Shown: positions 1-50,483 of the stretch, one piece after another
Layout: each line of letters begins with the position of its first letter
Position numbering within the stretch: position 1 is the stretch's first letter
NCBI GenBank assembly: GCA_040002535.1
Contig: JBDUEF010000002.1
Location: forward strand, 1 to 50,483
DNA from: Actinomycetota bacterium
GTDB taxonomy: Bacteria; Actinomycetota; UBA4738; HRBIN12
Reading direction: 5' to 3'
DNA: 50,483 nt
Translations under genes and position numbers: made by a program
Notes under the pieces: model-generated
The model's database searches: none
What the model was told of the DNA's origin: nothing
Seen by the model: only the letters and a program-made list of their open reading frames with translations

Positions 1-124
1 TCCACACCGTGCCCATGCCCTTCGCGATGGCCCACGCGTCTTCGAGCAGCCCGCGTGGTCGCTGGTCGCCGGGGTCGGCCCGATCGGTGGGCTCGGCCGG
101 CGGATCCGTGAGGTGATCGGTCAC
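1..124 (-). CDS. nuoI: NADH-quinone oxidoreductase subunit I, 5' end only (continues beyond window start)
   Basis: GTG at 124-122 overlaps the nuoH TGA (GTGA). It reads VTDHLTDPPAEPTDRADPGDQRPRGLLEDAWAIAKGMGTVW. The position after nuoH and the AIAKGMG..W segment fit a NuoI N-terminus. Only 41 codons are visible. Confidence 0.55.
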   Translation of the reverse strand, partial: MTDHLTDPPAEPTDRADPGDQRPRGLLEDAWAIAKGMGTVW

Positions 125-1239
125 GTCTGCACCTCCCGGATCGTCCGGTTCGTGAACAGCGGCGCCAGCACCGAGGCGAGCGTCATGACCCCCAGCACGC
201 CGGCGGCGATCAGGAAGACCGAGCGGGTGCCGAACCTGTCGGGCAGCACCACGACCGCACCGGTCACCATCACCCAGACCAGACCGAAGGGGATCAGCAC
301 CTTCCACCCGAACTGCATCAAACGGTCGTAGCGCATCCGCGGCAGCGAGCCTCGCACCCATATGTAGAGGTACACGATCAACGTCACCTTCGCGATGAAC
401 CACAGCAGTGGCCACAACCACAGCAGGAAGCCGGGGTGTGGCCCGCGCCATCCCCCGAGGAAGAGCGTCACCGCCACCGACGCCACGGTCACCGTGCTCA
501 CGTACTCCCCCAGATAGAACAGCGCGAACTTGATACCGGAGTACTCGGTGTGGAAGCCGGCGACGAGCTCGGATTCGGCCTCGGCCAGGTCGAACGGGGG
601 GCGGTTCGTCTCGGCCAACCCGCAGATCAGGTAGATCACGAACGCCGGGAACATGGGGATCACGTTCCACACGCGGTCCTGGGCGGCCACGATCTGGCTC
701 ATCTGCAGCGACCCGCTGTACATCACCACCGCCACGAGCGCCAGGCTCATCCCCACCTCGTAGCTGATCATCTGCGCGCTGGAACGCACGGCGCCCAGGA
801 GCGGGTAGTTCGAGCCGCTCGACCACCCGGCCAGCACCACGCCGTAGACCGTCAGCGAGGTCATGGCCAGCACCCACAGCAGCCCGATGTTGAGGTCGGC
901 GAGCTGGAACGGCACGTCGCGCCCGAAGATGTGCACCTTCGTGCCGAACGGGATGACGGCGAACGCCAGGAAGGCCGGGAACATCGCCATCAGCGGCGCG
1001 ATCGAGTACACCGTGCGATCCGCCTGGGTCGGCGTGATGCCCTCCTTGAAGAACAGCTTGATGCCGTCGGCCAGCGTGATCAGGATCCCGTGCGGCCCCG
1101 CCCGCATCGGCCCCAGCCGCGTCTGCATGTCTGCGATCACCTTGCGCTCCATCCAGATGTAGAGCATCACCGCGATCAGCAGCGCGAAGAACACAACCAC
1201 GACACGCGCGACCAGCAGGATCCAGTCGAGCCAGTCCAT
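121..1239 (-). CDS. nuoH: NADH-quinone oxidoreductase subunit H
   Basis: 372 aa starting at an internal Met (MDWLDW...) of the 642-aa track ORF. ATGA overlap with the nuoG stop at 1239-1241. ND1/NuoH motifs: MERKVIADMQTRLGP, GWSSGSNYPLLGAVRSSAQMISYEV, ETNRPPFDLAEAESELV. Confidence 0.95.
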   Translation of the reverse strand: MDWLDWILLVARVVVVFFALLIAVMLYIWMERKVIADMQTRLGPMRAGPHGILITLADGIKLFFKEGITPTQADRTVYSIAPLMAMFPAFLAFAVIPFGTKVHIFGRDVPFQLADLNIGLLWVLAMTSLTVYGVVLAGWSSGSNYPLLGAVRSSAQMISYEVGMSLALVAVVMYSGSLQMSQIVAAQDRVWNVIPMFPAFVIYLICGLAETNRPPFDLAEAESELVAGFHTEYSGIKFALFYLGEYVSTVTVASVAVTLFLGGWRGPHPGFLLWLWPLLWFIAKVTLIVYLYIWVRGSLPRMRYDRLMQFGWKVLIPFGLVWVMVTGAVVVLPDRFGTRSVFLIAAGVLGVMTLASVLAPLFTNRTIREVQT

Positions 1240-3650
1240 CAGGCGTCGCTCCCCACCACGGCGGGCGTGACGTCGGCGGCGGCGTCGGTCGCCACCTGCT
1301 CGATGCGCGCGAGGGCGTGGAACGCCCCCGACAACAGGACGTTGGCGGCGAACCCAGGTTGGTTGAAGGGCACGAACGCGGAACCCGGGGCCACCGCGGC
1401 CGTCACGCGCAGCGGCAGCTCGGCCTCGCCGGCCGCGCTCCGCACCACCACGCGCGCGCCGTCCTGGAGCCCGAGGCTGCGGGCGTCCTCGGGGTGCACC
1501 TCGACGAAGGGCTGCTCCTCCATCGCCGCCTTCAGCTCGTCGGCGCGCTCCGACAACCGGCCCTCGTCCACGAGCAGGGGGTAGGTGAAGAGCATGAGAT
1601 CGCCGTCGCCGGGCGCCGGCGGGGCACCATCCGCCTCTGCAAGAGCCGGAGCCGGAGCCGGGTCGGATGCACCCGGGGCCCGCGGTGCCAACAGGGCCCC
1701 CATCTCCGCCTGCAGCTCGTTCAGGGACTCCCAACCCAGATCGCCGCCCATCACCAGCGCCAGCCCCGTGAAGATCTCCCAGTCCGCCTGGGCGATGCCG
1801 GGTGCGCCGCGGACCGGACGCAGGCGCTGCCCCCGTCCCTCCCAGGTCGTGACGTGTCCCTCCTTCTCCAGGAACGCGGCGGCCGGCAGGAAGACGTCGA
1901 CGTAGGGTTCCAGCGAGGCGAGCTCCAGGCCCTGCACCACCAGGTGCGGCACGTTCTGCAGCGCACGCCGTGCGAGCGCGGCGTCGGGTGCGTCCCGCAG
2001 CGGGTCCACGCCGATGCACACGAGCACGTCGATCTCGCGCCCGGCGCACGCCTCCAGGATCGCCATGGTGCCGCGCCCCTCCGCGACCGCCATGATCGGA
2101 CCCCAGACCGACTCGATCTCGGCACGCTCCGCCGCCACCGAGAACCGCCGGCCGCCGGGCAGCAGCCCGGGATGCACGCCGGCCGCCAGTGCGCCCCGAT
2201 CGTTCGCCCGACGTGTCACGTACGCGAACCGCGCGCCGGTGCGAGCCGCCAGTGCGCGGGCCGCCTCCAGAGCTCCCGGCTGGTCCGCCAGCCGCGGGCC
2301 GGCGATCACCACCGCACGGTCCCCCGCCTCCGCCAGCGCCTCGGCGAAGCCCGCCCCCTCGGCCAGCGCGGCGATCTCCGCGCCGGGAGCGACCAGCACG
2401 TGCTCGGCCACGTCGTGCAGCCGCGTGCGGCGCGGGTGGAGCACCACCACGCGCGCCCCGCGCGCCACTGCCTTGCGCAACCGCAGATGCAGGATCGGGA
2501 CTTCCTGCTCCGCGTCCAGGCCGGCGACCAGGATCACCGTCGCACGCTCGAGGTCTCGGTAGGTGACGGCCCCGGGGTTGGCGGCCGCGGCCGCCTCGGT
2601 CGCGTCCCCGCCCGCGTCCCGCCGATGGTCAAGATCGTTCGTGCCCACCACGCTGCGGGCCAGCTTGGACAGCGCGTAGTAGTCCTCGTCCATCAACCGG
2701 CCGCCGGTGAGGAACGCCACGCGTCCGCCGGCCGCCCATCCGGCGACCCGAGCGAAGGCCTCGCCGAAGGACGCCGGCTCCAACCCCCGGTCGCGAACCA
2801 ACGGCGTGGTGATCCGCTCCGGGGCGTCGGGGAACCGGAACGCGTAGCGGCCCTTGTCGCACAGCCACGCATCGTTCACCTCGAGGTTGTCGCGCGCGAG
2901 CTGGCGCACGACCTCCCCCCGGCGCACGTCGACCTTGAGGTTGCACCCGGCGCTGCAGTGGGGGCAGACGCTGTCCACGGTCGACAGATCGAAGGGACGA
3001 GCCACGAACCGGTAGGGCGTCGAGGTCAGCGCGCCGACCGGACAGATCTGCACGGTGTTGCCGCTGAACGGCGACGCGAAGTCCTCTCCCGCGGCGATCG
3101 AGACCTGCTCGGCAGCGCCTCGGGAATACAGCTCGATGAAGCGGTCGCCGCTGATCTGATCGCAGAACCGCGTGCACCGCGCGCACAGCACACATCGCTC
3201 GCGATCCAGGTTCACCAGCGGCGACAGCGGCAGGGGCTTGGCGAAGGTGCGCTTGGCCTCCACGTATCGGCTCTCTCCCGGACCGAACTCGAGAGCCTGG
3301 TCCTGCAACGGACACTCACCGCCGCGGTCGCAGATCGGACAATCGAGCGGATGGTTCATCAGCAGGAACTCCAGGTTCGCCACCTGCGCCTGATGGACCT
3401 GTTCGGAGGTGTTCTGGGTCTTCACCACCATGCCGGGCGCGACCGCCGTCGTGCACGACGTGAACAGCTTGCGCTGGCCCTCGACCTCCACGTAGCACTG
3501 GCGGCAGGCGCCCACCGGCTCCAGCAGCGGGTGGTCACAGAACCGCGGGATCTCGACCCCAACCTGCTCGGCGGCCCGGATGACGAGCGTGCCCTTGGGC
3601 ACCGTCACCTCCCTGCCGTCGATCGTGAGCGTCACCTGGTCCGGCGCCAC
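1239..3650 (-). CDS. nuoG: NADH-quinone oxidoreductase subunit G (75 kDa)
   Basis: 803 aa. GTG at 3650 overlaps the nuoF TAG by 1 nt. Fe-S Cys motifs: CRQCYVEV, HPLDCPICDRGGECPLQ, CVLCARCTRFC, CPVGAL. A molybdopterin-oxidoreductase-like body follows. The rest of the 1279-aa track ORF is read-through in the nuoF antisense frame. Confidence 0.95.
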   Translation of the reverse strand: MAPDQVTLTIDGREVTVPKGTLVIRAAEQVGVEIPRFCDHPLLEPVGACRQCYVEVEGQRKLFTSCTTAVAPGMVVKTQNTSEQVHQAQVANLEFLLMNHPLDCPICDRGGECPLQDQALEFGPGESRYVEAKRTFAKPLPLSPLVNLDRERCVLCARCTRFCDQISGDRFIELYSRGAAEQVSIAAGEDFASPFSGNTVQICPVGALTSTPYRFVARPFDLSTVDSVCPHCSAGCNLKVDVRRGEVVRQLARDNLEVNDAWLCDKGRYAFRFPDAPERITTPLVRDRGLEPASFGEAFARVAGWAAGGRVAFLTGGRLMDEDYYALSKLARSVVGTNDLDHRRDAGGDATEAAAAANPGAVTYRDLERATVILVAGLDAEQEVPILHLRLRKAVARGARVVVLHPRRTRLHDVAEHVLVAPGAEIAALAEGAGFAEALAEAGDRAVVIAGPRLADQPGALEAARALAARTGARFAYVTRRANDRGALAAGVHPGLLPGGRRFSVAAERAEIESVWGPIMAVAEGRGTMAILEACAGREIDVLVCIGVDPLRDAPDAALARRALQNVPHLVVQGLELASLEPYVDVFLPAAAFLEKEGHVTTWEGRGQRLRPVRGAPGIAQADWEIFTGLALVMGGDLGWESLNELQAEMGALLAPRAPGASDPAPAPALAEADGAPPAPGDGDLMLFTYPLLVDEGRLSERADELKAAMEEQPFVEVHPEDARSLGLQDGARVVVRSAAGEAELPLRVTAAVAPGSAFVPFNQPGFAANVLLSGAFHALARIEQVATDAAADVTPAVVGSDA

Positions 3651-5008
3651 TACGGAGCCACCTCCAGCATGTCGAAGGGTCCGGTCGTGGTGAAGGTGAC
3701 GGCGAGCGGCTCGGGCTCCACCATCGCGCCGGGGCCCCTGCCGGTCACCGGGCACCGCCCCTCGCGCACGTGCGCCTCGTACTCGTCCATGAAGTACTGG
3801 AGCGTGGAGGCGATCGGGCTGACCGCCCCGTCGGCGAGCGCGCAGAAGGACCGGAAGAGCATGTTGTTGCCCACCTCGCCCACCAGCGGGATGTCCTCGG
3901 CCCGCCCATAGCCGTCCTCGATCCGGCCCAGCATGCGAGTCGCCCACCAGGTGCCCTCGCGGCAGGGCGTGCACTTGCCGCAGGACTCGTGCGCGTAGAA
4001 CTCCACCAGGCGGCGGGCCGCCTCCACCATGCAGTCGGTCTGGTCCAGCACGATGACGGCCCCGGTGCCCAGCAGAGACCCGGCCGCCGCCACCGACTCG
4101 AAGTCCAGGCCCACGTCGAGATGATCGGCGGTGAGGAACGGCGTCGAGGATCCTCCCGGCGTCCACGCCTTGAGCGAGCCCCCACCCAGGACGCCACCGG
4201 CCGGCCCCTCCAGCAGCTCCCGGAAGGGCGTGCCCAGGTCCACCTCGTAGTTGCCGGGCCGCTCCACCTTGCCGCTGACGGTGAATATCTTCGTGCCGGG
4301 CGCCTTCTCGGTCCCCACCTCCTTGAACCACGCAGCGCCCCTGCGCACGATGTGCGGGACGTTCATCAGCGTCTCGACGTTGTTGACGACCGTCGGCGAG
4401 GCGTACAGACCCTCCACGGCCGGGAAGGGCGGGCGCAGCCGCGGTTGCCCGCGGAAGCCCTCGAGGGAGCTCAGCAGCGCCGTCTCCTCGCCGCAGATGT
4501 AGGCGCCGGCGCCTCGGTGCAGCACGATGTCCAGGTCGTAGCCGGAGCCCAGGACGTCCGCACCCAGGATCCCGGCCTCGTAGGCCTCCTCGATCGCACG
4601 CTGCAGGACCTGTCCCTGCCACAGGTACTCGCCGCGGACGTAGATGAACGCCGTGTGGCACTCGATCGCGCGCGCGGCGATCGCCGTGCCCTCGATCAGG
4701 GCGTGGGGCTCGCGCTCGACGAGCTCGCGGTTGTTGCACGTGCCCGGCTCGGATTCGTCGAAGTTCACCACCACGTAGGTGGGCTTGCCGGTGTCCTGCG
4801 GCACGAACGACCATTTCATGCCCGTGGGGAACCCGGCGCCACCGCGGCCGCGCAGACCGGAGTCCTTCACCAGTTGGATCAGGTCCGGGCCCGATATCGC
4901 CAGCGCCGAACCCAGACCCTCGTAGCCGCCCGTGGCCCGGTATCCGGGCAGGGTGATCGCTGCGGGGTTCTCCCACTGCGCGGTCAGGACCTTGCGATGC
5001 TCGCTCAC
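3650..5008 (-). CDS. nuoF: NADH-quinone oxidoreductase subunit F (51 kDa)
   Basis: 452 aa. GLRGRGGAGFPTGMKW (FMN/NADH site) and ESCGKCTPCREG (4Fe-4S). GTGA overlap with the nuoE stop. Confidence 0.97.
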   Translation of the reverse strand: MSEHRKVLTAQWENPAAITLPGYRATGGYEGLGSALAISGPDLIQLVKDSGLRGRGGAGFPTGMKWSFVPQDTGKPTYVVVNFDESEPGTCNNRELVEREPHALIEGTAIAARAIECHTAFIYVRGEYLWQGQVLQRAIEEAYEAGILGADVLGSGYDLDIVLHRGAGAYICGEETALLSSLEGFRGQPRLRPPFPAVEGLYASPTVVNNVETLMNVPHIVRRGAAWFKEVGTEKAPGTKIFTVSGKVERPGNYEVDLGTPFRELLEGPAGGVLGGGSLKAWTPGGSSTPFLTADHLDVGLDFESVAAAGSLLGTGAVIVLDQTDCMVEAARRLVEFYAHESCGKCTPCREGTWWATRMLGRIEDGYGRAEDIPLVGEVGNNMLFRSFCALADGAVSPIASTLQYFMDEYEAHVREGRCPVTGRGPGAMVEPEPLAVTFTTTGPFDMLEVAP

Positions 5009-5580
5009 GCTGAGACCTCCGGCTCCACACCGGCCAGCATGCGCGAGGCCTCCCGGAAGCTCCCCACGGCCGGGCCACGGCTGGGCCCGGGCACCTCGCC
5101 GGCGCGCAGGGCGGCGATCAGCACGCCCATCCGCTCAGGCGTCACCCGGTCGTAGTTGGCGGAGTTGATCTGCACCGCCGGCGCGAACTCGCACACGCCT
5201 AGGCACTCCTCCTCGTGCAGCGTGATCACGCCGTCCTCGGACAACTCGGCGCCCGGCGGGATGCCGGCGGCCCGGTGCGCCGCCGCGTAGACGTCCTTGG
5301 CACCCAGGAGGGCGCACGACAAGTTCGTGCACACGCTGACGACGTGCCGGCCGGTGGGCCGCAGCCGCAGCATCGTGTAGAAGGTGGCGACCGCCTCCAC
5401 CTCGGCGGTGCGCAGACCCAGCAGGTCGGCGACCTCCTGCAGGGCCTCGCGCGTCACGTTGCCCTGCACGGACTGTGCCAGGTACAGCAGCGGCATCACG
5501 GCGGAGCGCTCGCGGCCGGCGGGGTAGCGCGCCTTGATCGCCTCCGCCTGTTCGAGGGTCTCCGGAGCGAACACAGCCAT
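5005..5580 (-). CDS. nuoE: NADH-quinone oxidoreductase subunit E (24 kDa)
   Basis: 191 aa from [20 protein letters not shown]. Thioredoxin-like 2Fe-2S motifs VCTNLSC and CLGVCEFAP. ATGA overlap with the nuoD stop at 5580. Confidence 0.93.
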   Translation of the reverse strand: MAVFAPETLEQAEAIKARYPAGRERSAVMPLLYLAQSVQGNVTREALQEVADLLGLRTAEVEAVATFYTMLRLRPTGRHVVSVCTNLSCALLGAKDVYAAAHRAAGIPPGAELSEDGVITLHEEECLGVCEFAPAVQINSANYDRVTPERMGVLIAALRAGEVPGPSRGPAVGSFREASRMLAGVEPEVSA

Positions 5581-6851
5581 CAGCGGTCCACCCCACCCAT
5601 CACCGGATCGATGCTGGCGATGGCGGCGATCGCATCGGCCACCAGCGATCCCTCCACCATCGAGGCCGTCGCCTGCAGGTTCACGAAGGAGGGGTCGCGG
5701 ATCTTCACGCGGTAGGGCCGGTGCCCGCCGTCGGAGACCACGTAGAACCCCAGCTCGCCGCGGGGAGACTCCACGGTCTGGTACACCTCGCCCACCGGCA
5801 CCTGCACGCCCTCGGTCACCATCTTGAAGTGATGGATCAGCGCCTCCATCGACTCCTCCATGATGTGGCGGACGTAGGCGGGGTCGTTGCCGATCCCGTC
5901 GGGGCCCACGCTCAGCTGCGCCGGCCACCGAACCTTCGGGTCGGTCACCATCACGGGCCCGGGTTCCTCCAGACGGTCCACGCACTGTTCGATGATGCGC
6001 AACGACTGGCGCATCTCGTCCAGCCGGATCCGGTATCGCGCGTATGCGTCGGCCTCGGTGCGCGTGATGACCTCGAAGTCATAGGTCTCGTAGCCGGAGT
6101 ACGGCGCGTCCCGCCGCAGGTCCAACGGCACACCGGCGGCGCGGAGCATCGGGCCCGTCACGCCCAGCGCCAGGCACTCCTGCGCCGAGAGCCGGCCGAC
6201 CCCCTCGTTGCGCTCCCGCCAGATGGGGTTGTCGTTCAGGATCGACTCGTACTCGTCGATCCGCCGGGGCATCTCGTCGAGGAAGGCACGGATCCTGCGC
6301 TCGCCGTCCTCGGGAAGATCCATGATCACGCCCCCGATCCGCACGTACGCGGGGTTCATCCGAAGGCCGGTGATCGTCTCGAAGATGTCCATGAGGAGCT
6401 CGCGCTCGCGCAGGCCGTAGAGCATGATGCTCACCGCCCCGAGCTCCAGGCTGCCGGTGGCCAGCCACACCAGGTGCGAGCTGATCCGGTTCATCTCGTT
6501 GCACAGCACACGGATCACCTGCGCGCGCGGCGGCGCCTCGATGCCCAGCAGGCGCTCCACGGCCAGGCAGTAGCCCAGCTCGTTGAAGAACGGCGACAGG
6601 TAGTCGGCACGGGTGACGTAGGTGACGCCCTGCATCCACGACCGGTACTCCGTGTTCTTCTCGATCCCGGTGTGCAGGTAGCCGATCACCGGCTTGCACC
6701 GCACCACGTACTCGCCGTCCAGCTCCAGCAGCAGCCGCAGCACCCCGTGCGTGGAGGGGTGCTGGGGCCCCATGTTGATGATCATGGTCTCCTGACGGAT
6801 CTCCCCGGAGGGAGCCACGCGCACGGTCGGATGGCCCTCGCGCACGCTCAT
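5580..6851 (-). CDS. nuoD: NADH-quinone oxidoreductase subunit D (49 kDa)
   Basis: 423 aa from MSVREGH. Motifs [14 protein letters not shown] and a C-terminal [13 protein letters not shown] overlap with the nuoC stop. Confidence 0.95.
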
Positions 6852-7351
6852 GTCGCGGTCCGCCGGTCCACCGGCGGGATGAAGGCTCCGTGGAAACGCG
6901 TGTTCACACCGCCGAGCTCCTCGGTCTTCAGCAAGGGGTGGCCCTCCCACTCGTCGGGCAGCAGGATCCGCGTGAGGTCGGGGTGACCGTCGAACACGAT
7001 CCCGTAGAAGTCGAAGACCTCGCGTTCCTGCCAGTTCGCCGTCGGGAAGATCGGGGTGACGCTGGGGATGTGCGGCGCGTCGTCCCCGGGCAGGCCCGCC
7101 TTCACCCGCACGCGGTGGTGCAGGGCCGTGGATCGGAGCTCGTACACGACCCACATCGCCGGCACCACGCCGGGATGGTGCGTGGCGGTGACGCAGGACA
7201 GGAACTCGAGGCGAAGCTCCGGATCATCCCGGAGAGCCTCGAGGGTCGCCGGGGCTTCCTGGGGCCCCACGAGCACGGTCACCTCTCCGCGGGCGAGCAG
7301 GACGTCGGGGTACCGCGAGCGGAGGCGGTCGGCGATCTCCTCGGGGCTCAC
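6848..7351 (-). CDS. nuoC: NADH-quinone oxidoreductase subunit C (30 kDa)
   Basis: 167 aa. GTG at 7351 in a GTGA overlap with the nuoB stop. Motif [24 protein letters not shown]. Confidence 0.9.
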
Positions 7352-7866
7352 CGGAACGTCTCCTGTGTCCGCACCTTCTCCTGCAGCTTCAAGATGCCGA
7401 ACATCAGCATCTCGGGCTTGGGAGGGCATCCGGGTACGTAGATGTCGACGGGCACCACCGTGTCGACCCCCTGCACGATCGCGTAGTTCGTGAACATGCC
7501 GCCCGCCGAGGCGCACACCCCCATGGAGATCACCCATCGCGGCTCGGGCATCTGGTCGTAGATCCGGCGCAGCACCGGCGCCATCTTCTGGCTCACGCGC
7601 CCTGCCACGATCATCAGATCCGCCTGTCGAGGCGAAGCCCGGAACAGCTCCATCCCCCACCGCGAGAGGTCGTAGCGGCCGGCGCCTGTCGACATCATCT
7701 CGATCGCGCAGCACGCCAGACCGAACGTCGCCGGCCACATCGACTGCTTGCGGGCCCAGCCCACAGCTCGGTCGAGCGAGGTCAGCAGGACCCCCCGCTC
7801 GACCTCCTCCTCGATCTCCTCGGGCGTCTTGCCGAGCTGGATGCCCTCGAGCCGCTCAACGGGCAC
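7348..7866 (-). CDS. nuoB: NADH-quinone oxidoreductase subunit B (PSST)
   Basis: 172 aa. Motifs [29 protein letters not shown]. Confidence 0.97.
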
Positions 7867-8305
7867 GCGCCACCTCCCGAACCGGCCCGGGGATGTCGGT
7901 GGCGTGCAGGTCGCCGGGCGGGCGCTCGGCCCGCTGCTCCTCCCACTCCAGACCGCCCTTACGCCAGACGTAGGCGTAGGCCACGAAGACCAGGCCGATG
8001 AACACCGCCATCTCCGCCAGGCCGAACAATCCCAGCTGACGGATGGTCACCGCCCACGGATAGAGGAAGATCGTCTCGATGTCGAAGATGATGAACAGCA
8101 TGGCCACGACGTAGAACTTCACGCTGAAGCGCTCACCCCGGGGCAGGCGGACCGGGTCGTTCCCGCACTCGTACGGTGAGAGCTTCACCGGGTTCGGGCG
8201 GTTCGGCCGGAGCAGGTGCGAGACGCCCCGGGAGACCACGGCGAACAGGACCGCTAGCACCCCGAGCACCACCATCGGCAGGTAGTCCCTCAGCACGGTC
8301 GGCAT
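7856..8305 (-). CDS. nuoA: NADH-quinone oxidoreductase subunit A
   Basis: 149 aa with 3 TM segments. Motifs PYECG and [12 protein letters not shown] charged C-terminal tail overlaps nuoB by 11 nt. Confidence 0.92.
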
Positions 8306-8312
8306 CCTAGCC

Positions 8313-9566
8313 TCACGCGGCCTTCACCACTCGCTCGAGCACGTACATCAGTTTGTCCTGGATGTCGCCGTCGCGGCCGTCGGTGAGGTTGGTCATCAGT
8401 CGCATCGCGAAATTCATCACCACCGGGCGGGGAAGGAGGTGCTTGGTCGCCATCCCCATGAGGGTCGGCTTGCCGATGATCCTGGCGAATCCCCGTCCGA
8501 TCGAGAAGTAGCGCCCGTAGCGCTCGCGCAACACCAGGGGGTAGCTCTGGGCGATGCCCGGACGGTGCAGGACCAGGGCGTCGTGGAGGAGCTCTGCCGC
8601 CAGCTCTCCGCACTCCATCGCGTAGGCGATACCCTCACCGTTGAAGGGGTTCACGGCGCCGACGGCATCGCCGACCAGCAGCATCCCCGGCACGGCCTGC
8701 GGGATCCGGTTCAAGCTCATGGGCAGCGGACCCGACAGCACACGCCCCTCGGCCGTCTCCTCCGAGATGCCCCACTCCGACGGCAGCATCGTGGCGAAGG
8801 CGTCGAACAGCCGTTGGGCGGAGATGTCCTTGAACCCCTTGAACGTGTTGAGCAGGCCCGCGCCCAGGTTGATCCGGCCGCCCGCGACCGGGAACAGCCA
8901 GCCGTAGCCCGGCAGCAGCAGATCCCCTTCCCACAGGTCGAGCCAGGACTCGAACCAGGGCCCCGGATGATAGGTGGCTCGGTAGTACCGGCGAGCGGCG
9001 ATGCCCAGGGGACGCGACTCGTCCCGACGGACGCCCGCGGGTCTGGCGAAGCGGCTCCCGGCGCCGTCGGCGGCGATCACGTACCTGGCGCGGACGACGG
9101 TGGGCTCGACCGCGCGCTCGCCGGCCGGGCGGATCGTCGCACCCGTCACCCACCCGTCGCGGAACGTGGGCTCAACCGCCTCGGTCTCCTCCAGGAGCCG
9201 GGCACCGGACTTCGTCGCCCGATCCACCAGGATCTGGTCGAAGTCGTGACGGGTGCGCACCAGGCCGTAGTTCGGCCAGCTCCGGAGCTCCGGCCAGGGG
9301 AGCTCGATCGTGGCGGAGCGCGAGTACACCCGCAGTCCCTTCACGCGCTCGAACCCGGGATCGCCGGGATCCACCCCCATGCGCAACAACGCGGCGACCC
9401 CTCGCGGTGTGATGCCGTCCCCGCAGACCTTCTCCCGCGGGAATCTGGCCTTGTCCACTACGGTGACGTCCACGCCGTGGCGGGCCAGGTGATAGGCGGC
9501 GGCGGCCCCCCCGGGGCCGGCGCCCACCACCAGGACGTCGGTCTCCACGGCGTGTGGCTTCGTCAC
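8313..9566 (-). CDS. geranylgeranyl reductase family flavoprotein (menaquinone side-chain reductase-like)
   Basis: 417 aa with a GTG start. FAD fold DVLVVGAGPGGAAAAYHLA, then KVCGDGITPRG and a C-terminal LLVGDAVGAVNPFNGEGI. The stop is only 7 nt upstream of the nuoA start. Confidence 0.88.
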   Translation of the reverse strand: MTKPHAVETDVLVVGAGPGGAAAAYHLARHGVDVTVVDKARFPREKVCGDGITPRGVAALLRMGVDPGDPGFERVKGLRVYSRSATIELPWPELRSWPNYGLVRTRHDFDQILVDRATKSGARLLEETEAVEPTFRDGWVTGATIRPAGERAVEPTVVRARYVIAADGAGSRFARPAGVRRDESRPLGIAARRYYRATYHPGPWFESWLDLWEGDLLLPGYGWLFPVAGGRINLGAGLLNTFKGFKDISAQRLFDAFATMLPSEWGISEETAEGRVLSGPLPMSLNRIPQAVPGMLLVGDAVGAVNPFNGEGIAYAMECGELAAELLHDALVLHRPGIAQSYPLVLRERYGRYFSIGRGFARIIGKPTLMGMATKHLLPRPVVMNFAMRLMTNLTDGRDGDIQDKLMYVLERVVKAA

Positions 9567-9588
9567 GGTCCGCGACCCCCCTCAGGGC

Positions 9589-9606
9589 TTGTGAAAAGTT
9601 TCACAA
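9589..9606. promoter_or_regulatory. Rex operator, perfect palindrome TTGTGAA-AAGT-TTCACAA
   Basis: Read directly from the sequence. It matches the Rex operator consensus TTGTGAA-N4-TTCACAA and lies 23 nt upstream of the reductase GTG (9566), over the predicted transcription start. Confidence 0.85.
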
Positions 9607-9611
9607 GATCG

Positions 9612-9640
9612 AGCCTAGCGGCTCGTGAAACCTTTCACAA
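9612..9640 (-). promoter_or_regulatory. candidate sigma-70-type promoter of the reductase-nuo operon
   Basis: On the minus strand: -35 TTGTGA (9640-9635), a 17-nt spacer, then -10 TAGGCT (9617-9612). The two Rex operators bracket it. Assigned by eye only. Confidence 0.45.
9623..9640. promoter_or_regulatory. Rex operator, TCGTGAA-ACCT-TTCACAA (1 mismatch)
   Basis: Second operator, 34 bp centre-to-centre from the first. It overlaps the candidate -35 hexamer. Confidence 0.8.
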
Positions 9641-9643
9641 AGG

Positions 9644-10105
9644 CTACGTCTGGCCCTGCGAGCTCGCAATGCCTTCTTGGGGCCACGCGTGGTCCCAGGT
9701 GCGCAGGGCCGTCGCCCGGATCCGGATGAAGCCCAGATCGGGGACCGAGCCGGTGAGGCGCTCGAACCCATCGCCGGCCAGCATCGACCGGTACTTCTCG
9801 TGCCACTCGGACATGGGCTCCCGAAGGTCGGGGTGCTCCGACCCGATCGGCTCCGCGAGCCCCTCCAAGCCCACTCCCGCGAGCGCCGTCCAATCCCGGC
9901 CGCGATCGATCACCACCGAGACTCGGGGGTCCCGCTCCACGTGCCGCCAGGTGGTGCTCCCCCGCCGTGTGGACACGAACAGGCCGTCCTCTCGCCAGAC
10001 GAACCACAGCGCCGCGACGTAGGGGGCTCCGCCGGGGTTCAGCGTCGCCAGGCGGGCGGTGGCGAGATCGCGGAACGCCCGTCGGACGAGCTCGTCAACG
10101 ATCAC
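9644..10105 (-). CDS. pyridoxamine 5'-phosphate oxidase-family (split beta-barrel flavin/F420-binding) protein
   Basis: 153 aa. GTGA overlap with the upstream polyprenyl synthase stop. The pattern ATLNPGGAPYVAALWFVWREDGLFVSTRRGS.K..H....PRVSV is typical of the PNPOx/FDOR fold. Confidence 0.75.
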   Translation of the reverse strand: MIVDELVRRAFRDLATARLATLNPGGAPYVAALWFVWREDGLFVSTRRGSTTWRHVERDPRVSVVIDRGRDWTALAGVGLEGLAEPIGSEHPDLREPMSEWHEKYRSMLAGDGFERLTGSVPDLGFIRIRATALRTWDHAWPQEGIASSQGQT

Positions 10106-11001
10106 CGCATGGCGATGAGCCCGGCCATCGAGCGCAGGGACTCCACGGCGGTCGGATCGAGGACCTGTGGATCGAGGGCCGCGACGGCGGTGCTCACCAA
10201 CGCGTTCACATCGTTCGTGGTCGCCGCATGCCGGCCGTCCCCGTCCATCAGGTCGTCGCGGAGCTGGAAGGCCTCTCCCAGCGGCGCGCCGAAGCGCCGT
10301 AGCCGCGTCTGCACGAGCGTGGTGGCGCCGGCCAAGGCCGCGCCCACCAGGAGGGGACCTTCGACGCTGTAGGAGCCGCCCTTGAGGGCCGCGATCCGGC
10401 GAGCCGCCGCCGGCTCCACCGGGACGACCGCGATGTCGAGGTACTGCCCGATCGCCATTTCCGTGCGCATCTCGTGGTAGGGCGCGAGAGCGCGGGCGAG
10501 CGCGGCCGCCGGGAACCCGGACTCCAGCAGCAGCCGGTCGGCCAGGACCGCGGCGAGGTCGCCCACCAGCAGGGCGGCCGACTCCCCGAAGCTGTCGGGA
10601 TCACCGCTGCCCAGACCACGCTCGGCGGCAGCGCGGCTCAGGCTGGGCATCGTGGTCTCGACACCCCGGCGCTCCGACGTGCCGTCGATCAGATCGTCGT
10701 GGATCAGGGCCATGGTGTGCAGCAGCTCCAGGGCCGCGCAGGCCTTCGCGATCGGCTCACCGTCCACACCGCCCGCCGCCCGGTACCCCCAGTAGCAGAA
10801 GGCGGGCCGGAGCCGCTTCCCGCCGGCTCGCACCAGCCGGATCATCTCGTCGATCAGCAGGACCGCCTGTGGCTCCCGCCACTCCACCTCCTGGCGGCGA
10901 GCCGCCAGGAAGGGGTACAGCGCCCCGTTCACCCGGTCCACGACCTTCTCCATCTCAACGGAGGAAGGGGACACGGGGAGTGGACGTGCGGCGGCGGTCA
11001 T
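10102..11001 (-). CDS. polyprenyl diphosphate synthase (trans-isoprenyl diphosphate synthase family)
   Basis: 299 aa from MTAAARPLP (internal Met of the 486-aa track ORF). Both Asp-rich motifs are present: LIHDDLIDG and FQLRDDLMD. Confidence 0.9.
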   Translation of the reverse strand: MTAAARPLPVSPSSVEMEKVVDRVNGALYPFLAARRQEVEWREPQAVLLIDEMIRLVRAGGKRLRPAFCYWGYRAAGGVDGEPIAKACAALELLHTMALIHDDLIDGTSERRGVETTMPSLSRAAAERGLGSGDPDSFGESAALLVGDLAAVLADRLLLESGFPAAALARALAPYHEMRTEMAIGQYLDIAVVPVEPAAARRIAALKGGSYSVEGPLLVGAALAGATTLVQTRLRRFGAPLGEAFQLRDDLMDGDGRHAATTNDVNALVSTAVAALDPQVLDPTAVESLRSMAGLIAMR

Positions 11002-11059
11002 GGGCGAAGGGTACGCCATCCCCCCAGCAGGGCGCCATGGGCAGAAGGTCCCCACTATC

Positions 11060-12898
11060 ATGAGGCTCGCCGTCATGACGCGCCTCCAGAAGCTCGCCGT
11101 CGCCTCCGCCGCCACCACCGTCGTGCTGTTCACCGTCGGGGGCCTGGTGCGCGGGACCGGGTCGGGCCTGGGCTGCTCCGCGTGGCCCGTCTGTGAGCCC
11201 GGACGACTGTTCCCGTCCGGGGCGCTCCATTCGCTGATCGAGTTCTCGCACCGAGCGGTGGCGTTCGTGGCGATCGTGCTGATCGCCCTCACCGCCGGGG
11301 GGGCCTGGCGGGAACGACGTGCGCATCCCTCGATGGTGATCCCCGCGCTGACGGCCGTCCCCCTGGTCCTGGCCCAGGCGGTGCTGGGTGGCATCGTCGT
11401 GCTCAGCGAGAACGACCCGTGGTGGGTGACGGCGCACTTCGTCACCGCGATGGCGCTGATCGCCGACGTGGTGCTGGTGGCCGCCATCGCCGTTCGGGGC
11501 GATGCGGCGACCGGACAGGCCCGGCCCCGCGGGGCGTTCGCCCGGCTGGCCGCCTTCACCACCGGTGCGACGGGTCTCCTCCTCCTGGTGGGTACCTACG
11601 TGCGCGCCTCCGGCTCGCAGCTCGTCTTCACCGACTGGCCGTTGATGGACGGGCGGCTCGTGCCGGCCCTTGGCGGAGCGGCGACGGTGATGTTCGTCCA
11701 TCGGGTCCTGGCCGCATCCACCCTCCTGCTGGTGACCTGGACGGCCATCCGCGCACGCACCCTGGCGGTCGACTCGCGCGATATGGTGCGCCTGTCCACG
11801 GTCGCGCTGCTGCTGTTCGTGGGGCAGATCCTCTCGGGTGCTGCCAACGTGTGGACCCGGCTCCGCCCCTGGGCGGTGGTGCTGCACGTGGCGTTGTCCG
11901 TGCTGATCTGGTCCACCCTGGTGGCCCTGGCAGCCGTGGCGCGTCTGCAGAGAACGGGCAGATCCGATGCGCAACCCGTGGAGCCCGAGCGTGCCGGGGA
12001 GGCGGACCGGGGCGATCTCCGCGAGACGATCGGTGCCTACGTGCGGCTCACGAAGCCGCGGATCGTGGTCCTGCTCCTCATCACCACCGTGCCCGCCATG
12101 ATCCTGGCCGGCGGCCGGCTGCCGTCGGTGTGGCTCGTGCTGGCCACGCTGCTGGGCGGCTCCATCGCGGCGGGATCGGCCAACGCCATCAACATGTACC
12201 TGGACCGTGACATCGACCAGATCATGCGCCGGACCCGGAGCCGGCCGCTGCCCGCGCACGCGGTGACGCCCGAGCGCGCGCTCGGGTTCGGGTTCGTCCT
12301 GGGCGCGATCTCGTACCTGTTCCTGTCGATCACCGTGAACGTGCTGGCGGCCACCCTGTCGCTGTCGGCCATCGCGTTCTACGTGTTCGTGTACACGATG
12401 TGGCTGAAGCGCACCAGCGTCCAGAACATCGTGATCGGCGGCGCGGCCGGCGCCGTGCCGGCGCTGGTGGGCTGGGCCGCGGTGACGGGAACGGTAGCCG
12501 CGCCCGCGTGGATCCTGTTCGCCATCATCTTCATGTGGACCCCGCCCCACTTCTGGGCCCTGGCGATGCGCTACCAGCAGGACTACGCGGCCGCCGGGGT
12601 GCCGATGCTCCCCGTGGTGAAGGGCGAGGACGAGACGCGGCGTCAGATCTTCCTGTACTCGCTGATGCTGTTCGGCACCACGCTCCTGCTGGTGCCCATC
12701 GGCCGGATGGGACCGGTGTACCTGTCGACGGCGATCGTGTTGGGCGGCGTGTTCGTCTACCGCGCGCTGCGGCTCTGGCGAGATCCCGCGCCGGCGCGCG
12801 CCTGGGGCCTGTTCAAGTACTCGATCGTGTACCTGGCGGCCCTGTTCGGGTCGGTGGCCGTCGACGCGCTCACGCCGCTCGGCCGCCGCGTCGGCTGA
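11060..12898 (+). CDS. ctaAB: fused haem A synthase (CtaA/COX15) - protohaem IX farnesyltransferase (CtaB/CyoE)
   Basis: 612 aa. The N-terminal half carries CtaA features (GSGLGCSAWPVC, EFSHR, HFV, DWP, HRVLA). The C-terminal half carries CtaB features (YVRLTKPRI, NMYLDRDID, RTRSRPLP, WTPPHFWALA). The start was set at ATG 11060 because ATG 11000 would abut the divergent synthase start at 11001. ATG 11075 is also possible. Confidence 0.88.
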   Translation: MRLAVMTRLQKLAVASAATTVVLFTVGGLVRGTGSGLGCSAWPVCEPGRLFPSGALHSLIEFSHRAVAFVAIVLIALTAGGAWRERRAHPSMVIPALTAVPLVLAQAVLGGIVVLSENDPWWVTAHFVTAMALIADVVLVAAIAVRGDAATGQARPRGAFARLAAFTTGATGLLLLVGTYVRASGSQLVFTDWPLMDGRLVPALGGAATVMFVHRVLAASTLLLVTWTAIRARTLAVDSRDMVRLSTVALLLFVGQILSGAANVWTRLRPWAVVLHVALSVLIWSTLVALAAVARLQRTGRSDAQPVEPERAGEADRGDLRETIGAYVRLTKPRIVVLLLITTVPAMILAGGRLPSVWLVLATLLGGSIAAGSANAINMYLDRDIDQIMRRTRSRPLPAHAVTPERALGFGFVLGAISYLFLSITVNVLAATLSLSAIAFYVFVYTMWLKRTSVQNIVIGGAAGAVPALVGWAAVTGTVAAPAWILFAIIFMWTPPHFWALAMRYQQDYAAAGVPMLPVVKGEDETRRQIFLYSLMLFGTTLLLVPIGRMGPVYLSTAIVLGGVFVYRALRLWRDPAPARAWGLFKYSIVYLAALFGSVAVDALTPLGRRVG

Positions 12899-12909
12899 CC
12901 CGGGCGCTT

Positions 12910-13431
12910 CTACGAGGAGGGGGTCTGGGCAGCCAGCAGCTCGTCGAGCACTCCCGACAGCTGCTCGGCGGTGGTGGCGCCCGTGACGACGTACCGGATG
13001 GTGCCCCCGGCGTCGCTCACGTAGGTGTCCGGCAGGCCCAGGAATCCGAAGTCGTCTGCCCATGCACCGGAGGGGTCCTCGATGCTCGGGTACGTCACGC
13101 CGAACTCGTCGATCCATGCGCCGGCGGCCGCGCTGTCGTCCCGGTAGTTCACGCCGACGAACCGCACGCCCCTGCTCTGGTAGTCGCCCCATACCTGCTG
13201 CAGGGCAGGCTGCTCCTCACGGCACGGTCCGCACCACGTAGCCCAGAAGTTCACCACCAGCACGTGCCCCGCAGAGTCGGCGGCAGCAACGTGGCCCCCC
13301 TGCACGGTGGGTCCGGTCAGGGCGGGCAACGGCCTGTCGGCCGCCACCAGACCCAATCCATCGCTGGTACCCGTGCAACCCGCCCCCAGCATGGCGAGGG
13401 CCAGCAGCGGCGGCAGCAGACGCAGGCGCAC
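12910..13431 (-). CDS. TlpA/ResA-like thiol-disulfide oxidoreductase, lipoprotein
   Basis: 173 aa with a GTG start. Lipobox LGAGC and thioredoxin motif FWATWCGPC. Confidence 0.88.
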   Translation of the reverse strand: MRLRLLPPLLALAMLGAGCTGTSDGLGLVAADRPLPALTGPTVQGGHVAAADSAGHVLVVNFWATWCGPCREEQPALQQVWGDYQSRGVRFVGVNYRDDSAAAGAWIDEFGVTYPSIEDPSGAWADDFGFLGLPDTYVSDAGGTIRYVVTGATTAEQLSGVLDELLAAQTPSS

Positions 13432-13468
13432 GGCGTCACGCTAACAGCGGCTGGTGGCTACGTGCGGG

Positions 13469-14146
13469 TCACGGTGTCGCCGAGGTTTCGGCTCCCGGCG
13501 AGGTCGAGGCTCCCGCGGATGCGCCGCCCGTGGCGACCGTGATCTGCCCCATCATCGTGCCGGGATGGACGTCGCAATGGTAGAAGTACGTGCCGGCGGC
13601 CAGCGGCTGGACGTTGTAGGTGTCCCTGGCCGGGCCGGTGATGAAGGCGCCGCTGAACAGCGGGGTCTGACCGGTCACCTCCGCCGGATCCTGCGTGAAG
13701 ATCGCGACGTTGTGCTGGATGCCCGTCTCCTGGTTATCGAACTCGAGGGCCACGGGCGTGTCGGCCGGGAAGGACAGGGTCGATTCATCGAAGCCCTCGG
13801 TGGAGGCCTTGGGCCCGGCGGCGAGCAACTCCGGCACGCCCTCGACGGCCTCCTTCTGCGGGCCGACGATGAGGAATGCCAATGCCCCCGTTACCAGTGC
13901 GACGCCGGCCACCACGCCCACCATCGAACCGATCGCGGGGGCCCCCACGCTCGGGCGCCGGGACACGAGGGTCGCCATCACCATGATGGCGATGGCGACG
14001 ACACACGCGGTCACGGTGGCCGCGTTGTGGGAGATCGCCAGCAGGATCCGCGAGAAGCCGAACAGGACGGCGCCGATCACGGCCAGGCCGCCGAGGGGGA
14101 TCAGGATCGGCAGCAGCAGGCTCTGCCGGTGTGAGGGTGAACTCAT
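13469..14146 (-). CDS. membrane-anchored cupredoxin (type-1 blue copper protein)
   Basis: 225 aa from MSSPSHRQS. ATGA overlap with the ctaG stop. Three N-terminal TM segments, then a plastocyanin/amicyanin-like domain with ligand pattern H (IQHNVAIF) ... YFYHCDVHPGTMMG. Confidence 0.85.
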   Translation of the reverse strand: MSSPSHRQSLLLPILIPLGGLAVIGAVLFGFSRILLAISHNAATVTACVVAIAIMVMATLVSRRPSVGAPAIGSMVGVVAGVALVTGALAFLIVGPQKEAVEGVPELLAAGPKASTEGFDESTLSFPADTPVALEFDNQETGIQHNVAIFTQDPAEVTGQTPLFSGAFITGPARDTYNVQPLAAGTYFYHCDVHPGTMMGQITVATGGASAGASTSPGAETSATP

Positions 14147-14982
14147 CGCGTCATCTCCGCTCTGATCTCCTTCTCGACGTCGGCGTACCGGAGCGCGTCC
14201 CAACCCTCTCTCCGTTCCCGGTCACCCCAGCGGAAGAAGACCGCCGACATCACACCCCACAGGATCAGCCCGCCGACGATCTTCATGATCAGGCCGGCGA
14301 TCAGCTGATCGGTGAGTGCGTCCATGCCCCAGATCCGGGGGAATCCCACGTACACGGGATACAGGGGACGGGTTCCGAAGGTGAGGAACGACGCGGGGAT
14401 CGTCGGCGCCAGCGACTGCAGGAACAGATACAACATCTGGCCGGGCGCCGGGAGCGCCGGCATCTCCGGCAGCGGCGAGACGATCGGCCACCACATCACC
14501 AGCGCCGACCCCACGATGAGGACGTGCAGGGCGAAGTGCGTGAGCTCGTCGGTCACCGCCGCATCGACCACGGCGGGCCAGTGCGTGAAGAACAGCACCG
14601 TGTTGAAGACCATCAAGGCCACCACCGGGCGGGTGAGGAAGCCCCAGATCACGCGGACGGCGCGGGGACGGAGCAGACGCCGCAGCAGCCAGGTCGGCAT
14701 GCCGACGATCAGGAGCGGGGCGGCCACCAGCGTGAAGAGGGTGTGCTGGACCATGTGGACGCTGAAGAGGTACCGCTCCGCGAGGTCGTGGACCGGCCAG
14801 TCCGCTCCGATCCACAGCACCCCCATGCCCAGCAGGAACAGGCGGACCCGGCGACGGGGGGTTGGCTCCTCGCCGGCTGCTGGCGCTCGATCGTGCCGGC
14901 GAACGGCGATCAGGTAGACGCCCACGACCGACCCCAGCAGGAGCCAGACGTCGGGGTGCGCATGCCAGGCAGGGAGATCCAT
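14143..14982 (-). CDS. ctaG: cytochrome c oxidase assembly factor CtaG (Bacillus-type, polytopic)
   Basis: 279 aa, multi-TM. The segments HMVQHTLFTLVAAPLLIVG and FFTHWP resemble the caa3 CtaG family. Confidence 0.85.
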   Translation of the reverse strand: MDLPAWHAHPDVWLLLGSVVGVYLIAVRRHDRAPAAGEEPTPRRRVRLFLLGMGVLWIGADWPVHDLAERYLFSVHMVQHTLFTLVAAPLLIVGMPTWLLRRLLRPRAVRVIWGFLTRPVVALMVFNTVLFFTHWPAVVDAAVTDELTHFALHVLIVGSALVMWWPIVSPLPEMPALPAPGQMLYLFLQSLAPTIPASFLTFGTRPLYPVYVGFPRIWGMDALTDQLIAGLIMKIVGGLILWGVMSAVFFRWGDRERREGWDALRYADVEKEIRAEMTR

Positions 14983-14986
14983 ACGC

Positions 14987-15325
14987 CTATCTCAGGAACA
15001 CCCTGGACAGCATGAGGACGATCAGGAACAGCGTCACGGCCAGTGCCACACCGGCCACGAAGAACCTGGCGTAGCGGCGGTCGTCGAACTTCAGGTGCAT
15101 GAACCACATGACGACGATCGAGAACTTGACGATCGCGAGCGTCAGCAGGAGTGCGATGAGGGCAGCGCCGCCGATCGTGTACGAGGCCGCGATCTCGATG
15201 GCCGTCAGGAGTCCGAGGATCGCCCCGATGCGCACGTACTCCTTCGGGCTCGGGTGGGCGTGGCTCGTGCCGCCGGCGTACGCCCTGTCCGGACTGGGGT
15301 GTGGCTGCAGCTCCGACTCGGCCAT
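14987..15325 (-). CDS. ctaF: cytochrome c oxidase subunit IV (prokaryotic COX4 family)
   Basis: 112 aa from MAESELQ. Motif IVKFSIVVMWFMHLKFD. Lies directly after ctaE. Confidence 0.85.
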   Translation of the reverse strand: MAESELQPHPSPDRAYAGGTSHAHPSPKEYVRIGAILGLLTAIEIAASYTIGGAALIALLLTLAIVKFSIVVMWFMHLKFDDRRYARFFVAGVALAVTLFLIVLMLSRVFLR

Positions 15326-15333
15326 GAGAGCTC

Positions 15334-15984
15334 CTAGGACGACGGGGATCCGGTGGGGATCAGGTACACCACGGTGAAGATGATGATCCAGACGATGTCG
15401 ACGAAGTGCCAGTACAGCCCGATCATCTCGACGGGGAACGACGGATCGTCGGGGAGGCGGTCGGCTGAGGACATGCCCACGAGCGAGAGCAGCATCAGGA
15501 TGCCCACCGTCACGTGCACGCCGTGGAAGCCGGTCAGCACGTAGAACGTCGTGCCGAACAGGTTCGTCGAGAGCTTCAGGCCCTCGTGGTAGAAGCTGGT
15601 GAACTCGTAGACCTGGCCGCCGACGAAGGTCATCCCCAGCAGCGCCGTCGTCAGCAGCCACAGCCGCATCCGCGCGATGTCGCGACGCTGGGCGGCTGAC
15701 AGCGCCAGCACCATCGTGAGCGAGCTGGCCAGCAGCACGAACGACGACACCGAGGTGTACGGGATGTCGAAGACGTCGGCCGGGTACGGTCCCTCGGCGC
15801 TGGTCCCGCGGTACAGGAGGTAGGTGGAGATCAGGGCGCCGAACAACAGGCACTCGGAGGCTAGGAACAGCCACATGGCGAGCTTCGTGTTGGGCAGACC
15901 GGTGGATGTCTCGTGGGCCCCGCCGGACGCCTGATGACCGCCGCCGTCGTGGGCCCCGCCGTGCTCGATCGATGCCTGCGCCAC
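15334..15984 (-). CDS. ctaE: cytochrome c oxidase subunit III
   Basis: 216 aa. GTG at 15984 is preceded by GGAG. Motifs FYVLTGFHGVHVTVG and YWHFVDIVWIIIF. Confidence 0.92.
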   Translation of the reverse strand: MAQASIEHGGAHDGGGHQASGGAHETSTGLPNTKLAMWLFLASECLLFGALISTYLLYRGTSAEGPYPADVFDIPYTSVSSFVLLASSLTMVLALSAAQRRDIARMRLWLLTTALLGMTFVGGQVYEFTSFYHEGLKLSTNLFGTTFYVLTGFHGVHVTVGILMLLSLVGMSSADRLPDDPSFPVEMIGLYWHFVDIVWIIIFTVVYLIPTGSPSS

Positions 15985-15992
15985 GCTCGCTC

Positions 15993-17858
15993 CTACTCCG
16001 CCGAGGGCTCGAGAGCCCACCCGTAGAACGCGACCAGGACCAGGACCGCGCCCAGCCCGGCCATCCACCAATGGAACAGGACGCCGTAGCCCAGGAGGGG
16101 CAGCCCTGCGGCGGCGATGATCGGCCAGAACGACGGGTTGGGCAGGTGGATCCCGTGCCCGGCGTCTTCGTGGGCACCGGCCTCCGCGGCCGCACCGGCC
16201 TGCACCGGCACCAGTCGGCCGCTCTTGTCCTCGGCGTACTTGCGATGCCAGAAGTCGTCCAGCGCGTGGACCTGCGGGATCTCGGCGAAGTTGTAATCCG
16301 GCGGCGGCGAGGTGGTCATCCACTCGATGGTGCGGCCGTCCCACGGGTCGGCCTCGAAGGTCCTCGGCCGTCGGGAGCTGATGACCACGTTTCCGATGAA
16401 CACCAGGATCGACAGCGCGATCAGGAAGGCCCCCGTCGACGACACCTGGTTCCAGAACGTGAGCCCCAGCGACGCCGGGTACGTGTACTCGCGCCGGATC
16501 ATGCCCTGCAGCCCCAGGATGTGCATCGGCCCGAACGTGAGGTTGAACCCCAGCAACATGATCCAGAAGTGGGTCTTGCCCAGCCCCTCCCCCAGGCGCC
16601 GCCCGAACACCTTCGGCCACCAGTAGTACATGCCGCCGAAGAGGCCGAAGATCGCGCCGCCGAACAGCACGTAATGGAGATGTGCGATGACGTAGTACGT
16701 GTCGGTCTGCTGGTAGTCCGAGGGGACGACCGAGTGCGTGACGCCGGACAGGCCACCGATCACGAACATGGTCACGGTGCCGATGGCGAACAGCATGGGC
16801 GTGGCCAGCCGGATATCGCCGCGCCAGAGCGTGGCCATCCAGTTGAAGATCTTCACGCCCGTCGGCACCGCGATGATGGCGGTGGAGATGCCGAACGCCG
16901 TGTTGGCCACGGGGCCCAGTCCGGTTGCGAACATGTGGTGCGCCCACACGCCGAACCCGATGAACCCGATCGCGATGCCGCTGAACACGACGAACTGGTA
17001 CCCGAACAGGGGCTTGCGGGCGAACACCGGGATGATCTCGCTGATGATGCCGAACGCCGGCAGGATCAGGATGTAGACCTCCGGATGGCCGAACAGCCAG
17101 AACAGGTGCTGCCACAGCAGCGGGTTCCCGCCCTTGGCCACGTTGAAGAAGTTCGTGCCGATCTCGCGGTCGAACAACAGCTCGAACAGACCCACAGTGA
17201 TGATCGGCAACGAGAACGCGAGCAGCAGCTGGACGACCAATCCCATCCAGACGAACACCGGGAGCCGGAACAACGACATCCCCGGCGCGCGCATGTTGAT
17301 GACCGTCACCGCCAGGTTGATCGCGCCCGCGCTGGAGGCGATGCCGGTGATCAGCAGACCGGCCGCGTAGAACGACATGCCGATCGTGGGATCGGTGGTG
17401 GAGTTCGGCGCGTAGCCGAACCAGCCACCGTTGGGCGCGCCGCCCAGGAACCAGCTGGAGTAGATGAAGGACCCCCCGAACAGGAACGCCCAGTAGCTGA
17501 AGGCGTTCAGCCGCGGGAACGCCACGTCGCGGGCACCGATCATCAGCGGGATCAGGTAGTTGAAGAACGCGGCCGACATGGGCATGACGACCAGGAAGAT
17601 CATGGTGATCCCGTGCATCGTGAAGATCTGGTTGTAGGCGCCGGCCGACAGCAGCGTGTTGTCCGGCTTCGAGAGCTGGGTGCGGATCAGGAGCGCCTCG
17701 GAGCCGCCCACGATGAAGAAGATGAACGCCGTGACGCCGTAGAGGATCCCGATCTTCTTGTGGTCCACCGTCGTGAACCAGCTCCAGAAGCCGGTCGTGG
17801 CGGCCGGACGACGGAGCATGCCGCCGGCCGTGGGGCTCTGCACGCTCACGCTGGCCAT
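15993..17858 (-). CDS. ctaD: cytochrome c oxidase subunit I
   Basis: 621 aa. Motifs TVDHKKIGILY, FTMHGITMIFLVVMP, WAHHMF, HLHYVL. The extra C-terminal two helices (HLPNPSFWP...) resemble the long Bacillus-type CtaD. Confidence 0.97.
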   Translation of the reverse strand: MASVSVQSPTAGGMLRRPAATTGFWSWFTTVDHKKIGILYGVTAFIFFIVGGSEALLIRTQLSKPDNTLLSAGAYNQIFTMHGITMIFLVVMPMSAAFFNYLIPLMIGARDVAFPRLNAFSYWAFLFGGSFIYSSWFLGGAPNGGWFGYAPNSTTDPTIGMSFYAAGLLITGIASSAGAINLAVTVINMRAPGMSLFRLPVFVWMGLVVQLLLAFSLPIITVGLFELLFDREIGTNFFNVAKGGNPLLWQHLFWLFGHPEVYILILPAFGIISEIIPVFARKPLFGYQFVVFSGIAIGFIGFGVWAHHMFATGLGPVANTAFGISTAIIAVPTGVKIFNWMATLWRGDIRLATPMLFAIGTVTMFVIGGLSGVTHSVVPSDYQQTDTYYVIAHLHYVLFGGAIFGLFGGMYYWWPKVFGRRLGEGLGKTHFWIMLLGFNLTFGPMHILGLQGMIRREYTYPASLGLTFWNQVSSTGAFLIALSILVFIGNVVISSRRPRTFEADPWDGRTIEWMTTSPPPDYNFAEIPQVHALDDFWHRKYAEDKSGRLVPVQAGAAAEAGAHEDAGHGIHLPNPSFWPIIAAAGLPLLGYGVLFHWWMAGLGAVLVLVAFYGWALEPSAE

Positions 17859-17880
17859 CGCTCGCCTTTCCTCATCCCGC

Positions 17881-18939
17881 TCACTTCAAGCTCTGCAGGT
17901 ACGCCACGAGGGCCTGGATCTGGTCGTCAGGCAGATGGTAGTTCGGCATGAACGAGCCCTCCTTCACCGCGGTGGGGTCGTGCAGCCATCGTGCGATGTC
18001 GGCGGGGTCGGTGTTGTCCAGCAGGCACCCGGCGAAGCACTTCCGGGATGCGAAGTGAGTGAGGTTCGGGCCGGCGATGCCCTGGGCGTCGGTCCCCTGG
18101 ATCCCGTGGCACTGCACGCACGTGCCGCTCATGAACGTGTCGAAGCCGGTGGCGGCGAGCCCGCCCGTCGGCGTGATCGCATCCTCCTTCTGCCCGGCCG
18201 ACCACGCCGCGAAGTCCTCGGGGGTCACCGCGCGCACATGCCACTTCATGATGGCGTGCGACAGGCCGCAGAACTCGGCGCACTGCCCCTCGTAGATCCC
18301 GGGGACGTCGGCCTGCAGCAGGATGTGGTTCTCGTGGTTGGGGATGGCGTCCTGCTTGCCGGCGAGCTCGGGCACCCACAGCGAGTGGATCACCGCGGCA
18401 TCGCCGATCCCGCCCACGCCCGAGGTCACGGTGAGGTACACCACGCGGCCGGTGGGGATCACCAGTTCGTTGGCGGTGGTGATGGGACCCGGGGTCTCCG
18501 CGGCCGTCTGCATGTCGGCGTCGGTGTACTGGAACTTCCACCACCACTGCTGGCCGATCACCGTGACGTTCAGGGAGTCACTGGGTGGCTTGCGGGCGAG
18601 ATCCCAGATCGTGGCGACGGTGGGCACCATCACGACCGCCAGGATCACGGCGGGCAGGATCGTCCACCCGATCTCCAAGCGGGTGTTGCCGTGGATCTGC
18701 GGCGGCATCCGGTCCTGCCCTGCGCGATGCCGATACTTGAAGACGAAGTACAGGATCACGCCCTCGACCAGCAGGAAGACCGCGACGGCCACGCCGAACA
18801 CCGGGACGAAGAGGTTCTTCTCCTCGCGGGCGAAGGGACCGGCCGGCTGGAGTGTGTCCTGCGTGGCATGCGGCGCGCAGGCGGCGAACGCGATGGCGAG
18901 GGTCACCAGGCCCAGGACCCATATGACCTTCTTCCGCAC
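17881..18939 (-). CDS. ctaC: cytochrome c oxidase subunit II with fused C-terminal cytochrome c domain (caa3-type)
   Basis: 352 aa from GTG 18939, which has GGAGG 10 nt upstream. CuA site HSLWVPELAGK...CAEFCGLSHAIM and haem c site CVQCH...FMPNY. The track's ATG at 19002 lies inside the candidate promoter. Confidence 0.92.
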   Translation of the reverse strand: MRKKVIWVLGLVTLAIAFAACAPHATQDTLQPAGPFAREEKNLFVPVFGVAVAVFLLVEGVILYFVFKYRHRAGQDRMPPQIHGNTRLEIGWTILPAVILAVVMVPTVATIWDLARKPPSDSLNVTVIGQQWWWKFQYTDADMQTAAETPGPITTANELVIPTGRVVYLTVTSGVGGIGDAAVIHSLWVPELAGKQDAIPNHENHILLQADVPGIYEGQCAEFCGLSHAIMKWHVRAVTPEDFAAWSAGQKEDAITPTGGLAATGFDTFMSGTCVQCHGIQGTDAQGIAGPNLTHFASRKCFAGCLLDNTDPADIARWLHDPTAVKEGSFMPNYHLPDDQIQALVAYLQSLK

Positions 18940-18992
18940 GTTGCTCAGGCCTCCGGACGAACGTTGCCAGATCTCAGCACGCGAACTCGCGC

Positions 18993-19024
18993 ACTGTATC
19001 ACCGGCCTGCTGCGTGCCTGTCAA
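18993..19024 (-). promoter_or_regulatory. candidate sigma-70-type promoter of the cta operon
   Basis: On the minus strand: TTGACA (19024-19019), an 18-nt spacer, then GATACA (19000-18995), with an overlapping TACAGT. Assigned by eye only. Confidence 0.4.
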
Positions 19025-19035
19025 GACCAGGTCCC

Positions 19036-20007
19036 CTATTTCGCATAGCCGTGCAGCGACACGATGAACAGATTGACGGCGTAGTAGGTCACCAGGAGCG
19101 AGACGAAACCCACCAGCGCCACCACGGCCGCGCGCGTGCCCTTCCACCCGGAGGTGGCGCGGGCGTGCAGGTATCCCGCGTAGATCACCCAGGTGATGAA
19201 GGCCCAGGTCTCCTTCGGGTCCCAGCCCCAGTAGCGACCCCACGCCTCCTGCGCCCACACGGCGCCGGCGATCACCGCGAAGGTCCAGATCGGGAAGCCG
19301 ACCGCGATCGTGCGGTACGCCATGCGGTCCAGCACGGCCGAGGGCGGCAGCACGCCTCGGCGGCGGCGCGCGGTGGTCTCGCCCACGGGATCGTCGGCCC
19401 CGGCCACGAAGTGAGGCGGATCGGCGAGGTCCTGCGAGGCGCCCATGACCGGCGGGACCGGCCGGCTCCCCAGCGCCGCCGCCTCACGGCGCTCGGCGGC
19501 GGCCTTCACCAGGTACAGGATCGTCAGCACACCGCCCCCCAGGGCATACAGCGACGATCCGACGATGGCCGCCAGCACGTGGATCTTGAGCCAGTACGAG
19601 TTCAGCGCGGGCACCAGGGGACCGGGCGCCACGTAGAAGCCGAAGATACGGGCCACCCCCATCGTCACGGCGGAGAAGATCAGTGGGAAGGCGCCCAGCG
19701 TGCGGACCTTGTACACACCCTCAACGATCACCAGGTAGCCGAGCACCACCAGGAAGGCCAGCAGTGACGAAAACTCCCACATGTTGCCCCAGGGCACACG
19801 TCCGGCCGCCACCGTTCGCGCCACGATCGAGGTCAGGTGCATCCCCAGACCCACGACCGTCACCGCGCGGGCCGCCGCCCACGCTGCGTTCGTGCGGAAG
19901 CCCAGATAGATCGCATAGCCGACCATGGCGACCAGGTAGGTGAGGACCGCGGCGTCGAACAGACGGTCGGACAGGCGAGCCCATTGGAGGGTCGTCATCG
20001 CCGTCAT
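19036..20007 (-). CDS. resC: cytochrome c biogenesis protein CcsA/ResC (system II haem handling)
   Basis: 323 aa from MTAMTTLQW. ATGA overlap with the resB stop. Trp-rich motif WAQEAWGRYWGWDPKETW. Confidence 0.92.
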   Translation of the reverse strand: MTAMTTLQWARLSDRLFDAAVLTYLVAMVGYAIYLGFRTNAAWAAARAVTVVGLGMHLTSIVARTVAAGRVPWGNMWEFSSLLAFLVVLGYLVIVEGVYKVRTLGAFPLIFSAVTMGVARIFGFYVAPGPLVPALNSYWLKIHVLAAIVGSSLYALGGGVLTILYLVKAAAERREAAALGSRPVPPVMGASQDLADPPHFVAGADDPVGETTARRRRGVLPPSAVLDRMAYRTIAVGFPIWTFAVIAGAVWAQEAWGRYWGWDPKETWAFITWVIYAGYLHARATSGWKGTRAAVVALVGFVSLLVTYYAVNLFIVSLHGYAK

Positions 20008-21566
20008 CGTGCTCCCGCCCTCTCCGGCTCCACAGCCACGGGCTCCCCGCAGACCCGCGCCAGCTCGTCGACGAGCTTGGCGAACTCCTCCTCGAACTGC
20101 TCCTTGCGTTGCAGAGCGAGCCCGCCGACGCGCAACAGCGTCGCGTCGCCGTCGGGCTTCGCGCGCACCCAGACCTTCCGGCGGGACGTGTAGAGCGCCG
20201 GCATGAGTCCGAGCAGGATGAGGATAGCGGCGACCAGGACGATCCACACACCCCGGTCGCGGCTCACCTGGAACACGCTGTACTGCCGCAGCTCCGGGAA
20301 CGAGACCGTGAGCATGCCCCCGTTGCCGTCCTCACCCAGCTCCTTGGTCTGTCCCTGGCCGACGAACGCGTCCTCCCAGGTGGTCATGGTGGCCGTCTCC
20401 AGCCCGCTCAGCGAGGGGCTCGTGAGGGAGCCTCGGTAGGCCTGGATCGTGATGAAGGGATCGTGCGCCTCGGTCATGGGTACGGGCTGACCCGTCGCCT
20501 GGAACCGGAGGTACGCGTAGAAGTCCGGCCACAGGATGACCTCCAACCCCACCTGCGGATCCAGTGACGGCAGCTTCACCACGCCGCGCCATGGGAGTGC
20601 GAGCTGGCCCACGCCCTCGGGCGCGGGATCCTGCGTGAAGATCACCGGCCCGTCGAACAGCACGCGGTCCCCGTCCCTGATCGTGATGACCGGTGCCCAG
20701 CCATAGCCGTACTGGAAGATCCGCACGCCGTTCACCTCGGCGGGATGGTTCACGCGGACGTCGGTGTGGCCGAGCGGGTTCCCCTGGGCGTCGGCCAGCT
20801 CGATCCGGGACACGAAGTCCATGGGCTGGCCGGTGCGGCGATAGCTATCGGCGAAGTCCAGGAGCCCCACCTGGGTGCCGCTGAAGTCCCCCGAGAAGAA
20901 CCGGCCGGTTCGGATCTGGCCGTCGTAGTTGGCGCGCGCGTCGGTCCACGCCTCGCCTTCCACGATCGCCGTGCGGCCCGTGAAGCCCGTCCCCTTGCCG
21001 TACACCGCCCCCACCAGGATGAGCAGGAACGCCCAGTGGAAGAGCAGGCTGCCGAACTCTCGAGCGATGCCCTTCTCCGCCGCCAGCGCCCCCGGCGCTC
21101 GCTGTACCCGAAACAGTTTGCGGCGCAGCAGCTTCTGGCTCAGGGCGATCGCCATGTCCGGCTGCGCGCTCACGCGCCGCTGCGCGTACTGCGGGAAGGC
21201 GTCCAGCTCCCGGGCCTGCACGGGCGGTTGCCGGATCGTGCGGAGGTGAGCGCGCGTCCGAGGCAGCAGGCACGCCACGAGGGAGACGAAGAGCAGGGTG
21301 GCGATGAGGGCGAACCACCACGATCCGAACACGTCGAAGAACCCGGCTCGCCGGAAGAACCCACCCCAGAACGGGTGCTCGACCTGGTAGCTCGCCGCCC
21401 GCTCGGGCGAGTTGGGGATCTGCGGGATCAGCGAACCCACCACCGATGCCATCGCGAGCAGGAAGAGCAGGATCAGGGCGGTCCGCATCGAGCGGAGGGT
21501 TCGCCACACCAGCGCCAGGGACTGGCGAGGGGTCATGCGCGCCCGGACCGGTGCGGAGGTGGACAT
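20004..21566 (-). CDS. resB: cytochrome c biogenesis protein ResB/Ccs1
   Basis: 520 aa from MSTSAPVRARMTPRQS (ATG 21536 is an alternative start). ResB-like N-terminus LRSMRTALILLFLLAMASVVGSLIPQ, a large extracytoplasmic domain and a C-terminal TM segment. Confidence 0.88.
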   Translation of the reverse strand: MSTSAPVRARMTPRQSLALVWRTLRSMRTALILLFLLAMASVVGSLIPQIPNSPERAASYQVEHPFWGGFFRRAGFFDVFGSWWFALIATLLFVSLVACLLPRTRAHLRTIRQPPVQARELDAFPQYAQRRVSAQPDMAIALSQKLLRRKLFRVQRAPGALAAEKGIAREFGSLLFHWAFLLILVGAVYGKGTGFTGRTAIVEGEAWTDARANYDGQIRTGRFFSGDFSGTQVGLLDFADSYRRTGQPMDFVSRIELADAQGNPLGHTDVRVNHPAEVNGVRIFQYGYGWAPVITIRDGDRVLFDGPVIFTQDPAPEGVGQLALPWRGVVKLPSLDPQVGLEVILWPDFYAYLRFQATGQPVPMTEAHDPFITIQAYRGSLTSPSLSGLETATMTTWEDAFVGQGQTKELGEDGNGGMLTVSFPELRQYSVFQVSRDRGVWIVLVAAILILLGLMPALYTSRRKVWVRAKPDGDATLLRVGGLALQRKEQFEEEFAKLVDELARVCGEPVAVEPERAGAR

Positions 21567-21610
21567 GCGGCGCGTCGATTCTACGGTGGTCCGCGCTGAA
21601 GGAGGGGCCC

Positions 21611-22333
21611 CTACAGGCCCGGGGCGTATCGGGCCAGGGGCGCGAACAACCGCGTGAACTGCCCGCTGAGCATGAGGATCCCGACCGCCACCAGAAGGAC
21701 GCCGGAGACCAGCGTGATGGGTGCGTAGTGGCGCTTGACCCAGCCGAACGCCCCCATGAAGCGGTGGATGCCGAGCCCCACCAGCAGGAACGGCACGCCG
21801 AGGCCGAGCGAGTAGCAGAGCAACAGCAGCATGCCGCGCCCCACGCCCCCCTGCGAGGCCAGGCCGAGGATGCCCCCCAGCACCGGCCCGATGCATGGCG
21901 TCCACCCCGCCGCGAACGCCATCCCCAGCGGCGCCGCCCACGTAGGGCCGGGCCTCACCTTCCCCAGGAAGGGTCGCCGCTCGGCGTACAGACCCGCGGA
22001 CCCGAGTCCCAGCGTGAACACCAGCAACACCACACCGAACGCCACCACCACCCCGCCGGCGATCCGCTGGCCGGTCACTCCCTGCACCTTCGGCACCAGC
22101 TCCGCGCTGAAGGCGCCCAGCAGCGTGAAGACCAACGCGAACCCGCCGATGAACAGCAGGATGGGGAGCAGTGGCCCCCGGTCGTCCTCGGCAGCGCGCT
22201 CCCCGGTCACGAACGAGATGTAGCCGGGGACCAACGGGAAGACGCACGGGCTGGCGAACGAGACGACCCCTGCCAGGAACGCGAGCGCCGGCGCCCACCA
22301 TGCGGTGAGATCGGATGCGACGGCCAGCGGCAT
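21611..22333 (-). CDS. ccdA: cytochrome c biogenesis thiol-reductant transporter CcdA (DsbD family)
   Basis: 240 aa. Conserved Cys in FASPCVFPLVPGY and GWTPCIGPVLG. Confidence 0.93.
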   Translation of the reverse strand: MPLAVASDLTAWWAPALAFLAGVVSFASPCVFPLVPGYISFVTGERAAEDDRGPLLPILLFIGGFALVFTLLGAFSAELVPKVQGVTGQRIAGGVVVAFGVVLLVFTLGLGSAGLYAERRPFLGKVRPGPTWAAPLGMAFAAGWTPCIGPVLGGILGLASQGGVGRGMLLLLCYSLGLGVPFLLVGLGIHRFMGAFGWVKRHYAPITLVSGVLLVAVGILMLSGQFTRLFAPLARYAPGL

Positions 22334-22452
22334 TCGGAGCGGGCTCCTCTCACGGGCTCGGCCCGGTCACCGGGCAGTCTACGGAGCGAGGGGTTTCGCG
22401 GCGCACGACACTGGGTTGCGAGAATGCTGCCCACCCCTCATGATGGGCTCGC

Positions 22453-22470
22453 TTGTGAACGGATTCACAA
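22453..22470. promoter_or_regulatory. Rex operator, perfect palindrome TTGTGAA-CGGA-TTCACAA
   Basis: Read directly from the sequence. It lies in the 211-bp divergent intergenic region between ccdA (start 22333) and the b6-type cluster (start 22545). Confidence 0.85.
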
Positions 22471-22516
22471 ACGGTCCGGCGCGCCGCGGGAGGGCTCCAC
22501 CGACCGATCGGCTGGC

Positions 22517-22522
22517 TATAAT
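22517..22522 (+). promoter_or_regulatory. candidate -10 box TATAAT upstream of the b6-type cluster
   Basis: An exact TATAAT, which stands out in this GC-rich context, 22 nt upstream of ATG 22545. No convincing -35 was found. Confidence 0.35.
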
Positions 22523-22544
22523 CCCGCCCGAACACCACGACCAC

Positions 22545-22946
22545 ATGGCACAACTCCAGGAACGACTCGCCGGCAGGATCGCTCCCGTCAAGGAGCGGGG
22601 CGAAGCCTTCCAGAAGCGCTTCGATTGGACCTGGACGAACGCGGTTCTCTTCTCCGTGGGCTTGATGTTCTTCCTCCTGATCACGGTGGCGGTGATCCCA
22701 TCCTTCTGGCTGTACTTCGCCGACCAGAAGCTGCTGTGGGACGGCGGTGCCCCGCATAAGATCCTTCCCTTCCTGCCCTGGACGCTCGACGGCTTCTGGC
22801 TGAAGGAGATCCGTGACGCCGTCGCCATGGGTCTGTCCACGGTTCCGCTCGTGGCGGTCCTTGTGGGGGCGGCGGCCATGCAGAACTGGCGCCGCAAGCT
22901 GCGTGGGGCCTCCAGCGACTCGCGGCCGACGGGCGGGTACCGCTGA
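22545..22946 (+). CDS. small membrane protein (2 predicted TM segments), first gene of the b6-type cluster
   Basis: 133 aa from MAQLQERLAG. The stop overlaps the ferredoxin ATG (TGATG). The longer track ORF from 22305 would read through the Rex operator and the TATAAT box. I recognise no family. Confidence 0.7.
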   Translation: MAQLQERLAGRIAPVKERGEAFQKRFDWTWTNAVLFSVGLMFFLLITVAVIPSFWLYFADQKLLWDGGAPHKILPFLPWTLDGFWLKEIRDAVAMGLSTVPLVAVLVGAAAMQNWRRKLRGASSDSRPTGGYR

Positions 22947-23341
22947 TGCCGTTCACGAAGACGGAGGTCGACATCCACACCGACTACGTCCTGGAGTCGG
23001 TGGACCCCGCGTGGCTCGCACAGGGAGTGAAGTCGCCGAAGCACCTGATGCTCGATCCCGACAACTGCATCCTGTGCCGGGCGTGCGAGGACGTGTGCCC
23101 ATGGAACTGCATCTACATGCTGTCCCCGGGGATCGCCGAGAGCGCCGAGTCCGAACCGGTGGAGGCCGAGGTGGCAAACGCGAACGCGATCTTCGTGGTG
23201 GACGACAACGCGTGCACCCGCTGTTCGGTGTGCGTGGACCGCTGCCCCACCGACACGCTGTACTATGCGCGACTGCCCGAGGGCGCGGGCGGCAAGCGGA
23301 AGATGGCAGAGGTCCCGGCGTCCCAGGCGGCTGAGGGATAG
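22946..23341 (+). CDS. 2x[4Fe-4S] ferredoxin (dicluster, NuoI-like spacing), no signal peptide
   Basis: 131 aa. Two CxxCxxCxxxCP motifs, CILCRACEDVCP and CTRCSVCVDRCP, separated by an acidic insert. Confidence 0.9.
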   Translation: MPFTKTEVDIHTDYVLESVDPAWLAQGVKSPKHLMLDPDNCILCRACEDVCPWNCIYMLSPGIAESAESEPVEAEVANANAIFVVDDNACTRCSVCVDRCPTDTLYYARLPEGAGGKRKMAEVPASQAAEG

Positions 23342-23376
23342 TCGCCGGGATGGGCTGGTAGAGAGGGGATGTTGGG

Positions 23377-24147
23377 TTGAAGCTGAAGCCGCCGTCACCC
23401 AGTGAGCTGGGTGACCGCATCCGCGAGACCGAGGTGTGGAAGTCCATCTTCCGGCCCGGTTCCGTCTTCCGCAAGGGCTACAAGGACACGTCGCGCGACC
23501 GAGCGCTCGCCACCATGAACAACGTCCTGTACCACCTGCACCCCGTGAAGATGAAGCGCCACGGGCTGAAGCTGACCTACACGTTCTGCCTGGGCGGCCT
23601 CTCGTTCTTCCTGTTCATCCTCCTCACGATCACCGGCATCTTCCTGATGTTCTTCTACCGGCAGATGGCGGAGCTGGGATCGGCCCAGGCCTTCACCGAC
23701 ATGCAGAACATCCGCACGTCGATCTTCTTCGGGGACCTGGTGCGCAACCTCCATCGCTGGGGTGCCCACCTGATGGTGTTCAGCGTGTCGCTGCACATGG
23801 CGCGCGTCTTCTACACCGGCGCGTACAAGCCCCCACGTGAGTTCAACTGGGTGGTCGGCGTGATCCTGCTGTTCCTCACCCTCGGCCTGTCGTTCACCGG
23901 GTACCTGCTCCCCTGGGACCAGCTGGCGATCTGGGCCGTCACGGTCGGCACCAGCCTCGCGGGCTACTCGCCGTTCATCGCCAAGCAGGCGAACTTCCTC
24001 CTGCTGGGCGGCGCGGTGGTGGGGCCCGAGACGCTGCTGCGCTGGTACGTGCTGCACGTGCTGGCGTTGCCGTTCGTGCTGGTGATCTTCCTTGCGGTCC
24101 ACTTCTGGCGGATCCGCAAGGACGGCGGCATCTCGGGACCACTGTAA
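23377..24147 (+). CDS. cytochrome b6-type protein (cytochrome b N-terminal four-helix domain)
   Basis: 256 aa. TTG start with GAGAGGGGA 8 nt upstream. His pairs in helices B (NLHRWGAHLMVFSVSLHMARVF) and D (LHVLALPFVLVIFLAVHFW). Also FCLGG, WVVGV and LPWDQ. Confidence 0.92.
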   Translation: MKLKPPSPSELGDRIRETEVWKSIFRPGSVFRKGYKDTSRDRALATMNNVLYHLHPVKMKRHGLKLTYTFCLGGLSFFLFILLTITGIFLMFFYRQMAELGSAQAFTDMQNIRTSIFFGDLVRNLHRWGAHLMVFSVSLHMARVFYTGAYKPPREFNWVVGVILLFLTLGLSFTGYLLPWDQLAIWAVTVGTSLAGYSPFIAKQANFLLLGGAVVGPETLLRWYVLHVLALPFVLVIFLAVHFWRIRKDGGISGPL

Positions 24148-24156
24148 GGAGACGAC

Positions 24157-24978
24157 GTGGCTGGACGCGAAGAGACACCGATGGACCAGGAGATCTTCGA
24201 TACGACGCTGCAGGCCGAGCTGGCCAAGGGCACGGATCGTCGCGTGGCGGAGGGGCGCGCCAAGTCGGCAGGCGTCCGCGCCTACCGGACCGCCCATCCC
24301 GATGAGGTCGCAGCAGCTCCCGCCGCCGCCGCGGGGGCGCCCGCAGCGGCCGGCGGTTCGCCCGCTCCCGGGCCGGCCGCGGCAGCTCCGGCCGCAGCCC
24401 CTGCCGTGGCGGCGGTGACGGCGGCGGCGGTCCGCACCGCGCCCGGTCCCACCGGCAACGTCCCCGAGCCCAAGCGCGGCGCGCCGGAGAAGCACCGCCT
24501 CCTCGCGTTGGTGCCACCCGAGGGCATCCAGCGCGTGGAACGGGAGCAGGGCGACCGCATCAACGTGTGGCCGCACCTGCTCATCGAGGAGATGGTGGCC
24601 ATGTTCCTCGTCCTGGCCGCCCTGGTCCTGTTCTCCACCTTCGTCAACGCACCCCTTCGCGAGCTGGCCAACCCCAACCTCACGCCGAACCCATCGAAGG
24701 CGCCCTGGTACTTCTTGGGACTGCAGGAGATGCTGCGCTACTTCCACCCCATGGTGGCCGGCATCACCATCCCCACCTTCATCCTGGTCGGGCTGGCGGC
24801 CATCCCCTACGTGGACCGCAACCCCAGCACGAAGCCCGGCGATCGCAAGATCGCCATCACCATGTTCACCATGCTGTTCATGTTCGGCGCCACGCTCACC
24901 ATCATCGGATCGTTCTTCCGCGGCCCCGGCTACAACTGGGTCTGGCCGTGGTCCCAGGGGGTGTTCTTCGAACTGTGA
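24157..24978 (+). CDS. cytochrome b C-terminal domain / subunit IV (PetD-like) with a long N-terminal extension
   Basis: 273 aa. GTG start with AAGGAG 5 nt upstream. Three TM segments. Qo-site motif position reads KAPWYFLGLQEMLRYF. Residues about 51-99 are an Ala/Pro-rich low-complexity stretch. Confidence 0.88.
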   Translation: MAGREETPMDQEIFDTTLQAELAKGTDRRVAEGRAKSAGVRAYRTAHPDEVAAAPAAAAGAPAAAGGSPAPGPAAAAPAAAPAVAAVTAAAVRTAPGPTGNVPEPKRGAPEKHRLLALVPPEGIQRVEREQGDRINVWPHLLIEEMVAMFLVLAALVLFSTFVNAPLRELANPNLTPNPSKAPWYFLGLQEMLRYFHPMVAGITIPTFILVGLAAIPYVDRNPSTKPGDRKIAITMFTMLFMFGATLTIIGSFFRGPGYNWVWPWSQGVFFEL

Positions 24979-25706
24979 CGCCGCTCGCGATCACCTCCAG
25001 CACCGTCGGCGCGATCGTCGCCATCGTGGTGGTGGACATGTTCGCCGTCGCGTTCGGGCTGTCGTTCCTTCGCGCCCGCCGGGGGCACCAGGCCACCCCG
25101 CCGATGCCAGGCGCCACACCGGTGCCGGCGACGGCAAAGGCCCCGAAGGCGTTGTCGCGCAGGGATTTCTTCCGCAGGTCGCTGCTGACCTCGCTGGCCG
25201 TGTTCGGCGCCGAGTTCGGCCTGGCCTCGCTCGCGATGCTGTGGCCAAACCTGAAGGGAGGCTTCGGCTCCGCCATCAACGCCGGCAACATCGCCGACAT
25301 CAAAGCCGAGATCGAGGACACGAAGGGCCCCGCGTACAACGGAGCCGGCCGCTTCTACGTCGTCCCGTACGCCGGGAAGGCCAGCGGTGACGTCGATTAC
25401 GCGCTGACCGGTGTGACGTCGGGCGGCATCATGCCCCTGTATCAGCGGTGCGTGCACCTGGGATGCCGGGTCCCCTTCTGCGGCTCCTCGAAGTGGTTCG
25501 AGTGCCCGTGCCACGGCTCGAAGTACAACCAGGCGGGCGAGTACCAGCTGGGTCCGGCCCCCCGTGGCATGGATCGATTCAAGATCACGGTGGACGGCGG
25601 CGGAAACGTCACCGTCGACACCTCCGCAGTGATCCTGGGACCCCCGCGAGGGACCGACACGATCAGCGAGCCGCCGCAGGGTCCCTTCTGCGTGGCGCCG
25701 GGCTGA
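24975..25706 (+). CDS. Rieske [2Fe-2S] iron-sulfur protein with Tat signal
   Basis: 243 aa. GTGA overlap with the preceding stop. Twin-arginine motif SRRDFFRRS. Cluster boxes CVHLGC and CPCHGS. Confidence 0.93.
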   Translation: MTPLAITSSTVGAIVAIVVVDMFAVAFGLSFLRARRGHQATPPMPGATPVPATAKAPKALSRRDFFRRSLLTSLAVFGAEFGLASLAMLWPNLKGGFGSAINAGNIADIKAEIEDTKGPAYNGAGRFYVVPYAGKASGDVDYALTGVTSGGIMPLYQRCVHLGCRVPFCGSSKWFECPCHGSKYNQAGEYQLGPAPRGMDRFKITVDGGGNVTVDTSAVILGPPRGTDTISEPPQGPFCVAPG

Positions 25707-25743
25707 CGCAGAGAGCGACGAGGGGAGGTCGGGGACACATATC

Positions 25744-26523
25744 ATGCTCGCACTGTCGAAGGCACTGAGCGTCGTCCTGCTGCTCTCCGGCGCGCTGCTC
25801 GTTGCCATCGCGCTCGCCGCGCTCTTCCTGCGCGGCCGGGCGAAGGAGCGCGGCCCGGACATCCCGGCCGGCATGCGCCCGGGCCCGGCCGACGCCTCTT
25901 TGGAGACACCGCTGCTGCACAAGCTGCAGGGCTGGAGCCTGGTGCTGGTGCTCTTCTTCGCGGTGTGGATCCCGTTCAGCTGGCTGCGCGAGCCCTCGGA
26001 GAACCTCAAGCAAGAGCAGGACCTGCAGACCGAGGCCATCTCCCGCGGGCAGCGCTCGGTGCAGCTGTTCAGCGAGGAGAACCAGGCCGGCGTCGGCTGC
26101 GTCCGGTGTCATGGCGCGGAGTTGCGTGGCAGCGTGATCCAGGCCGGCGTCGATGCCAACGGCGCGCCCGCCTTCGTGGCCACGCCGAACCTCACCACGG
26201 TGTGCGGGGGCCCCAGCACGAACCATCCGCTGATCAAGTCCCTGGACGACATCTACACCACGCTCGAGCAGGGGCGGGGCGTGATGCCGTCGTGGAGCAT
26301 CAAGTACAAGGGCGCCCTGGACGACCAGCAGATCGACGACATCGTCCAGTACCTCGTCTTCATGAGCTCGAAGAACGTGCCCTTCGAGCAGAACGTCTGC
26401 CTCAACCTGGACGCCGCCGACGCGGCCGCGAGCCCCAGCGCCGCCGCCTCCGGCGAGGCCTCTGCATCCCCGAGCGCCGCAGCCAGCGCCGCGGCGAGCT
26501 CGAGCTCGGAGGCGACCCCGTAG
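25744..26523 (+). CDS. membrane-anchored monohaem cytochrome c
   Basis: 259 aa. Two N-terminal TM segments, a single CVRCH haem site, a candidate Met ligand in GVMPSW, and an Ala/Ser-rich C-terminal tail. Confidence 0.88.
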   Translation: MLALSKALSVVLLLSGALLVAIALAALFLRGRAKERGPDIPAGMRPGPADASLETPLLHKLQGWSLVLVLFFAVWIPFSWLREPSENLKQEQDLQTEAISRGQRSVQLFSEENQAGVGCVRCHGAELRGSVIQAGVDANGAPAFVATPNLTTVCGGPSTNHPLIKSLDDIYTTLEQGRGVMPSWSIKYKGALDDQQIDDIVQYLVFMSSKNVPFEQNVCLNLDAADAAASPSAAASGEASASPSAAASAAASSSSEATP

Positions 26524-27255
26524 ATGCGGACCTGCCTGGGCTTCCACGTCGAGTGCGGCACCCTTCTGAAGGGCGCCGGCGTCACCGTCGTCGGCTTCAT
26601 GCTCTTCGTCGGCAGCGTGTTCATCCTGCTGTCGGCCGTGTTCGGGCGCTTGATGGGCTACCTGGTCGTGGCCGTCGCCTTCTTCGGCTGGATGACGCTG
26701 TTCTCAGCCATGTGGCTGTTCGGCTTCTACGCGCAGGGTCCGGTCACGAAGACGAACCTGGGTCCGCGCGGGCTCGAGCCCGCCTGGGTACCCCTGGAGG
26801 GCGGCCTGGAGGTCGCCGACGACACGTATCACACGTTCGCGGCCTATCCGGAGGCGCCCTGGGGTGCGCCGACGACGTCGCAGGAGCCGTCGGTGCTGTC
26901 GGTGACGAGCGTCGTGCAGACCTTCATGGCCGAACAGGCGAACGAGGAGCTGGGGGTGGACGAGACCGATCCCCAGGCGGTCCTCAACACGCAGTTCACG
27001 GTGGACAGCATCCGGTTCGCGCCGGAGAGCGAGGTGTCCCTGGCCGTGGTGACCGCCTACTTCAACGGCGGCGGTCCGCTCACCACCATCACGCTGTACC
27101 ACAACAGCGGCAGCGTCCAGCGGTACTCCCTGATGTTCCTGGGCGGGTCCCTGCTGCTGTTCGCCCTGCACCTGCCCCTGCTCGACCGAGCGGAGAAGAA
27201 GCGCAAGGCCTTCCTGACCGGCGGCAGCGCGCCGCCCTGGTACGGCCCGGCATGA
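26524..27255 (+). CDS. membrane protein of unknown function (2 N-terminal and 1 C-terminal TM segments around a domain of about 130 aa)
   Basis: 243 aa. The ATG immediately follows the cytochrome c TAG (TAGATG). G/C-rich third codon positions are consistent with coding. I recognise no family. Confidence 0.72.
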   Translation: MRTCLGFHVECGTLLKGAGVTVVGFMLFVGSVFILLSAVFGRLMGYLVVAVAFFGWMTLFSAMWLFGFYAQGPVTKTNLGPRGLEPAWVPLEGGLEVADDTYHTFAAYPEAPWGAPTTSQEPSVLSVTSVVQTFMAEQANEELGVDETDPQAVLNTQFTVDSIRFAPESEVSLAVVTAYFNGGGPLTTITLYHNSGSVQRYSLMFLGGSLLLFALHLPLLDRAEKKRKAFLTGGSAPPWYGPA

Positions 27256-27268
27256 GCGAGGAGACGAG

Positions 27269-27379
27269 ATGATCGGTGTCGAGGTCCCTCTGCTGGATCA
27301 GGGGAGCGTGCAGTTCATCCTGTTCGGCGTGATGATCGTGGCGATCTGCATCGTGATGTGGATCACCATCGCGAAGTGA
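27269..27379 (+). CDS. 36-aa single-TM peptide (not in the ORF track)
   Basis: ATG with GAGGAG 6-11 nt upstream. Sequence MIGVEVPLLDQGSVQFILFGVMIVAICIVMWITIAK. It sits 13 nt after the preceding stop, and its 3' end overlaps the convergent rex stop by 17 nt. Confidence 0.4.
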   Translation: MIGVEVPLLDQGSVQFILFGVMIVAICIVMWITIAK

Positions 27380-28094
27380 CGCCGGGCGAGCGGCCGGGGA
27401 TGTCGGCGACGGCCCGGCCCCGGCGCTTCACCTCGGCCAGCGTCGCCTTCCGCTGCTCGTAGAACGCCAGGATCTGCAGCTCGATCGCCAGGTCCACCTT
27501 ACGGACGGACACGCGGGCGGGCACGGTGATCACCGCCGGCGCGAAGTTCAGGATCGATCGGATGCCTGCCGCCACCATCAGATGGGCCACCTCCTGCGCG
27601 GCTTGCGCGGGGGTGGCGATCAGCCCGATCGCGATGTCCTCGGCCTTCACCAGCGCGGGCAGGTCGTCGATGTGGTGGATCGCCATGCCGCCGGCCACCT
27701 CCCCCTCTTTGCCGGCGTCGGCATCGACGAGGGCTGCCACGCGGAACCCCCGCTCGGCGAACCCCTCGTAGTTGGCCAGGGCGAGGCCGAGGTTGCCGAT
27801 CCCGGCGATCACGATCGCCCAGTGCTGGGTGAGGCCCAGCTCGCGCCGGATCTGGTGGACCAGATAGGCCACGTCGTAGCCCACGCCGCGGGTGCCGTAG
27901 GAGCCCAGATGCGACAGGTCCTTGCGGACCTTGGCTGAGTTGACGCCGGCGGCCTCGGCCAGCGCGTCGGAGGAGACCGTCGTCGTGCCCGCCTCGGCCA
28001 TCTCCACCAGCGCGCGCAGATAGATCGGCAGTCGCCCCACCGTGGCTTCGGGGATCGAGCGTTCGCGGGAGGTCGACCGCTTGGGCGGCTGCAT
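27363..28094 (-). CDS. rex: redox-sensing transcriptional repressor Rex
   Basis: 243 aa. N-terminal winged helix IPEATVGRLPIYLRAL, Rossmann motif VIAGIGNLGLALANY, and NFAP near the C-terminus. Confidence 0.95.
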   Translation of the reverse strand: MQPPKRSTSRERSIPEATVGRLPIYLRALVEMAEAGTTTVSSDALAEAAGVNSAKVRKDLSHLGSYGTRGVGYDVAYLVHQIRRELGLTQHWAIVIAGIGNLGLALANYEGFAERGFRVAALVDADAGKEGEVAGGMAIHHIDDLPALVKAEDIAIGLIATPAQAAQEVAHLMVAAGIRSILNFAPAVITVPARVSVRKVDLAIELQILAFYEQRKATLAEVKRRGRAVADIPGRSPGVTSRW

Positions 28095-28100
28095 CGGGGG

Positions 28101-28106
28101 ATGCTA
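28101..28106 (-). promoter_or_regulatory. candidate -10 box TAGCAT of rex (would give a leaderless mRNA)
   Basis: The minus strand reads TAGCAT-CCCCCG-ATG. The hexamer ends 6 nt before the rex ATG. Confidence 0.4.
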
Positions 28107-28112
28107 GCGCGT

Positions 28113-28130
28113 TCGTGAAACGATTCGCAA
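28113..28130. promoter_or_regulatory. Rex operator-like site TCGTGAA-ACGA-TTCGCAA (2 mismatches), autoregulatory position
   Basis: Located 19-36 nt upstream of the rex ATG, immediately upstream of the candidate -10. Confidence 0.65.
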
Positions 28131-28150
28131 ATGCACAAGCGGGCTCGATC

Positions 28151-28402
28151 TCACGTGCGGGACCCCTGCGCCAGCCTGGCGAGCTCGGCCGGATCCACGT
28201 CCACCTCGAAGCGCTCCCGCCCGTCGACGGTCACCACGGGGATGCGGATGCCGTACTCGAGTTCGAGTCGCTCGTCGCCGGAGATGTCGACCTCGTCCAA
28301 CGCGAACGGGGTGCGGGCTCGCTGCGCCTCCAGCACCTCGCGCGCCCGATCGCACAACCCGCAACCGGGACGCGAGAACAGCACGACGACCACGGTCGGC
28401 AT
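28151..28402 (-). CDS. glutaredoxin-like small redox protein
   Basis: 83 aa. CGLC active site in VVLFSRPGCGLCDRA and a thioredoxin-fold ending IPVV.VDG. Confidence 0.85.
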   Translation of the reverse strand: MPTVVVVLFSRPGCGLCDRAREVLEAQRARTPFALDEVDISGDERLELEYGIRIPVVTVDGRERFEVDVDPAELARLAQGSRT

Positions 28403-28448
28403 GCTACCCGCCAGGGTCGGCCGGGTGCCGGGCTGCTAGAACAGGTGC

Positions 28449-29015
28449 GTGGAGGACGACACCCGCGACGACGTGCAGCTGCACGGGGCGCTCATCGGTG
28501 GTGAGCAGGGCGCCTTCGACGAGCTGTACCGACGGTACGCCCCCGCCGCCTACGGGCTGGCGTACCGCCTCACGGGCCAGCCGGCGCTCGCGCAGGACGT
28601 GGTGCACGACAGTTTCCTGGCCCTGTGGCGGGCGCCCGAGGCCTACGACCCGGTACGGGGCCCGTTCCGCACCTTCTTCTTGGCCCTGGTGCACCACCGA
28701 GCCGTCGACGCGATCCGCCGCGAGGAGCGGATGCGCGGCAGGAACCGCCGCGCGTCGAACCTCGAGCCCGTGACGGGCGAAGACGTTGCGGAGGGCGTGG
28801 TGGATGCGGCGCACCTGTCGGTGCGCCGTCGGGAGGTCCGGGAGGCGCTCGCCGGGCTTCCGCCCGACCAGCGCACGGTGCTGGAGATGGCCTACCTCGA
28901 CGGCCGCACGCAGTCGTGGATCGCCGAGGCGCTCGGTATCCCGCTGGGTACGGTGAAGACCAGGACGTTCGCGGCCATGAAGAAGCTCCGGGCCGTGCTG
29001 TCGCAGGAGGATTGA
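28449..29015 (+). CDS. ECF-type RNA polymerase sigma factor
   Basis: 188 aa with a GTG start. Region 2 (FDELYRRYAPAAYGLAYRLTG..ALAQDVVHDSFLALW) and region 4 HTH (QRTVLEMAYLDGRTQSWIAEALGIPLGTVKTR). Confidence 0.92.
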   Translation: MEDDTRDDVQLHGALIGGEQGAFDELYRRYAPAAYGLAYRLTGQPALAQDVVHDSFLALWRAPEAYDPVRGPFRTFFLALVHHRAVDAIRREERMRGRNRRASNLEPVTGEDVAEGVVDAAHLSVRRREVREALAGLPPDQRTVLEMAYLDGRTQSWIAEALGIPLGTVKTRTFAAMKKLRAVLSQED

Positions 29016-29741
29016 GTGGACGAGGATCACCAGCGGATCGAGGAGCTCCTGGCCGGCTACGCCCTGCGCAGCCTCTCCGGCGACGAGACCGCCGAGGTCG
29101 AACAGCTCCTGTCCCAGCACGTTGCCTCCTGTCCCACCTGCCCCGCCACTGTGCGCGACCTCCAGGCCGTGGCGGGCGACCTGGCGCTGAGCGCGGAGCC
29201 GATGGCTCCGCCCGAGATGCTGCTGCCGCGGCTGCACCGGGAGATGGGTGCGTCCCCCGCCCGGCGCAGGCCGGTGGCGGCCATGGCGGCCGCAGGCGCG
29301 ATCGTGGCGGTGGTGGGGATGACGGGTCTGGCGGTGAACCAGGGGATCCGCGCCTCGAACGCGGAGCAGCGCCGGGCATTGATGGGTGAGGCCCTGCGCG
29401 TGGCCAGCCGCCCCGACGCCAGCCACGTGCGGCTGGTGAGCACGGCGGCCTCGAGCGTGGCGGCGGCGCCCGTGGAGATCAGCGCGCCCGGTGTCGAAGT
29501 GATCTACCTGGTCTGCGACGGCGTGGCGCCTCCCGCCCCGGGCATGGTGTACCGGGTGTGGTTCGGTGAGGGCACCTCGTTCCGATTCGTCTCGTCGTTC
29601 GAGCCCGATCCCGGTGTGATGGTGCTGCGTCTGCGGTTCGATCCGTCCACGGTCGATCGGATCGTCATCACCGAGGAGCCGTCGGACCGAGCTCCGTCGC
29701 GGCCCGACCTGTCGGCCCTCCGTTGGAGCGACGCCGCCTAG
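29016..29741 (+). CDS. anti-sigma factor (zinc-finger HxxxCxxC, single TM segment, RskA-like C-terminal domain)
   Basis: 241 aa. The GTG directly follows the sigma factor TGA. Motif HVASCPTC, TM segment AAMAAAGAIVAVVGMTGLAV, and a C-terminal YRVWF segment. Confidence 0.85.
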   Translation: MDEDHQRIEELLAGYALRSLSGDETAEVEQLLSQHVASCPTCPATVRDLQAVAGDLALSAEPMAPPEMLLPRLHREMGASPARRRPVAAMAAAGAIVAVVGMTGLAVNQGIRASNAEQRRALMGEALRVASRPDASHVRLVSTAASSVAAAPVEISAPGVEVIYLVCDGVAPPAPGMVYRVWFGEGTSFRFVSSFEPDPGVMVLRLRFDPSTVDRIVITEEPSDRAPSRPDLSALRWSDAA

Positions 29742-31231
29742 ATCTGCGCCAGCCCTCGGAGGCTGAGGAACGCGCCGACACCCACGATGGCGGCGGCGGA
29801 GAGCACCGGCACCATCCGGCCCCAGAAGCTCGACAGCCTGGCCGCCATGGCCTCGCGGGCCTTGAGCGCGCCGAGCCCGATCACGATCAGGGCGGTCGCG
29901 AGTCCCACGCTGAAGGCGGCGACGAGCGACAGCCCGAACGCGACGCGGTGCGCGTCGATCGCCCCCAGCATCACGATCAGCGCACTCGGCGCCGGGAGGA
30001 TGCCGCCTGCGAGCGCCAGCGCCACCAATCCCTTGCGAGAGAGCGTCCCGCCCTCCGGCGCGAGGTGCGGGTGTGTGTGGCCCAGGGGCCCGTGGCCATG
30101 GTCGTGGTCCGCGTTCGCATGTTCATCCTCGGCGTCCACGTCGCCCGCGTGCACGTGCGCGTGGCTCCCGTCGCGGGCACGTCTGACCTCCATCCAGGCG
30201 CCGATACGGCCGATGAGCAGGTAGGTCCCGAGCCCGAGGGCGACGAGTCCGGAGGCGAGGCCGAGCCACGGATAGAGGGTCTCGGGGCGGAACGCGCTCT
30301 CCAGGGCCAGGACGGCGAGGCCGAGCGCCAACACAGACGCGGTGTGCATCACCGCGACGGCGGTGCCCACCGCCACCGCCTGACGGACCTTGGCGCCCGA
30401 GCTCACCATATAGGCGGCCATCAGGGTCTTGCCGTGCCCCGGGAGCAGCGCGTGCCACGCGCCGAACGCCACGGCCAGCAGCAGGGCCAGCGCCACTAGG
30501 GGCAGGCCCTGCTTCGTCACCAGGCCGGCGAAGGCGCCGCCCTCCACCCCGGGACGCGCGCCCAGGGCGCCGGACTCAGTTCCGCACGTGGTCGCCGGCG
30601 ACGCGTCCGAGGTCCCCGGTGCGACGTCGAAGCCGGCGGCGGTGACCTTCAGGGGACTCGCCAGCAGCTCGTTCGGGTAGCGCCGCAGCTCGTCGCTCAC
30701 GCTGGCCACAGGCACCGACGAGCCCGTCACGACGGCGCCGTCCACCCCGGCCGCGGTGATCTCGCGCCACCCGGTGCGGTCCGCGTCGGTGGTGTCCTCG
30801 ATCTCCACGTGCGCCCGGTCGGCGATGGGCGCGGTCAGGAGACCTTCGAATCGTGTGACGGGCAGCCCCGCCTGGCCCGTGCGGAACGCCGCGGTTCCAC
30901 ACTGGTACCGGAGACGGACGAGGGACGCGTCGACGTCGACGTGGAGACCGGCGGCGACGCTCGCTCCTGTGGCGTCGGCCCACGCCTGCAGCTCCTCGCC
31001 GCTCACGTTCCCGTCGCCGTCGGTGTCCTGCTCAGCGTGCAGCTGCTGGGTGGGGATCTCCGCGATGTCGATCGCGTACACCACACGCAGCTCGCCGGGG
31101 GCGGCCTCGACCCCCGCGTAATGGTTGACGGTGAAGTTGCCCAAGGGGTGCGCAGAGGCCACCGCGCCCGGCCACAGCGCGCCGGCGGCAGCCACGCCCA
31201 CCATCGCGAGCGCCCGACCGATCCGGGTCAT
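29738..31231 (-). CDS. RcnA/NicO-family metal (Ni/Co-type) transporter fused to an N-terminal secreted domain
   Basis: 497 aa. Signal peptide ending AVASA, followed by HPLGNFTVNHY. EF-hand-like loop DTDGDGNVSGEE. The C-terminal half has HALLPGHGKT, a His-rich loop (SHAHVHAGDVDAEDEHANADHDHGHGPLGHTHPH) and GGILPAPSAL, resembling the E. coli RcnA signatures as I recall them. Confidence 0.82.
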   Translation of the reverse strand: MTRIGRALAMVGVAAAGALWPGAVASAHPLGNFTVNHYAGVEAAPGELRVVYAIDIAEIPTQQLHAEQDTDGDGNVSGEELQAWADATGASVAAGLHVDVDASLVRLRYQCGTAAFRTGQAGLPVTRFEGLLTAPIADRAHVEIEDTTDADRTGWREITAAGVDGAVVTGSSVPVASVSDELRRYPNELLASPLKVTAAGFDVAPGTSDASPATTCGTESGALGARPGVEGGAFAGLVTKQGLPLVALALLLAVAFGAWHALLPGHGKTLMAAYMVSSGAKVRQAVAVGTAVAVMHTASVLALGLAVLALESAFRPETLYPWLGLASGLVALGLGTYLLIGRIGAWMEVRRARDGSHAHVHAGDVDAEDEHANADHDHGHGPLGHTHPHLAPEGGTLSRKGLVALALAGGILPAPSALIVMLGAIDAHRVAFGLSLVAAFSVGLATALIVIGLGALKAREAMAARLSSFWGRMVPVLSAAAIVGVGAFLSLRGLAQI

Positions 31232-32559
31232 CGCGCGCGCCCCAACGATCGCAGCGTCGCCTGCGCCTCGTTCGCGTAGCGGATCGAGAAGAACGGGTTG
31301 ATGGCGAGCGCCTCCGTGAGGAGCCGGCCGGCCTGGTCGCGGTCACCCAGCGCCAGCTGGATCATGCCCGCGTGGAACAGCAGTTGCGCGTTGCGCGTGC
31401 CGAGCGAGAGCGCCCTGCGCGAGTAGCGTTCGGCCGCGCGATCCTCGCCGTTCGCGTGCAGCGCCCAGGCCAGCGCGTCGGCCACCAGGATCGAATGGCG
31501 CCGGTCCCACTCGGCGCGCGCGGTCTGCAGGGCCGTCGCGGTGTCGCCGTGATCGGCTTGGAACAGCGAGAGCTCCAGGTCCACGTTCACGCCGTTGGAG
31601 GTGAACAGGCGCTGGATCGTGGCGACCAGATCGAACTGCTGCTGGGCCAGATCCGTCCGGCCGGTTAGCTCGTAGAGGTCGCCGAGCGCGATCACGTACT
31701 CGGGCGACGGGTACCGCTGCGTCACCTCGGTGTAGCGGGCGGTCGCCTCCGCGACGTCGCCACGAGCCCACGCGACCTTCGCGAGGCCCGCCTGCGGGGG
31801 CACGAACGCCGGCGCGAGGTTCGTGGCGAGCCGGTACTGCTCGGCCGCCCTCCCCACTCGTCCGCTGTTGAAGTACAGCTCGCCGAGCTGGTTCGCCGCC
31901 CATGCGCGGTCCAGGGGGGTCCCGGCGAACGCCTCGGCGCCGCTCATGGCCTCGATCGCCCCGGCCACGTCTCCCTGCAGCTCGCGCGCGTACGAGATGC
32001 GGGCGTAGGAGGCCAGATCCGGTCGGGTGTCGACCATAGTCTGGAAGGTGGCGAACGCCTCGTCGTAACGCCCGAGCTCCACCTGGGCGTCCCCGATCAC
32101 GCCGTACACGCTCCCGTTGTACGGGTTCACGGCCTTCGCTCGCTCGCCCCAGTCGAGGGCAGCCGCGAAGTCATGGCGGGCGGCGGACAGCGCCGCCATC
32201 CCCACCATCGCTTCGAAGTTGTCCTGCCCGTGGAGATCGAGGGAGCGTTGAAGAACGCCCTCGGCCTTCGGGTAGTAGGTCGGGTCGGCCGTGACGCGCG
32301 CCTCCTGCACGTAGGCAAGACCCAGCGACGCGTAGGACTTCCAGTCCTGCGGGAAGACCTGCAGCCGGGCCTGGAGAGCGGTGATCGATCCCTGCAGGGA
32401 CCCCGCAGCCGCCGCGGGCGCCAGCAACGTGGATGCGCCGGGCGCCGCCACGGCGTCGGCGCTCGGCTTCCCGCCTCCGCGCGTCACCGACAGGGCGGCG
32501 ACGAGGAACAGGCCGACCGCCACCACGGAGGCGATGCCGATCCGTCCGAGCTTGCTCAT
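31228..32559 (-). CDS. membrane-anchored tetratricopeptide-repeat protein
   Basis: 443 aa from MSKLGRIG, with GGAGG 6 nt upstream. One N-terminal TM segment, then repeated TPR-like helical pairs. The stop overlaps the transporter start (ATGA). Confidence 0.82.
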   Translation of the reverse strand: MSKLGRIGIASVVAVGLFLVAALSVTRGGGKPSADAVAAPGASTLLAPAAAAGSLQGSITALQARLQVFPQDWKSYASLGLAYVQEARVTADPTYYPKAEGVLQRSLDLHGQDNFEAMVGMAALSAARHDFAAALDWGERAKAVNPYNGSVYGVIGDAQVELGRYDEAFATFQTMVDTRPDLASYARISYARELQGDVAGAIEAMSGAEAFAGTPLDRAWAANQLGELYFNSGRVGRAAEQYRLATNLAPAFVPPQAGLAKVAWARGDVAEATARYTEVTQRYPSPEYVIALGDLYELTGRTDLAQQQFDLVATIQRLFTSNGVNVDLELSLFQADHGDTATALQTARAEWDRRHSILVADALAWALHANGEDRAAERYSRRALSLGTRNAQLLFHAGMIQLALGDRDQAGRLLTEALAINPFFSIRYANEAQATLRSLGRAR

Positions 32560-32647
32560 CCCGGTCCTCCTGCGGTCAAGCGGTTGCACGTCGTCCCCGG
32601 GTGGTGCCGGGGGCCGGCCGCGTCGCGGCCGGCCCCCGTTCGGTGCG

Positions 32648-34036
32648 TCAGTGCGGGTCGGGATCCGAGCCCGAGTGGGGGTAGCCCACGTACGGGAACT
32701 CGGTGTTGAACGCGACGTCGTTCGCGTCCACCCCGTCACCGATCGTGTCGGCAAGTGCCTGGTGGGGCTCGAGCAGAACCCCCAGCACCGCCCGGAGCGA
32801 GATGTCGACGACATCGTCGGACAGACGGCGGCCGTTCGGGAACCCGGCCAGGTCGCCGCCGATCACGCCGAGGCTGGAGCAGGCGTCGGTGCACGGCGGG
32901 ATCGCCATGTTCAGACGCAGCAGCTCTGAGGCCACGACGTTACTGGGCTGGTTGACCCCGGGAACGCCCGTCAGGAAGACCTGGATCAGGTCGTCCCGCT
33001 GGATCCCCGGTGTGTTGGGGTCGGAGTCCGGAACCTCGGTGCCGTAGACCGCGTTCAGCAGGTGCGGCAGCTCGGGGTCGTTGACGGCCGGCAGGAACTG
33101 CTGGTCGTTCTTCGGCTTCGACGCGTTGAAGTAATCCTTCGTACCGACGGGCACGACGACCTCGTTCACCAGCGGGTTGCCCAGGCGCGAGACCTGCACG
33201 TTGTGGCCGGAGAACGACTGGGTGCCGTCAGCGTACTGCGCGCGGATGCTCGGCCGGCTGGCCGTGCTCCAGATGCCGATCTTCTGGTTCCCGTTCGGTC
33301 CCTTCAGGGCCTTCTTCGGCACCTGCAGCGCCATCGTGTTCACGTTGAAGCCGGCGAGCGTGTCGTCGCCGACCTCGGACAGGTTCGCCCCGTACAGCAG
33401 GTCGAACACACGAAGGTCGAGGAAGAACGGGTCATCGGACTGTCCGACCCAGCTGTAGCTGGGAGCGTCGCCGAACGACTTCGTGGCGGCGTCGAACAGG
33501 TTCGAGTTGTAGCCCGGCATCGAGGCGCTGCCGACATTGCTCGGTGCCACCTTCTGGTCGTTGAGGATGAGGCGGCTGCCGTTGGAGGTGATGCGCGACA
33601 GATCGTAGGTCTGGTAGATGTTCAGATCTGCGTCGCCCAACGACCTCACCCGGCCGGTGTTGTAGAGGAAGGTGTTCTCGCTCCGGTAGTGGGTGGTGAA
33701 CTTCCAGCGGTAGGTGACGTCGGCCGATGCGCCGCCGTCATTGTCCACGTGGATGTCGTAGTTCGTGTTCTCGGCCCACTGGTAGAAGTTCGGGCCACCG
33801 GCCGGCTCCTCGAATGGGATCCAGGAACCGATCAACGTGACCGTGTTGGGCCGGTCGGGACTGACGAACGCGTACAGGTCCGTCTGGTCGATCTGCGGAT
33901 CGGCTGAGGTCAGCGGGGCTTCACGGTGACTGGATGCTACGCCGGGCGTGGATCCGAGCCCGGCGAACAGGCCTGCGCCCAGCGCCGCTGCCGCCGCCAC
34001 CGCAACGAACCGCGTGCGGATGCGTGTGGATGACAA
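32648..34036 (-). CDS. secreted DUF4331-family protein
   Basis: 462 aa from TTG 34036, with AAGGAG 7 nt upstream. Signal peptide ...GSTPGVA, then the SSHREAPL start typical of DUF4331. The internal segment DDPFFLDLRVFDLLYG and a C-terminal FPNGRRLSDDVVD are also family-like as I recall them. Confidence 0.82.
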   Translation of the reverse strand: MSSTRIRTRFVAVAAAAALGAGLFAGLGSTPGVASSHREAPLTSADPQIDQTDLYAFVSPDRPNTVTLIGSWIPFEEPAGGPNFYQWAENTNYDIHVDNDGGASADVTYRWKFTTHYRSENTFLYNTGRVRSLGDADLNIYQTYDLSRITSNGSRLILNDQKVAPSNVGSASMPGYNSNLFDAATKSFGDAPSYSWVGQSDDPFFLDLRVFDLLYGANLSEVGDDTLAGFNVNTMALQVPKKALKGPNGNQKIGIWSTASRPSIRAQYADGTQSFSGHNVQVSRLGNPLVNEVVVPVGTKDYFNASKPKNDQQFLPAVNDPELPHLLNAVYGTEVPDSDPNTPGIQRDDLIQVFLTGVPGVNQPSNVVASELLRLNMAIPPCTDACSSLGVIGGDLAGFPNGRRLSDDVVDISLRAVLGVLLEPHQALADTIGDGVDANDVAFNTEFPYVGYPHSGSDPDPH

Positions 34037-34225
34037 GACATGACTCCTTCGTGTGTGGGGTCTCTCGAGACACCGCTCACCTCGGGTACGCACGGCGGGG
34101 ATCCGCCGCGAACCGATCTATCCCCCTTTCCAGGTGAGGCCGCGATGTGCGTAGGGCATTCGCGGGATGGGGACGAGCGGATCAAGATCCGTCGATGTTG
34201 CAAGCCGTTGCAGCGGGACGTTGGG

Positions 34226-34924
34226 TCAGGCCGGCCTGCTGGCGGCCGGGCGCGCAGGCGGGCGCGAGGCCCGGACGAAGCCCCAGAACATGACCGCGAT
34301 CCCCACCAGCAAGGAGACGGAGAACACCGGGAGGTTGCCCGTGGCTGCGAAGGCCGAACCCACGCCCGCGATGACCGTGGCGCCGATCGCGATCCACAGC
34401 GTGCCCAGGAACCGGTCGCGGAGCTCGGGCCTCCCCCGCATCCGCCAGGCCGACCAACAGGCCCCGCCGACCAGGATGAGATAGGAGGGGATCGAGACGA
34501 GCTGCGGTAGCCGGTGCGCGGGCGTGCCGGCGCCGAAGACCTCCTTGCCGGAGGGCAGATCCTGGGCCAGGGGCGAGGGGTCGAGGACGGCGACCCGGGT
34601 CGTGGCCACGGCGTAGGCGCTGACGAACACCAGCGCCAGACCCAGCACGACCGACAGCGCGCGGTTCCGACCCAGCAGGTCGATCTCGCCCGCGGCCAGG
34701 AACGGCACGTTCAACACCGCACCCAGGACCCAGAACACCTGGTACTCCAGGGTCGACCACCCGCCGACCACGCCGAACACCACCGCCAGCGACGCCGCCC
34801 CGTACATCAGCATCGCGATCGCCCAGAGCAGTTGATACGGGCGGCGCCTGGTGGCGAACTGCTGCCCGAGCCGACCGGCGAACACGAGCGCCACGGCGCA
34901 GGCGGCGAGCGGGAACACCCACAT
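34226..34924 (-). CDS. polytopic membrane protein, unknown function
   Basis: 232 aa from MWVFPLAACAV. The ATG at 34978 would overlap the divergent gene. About 6-7 TM segments. Its position next to the TIM-barrel gene resembles the mycobacterial Rv0497/Rv0498 arrangement as I recall it. Confidence 0.68.
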   Translation of the reverse strand: MWVFPLAACAVALVFAGRLGQQFATRRRPYQLLWAIAMLMYGAASLAVVFGVVGGWSTLEYQVFWVLGAVLNVPFLAAGEIDLLGRNRALSVVLGLALVFVSAYAVATTRVAVLDPSPLAQDLPSGKEVFGAGTPAHRLPQLVSIPSYLILVGGACWSAWRMRGRPELRDRFLGTLWIAIGATVIAGVGSAFAATGNLPVFSVSLLVGIAVMFWGFVRASRPPARPAASRPA

Positions 34925-34959
34925 GTCGACAGCATAGAGGGCGTGGTTAGCTTGGCACG

Positions 34960-35760
34960 ATGCCGATGGCCGCTCCACGCCGAGTGTTGCTCTCCTCCGC
35001 CGCCCTCTTCGGCCGGCCCCTCGCGCAGACCATGAGCCTCGCCGCCGACGCCGGGTACGGGGGCATCGAGGTCATGGTGACCAGGGACCCCGGCAGTCAG
35101 GATCCCCGCCGGATCCGCCAGCTCGCCTCGGCCTACGGGCTCGAGGTGGGCGCCCTCCACGCCCCCTGTCTGCTGCTGACGCGGCGCGTCTGGGGCACCG
35201 ACCCCGTGGGTAAGATCCACCGAGCCATGGAGGTGGCGGAGGCTGCGGGTGCACCGCTGGTCGTGATGCACCCGCCGTACCGATGGCAGCGCGCCTACCG
35301 GAGCTGGCTGGAGGAGCGACTGGCCGGGCTCGAGCAGCGCACCGGCGTCCTGGTGGCCTTCGAGAACATGTTCCCCGTCCACGTGGGCCGGCGCCCGGTC
35401 GCGTTCCACACGAACCAGGATCTGGACGACCTCGATCGCTTCGACGACCTGACGCTGGACACCAGCCACGCGGCGGTGGCGGGCCACGACCTGCTCGAGG
35501 TGCGGCGCCGGTTCGGCCCGAGGCTCCGCCACGTGCACCTGTCCGACAACGCGGGCAAGGGGTGGGACTCCCATCTGCCACCGGGCGAGGGCGTGCTGGA
35601 GCTCGACGATCTCCTGAACGACCTGACGAGCGCCGGCTACGAGGGCGCGGTGACCCTGGAGGTGGACCTCCGGCGCCATGCGGGCGACGCGGGGCGACTG
35701 CGCGAGGTGATGGTGGCCATGCGCGAGCGGACCGAGTCGCTGCTGGCCCCTCGCGGGTGA
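34960..35760 (+). CDS. sugar phosphate isomerase/epimerase (xylose isomerase-like TIM barrel)
   Basis: 266 aa. Pattern GYGGIEV...LHAP...VVMHPP...FENM...HVHLSDN...LEV, typical of the AP endonuclease 2 / xylose isomerase-like TIM barrel family. Confidence 0.82.
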   Translation: MPMAAPRRVLLSSAALFGRPLAQTMSLAADAGYGGIEVMVTRDPGSQDPRRIRQLASAYGLEVGALHAPCLLLTRRVWGTDPVGKIHRAMEVAEAAGAPLVVMHPPYRWQRAYRSWLEERLAGLEQRTGVLVAFENMFPVHVGRRPVAFHTNQDLDDLDRFDDLTLDTSHAAVAGHDLLEVRRRFGPRLRHVHLSDNAGKGWDSHLPPGEGVLELDDLLNDLTSAGYEGAVTLEVDLRRHAGDAGRLREVMVAMRERTESLLAPRG

Positions 35761-35785
35761 GAGACGCTGCTGTTAGCCTCGGGGC

Positions 35786-35944
35786 GTGCGCCGGCCGACC
35801 CTCATCACGCTGGTCGTGTTGCTCGCCTTCCTGCTAGGCGCGGCGATCTACCAGGTCTCGCTGGCCTCGCGCGACCAGCGACCGCTACCGGGACCGACCA
35901 GCCCCGGGCAGCTGCCAAGCCTCCCAGCCGCGTCGTCGTCCTAG
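35786..35944 (+). CDS. possible 52-aa single-TM protein (not in the ORF track)
   Basis: GTG start. Sequence VRRPTLITLVVLLAFLLGAAIYQVSLASRDQRPLPGPTSPGQLPSLPAASSS. Third codon positions are mostly G/C. No clear ribosome-binding site. Speculative. Confidence 0.3.
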   Translation: MRRPTLITLVVLLAFLLGAAIYQVSLASRDQRPLPGPTSPGQLPSLPAASSS

Positions 35945-35960
35945 ACGCCGCCGGGGACGA

Positions 35961-36749
35961 TCAGCTCCCCTCCACCATCACCGTCGCACCCGGTCGCAGA
36001 CCCAGTACGGCGGCAGCGCTCCCCTGATTCACCACCACGGCCAGGAACCCCTGCGAATCGATGATGGTGGCCATCGCCTGCTCGAGAACGTCGGAAAAGA
36101 CGCCCACGAGCGGCGCGGGGCGCCCGGCGATCACCAGGCCTTCCCCCAGACCGGCGTGGTCGAGCTCGGCCGGACCGAGGTTCAACTGCACGTTGCCGAA
36201 TCCGTCCACACCCATCACCCGCGCGCCGATCTTGCCGGGCGCCACCATGGGGCCCGGCAGCTCCAACGTCGCCAACACCTCGACCTCGAGCGGCGGCCCC
36301 AGCTCCTCCAGGACGACGCCGTTCGCCAGGTGCGCACCCGCGGGCGCGAACACGTCGCGACCGTGGAACGTTCTCGACACCGGCCGCAGCATCACCGTCG
36401 GGGACACGATCGACACCGCGCGGGCGGCGCCACCCAGAGCCGACCACGCCATGGACAGGAGCCCGTTGTCGGGGCCCACCAGGAACGCGCCGCTCCCCGA
36501 CTCCACCGCGATCTCCGCCCGCTCGCCCCCCACGCCGGGATCCACGACGCCCACGTAGACGGCGTCGGCCGGCATGTACGCGGCGGCGCGCCCCAGCACC
36601 AGTGCACCCTGCAGCACGTCCTGGCGGGCGATCGCATGGGTGAGATCGATCACCGGCACGCCGGGGGCGATCCGCTGCATCACGCCGTGGCAGACACCCA
36701 CGAACTCGTCGCCGAGCCCGTAGTCGGTGCAGAAGATGATCGGCCGCAT
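35961..36749 (-). CDS. SAM hydrolase / SAM-dependent halogenase family protein (DUF62)
   Basis: 262 aa from MRPIIFCTDYG. Motifs TDYG, VDPGVG, GPDNG, TFHGRDVFAP. ATGA overlap with the upstream hydrolase stop. Confidence 0.88.
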   Translation of the reverse strand: MRPIIFCTDYGLGDEFVGVCHGVMQRIAPGVPVIDLTHAIARQDVLQGALVLGRAAAYMPADAVYVGVVDPGVGGERAEIAVESGSGAFLVGPDNGLLSMAWSALGGAARAVSIVSPTVMLRPVSRTFHGRDVFAPAGAHLANGVVLEELGPPLEVEVLATLELPGPMVAPGKIGARVMGVDGFGNVQLNLGPAELDHAGLGEGLVIAGRPAPLVGVFSDVLEQAMATIIDSQGFLAVVVNQGSAAAVLGLRPGATVMVEGS

Positions 36750-37513
36750 CAGGCCGGAGCGTACTGTGCCAGCTCCGACAGGAGGAGGGTGCGCACGATC
36801 TCCGCCTGATTGCCGGTGAGCAGGTCGGTTCCGTGGTCGTCCGAGGTCACGATCTCCAGCCGTCGGGGCGCCTGCGCCTGCTCGGAGAAGGCCTGGGCGG
36901 CCGCGGCGGCGGCCCCGTCGCCGGTGCCGGCCACGAACAGCGTGGCGGCGCTGATCCGGGCCAGCACGTCGGGGCCCGCGACCAGTCCCTCGATGGACTG
37001 CGGGGCCGACAGCGTGATGACGGCGGCGATGCGATCCCCTTGATCGGCCGCGACCAGCAGCGCGGCGGTGCCGCCCATGCTGGCACCGACGACCGCAACC
37101 GTCTGGACACCCCGCGATCGGAGGTACGCGACGGCGGCGGCCAGGTCGACGGCGTCGGCGGAGACGTCCCGCTCCCCGTCCGAGCAGCCGGCGTCGCCGC
37201 CGGGGCAGTAGCCGCGGAAGTCGAACGTCAGCGCCAGGTATCCCTCGCCGGCGATCCGATCGGCGAACGCGAACCACGAGGACTGGTCTGCGGGGAGCAT
37301 GTGGGCGAAGACGACACCGGTCCGCGCCCGGGCGGGGTCGCCGAAGAGCCGTCCTGCCAACGCCACCCGGTCGGGTGAGCGGAACGTCACGGGAACGGAG
37401 CCGGCTGGAGCCTCGGTCGGCCCGGCCCGCGACGCACGCCCGCAGGCCGAGGCGAGCAGCGCGAGGCCGATGAGGAGCACCACGAGGCGGCGGGCGCGGG
37501 TCGGGGCGCGCAC
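36749..37513 (-). CDS. alpha/beta hydrolase lipoprotein
   Basis: 254 aa. Lipobox LLASAC, nucleophile elbow GASMGG, and D/H residues near the C-terminus (VTSDDHG). Confidence 0.78.
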   Translation of the reverse strand: MRAPTRARRLVVLLIGLALLASACGRASRAGPTEAPAGSVPVTFRSPDRVALAGRLFGDPARARTGVVFAHMLPADQSSWFAFADRIAGEGYLALTFDFRGYCPGGDAGCSDGERDVSADAVDLAAAVAYLRSRGVQTVAVVGASMGGTAALLVAADQGDRIAAVITLSAPQSIEGLVAGPDVLARISAATLFVAGTGDGAAAAAAQAFSEQAQAPRRLEIVTSDDHGTDLLTGNQAEIVRTLLLSELAQYAPA

Positions 37514-37530
37514 CGCTGCGGCCCGCGCTC

Positions 37531-37632
37531 CTACTTGCCCGACTTCAGACGCTGGTGACGCGTCCGCTTCAGGAGCTTCTTGTGCTTCTTCTTGCGCATC
37601 TTCTTTCGGCGCTTCTTGATCAACGACGGCAA
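37531..37632 (-). CDS. 30S ribosomal protein bS22 (AURKAIP1/COX24-domain, actinobacterial small basic peptide)
   Basis: 33 codons from TTG 37632: (M)PSLIKKRRKKMRKKKHKKLLKRTRHQRLKSGK. This is nearly collinear with mycobacterial bS22 as I recall it ([33 protein letters not shown]). It is embedded in the 3' end of the 69-aa track ORF. TTG 37623 is an alternative start. Confidence 0.8.
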   Translation of the reverse strand: MPSLIKKRRKKMRKKKHKKLLKRTRHQRLKSGK

Positions 37633-37645
37633 ACGCAGGGCCCTT

Positions 37646-38536
37646 TCATTCGGTCCCGAACAGGTTCCGGAGGTCGACGCGCCTGACGCGGTAACTCTCC
37701 TCCAGACGGACGGACCCCAGTCTAAGCGCCTTGGGGGCATCTGCCACGGGCGAGATCAGGCGCAGGACCCCCTCGGCGGCCGCGTGCTCCAGATACCCGA
37801 TCCCCGTGTACCACCCATCGCCGTCGGACAGGCCCACCAGGAGCCGGTCGAGTTGCGCCAGATCGAACAGGGGTGGCAGGGCCGGCATGAACACGGTGGG
37901 CTTGATCCGGAAGCGGTGGAGGGGCGCGGCCAGATAGTCCCGCATCGCGGCCTCCCGATGCGCGGCGCGCTGCTCGACGCCCGCCGAGACCACGTCGGGA
38001 TGCACGCCCAGCGGCACGACCTCGGTGGCGAAGAACCGCTGGATCACGCCGAGCAGGGGATCAAGCTCGCCCCCCCGCTGCAGACCCACCACCAGGTCCG
38101 GCTGCAGCATCTCCACCTTGTGATACTTCACCAGCTGTCCGTAGATGCCCGACACCAGGCCGCTGGTGTCCACCACCACGAACTCGGCGCCCTCCTCGCG
38201 TGCACGCGTGTGCAGCCGCGCCAGCGAGGTCACCAGGGGGAGCAGGTGGCCCTGCGGCGAGGTGGAGCCCACGAACCCCAGCGCGTCCGGTACCGCCATC
38301 CGCGCGGGCTCCAGGTCCTCGGCGGTGCGCACGTGCTTCAGACCCACGGTCCCCGGCGGTCCGACCGACGTCTGTCCCACGTCGGCGTCGAGGAACGCGG
38401 TGGATCGCCCGGCCGCCAGCGCCGCACGAAGCAGGCTGTGCGCGAGCGTGGACTTGCCTGAGTCGAGGCCACCCACCAGCAGCACCGTGCGATGATCTCG
38501 CACGGCGCGCTCCACGAGCAGGTCATGCTCGTTCAT
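37646..38536 (-). CDS. Clp1/Grc3-like P-loop protein (putative polynucleotide 5'-hydroxyl kinase)
   Basis: 296 aa. Walker A VLLVGGLDSGKST, then FLDADVGQTSVGPPG (the D-x-D-x-GQ element characteristic of Clp1/Nol9/Grc3 kinases) and Walker B FVVVDTSG. Confidence 0.75.
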   Translation of the reverse strand: MNEHDLLVERAVRDHRTVLLVGGLDSGKSTLAHSLLRAALAAGRSTAFLDADVGQTSVGPPGTVGLKHVRTAEDLEPARMAVPDALGFVGSTSPQGHLLPLVTSLARLHTRAREEGAEFVVVDTSGLVSGIYGQLVKYHKVEMLQPDLVVGLQRGGELDPLLGVIQRFFATEVVPLGVHPDVVSAGVEQRAAHREAAMRDYLAAPLHRFRIKPTVFMPALPPLFDLAQLDRLLVGLSDGDGWYTGIGYLEHAAAEGVLRLISPVADAPKALRLGSVRLEESYRVRRVDLRNLFGTE

Positions 38537-38589
38537 CCACGCCCCCTCCGTCCTGCACGGAGGCTCGGGCGCCGTGATACGCGCGAACG

Positions 38590-38787
38590 CTACCCCGCTT
38601 CGGTGTAGCGCTCTTTCAGGTAGCTGTGGACGTCCTCCTCGCGGAGGCGGAAGTTGCGGCCGACCCGGAGGGCGGCCATCTCGCCCTGTTTGATCAATCG
38701 ATAGACGGTCATCCTGGATACGCGCAGAAGGTCAGCGACCTCGTTCACGGTCAGCAGTCGAGCCTCGGTGAAGGGTTCTCTCCTCAA
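38590..38787 (-). CDS. excisionase-family helix-turn-helix DNA-binding protein (MerR superfamily, small)
   Basis: 65 aa with a TTG start. Sequence LTVNEVADLLRVSRMTVYRLIKQGEMAALRVGRNFRLREEDVHSYL. A TACAAT -10 candidate at 38802-38797 lies only 9 nt upstream of the start. Confidence 0.85.
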   Translation of the reverse strand: MRREPFTEARLLTVNEVADLLRVSRMTVYRLIKQGEMAALRVGRNFRLREEDVHSYLKERYTEAG

Positions 38788-38868
38788 TGTGCGGCGATTG
38801 TACGGGAGGAGCCCGCCCGGGCGATAGCCCCCTTCCCCTTCGGTCCGTACGGCCGGGGTTCGCTCGTC

Positions 38869-39711
38869 TCAGCGAGCCGGGAAACGGGAGGCCGCCGCCT
38901 GGAAGCAGGGCCAATAATCGCCGGCGTTCACGTTGTCGTCCATCACGACGACCACCCGCGTTCTGCCCTGGGCCTTGGCTACGATCAACGCCGGGTCGTT
39001 CACGTCGGCGACGCTCACGGTCTCGACGCCCGCCTCGATGGCCGCACCCGCGAACCCGTGATCGGCCAGCACCAGGTCGGGACGCTCGTCCTGGAGCATG
39101 CGGCGCATCGCGTCGCCGGCGTGCGTGTGCTTGGGCGCTGCGTCGTCGGTCACCAGCCCGACGTCGCCCAGGTACCGGATCCGCCACGGCGGGCGCCCCG
39201 GCTCCTGGACGGTGGCGCCCTCCGCCGGGTGCAGCAGCTCCGCACCCCGATGATGGAGCAGGCGGGCGAGCTCGCGGTACAGCACGTCGAGCCCGTTGGG
39301 ATGACCGGTGGCCACCAGCACCCGCTCGCCGCCGGCGGCGGCCGCCGCCAGCCGGTCCCCGAGCGCCTGGCAGGCGGCCAGGATCGGCTCGGCGGCGATG
39401 TGCACCTGGCCGGCGCGGGCGTGCCGGTCGATCGGCAGACCGGCCTCGGCCTCCACCAGGTCGAGGATCTCGTCGAACCCGAACCGGCCGGGCATGCCGG
39501 TCATGCCGAACAGCTTGTCGGGGTCCTGCTCGATCAGCAGCTCGATGTTGCCCCGCACGTTGTCCAGAGGATGGGCCGCCACGCCCGCGGCCTTGCCGGC
39601 GCGCAGGCCGGCGAGCAGATCCCCGGAGGCATGGGGCCCGACGGTCCAACGGCCGTCGACGGGGGGCAGACGGCGGGCGTGGGCTTCGATAACGTCCATC
39701 CGATGGGTCAT
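38869..39711 (-). CDS. conserved hypothetical protein (function unknown)
   Basis: 280 aa with good G/C-rich third-position periodicity. I can name no motif. ATG 39699 is an alternative start. By position it may correspond to the mycobacterial Rv0499-type gene. Confidence 0.65.
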   Translation of the reverse strand: MTHRMDVIEAHARRLPPVDGRWTVGPHASGDLLAGLRAGKAAGVAAHPLDNVRGNIELLIEQDPDKLFGMTGMPGRFGFDEILDLVEAEAGLPIDRHARAGQVHIAAEPILAACQALGDRLAAAAAGGERVLVATGHPNGLDVLYRELARLLHHRGAELLHPAEGATVQEPGRPPWRIRYLGDVGLVTDDAAPKHTHAGDAMRRMLQDERPDLVLADHGFAGAAIEAGVETVSVADVNDPALIVAKAQGRTRVVVVMDDNVNAGDYWPCFQAAASRFPAR

Positions 39712-39725
39712 CGTACCGAGGTCCC

Positions 39726-40529
39726 GTGGAACTGAGAGGTGCCACCGCCGTCATCACCGGTGCGTCCTCCGGCATCGGCGAGGCCACCGCCCTCGCGTTC
39801 GCGCGGCGGGGCGCGCGGGTGGTGCTGGCCGCCCGGCGCCTGGACCGGCTCGAGGAGCTCGCGGCGCGGATCCAGAGCCACGGGGGCACCGCGCTCGCCG
39901 TCCGGTGCGACGTGGGCGAACCGGAGCAGGTCGCGGCGCTGCCGGTGGTCGTGCGCGAGGCCTTCGGCGGCTGCGACGTCCTGGTCAACAACGCGGGCAT
40001 CCCCGGTGGAGGGGCGTTCGCCGAGCTGTCCCTCGAACAGATCGAGGAGGTCGTGCGGGTGAACCTGCTGGGCGTGCTGTACGGCACCCGAACCTTCTGG
40101 CCGGCGATGACGGCGCAGGGCCGCGGCCACGTGGTGAACGTGGCCTCGCTGGCGGGACGCTTCGCCACACCGGGCGCATCGGTGTACTCGGCCACCAAGC
40201 ATGCGGTGGTCGCCTTCGGCGAGTCGCTGCAGCTCACGGCGGGGCCGGTGCTGGTGACGACCATCCTTCCGGGATTCATCCCCACCGAGGGGTTCTCGGG
40301 AGCCGGGCCGAGCATCCTTCGGGTGACGGCCGAGCAGGTGGCGCAGGCCATCGTGGGCGCGGTGATCGCCGACACATCTGGGGAGATCTTCGTGCCCGGC
40401 TGGATCCGCCCGCTGGAGCTGTTCCGGGTCGTGACGCCGGGCCTCTTCCATCGGGCGGTGGCCGCCGGCGCCCGCGCCGGCTCGTGGCGGCCGAGCGGCG
40501 GCGGCGGAAAGCACGACGCGCACCCCTAG
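39726..40529 (+). CDS. short-chain dehydrogenase/reductase (SDR) family oxidoreductase
   Basis: 267 aa with a GTG start. Motifs TGASSGIGEA, NNAG and the catalytic YSATKHAV. Confidence 0.92.
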   Translation: MELRGATAVITGASSGIGEATALAFARRGARVVLAARRLDRLEELAARIQSHGGTALAVRCDVGEPEQVAALPVVVREAFGGCDVLVNNAGIPGGGAFAELSLEQIEEVVRVNLLGVLYGTRTFWPAMTAQGRGHVVNVASLAGRFATPGASVYSATKHAVVAFGESLQLTAGPVLVTTILPGFIPTEGFSGAGPSILRVTAEQVAQAIVGAVIADTSGEIFVPGWIRPLELFRVVTPGLFHRAVAAGARAGSWRPSGGGGKHDAHP

Positions 40530-41293
40530 CTCAGGCGGGCACAGATCGCGCGGGGGTCGCCGTCCTCGTCGGTCATGACGTCGGTTGCCTCGAAGCCGAG
40601 CTCACGGAGCAGCCGTCCGATCGGCTCGGCCTGGTCACCGCCCAGCTCCAGCAGGAGCCGGCCGCCGGGACGCAGCCAGCGCGGACTCCTGCGCACGACC
40701 TCCTCCAAGACGTCGGTGCCCTCGACGCCGCCGTCGAGCGCCAGCGGTGGCTCGAACGCCTGGACGTCGCGCGGCAGCAGGCGAAGCGAGCCCGCCGGCA
40801 CGTACGGCCCGACGGCCGTCACCACGTCGACGCGGTGCTCGATCGCCGGCGGCAGCGGCTCGTCCAGGGATCCCTCGAACACCTCCACGCCGTTGCGCCG
40901 GGCACATCGCGCGGCGCGCTCGTCGAGCTCGGTCGCGAGGACCTGTGCCGTCGGCACGGCCGCGGTCATCACGGCCGCGATGGCACCGATCCCCGTACAG
41001 AGATCCACGGCCACGCCGGCCGGCGGCAGGAGCGCCGCCGCCCGCCGCGCCAGCGGCTCGGTGTGCGGGCGTGGCACGTAGACGCCCGGTGCGACGAACA
41101 GCCCGACGTCACAGAACGTGACCGATCCCGTCAGCCAGGCGATCGGCTCGCCCCGGGTACGGCGGGACACCAGGTCGTCGAGCACGTCCGGGTCGCCGGC
41201 GGCCGCCCGCATGAGCTCATCGGCCTCCTCGCCGGGCGCGATGCAGCCGGCCTCGGCCAGTCTCTGCCTCACCCCAACACGATCCAGCGGCAT
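40526..41293 (-). CDS. PrmC/HemK-related class I SAM methyltransferase (putative protein N5-glutamine methyltransferase-like)
   Basis: 255 aa from MPLDRVGV (ATG 41338 is an alternative start). EPIAWLTG..FCD, SAM motif VDLCTGIGAIA, and GPYVP where PrmC has NPPY. Confidence 0.75.
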   Translation of the reverse strand: MPLDRVGVRQRLAEAGCIAPGEEADELMRAAAGDPDVLDDLVSRRTRGEPIAWLTGSVTFCDVGLFVAPGVYVPRPHTEPLARRAAALLPPAGVAVDLCTGIGAIAAVMTAAVPTAQVLATELDERAARCARRNGVEVFEGSLDEPLPPAIEHRVDVVTAVGPYVPAGSLRLLPRDVQAFEPPLALDGGVEGTDVLEEVVRRSPRWLRPGGRLLLELGGDQAEPIGRLLRELGFEATDVMTDEDGDPRAICARLS

Positions 41294-41363
41294 GGTCTCA
41301 GTGTGCCCGCGACCGGGGTTCGATGACACGGGCGGCACCTGGGCTCTGGGTAGTCGATCACGG

Positions 41364-42158
41364 ATGGCGGTGCTCGGCTACGCTCGCGCGGTGCTGCCCG
41401 ACGACGCCCCCATCCTGGAGTTCGATCCCTCGCCGACGGCGGTGATCGAGCCGCGACACCTGCGCCCACCCGTGGACGATGCGCCGGAGCACGCCGTCCT
41501 CTGCCTGTTCGGCGAGGTGATCGAGCGGCTGGCGGGCGAGGGGGCACCGGTGCTGTGGGAGCTACGGGCCGCTCACGGGGTCCATCCCGTGTACGGCGTC
41601 GACGTGGACGGTCATCGGATCGCGGTCCTGCATCCCGGGGTGGGCGCGCCGCTCGCCGGCGCGTTCCTCGAGGAGATGATCGGGTCGGGCTGCCGGAAGT
41701 TCGTCGGGATCGGCATGGCCGGAGGGCTCCTCCCGGCCGTCACCATCGGACACGTCACGGTGCCGACCTCGGCGGTCCGCGACGACGGCACCAGCTACCA
41801 CTACCTGCCGGCGAGCCGCGAGGTCCAGCCCTCGATCGACGCGGTGGGCGCGATCCAGGCGACCCTGGCTCGACACGACGTTCCGTTCGTGGCGGGGAAG
41901 ACCTGGACCACCGATGCGCCCTACCGCGAGACCCGCCTCAAGGTGGATCGCCGCGTGGCGGAGGGTTGCATCTCCGTGGAGATGGAGGCGGCGGCGCTGT
42001 TCGCGATCGCCCGATTCCGCGACGTGCCGCTCGCCATGATGTTCATGACCTCTGACAACCTCTCCGGAGACGAGTGGGACGGCAGCGGGTTCGCCGCGCA
42101 TCTGGAGACGCGCGAGCTGCTGTTGCAACTGGCGTGCGAGGCCGTGCTCGCGCTCTGA
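41364..42158 (+). CDS. nucleoside phosphorylase (PNP/UDP phosphorylase family 1)
   Basis: 264 aa from MAVLGYARAV. Motifs GIGMAGG, TTDAPYRET and SVEMEAAALF. Confidence 0.8.
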   Translation: MAVLGYARAVLPDDAPILEFDPSPTAVIEPRHLRPPVDDAPEHAVLCLFGEVIERLAGEGAPVLWELRAAHGVHPVYGVDVDGHRIAVLHPGVGAPLAGAFLEEMIGSGCRKFVGIGMAGGLLPAVTIGHVTVPTSAVRDDGTSYHYLPASREVQPSIDAVGAIQATLARHDVPFVAGKTWTTDAPYRETRLKVDRRVAEGCISVEMEAAALFAIARFRDVPLAMMFMTSDNLSGDEWDGSGFAAHLETRELLLQLACEAVLAL

Positions 42159-42243
42159 GGCATGCGGGTGCGGAAGATCGCCGTTGGGGGCTGTACCGTT
42201 GGACCGTTCGCCAGGATCCGGGAGGCCGGGATGGGAGTGACGC

Positions 42244-42555
42244 GTGGGCGCCGCTGAGCCGACCGTGCGGACCGCGCCGGTCGAGGTCGATCGTCCCGCG
42301 GACGAGGCCGTCGTCACGCCGGCCGTGCCGTGGATCGTGATCGTGTGGAACGATCCTGTGAACCTGATGACCTACGTGACCTGGGTGTTTCAGCGCCTCT
42401 TCGGGTACTCGCTCCAGCGTGCGACCGAGCTGATGCTGGACGTCCATCACAAGGGCAAGGCCGTGGTGGCGAGCGGGGCGCGCGAGCAGTGCGAGTCCCA
42501 CGTGGCGCGCCTGCACGCGTTCGGACTCTGGGCGACCATGCAGCAGGACCGCTGA
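42244..42555 (+). CDS. clpS: ATP-dependent Clp protease adaptor ClpS
   Basis: 103 aa with a GTG start. Sequence [46 protein letters not shown]. Confidence 0.93.
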
Positions 42556-42557
42556 CC

Positions 42558-43052
42558 GTGGACGACGACGCCGTCTTCTCGTCCGTGGCCCGCGGGGCGA
42601 TGGAGGTCGACCTGCACGACAGCATCCGTGACCTGCTGGACCGGCTCTGCGATCAGCTCGAGCAGCTGCTGCGGCGGGAGAACCCCGCCAGCGATCCGGC
42701 CATGGCCCGGCTGTTCCCGGCCGCCTACCCCGACGATCCGCTGCGCGAGCTGGAGTTCGAGCGCATGACCGGCGACGACCTCACGCGCGGCCGCCTGGCG
42801 GCGTTGCAGACCGTCCGCGCCTCACTCCGGGCCGAGCTCCTCGATCAGAAGCAGAGCCTCGCGTGGCTGGGGACGCTGAACGACCTGCGCCTCGTGCTGG
42901 GCAGCCGTCTCGACGTCACCGAGGAGAGCACGGCGGCCGACTTCCCCGACGCCGACGACGCGGCCACCTTCCAGATCTATCAGCTGCTCGGCGGCCTGCA
43001 GGGGCGCCTCCTCTTCGCGATGGATCCGGCGATCGAGGAGCCCGAGCTCTAG
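42558..43052 (+). CDS. DUF2017-family protein (conserved clpS neighbour in actinobacteria)
   Basis: 164 aa from a GTG 3 nt after the clpS stop. AYPDDP...E.ERMTGDDL and LNDLRLVLG resemble DUF2017. The true start may lie further upstream, overlapping clpS. Confidence 0.7.
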   Translation: MDDDAVFSSVARGAMEVDLHDSIRDLLDRLCDQLEQLLRRENPASDPAMARLFPAAYPDDPLRELEFERMTGDDLTRGRLAALQTVRASLRAELLDQKQSLAWLGTLNDLRLVLGSRLDVTEESTAADFPDADDAATFQIYQLLGGLQGRLLFAMDPAIEEPEL

Positions 43053-43081
43053 GGATGCCACCGGACGTTCCCCGACCGAGC

Positions 43082-44155
43082 TCAGACCCGGGGTTCGCTG
43101 AACGAGTCCGGCACCGGTCCGCCGGCAAGCTCGGCGGCGCGCTCGACCCACGACACCGGCAGCGCATCGGGGATCGGGGCCCCCGCCATCTCGGCGAAGT
43201 ACGTGGTCCACGCGCGCGGGACCACGCGCGCCCACTGGTAGCCGCCGCCGCCGGTGGCCACCCACCGCCCGCCGGCCGCCTCGTGCGCCAGCTCGTGGAG
43301 CGCGGTCGCCGTCTCGCGGTACGCCCGCGTGGTGAGGCGCAGGTGCGCGAGCGGGTCGGTGTGGTGCGTGTCGCAGCCGAGCTGCGTGACCAGCACGTCG
43401 GGTGCGAACGCCCGGACGGCCGCCGGCACAATGGCGTGAAACGCCTCCAGCCAGCCCTCGTCGCCGGTGCCCGGCGGCAGCGGCACGTTGATGACGGAGC
43501 CATCCCCCGGCCCGGCGCCGCGCTCGGCAGCCGAGCCGGTGCCGGGGAAGAAGCCGAGCTCCGGCGCGTACTCGTGGATCGAGATCGTGAGCACCCGCGG
43601 GTCGGCGAGGAACGCGGCCTGCACCCCGTCGCCGTGATGCACGTCCACGTCGACGTAGGCGACGCGGTCGAGGCCGCCGTGCGCCAGCATCCATGCGATC
43701 CCCACCGCGGGGTCGTCGTACACGCAGAAGCCCGAGGCGCGCGACGCCATGGCGTGATGCAATCCGCCCGCGGCGTTGAACGCGTGCGCCGCGCGGCCCT
43801 CCACCACGGACCTGGCCGCCGCGATCGTTGCGCCGCAGACGATTGCGGCCGCCTCGTGCATGTCGGCGAAGATCGGGTTGTCGCCGGGTCCGTAGCCGAA
43901 CCGGCTCCAGTCGCCGCCCTCGCCGTGCCCCGCCCGGCGGGTGGCGTCGATGAACGCGTCCGAGTGCACCAGACCGATCGCGTCGTCGCCGGCCGGGTCG
44001 GCGCCGAGCACCGTCACCCCCGGCGCCGCGTCCAGCCCGCACGCGCGCAGCAGATCCCAGGTCAACAGGACACGCTCCGGGCGCAGCGGATGCTGCGGTC
44101 CGTGGTCGTAGATGCGGGCCTCCGGCGCGATCACCAGCCCGACGGCGCCGCTCAC
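43082..44155 (-). CDS. histone deacetylase-family amidohydrolase (AcuC / acetylpolyamine amidohydrolase-like)
   Basis: 357 aa. GTGA overlap with the upstream stop. Motifs GGLHHAM, YVDVDVHHGDG and the Zn/active-site pattern LGCDTHHTDPL. Confidence 0.88.
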   Translation of the reverse strand: MSGAVGLVIAPEARIYDHGPQHPLRPERVLLTWDLLRACGLDAAPGVTVLGADPAGDDAIGLVHSDAFIDATRRAGHGEGGDWSRFGYGPGDNPIFADMHEAAAIVCGATIAAARSVVEGRAAHAFNAAGGLHHAMASRASGFCVYDDPAVGIAWMLAHGGLDRVAYVDVDVHHGDGVQAAFLADPRVLTISIHEYAPELGFFPGTGSAAERGAGPGDGSVINVPLPPGTGDEGWLEAFHAIVPAAVRAFAPDVLVTQLGCDTHHTDPLAHLRLTTRAYRETATALHELAHEAAGGRWVATGGGGYQWARVVPRAWTTYFAEMAGAPIPDALPVSWVERAAELAGGPVPDSFSEPRV

Positions 44156-45462
44156 ACCACCGACCGGATCGCCGCCGCTGTGCGTTCGACGAGCGTCACG
44201 GCCTCGTCGTCGGCCAGGCAGAACGGCGGACCGAGCATCAGCAGGTCGCCGTCGGTCCCGTTCACGTGCCCGGTGCTGGCGTACAGCAGCAGGCCGGCGT
44301 CGCGAGCGGCGGCAAGTACCCGCTCGGTCACCTTGTCGGCGCGCGGGAACGGCTCCTTCGAGTCCGGGTCCCGCACGAGCTCGATGCCGATCATCAGCCC
44401 GAGACCCCGGACGTCGCCCGCGGCAGGACACCCGTCGAGCGCCGTGCAGAGATCCTTGCGGATCCGCTCCCCCAGCTCGCGGCTGCGGTCGATCAGCCCG
44501 TCCTCGCGCAGGCGCCGCAGCACGGCGCTGCCCACCGCCGCCCCCAGCGCGTTGTGCGACCACGTGAAGCCGTGCGTAAAGCCGCGCGGTGCCACGGTGT
44601 CGAACACCTCACCGCTGGCGGCCGCGAAGCCGAACGGCACGTAGCCGCTGGTGCACCCCTTGCCGGCGGTGAGGATGTCGGGCCGCACGTCCCAGTTGTC
44701 GACGCCGAACCACCGACCGGTCCGCCCGAAGCCGGTCATCACCTCGTCGGCGATCACCAGGACGCCGTGGCGGCGACACACCTCCACCACGGACGGCCAG
44801 TACCCCTCGCACGGCACGGCGGCGGCCAGGGTGGCCCCGGCCACGGGTTCGGCGATGAACGCCGCGACGGTCTCGGGTCCGGCCTGCTGGATCATCCGTT
44901 CGAGCTCACCGGCGTGCCAGCGGTCGCAGGCGTCGGGATGCGAGGGATTCTCGCAGCGGTACTCGTCGGCGGCGGGGGCGTGCAGGAACCGGCCGAGCCA
45001 GGGGGTGTAGGGCCGGCGCAGCGGCTCCTTGCCCGAGGCGTCCAGCGCCCCGAGGGTGTTGCCGTGGTACGAGGTTCGCCGTGAGATCACCGACGTGCGG
45101 GTCCCCTCGCCACGTGCCAGGTGATAGGTCCTCGCCAGCTTGAGCGCCGTCTCCACCGCCTCCGATCCGCCCGAGACCGGGTAGATCCGCCCGTCGCGCA
45201 TCGGAAGCAGCTCGCTCACCTGCGCGGCGTAGGTCTCGAGGGCCTCCGTGGTGAAGGCGGCGCCGTGGACGTACTGGGTCCGGGCGAGCTGCGCCGTGGC
45301 CGCCGCGATCAGCGAGGGATCGCCGTGGCCCACGTTCACCACCACCGCGCCACCGGCGCCGTCCAGGTAGCGCCGCCCGTCAGCGTCGGTGATCCAGACG
45401 CCCTCGGCCGCCACCGCGGTGGGGACCTGACGATCCAGGACCCGCCCGAAGACGCGACTCAC
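44152..45462 (-). CDS. class III (omega) aminotransferase
   Basis: 436 aa. GTGA overlap with the small upstream ORF. Motifs SGGSEAVETALKLAR, IADEVMTGFGRTG, and the PLP lysine in LTAGKG. Confidence 0.92.
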   Translation of the reverse strand: MSRVFGRVLDRQVPTAVAAEGVWITDADGRRYLDGAGGAVVVNVGHGDPSLIAAATAQLARTQYVHGAAFTTEALETYAAQVSELLPMRDGRIYPVSGGSEAVETALKLARTYHLARGEGTRTSVISRRTSYHGNTLGALDASGKEPLRRPYTPWLGRFLHAPAADEYRCENPSHPDACDRWHAGELERMIQQAGPETVAAFIAEPVAGATLAAAVPCEGYWPSVVEVCRRHGVLVIADEVMTGFGRTGRWFGVDNWDVRPDILTAGKGCTSGYVPFGFAAASGEVFDTVAPRGFTHGFTWSHNALGAAVGSAVLRRLREDGLIDRSRELGERIRKDLCTALDGCPAAGDVRGLGLMIGIELVRDPDSKEPFPRADKVTERVLAAARDAGLLLYASTGHVNGTDGDLLMLGPPFCLADDEAVTLVERTAAAIRSVV

Positions 45463-45674
45463 TCGGGGTCGGCCCCGTCCACCGGCGTCGGCTCGTCGTC
45501 CAGCGGCGTGGGCTCCTGGGCGAACTTCGCGTAGACCTCCCGCAGCGTGGTCCCCCGCGCCCTGCGGCTCGAGCGGATCTGCTCGGCCCAGTCCGGCTCC
45601 GGCTCCGGGTCCTCGGAGGCCGGTGTCGCCCACGGGGCGTCGTCGTCGGGTGGTTGCCGGTCGCGTCCTTCCAC
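45459..45674 (-). CDS. small acidic hypothetical protein
   Basis: 71 aa with a GTG start. Very Asp/Glu/Pro-rich, with one basic core (IRSSRRARGTTLREVYAKF). G/C-rich third positions and a stop overlapping the next gene's start support translation. I recognise no family. Confidence 0.45.
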   Translation of the reverse strand: MEGRDRQPPDDDAPWATPASEDPEPEPDWAEQIRSSRRARGTTLREVYAKFAQEPTPLDDEPTPVDGADPE

Positions 45675-45688
45675 GTCGTCGAGCCTAC

Positions 45689-46468
45689 CTACTTCGTGTA
45701 CGCGCCGCCGGGGTCGAGCTCCTCACGGATCGTGCGGAGCTCCTCGGGCGTGGGGGGCGGTGTCTCACCCAAGCTCGCCGCCACCGCCGGCTCCCAGCCC
45801 ATGCCGGCACGCACCTGCTCGAGGGTGACGCCAGGGTGGAGCGTGGCCAGCGTCATCTCGCCGCTGGCCTCGTCGAAGACGTAGGTGCCCAGGTCGGTGA
45901 CGACGTCGGTCGGGCCGCTGCCGTGCCAGCCGCGCGCCGCGTCACGCGAGGGGTCCCCGCTGTGCCCGGGCGAGGTGCAGAAGTCGATCCGATCCACGAA
46001 CGACCGCTGCGCCTGGCGCATGATGACCAGGATCCTCTTCGCGTGGATCGCGATCTCACACGCCCCGCCGGAGCCGGGCAGCCGCACCGTCGGCGATGCG
46101 TAGTCGCCGATCACCGTGGTGTTGAGGTTGCCGAACCGGTCGATCTGCGCGCCGCCCAGGAACGCCACGTCGATCAGCCCCGCCTGGAGGTAGAACGCGA
46201 ACAGCTCGAACATGCTGGTGATGGCGGTGGCGCCGGTGGCGAGCGTCGGATCGCCGATCGACAGCGGCAGTCGCTCCGGCCGCGCGCCGAACACGCCGGA
46301 CTCGTACACGAGCTGCAGCTCCGGCGCCACGGTCCGCTGCGCGAGGTTGCACACGATGTTGGGCAGGCCCACGCCCACGAAGCAGTTGGCCGCCCCGGCC
46401 AGCCGGCGGGCGCTGGCGGCGATCATGATCTCCGACTTCGAGTAGCCGGGGCCCGCCGCGGCGCTCAC
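45689..46468 (-). CDS. CoA-transferase subunit B (family I, glutaconate/3-oxoacid type)
   Basis: 259 aa. GTGA overlap with the subunit A stop. Sequence FVGVGLPN...ESG...GGAQID.FGN.N...LPGSGGA. Confidence 0.88.
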   Translation of the reverse strand: MSAAAGPGYSKSEIMIAASARRLAGAANCFVGVGLPNIVCNLAQRTVAPELQLVYESGVFGARPERLPLSIGDPTLATGATAITSMFELFAFYLQAGLIDVAFLGGAQIDRFGNLNTTVIGDYASPTVRLPGSGGACEIAIHAKRILVIMRQAQRSFVDRIDFCTSPGHSGDPSRDAARGWHGSGPTDVVTDLGTYVFDEASGEMTLATLHPGVTLEQVRAGMGWEPAVAASLGETPPPTPEELRTIREELDPGGAYTK

Positions 46469-47388
46469 GCGTACCTGCCGTAGTCGACCTCGCCCGAGAG
46501 CGCCGGGCCGGGCTTCAGACCGTCCCAGCGCGCGGCGCCCATCTTCTGCACGTACTCGGCGTGGTCGGCCGTGCCGTACACCCACTCCCGGAGCCAGGCC
46601 TCCAGCGTGTCGGGGTCCTTCGCGATACGGTCCCACTCCAGATAGAAGGCGTTGTCGCGGTCGTAGTACCCCTGCGCGAAGCTGGGGTGGCAACCGAAGG
46701 GCGCCTCCACCACGGCGTCCACCACCACGCCCGGGATCACCGTGCGGTTGGGGTCGCGGCGGATGACCGACTCCTCCACGACCTCCTCCACCACCACGAT
46801 CACGCGGTGGGCGGCGAACGCCGCCTCCTTCTGGCAGCCGAGCAGCCCCCAGATCTGCGTGTCGCCGCCGGCGTCGGCGCGCTGCGCGTGCACGATCGTG
46901 ACGTCGGGCTTCAGCGGCGGCACGACGAAGACCTGATCGCCGTCGTCGTAGGGCGAGGTCATGGGGACGATCTTCGGGTTGACCACCGGGATGTCGCTCT
47001 CGTAGTAGCTGCGCAAGGGGAAGAACGGCAGGTTCGAGGCGCCCGCCATGTACCGGCACACCATCCCGAAGTGCGAGTACTCCTCGATCTCCAGCGGTTC
47101 GGGATCGGCCCGCTCGATGCGACGGCGCACCGCGTGGAGGTTGCCGACGCCCGGATTGCCCATCCAACTGAAGATCAGCTTGCCGGCGACGCCCGCGCCG
47201 ATCATCTGGTCGTACACCACATCGGGCGTCATTCGCGCGAGCGTCAGATCGCGTCGTCGCTGCCGGATGATCTCGTGGCCCGCCGCGAAGCAGATCAGGT
47301 GCGTGAACCCCTCGATCGCCACGGTGTCACCGTCGTGGACCAACTCACGGACGGCGTCGTGCATCGTGGTGACCTTCGAGCCCGTCAT
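46465..47388 (-). CDS. CoA-transferase subunit A (family I)
   Basis: 307 aa from MTGSKVTTMHDAVRELV. DGDTVAIEGF and a glutaconate CoA-transferase-like body. ATGA overlap with the upstream stop. Confidence 0.88.
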   Translation of the reverse strand: MTGSKVTTMHDAVRELVHDGDTVAIEGFTHLICFAAGHEIIRQRRRDLTLARMTPDVVYDQMIGAGVAGKLIFSWMGNPGVGNLHAVRRRIERADPEPLEIEEYSHFGMVCRYMAGASNLPFFPLRSYYESDIPVVNPKIVPMTSPYDDGDQVFVVPPLKPDVTIVHAQRADAGGDTQIWGLLGCQKEAAFAAHRVIVVVEEVVEESVIRRDPNRTVIPGVVVDAVVEAPFGCHPSFAQGYYDRDNAFYLEWDRIAKDPDTLEAWLREWVYGTADHAEYVQKMGAARWDGLKPGPALSGEVDYGRYA

Positions 47389-47771
47389 GACGGTCGCGCC
47401 TTCGGCGGATCGTCGCGGGGACCACGGAGCACGCAGAACTCGTTGCCCTCGGGATCGAGCATCACGGTCCAGAAGCTCCCACCCTCGTCCACCCGGCCCT
47501 CGACGGTGGCGCCAGCCTCGAGGAGGCGCTGGACCTCGGCCACCATCGTCTCCGGCGGCGACAGATCGAGGTGGAGCCGGTTCTTCACCGTCTTGCCCTC
47601 CGGCACCGCGAAGAACAGCATCGTCCAGCCGCCGGCACCCTCGACCGGCACGATCGAGGCGCCCTCGTCGTCCTCGTCGTCGAGACGGTAGCCGAGCGCC
47701 GTCGCCCAGAAGCGCGCCAGCGGCCCAGGGTCGTGGCAATCCACATTGAGGGCGTCGACGAGCGAGCTCAC
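47385..47771 (-). CDS. VOC (glyoxalase/bleomycin-resistance-fold) family protein
   Basis: 128 aa from GTG 47771. Sequence LNVDCHDPGPLARFWATALGY...KNRLHLDL...DPEGNEFCV. Confidence 0.8.
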   Translation of the reverse strand: MSSLVDALNVDCHDPGPLARFWATALGYRLDDEDDEGASIVPVEGAGGWTMLFFAVPEGKTVKNRLHLDLSPPETMVAEVQRLLEAGATVEGRVDEGGSFWTVMLDPEGNEFCVLRGPRDDPPKARPS

Positions 47772-47779
47772 GGCGCCTT

Positions 47780-49090
47780 CTACGAGCCGGCCCGTTCGAC
47801 CTCGGCGATGGCCTCCTCGAAGATCTCGAGGGCGGCCTGCGCCTGGTCCTCGCGGAACACCAGCGGCGGCGAGATGCGGATGGCGTCGTCCCCGCAGCCC
47901 AGCGCCAGCAATCCCCGACGGAAGCAGGCCTGTTCGACCGCCGCCGCCCGGTCGTGATCGGTCAGGGACACGCCGATCCACAGGGCGCGGCCGCGGACCT
48001 CGGTGACGATCGGATGGCGCTGCGCGATCCCGTGCATACCCGACAGGAAGATCTCGCCGACGCGCGAGGCGTTGGCCATCAGACCCTCCTCCTCGATCAC
48101 GTCGAAGGTGGCGAGCGCCGCCGCGCACGGCACCGGCGACCCGCCGTAGGTGGAGCCGTGCGCGCCGGCCTCCCACGTCATCAGGTCCTCGCGCGCCACC
48201 ATGGCGCCCAGCGGCAGGCCGCTGGCGATCCCCTTGCCGACCGTGATGATGTCGGGCGTCACGCCCTCCTGCTCGATCGCCCACATGGTGCCGCTTCGGC
48301 CCATCCCCGACTGCACCTCGTCGCAGACCAGCAGGATGCCGTGCCGGTCGCACAGCTCCCGCAGGTACGCGAACCAGCCCTCCGGCGGCAGCACGTAGCC
48401 GCCCTCGCCGAGCCAGGACTCCACAACGATGGCCGCCACCTCGTCGGGCGACACCATCCGCCGGAACAGGACCTCCTCGATGTGCTCGAAGTCCCCGTAG
48501 AAGGAGTGGTACACGCTGGGCAGCATGGGCCCGAAGTGCCGGCGGTACCGCGCCTTACTGGCGGTGAGCGACACGCTGCCCATGGAGCGTCCGTGGAACG
48601 ATCCGTAGAACGCGATCAGGTACTGGCGCCCGGTGGCGTACCGCGCGAGCTTGATGGCGGCCTCGACGGCCTCGGTGCCGGAGTTCGACAGGAAGGTGCG
48701 GGCCGGGGCGCCGCCGAACGGCGCCACAGCGCCCAGGCGCTCAGCCACGTCGGCGTAGATCGGCAGGTAGAAGTCGCTGGCGGAGTAGTGCAGCAGCTCG
48801 GCCGCCTGCCGCTGCACTGCCTCCACCACGCGCGGGTGACAGTGCCCCGTGGAGGTGACGGCGATCCCCGCGTTGATGTCGAGGAACAGGTTGCCGTCCA
48901 CGTCCTCCACGATCGAGCCGGCGCCGCGGCGGGGCACGAACGGGTACGCGCGCGGCAGCGACGGCGACGTGACCCTGCCGTCGCGTTCGATCCGCGCCAG
49001 CGCCTCGGGGCCCGGAACGTCCGTGATCAGCTTCGGCCGGCTGTGGGCGGCCAGCGATTCGTAGGTGAGGGCCGTGTCCGCCTGGCTCAC
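47780..49090 (-). CDS. class III aminotransferase (4-aminobutyrate aminotransferase-like)
   Basis: 436 aa. GTGA overlap with the ALDH stop. Motifs SNSGTEAVEAAIKLAR, DEVQSGMGRSG, and the PLP lysine in ITVGKG. Confidence 0.92.
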   Translation of the reverse strand: MSQADTALTYESLAAHSRPKLITDVPGPEALARIERDGRVTSPSLPRAYPFVPRRGAGSIVEDVDGNLFLDINAGIAVTSTGHCHPRVVEAVQRQAAELLHYSASDFYLPIYADVAERLGAVAPFGGAPARTFLSNSGTEAVEAAIKLARYATGRQYLIAFYGSFHGRSMGSVSLTASKARYRRHFGPMLPSVYHSFYGDFEHIEEVLFRRMVSPDEVAAIVVESWLGEGGYVLPPEGWFAYLRELCDRHGILLVCDEVQSGMGRSGTMWAIEQEGVTPDIITVGKGIASGLPLGAMVAREDLMTWEAGAHGSTYGGSPVPCAAALATFDVIEEEGLMANASRVGEIFLSGMHGIAQRHPIVTEVRGRALWIGVSLTDHDRAAAVEQACFRRGLLALGCGDDAIRISPPLVFREDQAQAALEIFEEAIAEVERAGS

Positions 49091-50483
49091 TCCTCGATCA
49101 CCGTCCGGGACTGCTCGCGCATGTACTGCGTCACGTAGTACGGGCCGCCGCCGGCCTTGCCGGTGGTGCCGGAACCCTTCCAGCCGCCGAAGGGCTGCAC
49201 GCCGGGCCACGCGCCAGTGGTGGCGCCGGCGCGCCGGTTCACGTACACCACGCCGGCCTGGATCCGGTCGAGCCACTCGTCGATCTCGCTCTGGTCCTCG
49301 GTGAACAGGCCGGCCGTCAATCCGTACTCGGTGTCGTTGGCCTTCTCGATCGCCTCGTTCAGGTCGTCGAAAGCGCCCACGGCCACGAAGGGCACGAACA
49401 GCTCCTTGCGCCACAGCCAGCTGTCCTCGGGCGCCTCCACCACGGTCGGCTCCACGAACAGGCCGCGCGCGAAGTCGCCCTCGGTGATGCGCTGGCCGCC
49501 GGTGACGATCGTGCCGTTCTTGCGCGCCTCCTCGGCGGCCTCCTCGAAGGTTTCCATGGCGGGCTCGTTGATGATCGGTCCCATGTACACGTCGCGCTCG
49601 ATCGGGTTGCCGACCTTGATCTTCTCGGTCTTGGCCTTCAGCGCGCCCACGAAGTCGTCGTACACCTCGCGCTGCACGTACACGCGGCTGCACGCCGAGC
49701 ACTTCTGGCCCCCGAACCCGAAGGCGCTGCGCAACACGCCGTCGCTGGCCTTGTCCAGGTCGGCGTTCTTCGTCACGATCGTGGGGTTCTTGCCGCCCAT
49801 CTCGCAGATGACGGGCTTCGGCACGTCGGTTGTGAAGTGCTTGTAGATGTCCATGCCCACCGGGTACGAGCCGGTGAACGTCACGCCGTTCACGTCGGGG
49901 TGGTGCCACAGGTGGTCGCCGGCGACGGCGCCGCGCCCGATCACCAGGTGGAAGGCGCCTGGTGGCACGCCGCCGTCTCGGTAGCACTCGTAGAGCTTGT
50001 AGCCCAGCAGCGCGCCCTGGTTCGAGGGCTTCAGCACCACGGTGTTACCGGCTACCAGCGCGCCGCTGGACGGGCCCCCCGACAACGCCATCGGGAAGTT
50101 GAACGGGCTGATGACCGCCCACACACCGTGGGGGCGCAGCACGTCGTAGTACTCGCCCGCGGCGCCCAGACCGCTCATGGGCACGCGGAACCCGTCGTGC
50201 CTGTCGACCTCGTCGCAGTTCCAGCGGATCAGCTCGGCGGTCTCCTGCACGTCGCCCAGCGCTTCCAGGCGGCTCTTGCCCACCTCGTAGGCCATCAGCG
50301 CTGCCAGGTCGAAGACCCGCTCCTCCATGATGTCGGCGACCTTCCGAAGGATCCGCACGCGCTCCTGCCAGCCCGTGCGGTCCCACTCGAGCTGGTAGGC
50401 CTTCGCCGCCGCGACGGCGTCGTCGACGTCGGCGGTGGTGGCCTGCGAGAACCGGCCGATCAGGAGGTCCTTGTCGATCGGCG
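49087..50483 (-). CDS. aldehyde dehydrogenase (glutamate-semialdehyde / P5C dehydrogenase-like), 5' end outside the window
   Basis: The reading frame stays open to the window edge (PIDKDLLIGRFSQATTADVDDAV...). Motifs VLKPS, EMGGKNP and the catalytic Cys in FGFGGQKCSACSR. The track's Met at 50358 is an internal GTG. Confidence 0.92.
   Translation of the reverse strand, partial: PIDKDLLIGRFSQATTADVDDAVAAAKAYQLEWDRTGWQERVRILRKVADIMEERVFDLAALMAYEVGKSRLEALGDVQETAELIRWNCDEVDRHDGFRVPMSGLGAAGEYYDVLRPHGVWAVISPFNFPMALSGGPSSGALVAGNTVVLKPSNQGALLGYKLYECYRDGGVPPGAFHLVIGRGAVAGDHLWHHPDVNGVTFTGSYPVGMDIYKHFTTDVPKPVICEMGGKNPTIVTKNADLDKASDGVLRSAFGFGGQKCSACSRVYVQREVYDDFVGALKAKTEKIKVGNPIERDVYMGPIINEPAMETFEEAAEEARKNGTIVTGGQRITEGDFARGLFVEPTVVEAPEDSWLWRKELFVPFVAVGAFDDLNEAIEKANDTEYGLTAGLFTEDQSEIDEWLDRIQAGVVYVNRRAGATTGAWPGVQPFGGWKGSGTTGKAGGGPYYVTQYMREQSRTVIEE

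Follow-up and report, generated by a model that had tools for sequence, protein, structure and literature searches.

What would a ferredoxin do in a respiratory complex III? The question arises from a gene cluster on the stretch of DNA analyzed here, in the following called the window, which comprises 50,483 nucleotides of contig JBDUEF010000002.1 (Actinomycetota bacterium, assembly GCA_040002535.1). A first-pass annotation, made from the nucleotide sequence alone, had recognized genes for a split cytochrome b, a Rieske protein and a cytochrome c next to that of a dicluster ferredoxin. It had proposed a Rieske/cytochrome b complex with an iron-sulfur entry or exit point on its cytoplasmic (N) side, encoded by a single unit of unfamiliar layout. 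We find that the genes for respiratory complex III of soil actinobacteria are arranged in a conserved operon of eight, one of which codes for this two-cluster iron-sulfur protein. In the following, we describe the gene content, motifs, synteny, homology and operator of the cluster, all of which are directly accessible, and discuss the mechanism that they suggest. As an overall explanation, we consider it moderately likely that the genes encode a split-b menaquinol:cytochrome c oxidoreductase with the ferredoxin as a fixed N-side subunit.

Gene order and Rex control

All eight open reading frames lie on the forward strand where they had first been placed; the three close junctions and a perfect Rex operator are likewise found at the positions given for them. 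Profile searches against Pfam and NCBIfam assign five of the products (ferredoxin, cytochrome b6, subunit IV, Rieske protein and cytochrome c), and the three membrane proteins encoded from positions 22545, 26524 and 27269 match no family in either database. Read from the sequence, the junctions are TGATG (22944-22948), in which the stop codon of the first gene overlaps the ferredoxin start, GTGA (24975-24978), a four-nucleotide overlap of the subunit IV and Rieske genes that is retained in 51 of 56 orthologous loci, and TAG/ATG (26521-26526).

A synteny census of 160 related loci, with ferredoxin identities of 33-92%, shows how well this order is maintained. The b6 gene directly follows the ferredoxin gene in all 146 loci with a sufficiently long contig (77/77 from genomes and 69/69 from metagenomes), followed by subunit IV, Rieske and cytochrome c with a single exception, and the identical gene order is found in Acidimicrobiia. 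A lack of conserved synteny had been set beforehand as a refuting outcome; the synteny is conserved, which favors the original hypothesis, and the eight genes form one conserved unit, as had been claimed.

The cluster and ccdA diverge, and between them lies the Rex operator (TTGTGAACGGATTCACAA, 22453..22470), which matches the consensus perfectly and precedes the first start codon of the cluster by 75 nt. Four Rex-box matches with up to three mismatches occur in the window, against 0.11 expected by chance. Among 77 related loci, 61 have a Rex-like box (up to two mismatches) 47-129 nt upstream of the first gene, and boxes in this position make up nearly all of the 63 Rex-like boxes in these loci. 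A TATAAT hexamer 23 nt upstream of the first ATG (22517..22522, forward strand) is a possible -10 element, although a lead only, as a consensus scan found no full two-hexamer promoter. The Rex redox-sensing repressor itself (27363..28094, reverse strand; NCBIfam equivalog NF003992, 342 bits, cutoff 226) is encoded convergently with the cluster, overlaps its last ORF by 17 nt, and occupies the matching position at 54 related loci; a further Rex-like box with two mismatches (28113..28130) lies 19 nt upstream of its start. Further genes of the window code for nuo subunits, a MenJ-like reductase, CtaB, ResA, CtaG, CtaD, CcsB, ResB and CcdA, as well as a CtaC that carries a cytochrome c domain. By these annotations, the cluster belongs to an aerobic chain, with nuo, a caa3 oxidase and genes for the biogenesis of cytochrome c, and is under predicted Rex control: upon accumulation of NADH, Rex would turn on the operon, and nuo too.

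Core subunits and accessory membrane proteins

Cytochrome b6 (256 aa, 23377..24147; PF00033, Cytochrome_B, E 1.4e-41) starts with a 67-residue N-side extension (VWKSIFRPGS...YHLHP), carries the haem ci motif FCLGG (Cys71) and ends in a b6f-like C terminus, WRIRKDGGISGPL. Its best NCBIfam match is ExtP of Geobacter (283 bits, cutoff 290), with a profile that covers b6 from residue 47 on only, and its nearest solved structures, chloroplast and cyanobacterial b6 (E 5e-44), align from residue 68 only. In 75 orthologues, 79% of the positions are at least 90% conserved, including H53, H55 and C71. Subunit IV (273 aa, 24157..24978; PF00032, Cytochrom_B_C, E 4.7e-9; NCBIfam ExtQ, E 2.4e-15) combines an N-side extension of about 135 residues, with an Ala/Pro-rich linker, with three helices and the Qo motif APWY, which is part of an element invariant in 52 orthologues (KAPWYFLGLQE). 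APWY is described as the clade-defining Qo motif in a survey of cytochromes b (Kao & Hunte 2014, PMC4122944); judged by their motifs, b6 and subunit IV belong to this clade, which is probably the same as subfamily G of Dibrova et al. (2013 and 2017).

The Rieske protein (243 aa, 24975..25706; PF00355, E 3.8e-9) had been annotated as Tat-exported. It does have a twin-arginine motif (SRRDFF, residues 61-66), but an additional hydrophobic helix (residues 14-32) precedes it. The cluster boxes CVHLGC and CPCHGSKY follow, the latter present in 56/56 orthologues. A serine and a tyrosine in this box raise the potential of the cluster (PMC12954380); both are kept, and the motif is accordingly classified, by sequence, as of the high-potential type. 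The cytochrome c (259 aa, 25744..26523; Pfam Cytochrome_CBB3 and Cytochrom_C) has a single CxxCH at residue 119, as expected of the membrane-anchored monohaem protein proposed before, but two hydrophobic segments instead of one, and an Ala/Ser-rich C-terminal tail; it is syntenic in 56/56 and 36/37 loci. Together, these proteins would form the menaquinol:cytochrome c oxidoreductase of the organism, a split-b (b6c-type) complex of the APWY clade. With a membrane-anchored cytochrome c of its own, this complex would pass electrons to the caa3 oxidase, whose genes lie next to the cluster.

Three further proteins have hydrophobic helices. The first gene (22545..22946) encodes a 133-aa protein with two transmembrane helices (residues 33-51 and 89-107). 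Both of its termini are basic, and it ends in a conserved tail, RPTGGYR. It lies upstream of the ferredoxin gene in 78/78 genome loci, and a syntenic 154-aa protein in Acidimicrobiia is its remote homologue (hhalign E 3.2e-5, probability 73%); for the small ORFs that precede GltD-ferredoxin genes (see below), an hhalign probability of 3-26% does not establish homology. We propose this protein as the membrane partner of the ferredoxin. The 243-aa protein (26524..27255) has three hydrophobic segments, two of them forming helices near the N terminus and the third a helix near the C terminus, with some 130 residues outside the membrane in between. It is syntenic in 55/55 genome loci, detected in 28/34 divergent metagenome loci and, at 26% identity (E 1e-7 to 1e-9), present in Acidimicrobiia. 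Finally, the single-helix peptide of 36 aa (27269..27379), listed initially as a possible gene, is a real one: tblastn finds it at 55 related loci with a median identity of 72%, and a single-helix ORF of 71-77 aa takes its position in Acidimicrobiia. It is probably a small subunit.

The ferredoxin and the direction of electron flow

The ferredoxin (131 aa, 22946..23341; Pfam Fer4, E 4.8e-13, and Fer4_7) is defined by the signature CxxCxxCxxxCP[W/Y]xC, a spacer of 37-40 residues and CxxCxxCxxxCP; its eight cluster cysteines and a ninth, Cys55, are invariant. As stated in the first-pass annotation, it has neither a signal nor a Tat motif. It has 1038 close relatives, the best 120 of them at least 80% identical, and a relative is encoded in 395 species-level genomes. 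No Ext family is among the best 25 of its 74 NCBIfam matches.

Outside the family, a search of 1.84 billion representatives places among its nearest relatives a 2x[4Fe-4S] domain at the C terminus of GltD-like NAD(P) oxidoreductases (for P0215, E 2.8e-10 and 38% identity over residues 31-110). There, the homologous domain is fused to an NAD(P)-binding protein, which, like the missing signal and Tat motif, speaks for an N-side location. All six of the GltD-like genes looked up, from Actinomycetota, Planctomycetota-like and Nitrospinota contigs, adjoin cytochrome b and Rieske genes, a setting in which anammox-type relatives are widespread. Dicluster ferredoxin domains are promiscuous in their similarity. 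Polyferredoxins equal or beat the GltD-like scores via several repeats, and the assignment therefore rests partly on signature and gene context: the CP[W/Y]xC motif and the 37-40-residue spacer are common to the ferredoxin and the GltD-like domains, but missing in these high-scoring polyferredoxins. With this evidence, we regard the ferredoxin and the dicluster domain at the C terminus of the anammox-type oxidoreductases as homologues. The cytochromes b agree, as those of the window and of the GltD-linked clusters have both the clade-specific N-terminal extension (W[K/R]SIFR[P/H]G ... HxHP), common only to Fe-S-linked relatives, and the KAPWY motif. The anammox complexes, initially named as the only precedent, are thus true relatives. 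In Kuenenia, an extra haem has been modelled with the ligating/neutralising pairs His43/Arg247 and His62/Arg266 (PMC12954380). The His-to-Arg spacing of one planctomycete b6, 204 residues, equals that of these pairs, and the corresponding residues of the window b6, His53 and Arg247, are both conserved in the 75 orthologues.

We infer from these relationships that the ferredoxin is a fixed subunit, physically attached on the cytoplasmic side, where the N-terminal extensions of b6 and subunit IV and the two-helix protein would provide its docking platform. It would represent the membrane-proximal half of an anammox-type Fe-S chain, minus the NAD(P)/FAD flavoprotein, and its two [4Fe-4S] clusters would act as a wire linking the N-side haems (bH, ci and possibly an additional inter-monomer haem on His53) to a soluble cytoplasmic redox partner. 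AlphaFold2 models of the ferredoxin alone were unusable (pLDDT 33 and 45 in two runs).

Could the ferredoxin instead be a co-transcribed soluble protein, for example a general ferredoxin sharing a Rex-controlled promoter, or else a factor for the maturation or repair of the complex (attachment of haem ci, handling of haem or of the Rieske protein)? Its public annotation as a generic 4Fe-4S protein and an additional isolated copy away from any b6 gene in one Acidimicrobiia MAG would fit. Yet a general ferredoxin would rarely keep its place directly before b6 over such deep divergence, the anammox-type oxidoreductases carry the homologous domain as their C-terminal part, and the b6 extension co-occurs with it. 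Moreover, AlphaFold3 models of the Kuenenia complexes place near-C-terminal residues, Arg511 of Kuste4570 and Arg550 of Kustd1483, at the modelled N-side haem (PMC12954380), and the subunits of anammox complexes co-migrate experimentally (PMC12954380; PMC5600118). We hence consider a soluble role improbable. Even less probable, in our view, is a bound but non-catalytic ferredoxin, serving as a structural element or tuning the activity or stability of the complex as an O2 or redox sensor. Neither an NAD(P)/FAD module nor another obvious electron acceptor is encoded in the cluster, the organism is aerobic (caa3 oxidase, haem O synthase), and sensing of O2 or redox state is a common role of [4Fe-4S] clusters; against this stand the full invariance of all nine cysteines and the proposed function of the same module as an electron wire in its flavoprotein-containing relatives.

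Kinship with this wire implies that electrons may enter or leave the complex on its inner side. Tentatively, and with somewhat less than even confidence, we favor the outward direction. Quinol oxidation at Qo would be pulled by the high-potential Rieske centre and ultimately by O2, and the second electron would pass over the low-potential b haems and the ferredoxin clusters to a low-potential cytoplasmic acceptor; with haem ci retained, a normal Q cycle would run in parallel. That the cluster has no gene for such an acceptor counts against this reading. The opposite direction, with the same architecture, is possible but rather unlikely. Reduced cytoplasmic ferredoxin, supplied for example by 2-oxoacid:ferredoxin oxidoreductases, would feed haem ci and the Qi site through the two clusters, and the complex would also serve as a ferredoxin:menaquinone reductase, in effect a hard-wired form of the path from ferredoxin to b6f that has been proposed for cyclic electron flow. 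The haem ci cysteine (FCLGG or LCLGG) speaks for it, being kept in at least 98% of the 75 orthologues and in Acidimicrobiia, but absent in the four GltD-linked cytochromes b (of six clusters) with a readable motif. Since haem ci and a b6f-like Qi region, including the C terminus, are retained, ordinary quinone reduction arguably persists, which makes a second outlet, as in the outward mode, less necessary. Haem ci is also the long-proposed acceptor of ferredoxin electrons in b6f (PMC5600118), and Rex induction at high NADH suits the draining of reducing power. However, energy is wasted if electrons fall uncoupled from about -400 mV to the level of the menaquinone pool, an objection also raised for anammox complexes with regard to NAD(P)H (PMC12954380), the high-potential-type Rieske motif would be superfluous, and the cluster has no gene for a ferredoxin-producing enzyme.

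Relation to known complexes

The QcrCAB complex, the bc1 part of the actinobacterial CIII2CIV2 supercomplex, is found in the same phylum, likewise feeds an aa3-type oxidase without soluble cytochrome c, and has a Rieske protein with additional N-terminal helices and an internal Tat motif. By contrast, its QcrB is unsplit and its QcrC dihaem, and it has neither haem ci nor a ferredoxin; the proteins of the window score far below the NCBIfam cutoffs for QcrB (110 against 500 bits) and QcrA (30 against 275 bits). The Firmicute b6c complexes (Bacillus QcrABC, Heliobacterium PetCBDA) oxidize menaquinol with a split cytochrome b and haem ci, and have a membrane-bound cytochrome c in place of cytochrome f. 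They differ in their Qo motif (PDWY or PEWY), their low-potential Rieske centre and the lack of both a ferredoxin gene and the b6 extension; in Bacillus, moreover, the operon begins with the Rieske gene, and a single fusion protein combines subunit IV with cytochrome c. Chloroplast and cyanobacterial b6f resembles the window in the b6 core from residue 68 and in the haem ci pocket motifs. The idea that haem ci of b6f receives electrons from ferredoxin is a long-standing one; yet ferredoxin or FNR binds there transiently, ferredoxin being neither co-encoded nor a fixed subunit, and the accessory proteins of the window are related neither to cytochrome f nor to the small Pet subunits.

Closer is the APWY clade, which has the same Qo motif and a split cytochrome b with CxGG, and to which the best NCBIfam matches, Geobacter ExtP and ExtQ, point, although the window has FCLGG instead of the WCMGG usual in the clade. 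The first-pass annotation had matched the layout to no familiar one. The cytochrome b type is nonetheless catalogued, as the clade already lists the deep actinobacteria Rubrobacter, Conexibacter, Patulibacter and Ilumatobacter (PMC4122944); the ferredoxin-only variant we found described in no paper. In their available portions, the clade descriptions deal with cytochrome b only, mention neither a stand-alone ferredoxin gene nor the three membrane proteins and, by their own statement, include no characterized member (PMC4122944; Dibrova et al.).

The most similar systems are Rieske/cytochrome b complexes of the anammox type, in which an NAD(P) oxidoreductase forms a cytoplasmic subunit, such as Kuste4569-4574 and Kustd1480-1485 of Kuenenia (Kartal et al. 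2013; Hauser et al. 2025, PMC12954380). They have in common with the window the split b6 and subunit IV, the high-potential-type Rieske motif, the menaquinone context, the cytochrome b extension with a His/Arg spacing compatible with the modelled extra haem, and the homologous N-side 2x[4Fe-4S] domain. In the window, however, this domain is a separate 131-aa protein without Fer4_20, FAD or NAD(P) domains, the cytochrome c is monohaem instead of hexa- or octahaem, an HAO-like partner is absent, the helices of subunit IV number three instead of five, the two-helix, three-helix and 36-aa membrane proteins are added, and the chain is aerobic, ending in a caa3 oxidase. By homology and layout, we therefore classify the cluster as a flavoprotein-less variant of the anammox-type architecture, placed inside an aerobic chain.

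Gene content and conservation of the cluster

The first-pass annotation had placed eight genes on the forward strand between positions 22545 and 27379, and the ORF list contains every one of their reading frames there. The profile searches that it had proposed, run for all eight products against Pfam and NCBIfam, assigned five of them: a two-cluster 4Fe-4S ferredoxin of 131 residues, with Fer4-type matches only (22946-23341), a cytochrome b/b6 (23377-24147; PF00033, E 1.4e-41), the C-terminal or subunit IV part of cytochrome b (24157-24978; PF00032, E 4.7e-9), a Rieske protein (24975-25706; PF00355) and a c-type cytochrome, in which motif reading finds a single CxxCH (25744-26523). The three other products match no family in either database, and a hydropathy scan finds two membrane helices in the first (22545-22946; the 2-helix protein), three in the seventh (26524-27255; the 3-helix protein) and one in the last, a peptide of 36 residues (27269-27379).

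The order thus runs from b6 via subunit IV and Rieske to cytochrome c, the last as a separate gene, and the junctions read in the sequence as described earlier, with overlaps or abutments of the forms TGATG, GTGA and TAG/ATG; the stop codon of the 2-helix protein, whose termini are basic, overlaps the ferredoxin start. Cytochrome c had been described as membrane-anchored and monohaem, which agrees with its one CxxCH motif, and the hydropathy scan corrects the number of its hydrophobic segments from one to two. Its C-terminal tail (26380-26523) is rich in Ala and Ser and varies in length among orthologues, and subunit IV begins with a conserved segment followed by a low-complexity, Ala/Pro-rich linker of variable length (24157-24560). 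A scan of 22250-27600 for promoters and terminators gave no two-hexamer promoter and no credible terminator, and Rfam and tRNA scans of the window gave no matches. At the downstream end, the forward-strand frame of the 36-residue peptide and the reverse-strand rex gene overlap tail to tail by 17 nt (27363-27379).

In a scan covering one genome per species, 395 genomes carry a gene for a ferredoxin relative. The 80 best are all uncultured Actinomycetota MAGs, labelled by NCBI as Actinomycetota or Actinomycetes bacterium and, in one case, Solirubrobacterales. As far as the contigs extend, these 80 loci repeat the full layout: ResB-CcdA, divergently oriented, is followed by the 2-helix protein, ferredoxin, b6, subunit IV, Rieske, cytochrome c, the 3-helix protein and the 36-residue peptide, and Rex converges on the end. 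A second scan, seeded with distant ferredoxin relatives, yielded 80 loci on metagenome contigs, with ferredoxins 33-85% identical to that of the window. Counted over the loci whose contig reaches the expected gene position, b6 is in place in 77/77 genome and 69/69 metagenome loci, subunit IV in 60/60 and 46/46, Rieske in 58/58 and 39/39, cytochrome c in 56/56 and 36/37, and the 3-helix protein in 55/55 and 28/34; the 2-helix protein lies upstream in 78/78 genome loci and is detectable by tblastn in 39 of 71 metagenome loci. Even the 36-residue frame is kept at the protein level in 55 loci. The ferredoxins of Acidimicrobiia form a subfamily of 2117 proteins, about 40% identical to the window's, and two long Acidimicrobiia contigs show the same eight-gene order, beside a MenJ-like gene and nuo.

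This census, which the first-pass annotation had called for, finds the ferredoxin next to b6 at every locus where the position could be read, and identifies the cluster as one conserved unit. A lack of conserved synteny, named beforehand as an observation that would speak against a Rieske/cytochrome b complex with an N-side Fe-S module, was not encountered, since the layout recurs across genome, metagenome and Acidimicrobiia loci. The same finding bears on the possibility that the ferredoxin is not a subunit of the complex or serves as a sensor: because the synteny holds unbroken across deep divergence, we consider such roles less likely.

The cluster members checked individually are, without exception, generically named proteins from MAGs or metagenomes, and the public annotation of the ferredoxin is likewise generic, or mislabelled as 'PreA' or 'NuoI-like'. 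In one Acidimicrobiia MAG (GCA_027494165.1), a second copy of just the 414-bp ferredoxin gene occurs on another contig (L081 8001-8414, compared with L082 8001-8414). The two copies are 99.8% identical, the identity stops at the gene borders, and the second copy has unrelated flanks and is followed by a DUF427-like ORF; either the gene alone has truly been duplicated or the assembly is at fault.

The probable oxidoreductase and its genomic surroundings

The cytochrome b of the cluster is of the split b6 type. It has four helices with two pairs of His residues for haems bL and bH, which are found in the conserved motifs LHRW...SLHM and VLHV...AVHF and are 14 residues apart in each pair. The Qo motif, KAPWY, lies on the separate subunit IV and is invariant in 52 orthologues. 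Helix A of b6 contains the haem ci motif CxGG in the form FCLGG, with a cysteine (Cys71) whose conservation across 75 orthologues is 98% or higher; attachment of this haem is predicted. The conserved C-terminus of b6 is b6f-like. In the PDB, b6 is best matched by its chloroplast and cyanobacterial counterparts, and in NCBIfam the top-scoring models come from Geobacter: ExtP for b6 (283 bits, cutoff 290) and ExtQ for subunit IV. The very conserved N-terminal extension of b6, 67 residues long (VWKSIFRPGS...YHLHP), is without a counterpart in solved b6 structures, which align from residue 68 only, and the alignment to the ExtP model starts only at residue 47. N-terminal motifs of b6 are shared with planctomycete-like and Nitrospinota cytochromes b.

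The Rieske protein had been proposed to be exported via the Tat pathway. It carries both cluster-binding boxes, CVHLGC and CPCHGSKY, and the twin-arginine motif SRRDFF (residues 61-66) supports an exported domain as predicted, but an additional hydrophobic helix (residues 14-32) precedes this motif. Such an arrangement is reminiscent of actinobacterial Rieske proteins, for which insertion by Sec and Tat together has been described. Box II reads CPCHGSKY in 56/56 orthologues. Loss of the hydrogen-bond donors Ser or Tyr lowers the potential of Rieske centres by about 130 or 65 mV, respectively (reviewed in PMC12954380); as CPCHGSKY keeps both donors, we predict a high-potential centre, the quinone being presumably menaquinone.

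Upstream of the cluster, the reverse strand encodes CcdA, ResB and CcsB, cytochrome oxidase subunits I and II, CtaG and a ResA-like thiol-disulfide oxidoreductase, as annotated by profile matches, and a haem O synthase gene lies among these oxidase genes on the forward strand. Subunit II carries a C-terminal cytochrome c domain, which marks the oxidase as caa3-type. A polyprenyl synthase and a MenJ-like reductase are encoded farther upstream. In its simplest reading, the cluster encodes the complex that passes electrons from quinol to cytochrome c in an actinobacterium living aerobically and using menaquinone, the last being presumed in view of the phylum and the MenJ-like gene. Between the ResA-like gene and CtaG, the reverse strand has an ORF of 244 residues (13469-14203) with coding-like GC3 and no NCBIfam match.

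The perfect Rex operator noticed in the first-pass annotation at 22453-22470 is borne out as an exact 18-mer when compared with TTGTGAA-N4-TTCACAA, and 61/77 loci retain a Rex box 47-129 nt ahead of the first gene. With this operator upstream and a rex gene in the genome, the cluster is predicted to belong to a Rex regulon. Four Rex-like boxes with up to three mismatches were found in the window, compared with 0.11 expected by chance. Two of them stand in tandem (9589-9606 and 9623-9640; one perfect, one with one mismatch) in a 77-nt gap upstream of the MenJ-like geranylgeranyl reductase gene (8313-9566, reverse strand), beyond which NuoC/D and NuoF are encoded farther downstream on the same strand; for this reason, complex I and the b6 cluster both appear to be under Rex control. 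Downstream of the cluster follow rex (27363-28094, reverse strand) and an ECF sigma/anti-sigma pair. A Rex-like box with two mismatches (28113-28130) lies 19 nt ahead of the rex start codon at 28094, suggesting autoregulation. Just upstream of rex, the same strand encodes a protein of 83 residues (28151-28402) with a CGLC motif, a glutaredoxin- or thioredoxin-like look and no NCBIfam match.

The ferredoxin and the direction of electron flow

In a search against 1.84 billion representative proteins, stand-alone relatives of 115-140 residues rank first. Among the next matches are proteins of 550-690 residues that align via their C-terminal 80 residues and are, according to Pfam, GltD-like NAD(P)H oxidoreductases (Fer4_20 and Pyr_redox_2) with a C-terminal dicluster domain. 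This domain and the window ferredoxin have in common an extra cysteine in CP[W/Y]xC, a spacer of 37-40 residues between the cluster motifs and the block (I/V)D(E/D)xxC(T/I)RC...RCPT. High-scoring polyferredoxins lack this signature, and their spacers are mostly 17-30 residues long, some being much longer. The best PDB matches of the ferredoxin are polyferredoxin-like FwdF, MvhB and NuoI-type chains, and AlphaFold2 models of the ferredoxin alone were unusable (pLDDT 33 with an alignment of 20 sequences, 45 with 49 sequences from two subfamilies). We rejected the idea that it is a NuoI, PsaC or HybA-type subunit in the wrong operon: NuoI-family models score 39 bits against a cutoff of 113, and the spacer of NuoI and PsaC is about 26-28 residues long, compared with 38 in the window ferredoxin.

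All six GltD-ferredoxin genes that were looked up directly adjoin cytochrome b and Rieske genes. Two of these clusters are Actinomycetota-type, two are planctomycete-like with multihaem cytochromes, one is from a Nitrospinota MAG and one from an unassigned contig. In 5/6, the cytochrome b has an N-terminal extension like that of the window together with an HxHP-type motif, and KAPWY is readable in the four unsplit cytochromes b. The two Actinomycetota-type clusters, L085 (11394-12698; from an MAG that NCBI labels Actinomycetota) and L087 (11456-13480), share the same gene order, and both have an unsplit cytochrome b without the cysteine for haem ci. The last gene of each encodes a large cupredoxin/SoxE-like protein, a hint that a copper protein may accept the electrons. 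Small ORFs precede the GltD-ferredoxin genes in both, but homology to the 2-helix protein was not established (hhalign probability 3-26%).

In Kuenenia, this architecture of a GltD-like protein with cytochrome b is found in Kuste4569-4574 and Kustd1480-1485 (PMC12954380), and it extends more widely within subfamily G of Dibrova et al. (PMC5600118). In PMC12954380, AlphaFold3 models of the Kuenenia complexes contain an extra haem b on the N side, between the cytochrome b monomers, with His43 or His62 as a ligand. Close to it are one arginine from cytochrome b (Arg247 or Arg266) and one from the oxidoreductase (Arg511 or Arg550), so that in these models C-terminal residues of the oxidoreductase are at this haem. 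In a planctomycete homologue, 204 residues separate the first His of HLHP from the Arg of WRIRKDG, a distance equal to the published His-Arg spacing in Kuenenia. HLHP is conserved in the window b6 (His53, His55), and the corresponding arginine is Arg247; judging from residue numbers, His53 and Arg247 may be the equivalents of the Kuenenia haem residues.

The two-cluster protein is cytoplasmic and always encoded ahead of b6, and both b6 and subunit IV have N-side extensions. We infer that the ferredoxin is attached to the complex as a subunit on the N side, and its clusters would link haem bH and haem ci, perhaps via a haem on His53, to a soluble cytoplasmic partner. Tentatively, we favour a flow of electrons outward, from the b haems through the ferredoxin to a cytoplasmic acceptor, because a high-potential-type Rieske motif and menaquinone are an unusual combination, from which b haems of very low potential have been argued for in the anammox complexes (PMC12954380); O2 reduction by the caa3 oxidase would provide a strong pull in this direction. 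Flow inward, from a cytoplasmic ferredoxin into the complex at haem ci and the Qi site, is a real, somewhat less likely alternative. In its favour, the haem ci cysteine is kept in the ferredoxin-only variant and is missing from the four GltD-linked cytochromes b with a readable motif.

Outward flow has a more specific and speculative form, which we think improbable but worth stating: the complex may be an O2-driven, quinol-bifurcating ferredoxin reductase. The Rieske centre, at high potential, would oxidize menaquinol and feed O2 reduction via the caa3 oxidase, and the second electron would be raised via b haems of very low potential to the [4Fe-4S] clusters built into the complex. If so, aerobic actinobacteria would make low-potential reducing power straight from the respiratory chain, and the complex would be a minimal, experimentally tractable form of a mechanism that has been proposed, but never demonstrated, for anammox complexes, and would lend itself to testing whether ferredoxin and haem ci exchange electrons.

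The main value of the cluster is that two mechanistic questions could be addressed in a simple system that may be open to culture. One is whether the low-potential electron of a Rieske/cytochrome b complex can go to an acceptor in the cytoplasm rather than to quinone, as proposed for anammox bacteria; the other is whether electrons pass between ferredoxin and haem ci, a question behind cyclic electron flow in b6f. Both are hard to test in their systems of origin. In aerobic actinobacteria that abound in soil and freshwater, the operon would wire a two-cluster ferredoxin directly into a b6 complex of the haem ci type. The ferredoxin is encoded in at least 395 genomes at species level, and the carriers include Acidimicrobiia, a class with cultured members. 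Should the ferredoxin be confirmed as a subunit, these organisms would offer a simpler model system than anammox bacteria, and complex III would have to be redrawn for a large part of the Actinomycetota.

Relation to known Rieske/cytochrome b complexes

To our knowledge, neither an APWY-type nor an anammox-type complex has a solved structure. The APWY motif defines a cytochrome b clade of delta-proteobacterial, Chloroflexi, Nitrospirales, planctomycete and a few deep actinobacterial sequences, the latter from Rubrobacter, Conexibacter, Patulibacter and Ilumatobacter; the authors state that no member has been characterized (Kao and Hunte, 2014; PMC4122944). The window has this Qo motif, and its complex, a split-b Rieske/cytochrome b complex, would by this motif belong to the APWY clade, in agreement with the Geobacter ExtP and ExtQ models as best NCBIfam matches.

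The subunit set had been suspected to be new to published surveys of bc complexes. This expectation holds in part: that a cytochrome b of the APWY clade may carry an Fe-S oxidoreductase on the cytoplasmic side has, as a general idea, been in print since 2011-2013, whereas the ferredoxin-only variant was not found in the survey text covered. Likewise, the full-text literature and surveys, as far as readable, hold no description of a stand-alone ferredoxin in an actinobacterial b6 cluster; a prior depiction is possible in Dibrova et al. (2013) or in the supplementary operon figure of their 2017 paper.

The complex is neither QcrCAB nor of the Bacillus type, as the first-pass annotation had recognized from the gene layout. 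Actinomycete QcrCAB combines an unsplit QcrB with a dihaem QcrC, whereas the window encodes a split cytochrome b and a monohaem cytochrome c, and the NCBIfam scores are far below the cutoffs (110 vs 500 bits for QcrB, 30 vs 275 for QcrA). Bacillus-type QcrABC starts with the Rieske gene and fuses subunit IV to cytochrome c, in contrast to the order of b6, subunit IV, Rieske and a separate cytochrome c observed here. The anammox complexes, by comparison, were rightly named as a precedent, given that GltD-like proteins of the same architecture, encoded beside cytochrome b and Rieske genes, contain the homologous dicluster domain. The cytoplasmic 2x[4Fe-4S] module is thus encoded with the complex in both systems, but the NAD(P)/FAD domain (Fer4_20 and Pyr_redox_2) is absent from the ferredoxin, the other cluster proteins and the neighbouring genes scanned, a single CxxCH replaces the multihaem cytochrome c on the P side, and subunit IV is not of the five-helix type. 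Because of these three differences, the complex is not a full member of the anammox type, although by analogy it may work like these NAD(P)-linked complexes, from which the ferredoxin-only variant is set apart by its three extra membrane proteins, predicted Rex control, aerobic setting and wide spread among Actinomycetota.
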